In this document: piece by piece, positions 1 to 6,068 of the stretch
Position numbering within the stretch: position 1 is the first letter of the stretch
Layout: every line of letters starts with the position of its first letter
Notes under the pieces: model-generated
Database searches by the model: none
Seen by the model: the letters and a program-made list of their open reading frames with translations, nothing else
Told to the model about the DNA's origin: nothing
DNA from: a virus
Lineage: Duplodnaviria; Heunggongvirae; Uroviricota; Caudoviricetes
DNA length: 6,068 bases
Direction: 5' to 3' (one strand)
Virus record (IMG/VR): IMGVR_UViG_2740892426_000002
Translations under genes and position numbers: made by a program

Positions 1-497
1 CTACTTATGAGTATGAAGGATTCGGCGTGGGTGCAACCTATGCTAAATCAGATCGCACTGACGGTCAGGTCGCCTATGGTAAGAGCAAATTCAATGCCTC
101 CGGCAAAAATGCGGAAGTATGGGCTGCAGGCCTGAAATATGATGCGAACAATATCTATCTGGCTACCACATATTCTGAAACTCAGAATATGACCGTTTTT
201 GGTAATAACCATATTGCAAACAAAGCACAAAACTTTGAAGCAGTAGCACAATATCAGTTTGACTTCGGTCTGCGACCATCTGTTGCTTACCTTCAGTCAA
301 AAGGTAAAGACCTTGGTGTTCATGGTGACCGAGACTTAGTCAAGTATGTCGATGTCGGTGCTACTTACTACTTTAATAAAAACATGTCCACTTTTGTTGA
401 TTACAAAATCAACTTAATTGACGATAGTAAGTTTACCAAAACAGCTGGTATTGATACCGACGACATCGTCGCTGTAGGTCTGGTTTATCAGTTCTAA
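1..497 (+). CDS. nmpC: General outer-membrane porin (OmpC/OmpF/NmpC family), 3' portion; the 5' end lies outside the window
   Basis: Frame is open from the window edge (codons from nt 3: [22 protein letters not shown]...) to TAA at 495-497. The translation ...[22 protein letters not shown]...[33 protein letters not shown]...[27 protein letters not shown]...[12 protein letters not shown] closely resembles the C-terminal beta-strands of enterobacterial general porins, including the terminal ...GLVYQF. It is convergent with the Q gene, as nmpC is with quuD in DLP12-type prophages. The symbol rests on recalled similarity and context, not a search. Confidence 0.85.
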
Positions 498-505
498 TCT
501 GACTT

Positions 506-548
506 ACGAAAAAGATATGTTGCGGGAGGCTTTGCCTCCGCAACATAT
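506..548 (-). terminator. Putative rho-independent terminator for minus-strand transcripts leaving the Q region (tR'-like); long bulged hairpin plus U-tract
   Basis: Inverted repeat ATATGTTGCGGGAGGC (515-530) / GCCTCCGCAACATAT (534-548) with a 3-nt loop gives a 15-bp stem with one bulged G. On the minus strand it is followed directly by CTTTTTCG (complement of + 507-514). There is no U-tract on the + side. Confidence 0.5.
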
Positions 549-634
549 AAGTGGAGCCCTCAAGCCACTTCCTTTAGAAGCACTACCTTGCTTCTTACTA
601 TATAAACCTTCTGTTATATATTACCCTTTATTTT

Positions 635-660
635 GGGGGCGTTTCCACGCCCCATTTTTA
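635..660 (+). terminator. Putative rho-independent terminator (copy 1) downstream of the porin gene
   Basis: Stem GGGGCGT (636-642), loop TTCC, stem ACGCCCC (647-653), then A + TTTTT (655-659) on the + strand. Confidence 0.55.
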
Positions 661-676
661 ATAACTTTTAGTAAAA

Positions 677-702
677 GGGGGCGTTTCCACGCCCCATTTT
701 TA
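677..702 (+). terminator. Putative rho-independent terminator (copy 2); may also act weakly on the minus strand
   Basis: Same hairpin and T5 tract as copy 1. On the minus strand this copy is followed by C + TTTT (complement of + 673-676), so some bidirectional activity between the convergent porin and Q genes is possible. Confidence 0.5.
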
Positions 703-727
703 ATAACTTTTAGTAAACAATTGCATA

Positions 728-1111
728 TCAATTAGAATTATTAGCAACGATATCCATATCTAACCGGATATCTAATGCCATTAACATCCCTTCAATTATG
801 CCCTCAGCCTTCTGTAACCTTTTCCCGATATAACCATCCGAGCAGCAATGCTTACTTGCCAGTGACATGAATGTCATACCACATACATAATAATCTACTA
901 ATAAATCGTGTAAATCGCTGTTGTTCTTTTTCAGACGGGCCATGCACCCGCAAATGATCATCGCGTCATCGTCACAACATTGCGGGCGAGATTTTACTTT
1001 TGAAGGAATTAATCCCTTAAAACCGGCGGCAACGGACGACCAGGTCACATCTTCATGATTATTAGCCGCCCACGCTCCCCAACGCTCAAGAACCATCTGA
1101 ATATCACGCAT
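728..1111 (-). CDS. quuD: Lambdoid prophage late-gene antiterminator Q homolog (QuuD-like, 127 aa, Cys-rich putative Zn-binding)
   Basis: ORF 728..1126 (-) reads [24 protein letters not shown]...[19 protein letters not shown]...[19 protein letters not shown]...NNSN. I prefer the ATG at 1111..1109, which has GGAG 7 nt upstream (TTGTGGAGTAAGTTGATG) and gives 127 aa; the ORF-track start at 1126 is a TTG. Stop TGA at 730-728. It follows rusA-ylcG as in DLP12. Confidence 0.85.
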
Positions 1112-1196
1112 CAACTTACTCCACAAAAATCAGACCAGAACGCCAATTACAAGCAAAAATCAACAAAACAGTATTAGTTGATTGTTATCTCTGACT

Positions 1197-1337
1197 TCAT
1201 ACTCCTGCTCCTGTCAGGGTTTTGGCGTAATTCTTCAGTATTCGGTAATCGGTCAAAACAGAACCAGGAAAACGATATAAGCGCAGGCGCACCCAGCGGC
1301 GGCGAAGACGCTCTGCCATATAAGACTCAAACATCAT
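1197..1337 (-). CDS. ylcG: Small DLP12-type prophage protein YlcG-like (46 aa); below the ORF-track length cutoff
   Basis: Hand translation of the minus strand from ATG 1337..1335 gives [46 protein letters not shown], with TGA at 1199-1197. The start overlaps the rusA stop (ATGA). The 46-aa length and position between rusA and Q match ylcG; residue-level identity was not checked. Confidence 0.6.
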
Positions 1338-1696
1338 TCATCTCCCAGTTCAGTGATAGTCAGCTCCAGCTTCCCACCTTTGGTAACGGGCATCTTCACA
1401 ACGCGGTAATCAACGACCTGAGCATCATCCAGCCAGAAACCTGCTTTGGTGAGTGCGTCAAAAGCGGCCTTTTGCAGATTATCAAGGTCACGGCGACGGC
1501 GATCCGGCATGTGGCACTCAATGCTGATTTTCACAGGAATAGCCAGGCCGATATCCAGCATTGCGTTTTTAATGATTCGGGCGACATTATCGCGGTATGC
1601 CTGCCCCTCTGCGCTGATATGCGTGCGTCCGCGATTATGGCGGTAATAGCGATTATTGCTCGGCGGCCAGGGTAATGTGATGCTGTAGGTATTCAC
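1334..1696 (-). CDS. rusA: Holliday-junction resolvase RusA (crossover junction endodeoxyribonuclease), 120 aa
   Basis: Translation [50 protein letters not shown]...[48 protein letters not shown]...TITELGDE matches RusA as I recall it. The ATG at 1696 overlaps the ybcO stop (ATGA). Confidence 0.92.
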
Positions 1697-1983
1697 GCCT
1701 CAATAACCCCCTCTTTCAACCAGATAACCTGTGTTCTCGCCATACCTTCCAGCGCGCATTCTTTTGCATATCCAGCGTCAACAAAATGCGTGCGACGGTC
1801 GATTTCGTCGTGGCAGGCAGAACATGCAATGGTGGCAATCAGGTCTGGCGGTTTGATACCGGTACAGCACAATCCAGCCAGCCGGATATGTGCCAGTACT
1901 GACGTTTCAGGATTGCCATTACATACGCCAGGGATTCTTACCTGGCATTCCCGACCACGCGCTGCTTTTCTCAAATCAGCCAT
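1693..1983 (-). CDS. ybcO: DLP12-type prophage protein YbcO (putative Cys/His metal-binding nuclease, 96 aa)
   Basis: Internal ATG at 1983..1981 is preceded by a perfect AGGAGG (AAGGAGGAATCATG) and yields [35 protein letters not shown]...[44 protein letters not shown] (96 aa). The ORF-track start at 2022 is a TTG lying inside ninE. Stop TGA at 1695-1693. Confidence 0.85.
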
Positions 1984-2146
1984 GATTCCTCCTTGCTGCC
2001 AGTCGCAACCATTTTTTATCAACCAGGCTGGCGGTATACCCGAGCAGTGTTGGTATTTCGGATGGCTTCAGCTCAGGTTTACGCTTACGACGATTTGGTA
2101 CTTTGTAGATGTGTCCGTTCATGACACGAATAAGCGGTGTAGCCAT
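1976..2146 (-). CDS. ninE: NinE-like small nin-region protein (56 aa); below the ORF-track length cutoff
   Basis: Hand translation from ATG 2146..2144 gives [56 protein letters not shown], with TGA at 1978-1976. The ATG overlaps the ybcN stop (TAATG) and the 3' end overlaps the ybcO start by 8 nt. Basic, Arg/Lys-rich small protein, as expected for NinE. Confidence 0.75.
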   Translation of the reverse strand: MATPLIRVMNGHIYKVPNRRKRKPELKPSEIPTLLGYTASLVDKKWLRLAARRNHG

Positions 2147-2601
2147 TACGCCTCCTGCTTGTCGCGCAGCAGCTGGAACTCGCAGCTCTGCGGAATAGTC
2201 AGGTGGCAGCCAATATTCATCGCCCAGGCTTCAACCTTACACAGGAAGACATACATCTCTCCGGTATCAAGATCGGAGGTATGGCGTAACGACTGGATAG
2301 TAGTGATTTCGCCGGTTACGACATCAACCAGGTCCTTGGTTTCATAACCGAGGTATGTGTGTTTGAGAGCATCTTTTACCCATGCTGCGGTAGCGAACGA
2401 TTTCCCCCTGCTGATGAGGTATTCACTGATTTCGCTGTACCACATATGGCTGAGTGCATTCTGGGAAAGACTGCGTTTCTCACGCCACGGTTTAAGCACC
2501 ATGCGAAAGCATTTTCCGTCCTCCAGATAAGGCTGGATCTGCTGGCCGATAGCGATGAAGTTACCGCGATGCAGTTTGATGCCATCTTGTGGTAGGTTCA
2601 C
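2146..2601 (-). CDS. ybcN: YbcN, probable NinB/Orf-family recombination-associated protein, 151 aa
   Basis: ORF with GTG start at 2601..2599 preceded by GGAGGT at a 5-nt spacing. Translation [62 protein letters not shown]...LRDKQEA. The [11 protein letters not shown] segment resembles the lambda Orf/NinB core as I recall it. Confidence 0.85.
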
Positions 2602-2699
2602 GCTTCACCTCCACAGAGGTCAGACGCTGGATGCAAAAAAACGCAGGTGCATTTCTGCATCTGTGAAGGGAGAAGAGAGTTTGGATTGTGTGTGCGCAT
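2598..2699 (-). CDS. ylcH: Small ORF (33 aa) in the position of DLP12 ylcH, just upstream of and overlapping the ybcN start
   Basis: Minus-strand ATG at 2699..2697, with GGGGA 5 nt upstream, gives [33 protein letters not shown]. The TGA at 2600-2598 overlaps the ybcN GTG (GTGA). Length and position fit ylcH, but the ORF also contains a terminator-like hairpin plus T7 run, so it may be a non-coding leader instead. Confidence 0.4.
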
Positions 2700-2723
2700 A
2701 AACGTCCCCGTTTAGCGCAGAAG

Positions 2724-2750
2724 TCACCGGAGTTGTTCAGGCTCCGGTGA
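2724..2750. promoter_or_regulatory. Perfect 9-bp inverted repeat with 9-bp spacer; candidate operator or leader hairpin at the predicted start of the nin-operon transcript
   Basis: TCACCGGAG (2724-2732) - TTGTTCAGG - CTCCGGTGA (2742-2750). It sits 4 bp from the candidate -10 element and has no adjacent U-tract on either strand. Confidence 0.4.
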
Positions 2751-2754
2751 TACA

Positions 2755-2783
2755 ATTATGGCGAATTGATTATTCATAATCAA
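2755..2783 (-). promoter_or_regulatory. Candidate sigma70 promoter driving the minus-strand ylcH-ybcN-ninE-ybcO-rusA-ylcG-quuD chain
   Basis: Minus strand reads TTGATT (-35, complement of + 2778-2783), a 17-nt spacer, then CATAAT (-10, complement of + 2755-2760). The predicted start near 2748 falls inside the inverted repeat. Sequence-pattern match only. Confidence 0.3.
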
Positions 2784-2920
2784 ACAAGATAAGGTCTCAA
2801 ACTTCATGCAAGCCAAGATTTATTTCTGACAGAATTATACAAAGAAGCTATTGGTCAGAATCTACTCGGACTGTAAAACATACGCATAACCTTAAGCTCT
2901 CACTTTAAGCATTGTTGAAA

Positions 2921-2992
2921 TAATAGCCGTCAAGTACAACCTTAACCACGACTGGGATATTTCCCTGGCTACCACGAGTTGTACGGCTATTA
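2921..2992. repeat. Long interrupted inverted repeat upstream of the esterase gene (10 + 5 bp arms with a 5-nt bulge, 37-nt loop)
   Basis: TAATAGCCGT (2921-2930) pairs with ACGGCTATTA (2983-2992), and ACAAC (2936-2940) pairs with GTTGT (2978-2982). The loop contains an imperfect 9-bp direct repeat, ACCACGACT (2945-2953) and ACCACGAGT (2971-2979). Confidence 0.7.
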
Positions 2993-3048
2993 AACTGCCG
3001 TTAAATTCAGTAAGAGAATTTCATCCGATAAGTCAAGGCATGTAAAAC

Positions 3049-4092
3049 ATGAAAATTAACAAGATATTATCATCTGCAACACTATTGTATGGTATGTCAA
3101 TGGCCATGTCGGTCGGGAGTTGTGCAACACCTGTCCAGACTAATCTTCCTGGTTACACCCCGGGTGCAGATATCATTAGTGTTTCACCGACCAGAAACCA
3201 AGTCGATCTCATTGGTGATGTTGTTTATTCCCAGATAAAAGGAACTCGTTCTGTCAGACAGCTTCACATGTCAGTTCTTGTCCCGCGAACAAATGATTTA
3301 AAACCAGCCATTATTTATTATCCCGGCGGCGGATTCATGTCTTCTGAACATGACAAATTTATTGAAATGAGAATGGCTCTGGCAGAAGCTGGTTTTGTTG
3401 TGGCCGCTGTAGAATACAGAACAATTCCTGATACATTTCCAGCACCAGTTGAGGATGGAAAAGCTGCAATACGTTACCTGAGAGAGCATGCCAGCAATTA
3501 TGGGATTGATCCTCAAAGAATCGGAGTTCTGGGTGACTCTGCCGGTGGATGGCTTGCTCAGATGATGGGAACTACAAATGGTGACAAAACCTTTGATAAA
3601 GGTGACTTTCTTCAGCAATCCTCAGATGTTCAGGCAGTTGCCACACTTTATGGGATTTCTGACTTGTTGAATATTGGCGAGGGGTTCCCTGAATCAGTGC
3701 AGGAGGTTCATCGCTCTCCTGCCGTAACCGAAGCCTTAATGATCAATGGCCCTGCATTCAGAAATTTTGCGGGAGCCCCCATCACAGCGTCAAAAGAAAA
3801 AGCGCTAAACGCCAGTCCAATCGGACATATGAAAGGAGTAAAACCCCCATTTCTTATTATGCATGGTAGCAAAGACACTCTGGTTTCACCTGAGCAAAGC
3901 GCCAAACTATTCAGGATGTTGAAGAAGAACGGCGATAACGCTGAGTACGTGCTGGTAGAAGGGGCCGAGCATGGCGATAAGACATGGTATCAGCCAATTA
4001 TTATAAACAGAGTCGTTGAGTGGTTTACTAAAAACCTGGGAGCGCCTATAAAAACAGCTCCCCAACAACAAAACCCAAACGCTAACCTGTAA
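3049..4092 (+). CDS. Secreted, probably lipoprotein, alpha/beta-hydrolase fold esterase/lipase (HSL/Abhydrolase_3-like), 347 aa
   Basis: N-terminal signal peptide MKINKILSSATLLYGMSMAMSVGSC with lipobox-like SVGS-C (Cys25). Oxyanion-hole-type motif YYPGGGF, nucleophile elbow GDSAGG, candidate acid in HGSKD and His in GAEHG are in the order expected for the catalytic triad. Stop TAA at 4090-4092. The Shine-Dalgarno is weak and the start context AT-rich. Confidence 0.85.
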   Translation: MKINKILSSATLLYGMSMAMSVGSCATPVQTNLPGYTPGADIISVSPTRNQVDLIGDVVYSQIKGTRSVRQLHMSVLVPRTNDLKPAIIYYPGGGFMSSEHDKFIEMRMALAEAGFVVAAVEYRTIPDTFPAPVEDGKAAIRYLREHASNYGIDPQRIGVLGDSAGGWLAQMMGTTNGDKTFDKGDFLQQSSDVQAVATLYGISDLLNIGEGFPESVQEVHRSPAVTEALMINGPAFRNFAGAPITASKEKALNASPIGHMKGVKPPFLIMHGSKDTLVSPEQSAKLFRMLKKNGDNAEYVLVEGAEHGDKTWYQPIIINRVVEWFTKNLGAPIKTAPQQQNPNANL

Positions 4093-4095
4093 AAA

Positions 4096-4118
4096 GAGGG
4101 AGGGCTAAGCCCTCCCCA
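4096..4118. terminator. Terminator hairpin shared by the convergent esterase (+) and adhesin (-) genes; stronger on the minus strand
   Basis: GGGAGGGCT (4098-4106) / AGCCCTCCC (4108-4116) is a perfect GC-rich palindrome. On the minus strand it is followed by TCTTTTT (complement of + 4091-4097), 13 nt after the adhesin stop. On the + strand it starts 6 nt after the esterase stop and is followed by CATTCAATTTTGTT, a weaker, displaced U-tract. Confidence 0.6.
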
Positions 4119-4128
4119 TTCAATTTTG

Positions 4129-6068: not shown

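Follow-up and report, generated by a model that had tools for sequence, protein, structure and literature searches.

The locus considered here, the spacer between a porin gene and a convergent Q antiterminator gene, is crowded with predicted RNA hairpins, and the question that it raises is to which of its neighbors these hairpins belong and what they do there. An earlier note on this DNA, made from the sequence alone, had interpreted the spacer as the late control region that lies just downstream of Q in lambdoid phages, followed by a stack of terminators, one of them recently duplicated. The window that was analyzed, that is, the whole stretch of 6,068 nucleotides, comes, judging from sequence comparison, from a defective lambdoid prophage of Escherichia coli that resembles DLP12. 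The genes follow the order porin, quuD, ylcG, rusA, ybcO, ninE, ybcN, which is the same in DLP12 of strain K-12; the porin reading frame (27-497) matches the Pfam family Porin_1 with E = 1.8e-63, and relatives carry the annotation porin or OmpC/OmpD for the prophage porin of the window. The match of the window to the E. coli strain PAR spans 6,026 bases, and once any 42 consecutive nucleotides within 635-717 are removed, the two sequences are identical at 6026 of 6026 positions. The junction between the porin and Q is widespread, being present in 2,503 of the 5,426 complete E. coli genomes (~46%).

Farther along the window, inside the prophage and between ybcN and the replication genes, there are two more open reading frames that look like further cargo genes. 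One encodes a secreted alpha/beta hydrolase of 347 amino acids with a signal-peptide-like N-terminus (3049-4092, plus strand), and the other encodes a large inverse autotransporter with Ig-like repeats (4129-5925, minus strand), the start of which runs off; in K-12, ybcL/ybcM are found at this position instead.

Table 1. Features of the porin end, the spacer and the Q gene in the window. Hairpins, terminators and energies are predictions.
Feature	Position	Strand	Details
Porin gene, 3' part (nmpC/lc type)	1-497	+	stop codon 495-497
Spacer between porin and Q	498-727		230 bp
Structured 3' UTR of the porin mRNA, apparent IpeX equivalent	498-664	+	167 nt, five hairpins
HP1	506-548; stem 515-530/534-548	-	15 pairs, one bulged G, 3-nt loop
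HP2	549-570	+	AAGTGG-N10-CCACTT; -4.9 kcal/mol
HP3	576-595	+	AGAAGCA-CTACCT-TGCTTCT; -7.4 kcal/mol
HP4	599-620	+	TATATAA-N8-TTATATA, AT-only; -1.9 kcal/mol, weak or marginal
Repeat unit 1 with T1	635-676; stem 636-642/647-653, U-run 655-659	+	GGGGCGT-TTCC-ACGCCCC, then ATTTTTAA; -12.4 kcal/mol
Repeat unit 2 with T2	677-718; stem 678-684/689-695, U-run 697-701	+	GGGGCGT-TTCC-ACGCCCC, then ATTTTTAA
Q antiterminator gene, QuuD type	728-1111	-	127 aa; Pfam Phage_antitermQ, E 9e-54; quuD in RefSeq
Last seven Q codons and stop codon	728-751	-	beyond the end of homology to Stx-phage Q

The spacer is already known: it is the 3' untranslated region of the porin transcript that contains IpeX, together with the terminator of this transcript, and its only oddity is a private duplication of 42 bases. 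The part that begins at the first base behind the porin stop codon and reaches 5 nt beyond the U-run of T1 is exactly 167 nt long, and 158 of the 168 aligned positions (94%) are identical to those of the counterparts in K-12 DLP12 and in PA-2, which, over the corresponding 167 nt, do not differ from each other (167/167). Castillo-Keller, Vuong and Misra are said to have located ipeX, in 2006, between the nmpC stop codon and a predicted Rho-independent terminator, and they reportedly found the sequence downstream of lc in PA-2 to be identical to ipeX, an identity that is reproduced here in full. A 2025 review describes ipeX as a 167-nt RNA of DLP12 that originates at the porin promoter within the porin transcript, is processed from the porin mRNA and controls OmpC (PMC12197685), and IpeX has been reported to repress OmpC and OmpF (PMC5069750). 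This repression was reported for the allele of K-12 and PA-2, and the 94%-identical allele of the window, in which HP2 is weakened, may share it. On the strength of its sequence and position, we identify 498-664 as the known IpeX porin 3' UTR, with ends that follow the 167 nt given in the review.

The RNA is easily taken for a new one because there is no Rfam family for it and no annotation in the RefSeq records examined. An Rfam search with the window, the PAR locus and the Stx phage VT2-Sakai yielded no match to an IpeX or StxS family, the RefSeq record of K-12 does not have ipeX annotated, and the supplements of the 3'-end mapping by Adams et al. 2021 contain no entry for ipeX, quuD or nmpC. 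The sole Rfam match in the region, to a trypanosomatid snoRNA, had E = 0.42 and was dismissed as noise. One IMG/VR contig (L114, 3886-4587) has an insert of some 700 bp that separates the porin stop codon from HP1, with the junction exactly at the A5 run that precedes HP1 and with a terminator of its own, AACCCCCAGCCTAGCTGGGGGTTTT, at the end of the insert; this arrangement implies that the block from HP1 to T1 is separable from the porin gene.

Folding of both strands, which the earlier note had suggested as a check, yielded stable structures. The plus strand of 498-664 has a minimum free energy of -53.6 kcal/mol (z = -6.5) and the minus strand of 498-727 folds with z = -4.9, and in neither case was any of 200 shuffled sequences as stable; a consensus scan of 300-1300 detected four terminator-like sites compared to 0.7 expected from shuffles. 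To this extent, the description in the earlier note holds: terminator-like hairpins are indeed stacked between the convergent porin and Q genes, the minus-strand hairpin followed by T5 is present at 506-548, the inverted repeat at 549-570 is there as well, and two hairpins that had been overlooked, HP3 and HP4, are added to them.

HP1 has a predicted energy of about -19 to -20 kcal/mol, even when truncated, and is preceded on the plus strand by A5 (509-513), so that, on the minus strand, the hairpin comes first and C-UUUUU-CG follows (the tails are CTTTTTCG on the minus strand and AAGTGGAG on the plus strand). On the plus strand, the same hairpin opens the series of IpeX stem-loops, and no U-tract comes behind it. 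The base of HP1 that varies among the relatives (C, T or a gap) is the bulged one. HP2 is represented in most relatives by an 8-bp stem, AAGTGGCT-N6-AGCCACTT. Two peculiarities of the PAR-type allele can be mentioned here: AG in place of the CT of most relatives costs HP2 two base pairs, so that the stem has 6 bp and the loop 10 nt instead of 8 bp and 6 nt, and a C-to-G change at 540 pairs with the otherwise bulged C and so shifts the bulge of HP1.

Across 34 distinct alleles, the substitutions are located in loops, at the HP1 bulge or in positions where they yield G-U pairs, as in HP3, where an A-U pair is changed to G-U in eight relatives and the pairing is kept. Double changes were found in none of the 37 pairs, the mean column identity being 96%, and all changes in pairs are one-sided and lead to G-U. 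Given that the alleles are 96% identical, compensatory changes do not appear, and the backing for the structure comes from thermodynamics and the pattern of substitution, not from covariation.

If an intrinsic terminator is defined by a GC-rich stem, a short loop and a U-run that begins no more than 2 nt off the stem, four of the predicted structures have this form, namely, T1 and T2 on the plus strand (7 pairs, six of them GC, and a 4-nt loop), T2 on the minus strand, with the tail CTTTTACT, and HP1 on the minus strand. The required U-run is missing behind T1 on the minus strand, where the tail is AAAATAAA, and behind HP1 on the plus strand. T1 is, by this prediction, the intrinsic terminator of the porin/IpeX transcript.

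The feature of the spacer that sets the window apart is the tandem repeat. As the earlier note had recognized, there are two adjacent 42-bp units with 41 of 42 positions identical, the difference being in the last base (A in 635-676 and C in 677-718); Tandem Repeats Finder reports 635-717 with a period of 42, 2.0 copies and 100% matches. An open reading frame of 72 aa that extends across the repeat (517-735) is spurious. Compared to the single-copy locus, the insertion amounts to 41 copied bases and one extra A at position 676, where a clean duplication would give T or C; the phase of the insertion is arbitrary within 635-717, and no microhomology is detectable at its ends. A comparison of copy number across related prophages, another check proposed earlier, showed the unit to be single-copy in all of them. 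A 52-base probe that spans the junction of the two units had no match, by megablast or blastn, in the 5,426 complete E. coli genomes, and a local control demonstrated that the probe is detectable despite the low-complexity filter. The pattern of two such hairpins 10 to 40 bases apart was not found in the GTDB representative genomes, IMG/VR or the JGI metagenomes, and with the loop bases left free, there still was no match in IMG/VR. The single-copy motif, on the other hand, occurs in at least 120 viral contigs and in three contigs of E. coli genomes, with one copy at each locus; among the 5,426 E. coli genomes and the genome, viral and metagenome contigs, there was no other with two or more copies. 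The claim that the duplication is a recent event is borne out insofar as the variant is private to the window sequence.

In the metagenomes, the loosened pattern did retrieve 108 contigs, all of them with unrelated high-GC inverted repeats, and the AT-rich spacer was present in 0 of the 111 matches. Many high-GC contigs from JGI soil metagenomes (L134-L213, many of them from Ga0070739) contain paired hairpins of the form GGGGCGTGTCAACGCCCCGG..N..CCGGGGCGTTGACACGCCCC; this soil element is an unrelated repeated inverted repeat that matches the loosened pattern by chance.

Either the duplication is a variant private to this sequence or it is an artefact. An assembly or sequencing error at the hairpin or the homopolymer, or an introduced edit, would account for the fact that a two-copy allele is absent from all 2,503 complete E. 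coli genomes with the locus, as it is from the other databases, and that the unit is single-copy in all those viral contigs. The same explanation would fit the combination of zero differences from PAR over 6,026 bases with an A676 that neither way of making a clean duplication predicts, as well as the absence of microhomology at the insertion ends. However, tandem duplications with a filler base do occur in vivo, hairpins promote template switching, and the sequence itself bears no mark of an artefact, so we consider a non-biological origin of the second unit possible but on balance doubtful. Read-level verification is needed before anything is built on the duplication.

If the second unit is genuine, it would be, on the plus strand, a back-up terminator downstream of the normal 3' end of IpeX, and because it is located after this end, mature IpeX should stay unchanged. 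On the minus strand, the non-templated A676 becomes the first U of the tail UUUUACUA that follows the T2 hairpin (695-668), and this hairpin with its tail, on the Q strand just downstream of Q, scored as terminator-like, whereas the single-copy allele has no such site; the second unit thus may add a weak and incidental minus-strand terminator.

How the two strands would be transcribed can be proposed from the placement of the U-tracts. On the plus strand, the porin RNA would run past the stop codon, HP1 and HP2 to HP4 and would stop at T1 (636-659), leaving the 167-nt tail that constitutes IpeX; since HP1 lacks a U-tract in this direction, porin transcripts should pass it to reach T1. On the minus strand of the single-copy allele, T1 is followed by AAAAUAAA, which is not terminator-like. 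Given that T1 has no U-tract in this orientation in the ancestral allele and that HP1 is followed by C-U5, we infer that non-antiterminated transcripts from Q end at HP1. The structure predicted for HP1 on the Q strand (548 to 515, then C-U5) is that of an intrinsic terminator, with a stem length that is unusual for such a terminator and with five U's only. With the evidence coming from sequence features, HP1 with its U5 is most likely a terminator for the early-operon transcripts that leave Q in a non-antiterminated state.

It could be argued that this minus-strand function is the main one, that is, that the hairpins form a terminator stack of the early right (nin-Q) operon, that the plus-strand RNA simply ends the porin mRNA and that the effect of IpeX is a multicopy artefact. 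The U-tract of HP1 is indeed present on the minus strand only, a terminator-like site in the Q sense is likewise present in phage PhiR55_1, directly behind Q and before a different cargo gene, and IpeX was reportedly discovered, by Castillo-Keller and colleagues in 2006, as a multicopy suppressor. However, HP2 to HP4 and T1 have no minus-strand U-tracts, the block accompanies the porin rather than Q, and the plus-strand fold is the stronger of the two (z = -6.5 versus -4.9). Moreover, in PA-2 lysogens, lc transcripts with the IpeX tail are said to lower OmpC, a result that the 2025 review mentioned above also summarizes. Taken together, these observations render a primarily minus-strand role improbable.

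Under the assignment of T1 to the porin transcript and of HP1 to the Q transcript, the two unidirectional sites are interleaved, and the convergent RNAs would be expected to overlap by about 150 nt. Conceivably, Q-operon transcripts that end at HP1 carry a perfect antisense of about 150 nt to IpeX that, upon induction, pairs with the porin 3' UTR and titrates IpeX or triggers cleavage. We regard such regulation as a speculative and quite improbable extension of the overlap. If it did operate, the antisense tail of the Q mRNA would couple lytic development to the control of host porins, and the private duplication, by placing a hairpin with UUUU right after Q, would shorten the overlap.

The part of the earlier interpretation that did not survive is the central one, according to which the spacer contains, on the minus strand from 727 to 498, a late promoter PR', a qut site and a terminator tR' identical with HP1, so that a short 6S-like leader would end at HP1; under such a model, Q-dependent read-through would proceed antisense via the porin to the lysis genes. 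In its favor are the strong hairpin with U5 on the Q strand and the location directly behind Q, which is the same in lambda, 82, 21 and the Stx phages. However, the cassette is found elsewhere in homologous prophages, an outcome that the earlier note itself had listed as counting against its proposal. The Q protein of the window is 80% identical to that of VT2-Sakai over residues 1-120, and the depositors of the latter annotate a late promoter, a Q-utilization site and a terminator that begin inside the end of Q, with a second terminator some 200 bases on. Using dRNA-seq, Sy et al. (2020, PMC7547250) located the start of PR' in the Stx phages of strain Sakai 258 nt upstream of tR', a spacing consistent with the promoter and the second terminator that are annotated in VT2-Sakai. 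The conserved elements of this cassette are the promoter TTTACG-N16-TATGCT (TTTACG..CGTAAAAA), the motif TAAGAGTGGTTAC and the hairpin AACCCGCC..GCGGGTTTTT, and none of these has a match in the window, nor is there a significant match to a qut-like motif. A scan for sigma-70-like promoters found none in 498-727 on either strand, all matches in 300-1300 being inside Q, and an inspection by hand of the minus strand downstream of Q for relaxed -35/-10 combinations was equally negative.

The cassette can be located instead across the porin from Q. This is where, in strain PAR, the holin gene essD is found, and of the 300 bases that precede essD, positions 83-167 match the Stx-phage promoter region in several hundred records (E values from 6e-10 to 2e-17). 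Matches of the 85-bp cassette upstream of essD or the holin gene, in the same range of E values, were obtained for PAR, K-12, PA-2 and four viable phages, and a motif search locates the cassette in the interval that separates the porin start from the holin gene in PAR, K-12 DLP12, PA-2 and the viable phages Lambda_4C10, PhiR34_1 and Turner. In six porin-carrying relatives, it is found about 1.5 kb to the left of the first base of the window; in PhiR55_1, it is located behind a different convergent cargo gene, and in VT2-Sakai, directly after Q. This placement agrees with the description of the S-R-Rz operon of DLP12 as controlled by Q through a regulatory region directly upstream (PMC7918800). 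By homology, the real Q-loading cassette of promoter, qut and terminator is not in the window but on the other side of the porin, directly in front of the holin gene. With no promoter-like site on either strand of the spacer, the motifs of the family unmatched in the window, the homologous cassette placed ahead of the holin gene in every relative that carries the porin, viable phages included, and the spacer itself assigned to an inserted porin module rather than to the Q module, a late leader in 498-727 appears very improbable. The interpretation that had been offered for the locus is thus upheld for the terminator-like hairpins, the position between convergent genes and the recent duplication, and abandoned for the PR'/qut/tR' leader.

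In the late-promoter cassette, the -35 region forms a near-perfect palindrome, TTTACGTACGTAAA (L002, 5045-5030 on the minus strand; L004, 1504-1519), which is kept from DLP12-type phages to Stx phages and might be a protein-binding site.

Why the cassette and Q are so far apart becomes apparent from the end of the Q gene. When the genomes of phages were searched with Q by tblastn, the porin-linked phages matched residues 1-127 and all the others only residues 1-120; about 35 phage records have the full 127 residues, with an identity of at least 95%, and the number is again 35 for records in which 80% or more of the 481-base porin-Q query (380-860), with the spacer included, is covered. At the DNA level, the alignment with VT2-Sakai breaks right after GATATGGAT, that is, after the RLDMD codons. 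Because the homology to Stx-phage Q stops at codon 120, the segment 498-751 can be assigned to an inserted porin cargo module, and 728-751 is, by this alignment, the right-hand edge of the insertion. The inserted segment would extend from about 5 bases upstream of the -35 element of PR' to about position 751 of the window and would have supplied Q with a new tail of seven codons. We propose that a porin moron entered the prophage at codon 120 of Q, separating it from the late promoter, that it brought with it the porin's own promoter region, the porin gene, the structured 3' UTR and the intrinsic terminator, and that 498-727 would be the distal end of this module.

Codon 120 of Q (position ~751) is, in its own right, a recurrent point of cargo insertion. 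Phage 1H12 has a lipocalin (Blc) gene at this site and PhiR55_1 has a hypothetical gene (L009, 2035-2559, and L010, 1951-2397); each of these cargo genes is convergent with Q and gives it a different short C-terminal tail.

Of the explanations that were weighed, the least credible is that the 42-bp unit is a dispersed REP- or MITE-like repeat that landed twice: a GC-rich hairpin with AT-rich flanks would suit such an element, but every related locus has exactly one copy, always in the same position, the window contains no further copy, and the loosened-pattern matches from metagenomes are the unrelated high-GC sequences without the AT-rich spacer described above.

The reading that we favor, with a probability of roughly 0.85, is that the locus is the end of a porin moron that carries the IpeX 3' UTR and a terminator, with the late-control cassette located elsewhere and the 42-bp duplication private to this sequence. 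The IpeX-containing porin 3' UTR of DLP12-type prophages is present in about half of the complete E. coli genomes, and, in annotation, PR'/tR' should not be assumed to follow directly after Q in the Q family to which the window belongs, where cargo has been inserted repeatedly at codon 120, pushing the late-control cassette more than 1.5 kb away.

It is instructive to compare the locus with the known systems that it resembles. With the PR'-qut-tR' regions of lambdoid phages, which yield the 6S RNA in lambda and StxS in the Stx phages, it shares an adjoining Q gene of the Stx family and a Q-sense hairpin followed by a U-run; the spacer of the window, however, has neither a promoter nor a qut/QBE motif, and the true homologue of the Stx-phage cassette is found upstream of the holin gene, with the porin module between this cassette and Q. 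With phage morons, cargo units of promoter, gene and terminator that are found inserted among phage genes, the locus shares a self-contained cargo gene that is convergent with Q and has its own intrinsic terminator, at a site that is also used in 1H12 and PhiR55_1. The convergent genes do not have a single bidirectional terminator hairpin in common; there are apparently two unidirectional ones, interleaved in such a way that the transcripts would overlap. Finally, with IpeX (inhibitor of porin expression), the RNA derived from the 3' UTR of DLP12 nmpC and PA-2 lc (Castillo-Keller, Vuong and Misra 2006, J Bacteriol 188:576), the window has in common the neighbors, porin and quuD, the length of 167 nt and the placement, which begins behind the porin stop codon and ends at the first intrinsic terminator. 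The allele of the window differs from that of K-12 and PA-2 by 10 changes, which include the shifted bulge of HP1, an HP2 that is 2 bp shorter and another terminator loop, and by the extra copy of the terminator unit behind the normal 3' end.

Follow-up and report, generated by a model that had tools for sequence, protein, structure and literature searches.

The virus record IMGVR_UViG_2740892426_000002 (Caudoviricetes) contains a stretch of 6,068 nucleotides, hereafter the window, in which seven minus-strand genes follow one another with overlapping stops and starts. Such an arrangement raises the question of whether the chain is a translationally coupled and co-regulated unit and whether its three smallest ORFs, ylcH, ninE and ylcG, encode proteins, as the original prediction held. 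The seven-ORF chain itself is real: its coordinates and junctions were recomputed from the window by script (Table 1). Taken as a whole, the locus is best explained as a nin block with a coupled chain of genes, in which ylcH serves as a leader ORF within a structured leader, a reading to which we would assign a probability of about 0.7.

Table 1. Chain ORFs, junctions and leader elements in the window (positions count from its first letter; bits are family-model scores).
Feature	Position	Strand	Size	Description	Match or score
quuD	728..1111	-	127 aa	Q-type late-gene antiterminator, last chain gene	Pfam PF06530, E 9e-54
Spacer ylcG to quuD	1112-1196		85 nt		
ylcG	1197..1337	-	46 aa (or 45)	YlcG family	NCBIfam NF033498, 76.3 bits (cutoff 30); phrog_2705
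Junction rusA/ylcG			4 nt	ATGA	
rusA	1334..1696	-	120 aa	GTG start; Holliday-junction resolvase	Pfam PF05866, E 5e-22; NCBIfam NF007305, 273.6 bits
Junction ybcO/rusA			4 nt	GTGA	
ybcO	1693..1983	-	96 aa	putative nuclease (DUF1364/YbcO, HNH-like)	Pfam PF07102, E 4e-41; phrog_131
HusR box	1929-1944			CAGGTAAGAATCCCTG, inside ybcO	exact match to reported box; 0 expected by chance
Junction ninE/ybcO			8 nt	ATGGCTGA	
ninE	1976..2146	-	56 aa	NinE family	NCBIfam NF007245, 141 bits (cutoff 88); phrog_288
Junction ybcN/ninE			1 nt	TAATG	
ybcN	2146..2601	-	151 aa	GTG start; Orf/NinB-family recombination mediator	NCBIfam NF007281, 276 bits; phrog_72 NinB/Orf, E 4e-52
Junction ylcH/ybcN			4 nt	GTGA	
ylcH	2598..2699	-	33 codons	ATG start	no protein family
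Hairpin H4	2602..2627	-		inner stem ACCUC/GAGGU at 2607-2620; ybcN Shine-Dalgarno pairs with ylcH 3' end	
Hairpin H3 and U-tract	2635..2666	-		stem-loop 2641-2666, 9-bp stem, two A.C mismatches, GAAA loop; U-tract 2635-2641	
Hairpin H2	2693..2719	-		GCGCUAAACG-GGGA-CGUUUAUGCGC	-14.4 kcal/mol, z -5.1
Hairpin H1	2724..2750	-		9-bp stem, conserved 9-nt loop, CCUGAACAA	-15 kcal/mol, z -5.7
Promoter-like site	2755..2783	-		sigma-70, TTGATT-17-CATAAT	promoter scan

The chain is already known and has been annotated gene for gene, because the same genes with the same spacing occur in the DLP12 prophage of Escherichia coli K-12 and in phage 82, and because it follows the pattern of lambda ninR, which was described as a "chain of interlinked genes" (Kroger and Hobom, 1982, Gene 20:25). 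It is an ordinary lambdoid nin arrangement. The gene names and architecture of the original prediction match exactly the public annotation of K-12, LF82 and phage 82, and quuD is annotated as such in LF82, K-12 and strain PAR. Many E. coli chromosomes, as well as inducible phages including 4A7, match the sequence over 1589 nt with 100% identity. Six of the seven chain ORFs matched protein families in Pfam, NCBIfam or PHROG, while ylcH matched none in any of the three; for ninE, the Pfam NinE model (PF05322) scored 23.6 bits, slightly below its cutoff of 25. Judged from sequence, the region is the ninR-type delayed-early block of a lambdoid prophage of the DLP12/phage 82 type, located between the replication genes and Q. 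Consistent with this assignment are the combination of a NinB/Orf gene, NinE and a Holliday-junction resolvase (RusA) with overlapping stops and starts, the presence of P, O and ren upstream, beyond inserted cargo, in the identical or near-identical copies of LF82, phage 4A7 and strain PAR, and a Q gene (PF06530) that forms the downstream end of the chain inside the window. The copy of this strain sits in a decayed prophage; in the near-identical PAR genome, IS elements stand in place of the immunity and pR region.

The closest relatives show how much of this layout is shared. The phage 82 segment orf33-orf151-orf56-orf96-rus-orf45-Q (GenBank X92588; Mahdi, Sharples, Mandal and Lloyd, 1996) has the same genes, order and overlap lengths (94.5% DNA identity over 94% of the query), and its record already marks every junction with a ribosome-binding site (RBS) and also lists the H1 inverted repeat and a putative promoter. 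It differs in that orf45 (i.e., ylcG) runs 4 nt into a different Q of 229 aa (PF06323), whereas here the PF06530 Q follows the 85-nt spacer. In K-12 DLP12, ylcH-ybcN-ninE-ybcO-rusA-ylcG-quuD has spacing identical to that of the present chain, while the flanking cargo consists of ybcL and ybcM instead of the esterase and inverse autotransporter found here. Like the chain described here, lambda ninR lies between P/ren and Q and carries NinB/Orf, NinE and a Holliday-junction resolvase followed by Q; from ninB to Q, each of its eight junctions is an overlap (4, 4, 34, 4, 11, 4, 23 and 4 nt). Lambda differs in having ninC, D, F, G, H and I, in using Rap instead of RusA and in having neither ylcG nor ybcO.

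The five consecutive stop/start overlaps of the chain are 4, 1, 8, 4 and 4 nt, after which comes the gap to quuD. The start of ybcN overlaps the ylcH stop, the ninE ATG has one base in common with the ybcN stop, the ybcO ATG sits 8 nt inside ninE and the ylcG ATG overlaps the rusA stop. The junctions had been predicted correctly except for ybcO/rusA, which had been given as ATGA and is in fact GTGA; GTG was the rusA start in each of the 45 unique homologues that were examined. Two ylcG starts are possible in the sequence ATGATG, one giving 46 aa and a 4-nt overlap and the other 45 aa and a 1-nt overlap; RefSeq records differ in which of them they use. Ahead of every start is a Shine-Dalgarno (SD)-like motif, which lies within the preceding ORF or, for quuD, within the spacer. 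Across 138 distinct related nin-chain architectures, 517 of 598 junctions (86%) overlapped, and the overlaps were kept even where gene content changed. When ORFs of at least 50 codons were counted in 243 distinct related segments, the stop was overlapped by the start of an SD-preceded ORF of at least 30 codons in 900 of 1372 ORFs on the coding strand, compared to only 14 of 1139 (1.2%) on the reverse strand. The overlap pattern is well beyond chance.

Translational coupling along the chain is plausible, as inferred from this anatomy, in which downstream starts and their SDs lie within or overlap the upstream ORF. A ribosome ending one gene would already be at the start of the next, where it could re-initiate or melt the local RBS. 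Continuous ribosome cover on the mRNA would also reduce Rho-dependent polarity, so that transcription and translation would reach Q, presumably the gene of importance to the lytic switch. In lambda, CRISPRi knockdowns in the nin region were polar on Q, so that the lambda nin block acts as a single transcription unit with Q at its end (PMC10695390); the title of a paper cited there (Cheng, Court and Friedman, 1995) refers to Rho-dependent terminators in nin. Alternatively, the overlaps could be mostly a by-product of genome compaction, with each gene initiating independently at its own SD and without any important hand-off of ribosomes. The SD-like motifs at every start could allow such independent initiation, given that most of them are strong (-10 to -12 kcal/mol, within anti-SD duplex energies of -5.7 to -11.7 kcal/mol for the chain starts). 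It is also in line with compaction that gaps at module boundaries (85 nt ahead of quuD in this chain, 36-101 nt in others) occur without obvious harm, and that an internal regulator site has been reported for rusA-ylcG (PMC12844172). Compaction, however, does not account well for the retention of the same overlap classes (-4, -1 and -8 nt) across unrelated gene contents, nor for the ylcH/ybcN junction, the one junction at which occlusion was looked at, where the ybcN SD is occluded by the conserved, covarying hairpin H4 with the end of ylcH as its 5' arm. Pairing of this kind is sensible only if upstream translation matters. We consider it rather unlikely that compaction is most of the explanation; the two are not mutually exclusive.

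Co-regulation of the chain, as originally predicted, is borne out only in part. The K-12 operon was reported to be poorly expressed unless an IS element supplies a promoter, which rusA is said to need, in work that also reported the biochemistry of YbcN (PMC4118853). HusR was reported to activate rusA-ylcG separately, through a site inside ybcO, and the box sequence in Table 1 of that report is the one found in the window (PMC12844172). In K-12, the chain falls short of a simple single regulon. The reported need of rusA for IS-supplied promoters argues that there is little read-through into the operon from the promoter-like site before ylcH, which is also what a functional terminator at H3 would predict.

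The three small ORFs differ in the selection acting on them. The pN/pS values, pooled over non-independent pairs, were 0.13-0.19 for ybcN, ninE, ybcO, rusA and quuD (i.e., 0.15 for ninE and 0.18 each for rusA and ybcN), 0.50 for ylcG and 1.02 for ylcH. Selection at the protein level is seen in every chain gene apart from ylcH, and of the three small proteins that had been proposed, two show protein-level constraint. NinE and YlcG behave as real proteins. The invariant residues of the YlcG motif RW..LR..R.......DYRIL.N are spelled by many synonymous codons, in sharp contrast to ylcH, and among homologues ylcG always extends 4 nt into the upstream gene and always lies ahead of a Q gene. That the small ORFs are missed by gene finders, as had been suggested, does not hold for E. 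coli in RefSeq, which annotates all three; it does hold for ylcH in most phage records.

In ylcH, variable sites are spread evenly over the three codon positions (27/26/22) and the conserved residues use one codon each; since each conserved residue uses a single codon, the constraint acts on nucleotides. In ylcH of the E. coli type, the shared bases CACAATC fall in frame 0, and in that of the Enterobacter type in frame 1; the N-terminal halves are unrelated between phage types. The reading frame, however, is retained. Every one of the 202 unique leaders has at least 31 open codons in this frame, closed by a TGA over the ybcN start. In 196, an ORF of 29-33 codons begins with ATG and ends as NTGA on that start; the remaining six appear to start with GTG, which was found at the same place in the few inspected. 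Indels between phage types compensate each other and restore the frame. The open frame alone is weak evidence for translation of ylcH, given that 86% of the leaders also have at least 30 open codons in the third frame. On these sequence patterns, a leader (upstream) ORF is the best reading of ylcH: its frame and its NTGA overlap are conserved, and its peptide is not.

ylcH lies in a leader with a conserved promoter-like site and four hairpins supported by covariation. The promoter-like site forms the left edge of the conserved module, and the sequence upstream of it is unrelated between loci. Its -10 element (NATAAT or CATACT) was found in 196 of the 202 leaders and TTGATT at 17-bp spacing in 112; a palindrome, TTGATT-N6-AATCAA, overlaps the -35 element and the spacer. 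In alignments in which the hairpins had been pre-selected for at least four (H1) or at least three (H2) pairs next to the loop, 94.3% of the H1 cells were paired compared to 58.4% in shuffled alignments, and 93.5% of the H2 cells compared to 62.8%, with none of 500 shuffles reaching the observed value in either case. Seven of eight H1 pairs (59 distinct versions) and all six H2 pairs (18 distinct inner stems) had changed on both sides, and the arm-swap tests gave 8.2 vs. 4.0 and 6.75 vs. 3.31 consecutive pairs for H1 and H2, respectively. Because it contains many G.U pairs, the H1 structure is assigned to the sense RNA strand; a transcript starting at the neighbouring promoter-like site would have H1 at its 5' end. 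H2 holds an SD-like GGGGA motif of ylcH in or beside its loop and the ylcH AUG (2699-2697) in its 3' arm, and a GGGGA-like motif is present in all 202 leaders.

H3 resembles an intrinsic terminator and lies wholly within ylcH, where a terminator scan also gave a match (2662..2639). With 98.3% of its cells paired, seven of nine pairs changed on both sides and adjoining U-tract columns that are at least 90% conserved on the transcribed strand, it has the sequence features of a terminator and is regarded here as a putative one. By position, it corresponds to the lambda tR2 terminator, which lies 25 nt upstream of ninB and where the scan gave no promoter-like site. H4 was predicted by RNAalifold from 40 diverse leaders, with 92-94% of cells paired and four of eight pairs changed on both sides; its local fold is weak alone (-6.4 kcal/mol, z -1.9). 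For H3 and H4 together, none of 500 shuffles reached the observed value, and slid controls gave 32-49%. When the window's own sequence is used, the 3' half of the leader has a minimum-free-energy fold that differs from the H3/H4 structure supported by covariation. A cmscan of the whole window against Rfam at E<=1 returned only a chance snoRNA match elsewhere in the window. The leader module precedes both YbcN-type and lambda-type NinB genes in phages of Escherichia, Enterobacter, Citrobacter and Klebsiella, and it moves as a unit. Public records annotate only parts of it: the phage 82 record gives the promoter-like site as a putative -35/-10 and H1 as a "possible regulator-binding site", and the phi80 record marks H2 only as "IR4".

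These features could also mean that ylcH is untranslated and that its open frame is incidental to a non-coding structured leader and terminator, the equivalent of tR2, which would be read through by antitermination-modified RNA polymerase. The openness of the third frame would fit such a leader, as would the weak SD of ylcH (-5.7 kcal/mol) with its AUG in the H2 stem, the constraint at the nucleotide level, which accounts for the conservation, and the plain terminator that lambda has at the same place, with no ORF over it. What makes an untranslated leader unlikely in our view is that all 202 leaders keep the frame, the TGA over the ybcN start and the SD-like GGGGA motif, that indels between phage types restore the frame, and that the ybcN SD, being sequestered by the 3' end of ylcH, would lead to poor translation of ybcN without an upstream ribosome. 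It is very unlikely, on the other hand, that ylcH encodes a functional 33-aa small protein that is co-expressed with the recombination genes. ylcH is an annotated CDS in K-12 (b4588), in RefSeq E. coli genomes and in phage 82 (orf33), and its frame and overlap are retained as described above. Purifying selection on its amino acids was, however, not observed, its conserved stretch coincides with the covarying hairpin and U-tract, and in one proteome/transcriptome study the ylcH RNA changed while no value was given for a ylcH protein (PMC8910356).

The least probable of the alternatives, and one that we regard as highly improbable, is that H1 is an extra N-utilisation (boxB-like) site and the leader an N-dependent promoter-nut-terminator cassette. 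If drawn as U-GAACA-A, the H1 loop forms a GNRA-like pentaloop with U-A as the closing pair and presumably resembles the boxB of lambda and P22, and it is conserved while its stem covaries, with a terminator-like hairpin downstream; N/boxB pairs, however, are phage-specific, whereas the H1 loop is constant across phages with different early-regulatory regions (judged from 4A7 and HK639), some of its variants (GAACG and GAGCC) break the GNRA pattern, no boxA-like sequence was found by eye, 4A7, which carries the same H1, has no annotated N, and an identical H1 occurs in HK639, the record of which annotates put-like antiterminator RNAs and no N gene.

Returning to ylcH as a translated leader ORF, the order of elements (promoter-like site, H1, H2 with the ylcH SD and AUG, H3 within the ORF and H4 with the ybcN SD) suggests how the leader might act. 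Translation of ylcH would block formation of the H3 terminator-like hairpin and open the ybcN RBS, making entry into the nin/Q block conditional on leader translation. If the leader were untranslated, transcripts would end at H3 as a short RNA of ~115 nt. A statement in PMC4824070, that translation close to tR2 represses termination, is in keeping with such a role. We tentatively suggest, at clearly less than even odds, that the ~185-nt module before ybcN is an uncharacterised, widespread lambdoid cis-regulatory RNA that gates entry to nin/Q, with an untranslated leader stopping at H3 and a translated one suppressing the terminator and permitting translation of ybcN.

Small ORFs that overlap a larger gene at its 5' end have been reported to act as leader ORFs, such as idlP-iraD, pssL-pssA, baxL and others (Weaver et al., 2019; bioRxiv 10.1101/511675). 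Like ylcH, these are short ORFs that end over the start of a following gene read in another frame, with the downstream SD occluded by structure. They differ from ylcH in that they are backed by reporters, whereas ylcH is known here from its sequence, and only ylcH additionally spans a terminator-like hairpin. The leader also shares with the leader-peptide attenuators (e.g., trpL and hisL) a promoter, a short ORF and a hairpin of the intrinsic-terminator type before the structural genes. ylcH does not qualify as a classical attenuator: the ORF encloses the terminator-like H3 and runs on for 30-odd nt to its stop, and the peptide is hypervariable and has no conserved run of regulatory codons. 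No conserved alternative antiterminator pairing was identified in the leader.

The chain itself is thus nothing new, and what this analysis adds is ylcH as a candidate translated leader within a conserved folded RNA. For annotation, ylcH (b4588, orf33) should not count as a conserved bacterial small protein, while YlcG and NinE should. If the proposed role is correct, the four-hairpin leader, with an upstream ORF running over a terminator-like hairpin, would be a translation-dependent checkpoint on the way to late-gene expression, and it might explain why rusA is silent in cryptic prophages until an IS element supplies a promoter downstream of the leader.

Seven consecutive ORFs fill nucleotides 728-2699 of the minus strand of the window, and their coordinates and junction sequences bear out the seven-gene overlapping chain of the original prediction. 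The ylcH/ybcN junction is GTGA (4-nt overlap), ybcN/ninE is TAATG (1 nt), ninE/ybcO is ATGGCTGA (8 nt) and rusA/ylcG is ATGA (4 nt), while ylcG and quuD are separated by the expected gap of 85 nt. The ybcO/rusA junction, which had been read as ATGA, is in fact GTGA (4-nt overlap), since rusA starts with GTG, the start codon in 45 of 45 unique rusA homologues examined. The start of ylcG is ATGATG, which could equally well give a product of 45 aa that overlaps rusA by 1 nt, and both starts are used in RefSeq records. A Shine-Dalgarno (SD)-like motif is found ahead of every start in the chain. The chain is thus confirmed with one small correction, and its interpretation as coupling and co-regulation of three small proteins is partly supported.

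Coordinates of the chain ORFs and leader elements in the window, with pN/pS pooled over homologues
Feature	Position	Strand	Description	Pooled pN/pS
Promoter-like site	2783-2755	minus	TTGATT-17-CATAAT, promoter scan	
H1 (leader hairpin)	2750-2724	minus	9-bp stem, loop CCUGAACAA	
H2 (leader hairpin)	2719-2693	minus	GGGGA in loop, ylcH AUG in 3' arm	
ylcH	2598-2699	minus	33 aa	1.02
H3 (leader hairpin) + U-tract	2666-2641 + 2641-2635	minus	inside ylcH	
H4 (leader hairpin)	2627-2602	minus	pairs ybcN SD with end of ylcH	
ybcN	2146-2601	minus	151 aa, GTG start	0.18
ninE	1976-2146	minus	56 aa	0.15
ybcO	1693-1983	minus	96 aa	0.13
rusA	1334-1696	minus	120 aa, GTG start	0.18
ylcG	1197-1337	minus	46 aa	0.50
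quuD	728-1111	minus	127 aa	0.19

The chain is a known, annotated feature that was correctly re-read, because it is annotated in E. coli and phage 82 records and the corresponding genes overlap in lambda, where all the junctions from ninB to Q do so. All seven ORFs are annotated by RefSeq in E. coli LF82 and PAR, and the K-12 prophage DLP12 has the seven genes with the same spacing as the window. The phage 82 record X92588 (1996) already listed orf33, orf151, orf56, orf96, rus, orf45 and Q, and it annotates an RBS for each junction, a putative promoter and an upstream inverted repeat. Family searches returned NinB/Orf-type (ybcN), NinE, YbcO (HNH-like), RusA, the YlcG family and Q (PF06530). 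A 1589-nt stretch of the chain recurs at 100% identity in many E. coli chromosomes (LF82, SE15, NRG857C and others) and in inducible phages, including 4A7, 1W and 3W; of 5426 complete E. coli genomes, 2907 have it at a coverage of at least 80%.

For the window as a whole, 100% matches are found in strain PAR and similar genomes. In PAR, the nin block lies within a decayed prophage at icd, in which the integrase and O genes are both frameshifted, IS elements take the position of the immunity region, and gpJ and lysozyme are pseudogenes; its cargo includes sitABCD, a porin, an esterase and a 3.9-kb inverse autotransporter. All seven chain ORFs are intact despite this heavy decay. The cargo between the replication genes and the nin leader varies by strain. 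In the window it comprises an alpha/beta-hydrolase gene (3049-4092, plus strand, opposite to the chain) and the 3' part of the 3.9-kb inverse-autotransporter gene with its Ig-like repeats (4129-6068, minus strand); LF82 and 4A7 have emrE/qacE, the ybcK recombinase and an esterase that is shared with the window, and K-12 has ybcL and ybcM.

Overlap is the rule among relatives of the chain. When the chain was walked from ybcN homologues, with 279 loci giving 138 distinct gene-content architectures, 517 of 598 junctions overlapped, mostly by 4, 1 or 8 nt, a count that is somewhat inflated by the walker's preference for the nearest start. Genome compaction without functional coupling may account for the overlaps at the four junctions that have no structural support. 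A chance ORF pattern is ruled out: of the coding-strand ORFs of at least 50 codons in 243 distinct related segments, 66% had a stop that overlapped the SD-preceded start of another ORF, compared to 1.2% on the reverse strand of the same segments.

The homologues at the 279 loci came from Escherichia, Enterobacter, Citrobacter, Huaxiibacter, Siccibacter, Phytobacter and viral contigs. Conservation and pN/pS analyses of the three proposed small proteins support NinE, by its low ratio, and YlcG, by its synonymous codons, but not ylcH, whose ratio is close to one. YlcG looks relaxed among close relatives, and the motif RW..LR..R.......DYRIL.N is kept across its diverged versions, with each invariant residue encoded by three to five different synonymous codons. 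Judged by sequence comparison, this codon pattern is characteristic of selection acting on the protein; that the basic motif might bind nucleic acids is speculative. The ylcG gene always overlaps the preceding gene by 4 nt (ATGA), be it RusA, NinG/Rap or a small unknown ORF, and it is always immediately followed by a Q gene, which belongs to one of three unrelated Pfam families (PF06530, PF06323 and PF03589). Induction of ylcG in stationary phase is stated, with reference to Hemm et al. 2008, in PMC12844172. The text of Weaver et al. (bioRxiv 10.1101/511675) mentions none of ylcH, ylcG and ninE.

According to PMC12844172, HusR (YnfL) binds ahead of rusA in K-12 and activates rusA-ylcG during stationary phase. 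The window has an identical HusR box, CAGGTAAGAATCCCTG, at 1929-1944 on the minus strand, inside ybcO. Because HusR is reported to act on rusA-ylcG and its box is unchanged in the window, the proposed co-regulation needs to be qualified, in that the domesticated chain is not a single simple regulon. Through this exact box, stationary-phase activation of rusA-ylcG could also occur in the window's strain.

In all 202 unique leaders, the ylcH frame stays open over 31 codons or more and closes with a TGA that overlaps the ybcN start (NTGA). An ATG-initiated ORF of 29-33 codons is present in 196 of them, and the few inspected leaders without it have GTG at the corresponding position. Openness alone proves little, however, because the third frame is open too in 86% of the leaders, and it is possible that ylcH is not translated. 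A functional YlcH peptide is unlikely. No match to ylcH was found in Pfam, NCBIfam or PHROGs; its variable sites are evenly spread over the codon positions (27/26/22); and its conserved residues use one codon each (H CAT, K AAA, T ACC and A GCG), a codon change being an amino-acid change as well. The N-terminal halves are unrelated among phage types. A shared CACAATC lies in frame 0 of the E. coli-type ylcH and in frame 1 of the Enterobacter-type, the frame being restored by a later 1-nt indel.

Further analyses revealed that the conserved bases of ylcH are part of a structured module that begins upstream of the originally predicted chain. Of the 202 leaders, 196 retain the -10 element of its promoter-like site and 112 have TTGATT at a spacing of 17 bp; further upstream, the sequence is unrelated among loci. 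A palindrome, TTGATT-N6-AATCAA (2766-2783, minus strand), overlaps the -35 hexamer and the spacer, is kept in most but not all leader types, and looks like an operator. The FNR consensus is TTGAT-N4-ATCAA, which the spacing of the palindrome does not fit.

Covariation supports all four hairpins. In 59 distinct versions of H1, 94.3% of cells were paired vs 58.4% when shuffled (0/500), and seven of eight pairs had changes on both sides; its many G.U pairs point to the sense RNA as the folded strand. The H1 loop is conserved (consensus N-Y-U-G-R-R-C-A-M) and its stem free to vary (50 distinct inner stems), which suggests a binding site or a tertiary contact. A CUGAAC string resembling this loop recurs in the N-terminal region of ylcH in Enterobacter-type leaders. 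For H2, 93.5% of cells were paired vs 62.8% when shuffled (0/500), with all six pairs changed on both sides. For H3, both-side changes were found in seven of nine pairs and 98.3% of cells were paired; H3 and H4 jointly reached 95.7% vs 81.0% when shuffled (0/500), with slid controls at 32-49%. With MAFFT and RNAalifold, the full-length leaders yielded H3 and H4 but not H1 and H2, whose variable stems were misaligned; these two were assessed instead by loop-anchored gapless alignments and by an arm-swap test without hairpin pre-selection, which gave 8.2 vs 4.0 consecutive pairs for H1 and 6.75 vs 3.3 for H2. For the leader as a whole, the folding energy is -58.7 kcal/mol (z -5.3). An alternative long-range pairing of the 3' half, given by the single-sequence fold of the window's leader, was dropped because it lacks covariation support.

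An Rfam scan of the whole window (E<=1) returned nothing relevant and no family for the leader. The module is also present in Enterobacter and Klebsiella phages, in phi80, in whose record H2 has no annotation other than "IR4", and in HK639, where it precedes a lambda-type NinB; the relative position of H3 is that of lambda tR2, 25 nt upstream of ninB. That H1 is a nut/boxB site is unlikely, since the identical hairpin occurs in HK639 and 4A7, whose records have no annotated N gene though they have the module. Put-like antiterminator RNAs are annotated in the HK639 record. A lambda CI operator at H1 was also rejected: by eye, H1 shares only half-site likeness with it and has the wrong spacing.

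A terminator scan of the window found 6 terminator-like sites vs 2.4 +/- 1.4 expected. One hairpin with a T-rich tail lies inside ylcG just upstream of Q (1278-1295, minus strand); its stem is weak and G.U-rich, and the hairpin may be due to chance. Between the stops of a porin gene (497) and quuD (728), a 42-bp unit is perfectly duplicated in tandem (635-717), each copy with a G+C-rich hairpin, GGGGCGTTTCCACGCCCC, between T/A runs, terminator-like on both strands. Among 21 loci with this hairpin, two copies are found only in the window, and LF82, 4A7 and PAR have one each; the best-matching genomes span 6026 nt vs 6068 nt in the window. The duplication thus follows the prophage porin gene; in DLP12, processing of the porin transcript is said to yield the sRNA IpeX (PMC12197685).

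With stop/start overlaps and SDs inside upstream ORFs, ribosomes would be handed from gene to gene and the mRNA kept covered. Cheng, Court and Friedman reportedly described, in 1995, Rho-dependent termination regions in lambda nin. CRISPRi blocks in lambda nin are polar on Q (PMC10695390). Given these Rho-dependent regions and this polarity, continuous translation would help expression to reach Q. At the head of the chain, a ribosome on ylcH would cover H3 and its U-tract and unwind H4, leading to read-through and an opened ybcN RBS, whereas without ylcH translation a short leader RNA ending at H3 would be made. A classical trp-type attenuator was rejected, as the terminator-like H3 is inside the ORF. 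Translation ending near tR2 is reported to repress tR2 termination (PMC4824070), and smORFs that extend over the 5' end of a larger gene are reported to act as leader ORFs (bioRxiv 10.1101/511675). Gating by ylcH also fits reports that the DLP12 operon needs IS-supplied promoters for adequate expression (PMC4118853) and, as weak evidence, that in one transcriptome study ylcH was among the changed DLP12 transcripts and ybcN, ninE, ybcO, rusA, ylcG and quuD were not (PMC8910356). Hand-off along the chain, ylcH-dependent read-through and opening of the ybcN RBS are all inferred. The ylcH leader is a candidate, to which we give roughly a one-in-three chance, for a cis-regulatory RNA and uORF module, so far uncharacterised, that would gate the nin/Q block.

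Follow-up and report, generated by a model that had tools for sequence, protein, structure and literature searches.

A conserved leader with covarying hairpins and a short open reading frame at the entrance of the nin block in lambda-like phages

What precedes the nin genes of a lambda-like prophage, and is a perfect palindrome found at a predicted transcription start there an operator for these genes? The question is raised by a stretch of 6,068 nucleotides from a tailed-phage record (IMGVR_UViG_2740892426_000002), which was analyzed at its full length and is referred to here as the window. It contains a chain of nin and Q genes on the minus strand, with a promoter-like site and an inverted repeat at the upstream end of this chain. 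The original prediction held that a prophage segment begins abruptly at this place, that the palindrome has the geometry of a repressor operator, and that a native promoter could have RusA and Q expressed in this strain. The genes on the two sides of the site are as follows.

2146 to 2601, minus strand: ybcN (Orf/NinB-like), the first gene of the nin block
1976 to 2146, minus strand: ninE, nin block, after ybcN
1693 to 1983, minus strand: ybcO, nin block
1334 to 1696, minus strand: rusA, nin block
1197 to 1337, minus strand: ylcG, nin block
728 to 1111, minus strand: quuD, nin block
2785 to 4096, plus strand: variable cargo, with an esterase gene (3049 to 4092) that has its own upstream region and is divergent from the nin leader

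The window is ~100% identical to sequences of the E. coli strains PAR, A3, A26 and H22. In PAR, the order begins with icd and leads to intE (frameshifted), the excisionase gene, IS elements, O (frameshifted), P and a 3.9-kb inverse autotransporter gene, followed by the alpha/beta hydrolase (the esterase), a 33-codon ORF and ybcN. It continues with ninE, ybcO, rusA, ylcG, quuD, ompC, essD and a truncated lysozyme gene, after which come gpJ (with an internal stop) and, farther on, sitABCD. The replication genes O and P of PAR are located ~2.2 kb past the right end of the window, and intE, xis and icd 6.4-10.8 kb past it. Because these phage genes continue beyond the window, the nin-Q chain lies in the middle of a defective lambda-like prophage and not at a prophage edge. 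The abrupt beginning proposed originally is contradicted by this order, in which P, O, the excisionase gene and intE are found farther on, adjoining icd. It is true of the window that it holds no replication or repressor gene, but only since the window ends too early.

The infectious phage 4A7, with the gene order cI, cro, cII, O, P, ren, qacE, recombinase, esterase, ybcN and onward to Q, matches positions 1-4096 of the window at 98.7%, and its homology ends at 4096. Positions 2560-3060, which comprise the junction and the esterase region, are present at 99.8-100% identity in eight sequenced phages, including 4A7, Lambda_4C10, D2, 1W, 3W, Perceval and PhiR47_2. Phage homology thus runs across 2800-3048, a result at odds with the boundary that the original prediction had drawn. 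The esterase is a member of the phage protein family phrog_3341 (E = 1.9e-129). A test of 2784 as an att junction failed, with phage P and O lying beyond this position and free phages carrying the junction intact.

Alignment of the window to the DLP12 prophage of K-12, by which the original prediction had sought the breakpoint of phage homology, gives a match over 456-2784 at 93.5%, and the homology breaks off precisely at 2784, a single nucleotide upstream of the -35 hexamer. In most other lambda-like phages the homology also ends at 2784. Across 73 distinct variants of the region, the information content is ~0 up to 1 nt upstream of the -35 hexamer and then climbs, and more than 15 unrelated left flanks abut the module just upstream of this hexamer. 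The left-hand cargo is ybcL-ybcM in K-12, a gp45-like gene in phi80 and the esterase gene here. Since the information rises at this place and more than 15 flanks join there, the conserved nin module starts with its own -35 hexamer, and 2784 is an internal mosaic joint between variable cargo and the conserved module. The following elements are predicted at the start of the module.

2778 to 2783, minus strand: -35 hexamer TTGATT of the putative nin-leader promoter (sequence, consensus scan and conservation)
2755 to 2760, minus strand: -10 hexamer CATAAT, 17 nt from the -35 hexamer (sequence, consensus scan and conservation)
2748, minus strand: predicted transcription start, an A located 7 nt after the -10 hexamer, in the 5' arm of hairpin HP1 (spacing)
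2766 to 2783, no strand assigned: 18-bp dyad TTGATTAT-GA-ATAATCAA over the -35 hexamer and the spacer, about -35 to -18; candidate operator

Read on the minus strand, TTGATT, a 17-nt spacer and CATAAT are followed by TGTA and then by TCACCGGAG-CCTGAACAA-CTCCGGTGA (2750-2724). The sigma70-like element named in the original prediction is therefore present as described and is conserved in homologues, and the palindrome does cover the predicted start, with ~2748 falling in its 5' arm. The promoter-like site scores 9 of 12 matches in a consensus scan, and two such sites were observed in 2400-3200 versus 1.4 ± 1.1 expected. The palindrome pattern with up to three mismatches occurs once in the window (0.00 expected), but inverted repeats of 9 bp or more within 40 nt number five there. 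By these counts, neither the promoter-like site nor the palindrome is remarkable by itself, and the reality of these features rests on their conservation.

Homologues were gathered with the YbcN protein in viral contigs, by BLAST in phages, and with an invariant 17-mer taking one genome per species, the last set spanning Enterobacter, Citrobacter, Lelliottia, Trabulsiella, Huaxiibacter and Escherichia sp. It should be mentioned that the invariance of the core is partly by construction in the genome copies retrieved with the 17-mer, a bias from which the copies retrieved with YbcN are free. In the 73 distinct variants, the -35 hexamer carries 0.9-1.6 bits per position and the hexamers 0.9-2 bits, compared with ~0 in the upstream flank. 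A single TTGA is located at the 17-nt distance in 53 of the 73, and most of them retain both hexamers with the 17-nt spacing. In a few lineages, other promoter-like sequences take the place of the hexamers at the same distance from the hairpin, namely an extended -10 (TGTTATAAT) in the homologues L121 and L150 and TTGAAA-17-CAATAT in L038. This replacement argues for selection on promoter function, and a sigma70-type promoter is plausible at this site, with an activity that we infer rather than observe. A search of the literature on ylcH, its transcription start or its regulation yielded nothing past a table entry.

The -35 hexamer also forms the left half of a dyad with the family consensus TTGATT-N6-AATCAA, the right half of which lies in the spacer. 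The AATCA half in the spacer matches the -35 hexamer in conservation (0.8-1.65 bits in the 73 distinct variants). Contacts of sigma70 fail to explain this conservation, as sigma70 makes no base contacts in the spacer. The window, 4A7 and the 46-kb PAR region each contain the dyad once, and phi80 has one copy at the equivalent place and one match elsewhere under the looser pattern TTGA-N10-TCAA. Because its halves are conserved, its centre is free and it spans about -35 to -18, the dyad is a better candidate for an operator than the flagged palindrome, and it may be bound by a protein. Among the sites of the E. coli regulators FNR, CRP, Fur, IHF, ArgR and LexA, we know of none that fits the N8 spacing or the sequence of this dyad. 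It is noted that the dyad was missed in the original prediction.

Downstream of the -10 hexamer, the module contains a short ORF and a series of hairpins.

2724 to 2750, minus strand: HP1, a hairpin with a covarying stem of 9-13 bp and the conserved loop N-CUGAACA-N (covariation)
2693 to 2719, minus strand: HP2, a hairpin of 10-11 bp with a GGGA tetraloop that is the Shine-Dalgarno sequence; its 3' arm holds the start codon of orf33
2598 to 2699, minus strand: leader ORF orf33/ylcH, 33 codons, the stop TGA of which overlaps the ybcN start GTG (GTGA)
2635 to 2663, minus strand: GAAA-capped hairpin CAGAUGCA-GAAA-UGCACCUG followed by CG and U7, inside orf33; weakly terminator-like
2608 to 2619, minus strand: HP4, CCUC-UGUG-GAGG (family CCUC-UGYG-GAGG), predicted to sequester the ybcN Shine-Dalgarno sequence GGAGG (covariation)

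HP1 is the palindrome flagged originally, and its arms are indeed a perfect 9-bp inverted repeat around a centre of 9 nt (TCACCGGAG at 2724-2732 and CTCCGGTGA at 2742-2750). In the homologues, 42 distinct versions of this hairpin were found, belonging to at least eight unrelated stem families. Besides the TCACCGGAG/CTCCGGTGA pair of the window, these include GTCGCAGTCGG/CCGGTTGCGAC, GTCGTAGTCGG/CCGATTGCGAC, GTTGCGTCCGG/CCGGGCGTGAC and TCATCGGAG/CTTCGATGA, and the stem of phi80 is TCTGCCAGCGG/CCCTGGCAGA. The loop core CUGAACA is kept throughout, with its U, G, A and C positions invariant. In the 33 gap-free versions, 93.9% of the stem cells are paired, as compared with 63.5 ± 1.9% in column shuffles (0 of 500 shuffles reached 93.9%), and sliding the partners by 1-3 columns lowers the pairing to 29-51%; compensatory cells number 84 versus 26.7 in shuffles, although the sequences are related and the shuffle statistics therefore overstate their independence. 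Both sides change in nine of the ten pairs. On the nin sense strand, 46 cells are G.U and 8 are A.C, an excess that would be expected if this strand folds but not if a protein read duplex DNA. The covarying arms, the fixed loop and the excess of G.U over A.C on the sense strand indicate that the palindrome is an RNA hairpin and not an operator. The conserved loop implies a protein or RNA partner, and its CUGA fits YUNR, which we take to be the U-turn motif known from antisense RNAs.

HP2 begins five bases after HP1 and corresponds to the repeat annotated as IR4 in phi80. It was extracted by anchoring on its loop, as MAFFT misaligns HP2 and alifold consequently under-reports it. Nine distinct, unrelated stems were obtained in this way, with 89 of 90 cells paired and at least two pair types at every pair. 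The 3' arm contains AUG here (2699-2697), and AUG or GUG across the family. In 92 of 94 distinct DNA variants, the leader ORF that starts from this codon remains open over 29-33 codons and ends in an overlap of the type ATGA or GTGA. Its observed lengths of 29, 31, 32 and 33 codons mean that the indels are all multiples of three, and its stop overlaps the start of the next gene, whichever gene follows. The encoded peptide matches no NCBIfam or PHROG family. From its conserved frame and overlap, the leader ORF is probably translated and coupled to ybcN.

Inside orf33, the stretch CACAGATGCAGAAATGCACCTG of the internal hairpin is almost invariant, while the U run is only partly conserved. The hairpin has a predicted energy of -7.3 kcal/mol, versus -8.1 to -11.8 for the alternative fold, and the alternative helix AUGCAGAAA/UUUUUGCAU (2631-2660) could form once more RNA has been made. 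The hairpin at 2644-2663 with its U7 thus fits an intrinsic terminator weakly. At HP4, covariation is seen in the alignment pairs 190-201 (CG 27, UA 9) and 192-199 (UA 30, CG 11). For the whole leader, the minimum free energy is -58.7 kcal/mol, with z = -5.7.

Of 5426 complete E. coli genomes, 4262 (~79%) contain the arrangement, which also occurs in phages 82, phi80 and 4A7 and among other Enterobacteriaceae. In K-12 DLP12, the sequence TTGATTTTGGGAAATCAACACGGCATAATTATGTCACCGGAGCCTGAACAACTCCGGTGAC between ybcM and ylcH agrees with the window in its hexamers and their spacing, and its palindrome is perfect over 10 bp. The GenBank record X92588 of phage 82 (Mahdi et al. 1996) gives a putative -35 and a putative -10 at the homologous place, and it labels the repeat upstream of orf33-orf151 as a 'possible regulator-binding site'. 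The features are therefore not new, having been annotated in phage 82 since 1996, only as 'putative', and being carried by K-12. Positions 2594-2784 of the window are 91-93% identical to phage 82 and K-12 and share with them the -35 and -10 hexamers, the 17-nt spacer, the palindrome and the 33-codon ORF. The palindrome arm is 10 bp in those sequences and 9 bp here, and K-12 has ybcL-ybcM upstream of the -35 hexamer where the window has the esterase gene. Whereas the annotation in X92588 is that of a regulator-binding site, the comparative data presented here point to an RNA hairpin.

The occurrence of the element in K-12 also bears on expression. In K-12, rusA is quiescent unless an insertion of IS2 or IS10 supplies a promoter (PMC1636454, PMC4118853), in agreement with the near-silence of the gene cited in the original prediction. 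Because K-12 carries the same element and its rusA is quiescent, strain-specific expression of the Holliday-junction resolvase RusA and the late-gene antiterminator Q cannot be inferred from a native promoter, contrary to what had been suggested.

We consider it probable that this region, the conserved 'nin leader' of the phage 82, DLP12, phi80 and 4A7 type of phages, works as a structured, coupled leader-ORF module. On the minus strand, the module would consist in order of a promoter embedded in the dyad, HP1, HP2, the ORF-internal hairpin, HP4 and the GTGA overlap. Going beyond the observed conservation, covariation, strand bias, conserved ORF frame, genomic context and presence in K-12, we infer every regulatory step of the model as follows. 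During lytic growth, N-modified transcription from pR would cross the cargo and enter the nin block, where translation would begin at a standard start provided by the leader and kept closed by HP2 and HP4. Ribosomes that open HP2 and translate the leader ORF would unfold the hairpins downstream and pass translation on to ybcN. The local promoter would add at most a low expression without need of the antiterminator N. In a lysogen, the HP2 lock would keep this expression low, with possible contributions from weak termination in the leader ORF and from a protein bound to the dyad. Such a lock, together with the possible termination and the possible dyad-binding protein, would account for the quiescent rusA of K-12 despite its promoter-like element. 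The stem of HP1 may also protect the 5' region of the nin mRNA.

A further proposal, which we put forward tentatively and regard as rather doubtful in its full extent, is that of a widespread cis module in which a promoter gated by a protein on the TTGATT-N6-AATCAA dyad is combined with an RNA whose invariant CUGAACA loop is read by a protein or RNA partner, so that the N-independent expression of ybcN, rusA and Q from resident prophages would be set at this site.

The promoter, HP1, HP2 and the U-rich hairpin could instead form a small RNA of ~115 nt that acts in trans via the U-turn-type loop of HP1, with the nin genes being read from pR only. The promoter-like site, the structured 5' part and the hairpin with U7 at 2635-2663 would suit such a molecule, as would the invariant HP1 loop. 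In addition, phi80 and HK225 conserve just 2622-2742, and ylcH RNA is reportedly detectable and 2-fold up in microaerobic K-12. We find a small RNA unlikely all the same, given that the terminator hairpin is weak, that its U run varies, and that the conserved frame and the stop/start overlap would be needless for a non-coding RNA. No match was returned by the Rfam covariance models over 2300-3100 on either strand with E values up to 10. The nin mRNA holds no complement of the HP1 loop, the sole 9-nt complement being located in the esterase mRNA, which belongs to the variable cargo. The known prophage small RNAs Pas, AgvB, AsxR and STnc100 are located near lysis genes and not at the nin leader.

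HP1 could also be taken for the counterpart of lambda tR2, that is, a terminator or processing barrier for transcripts arriving from upstream, with the hexamers being incidental. The lambda tR2 hairpin with its T run occupies the same map position, between ren and ninB and just before the first nin gene. Moreover, the outermost pairs of HP1, which lie upstream of the predicted start at 2748, still covary. The full stem must therefore matter either in the read-through RNA coming from pR or in DNA; the promoter-centred part of our model leaves this covariation unexplained, whereas selection of the full stem in read-through RNA is what a tR2-like element would call for. However, HP1 is followed by GACUUCUGCGC with no U tract, and a terminator scan makes no call there. 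A conserved 7-nt loop is unneeded by a terminator, and hexamers that are conserved with their 17-nt spacing, or else replaced in place by other promoter-like sequences, do not look incidental. Lambda tR2 for its part has a canonical T run, is without a promoter, a leader ORF or a conserved loop, and shows no sequence similarity to the nin leader. A tR2-like role for HP1 is accordingly judged quite improbable.

The palindrome as a repressor operator over the start of a promoter from which this strain would express RusA and Q is less credible still. Its repeat does span about -3 to +25 of the promoter-like site, and the phage 82 record carries the label quoted above. Against this stand the unrelated stem families, at least eight in number, with compensatory changes in the arms around a conserved centre, which is the reverse of operator geometry, and the far greater number of G.U than of A.C cells, pointing to one folded strand. 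The presence of the same element in K-12 with a silent rusA speaks against it as well. HP1 is single-copy in the window, in 4A7, in phi80 and in the 46-kb PAR region, with phi80 having in addition one unrelated antisense hairpin with the loop of HP1. Of 120 exact palindromes in viral contigs, 119 are located in the same nin leader. Further copies of the palindrome had been expected to lead to a cognate regulator, but 4A7, phi80 and the PAR region contain only one each, and no regulon emerges from the viral contigs, 4A7, phi80 or the PAR region, where the flanking genes vary. On these comparisons, the operator reading of 2724-2750 is already largely refuted, and covariation should be examined before any perfect palindrome at a start site is taken for an operator.

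We give hardly any credence to a role of the palindrome in DNA, as a cruciform or single-strand hairpin that may for example serve as a recombination hotspot making the mosaic joint, for although the module boundary is only 35-60 bp off and the homology of contig L038 breaks inside the 5' arm, the break is nearly always upstream of the -35 hexamer rather than at the hairpin, and the conserved loop and the covarying HP2 with its Shine-Dalgarno sequence and start codon suit an mRNA leader better.

The structured, coupled leader-ORF module that we favor can be compared with known systems. In pyrBI-type leaders, a terminator hairpin is located inside a leader ORF, and translation is coupled to the following gene. 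The nin leader resembles them in having a short conserved ORF after the promoter, hairpins over start sites, an ORF-internal hairpin with a U-rich run, and a stop codon that overlaps the next start. Unlike them, it is without evident regulatory codons or sensing logic, and its terminator is weak. The boxB hairpin of nut and the put RNAs of HK022 are likewise hairpin RNAs close behind a phage promoter, and put consists of two stem-loops of ~70 nt in total, to which the ~60 nt spanned by HP1 and HP2 may be compared. However, both nut and put are found twice, on the left behind pL and on the right behind pR, whereas the nin-leader element is single-copy. In boxB, a stem of 5 bp carries a GNRA-like loop of 5 nt, and boxA lies upstream; HP1 differs in its stem of 9-13 bp, its loop of 7-9 nt and the promoter -10 directly upstream. 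The put stem-loops, which bind RNA polymerase and have no coding role, are irregular and contain no ribosome site; the layout of the nin leader differs, with regular stems and with a Shine-Dalgarno sequence and a start codon in HP2. Readings of the element as nut-like, put-like or Q-utilisation-like were considered and are not favored on account of copy number, the form of stem and loop, and the coding content of HP2.

The nin leader is an uncharacterised example of a familiar kind of control region. What remains of interest is that the nin block is preceded by a conserved and structured leader that contains a leader ORF. This leader is absent from Rfam and also marks a site of cargo-gene swapping among lambda-like phages. 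If the promoter and the dyad are functional, they could explain a basal or conditional expression of the recombination genes and Q of cryptic prophages.

Both halves of a perfect dyad that overlaps the -35 hexamer and spacer of the nin-leader promoter, the conserved module upstream of ybcN, are kept throughout the family (TTGATT-N6-AATCAA), while its centre is free. Judged from this pattern, the dyad is a candidate operator-like site; it is absent from the original prediction. The elements considered here are as follows.

Features of the window and of related loci
635-717: perfect 42-bp tandem duplication between ompC and quuD
2766-2783: perfect 8+8 dyad, TTGATTAT-GA-ATAATCAA, over the -35 and spacer
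4098-4116: GGGAGGGCT-A-AGCCCTCCC, a perfect inverted repeat (9 bp, loop of 1 nt) in the gap between the esterase gene and the inverse-autotransporter gene, which converge
4129-6068: inverse-autotransporter gene (3.9 kb, intimin/invasin-like, with Big domains), extending in the E. coli strain PAR locus (L004) to position 27995
L086 (E. coli AHM21C2872I) 3001-3147: degenerate nin-leader copy adjoining fliE
L200 (phi80) 14835-14858, minus strand: hairpin tggcctga-CTGAACAA-tcaggccg, with the same loop core as HP1

HP1 is the covarying hairpin of the leader. A 9-nt stretch of the esterase mRNA, UGUUCAGGC (3625-3633, plus strand), is perfectly complementary to its loop region, GCCUGAACA; by chance the window should hold about 0.05 such complements. 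The pairing is probably a coincidence, since the esterase belongs to the variable cargo. The phi80 hairpin lies antisense inside a tail gene.

Each copy of the 42-bp duplication contains a hairpin, GGGGCGTTTCCACGCCCC, with T/A runs on its flanks, an arrangement that is terminator-like on both strands.

Homology to phage 4A7 stops at 4096, just short of the inverted repeat. The inverse-autotransporter gene is cargo of the prophage, with phage gene P on one side and the esterase on the other, whereas in 4A7 its place is occupied by ren, qacE and a recombinase. In this infectious phage, an icd fragment and sitABCD, which encodes an iron/manganese transporter, adjoin the integrase (L199 24135-27584), an arrangement that agrees with that of the defective sitABCD-bearing prophage at icd in strain PAR (L004 8780-12229).

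The leader copy in E. coli AHM21C2872I retains ~82% identity, with its hexamers and hairpins decayed. It adjoins ybcM-ybcL-emrE, and downstream, IS200/IS605 remnants are found instead of ybcN. This copy is a piece of a DLP12-like prophage, stranded at a different locus.
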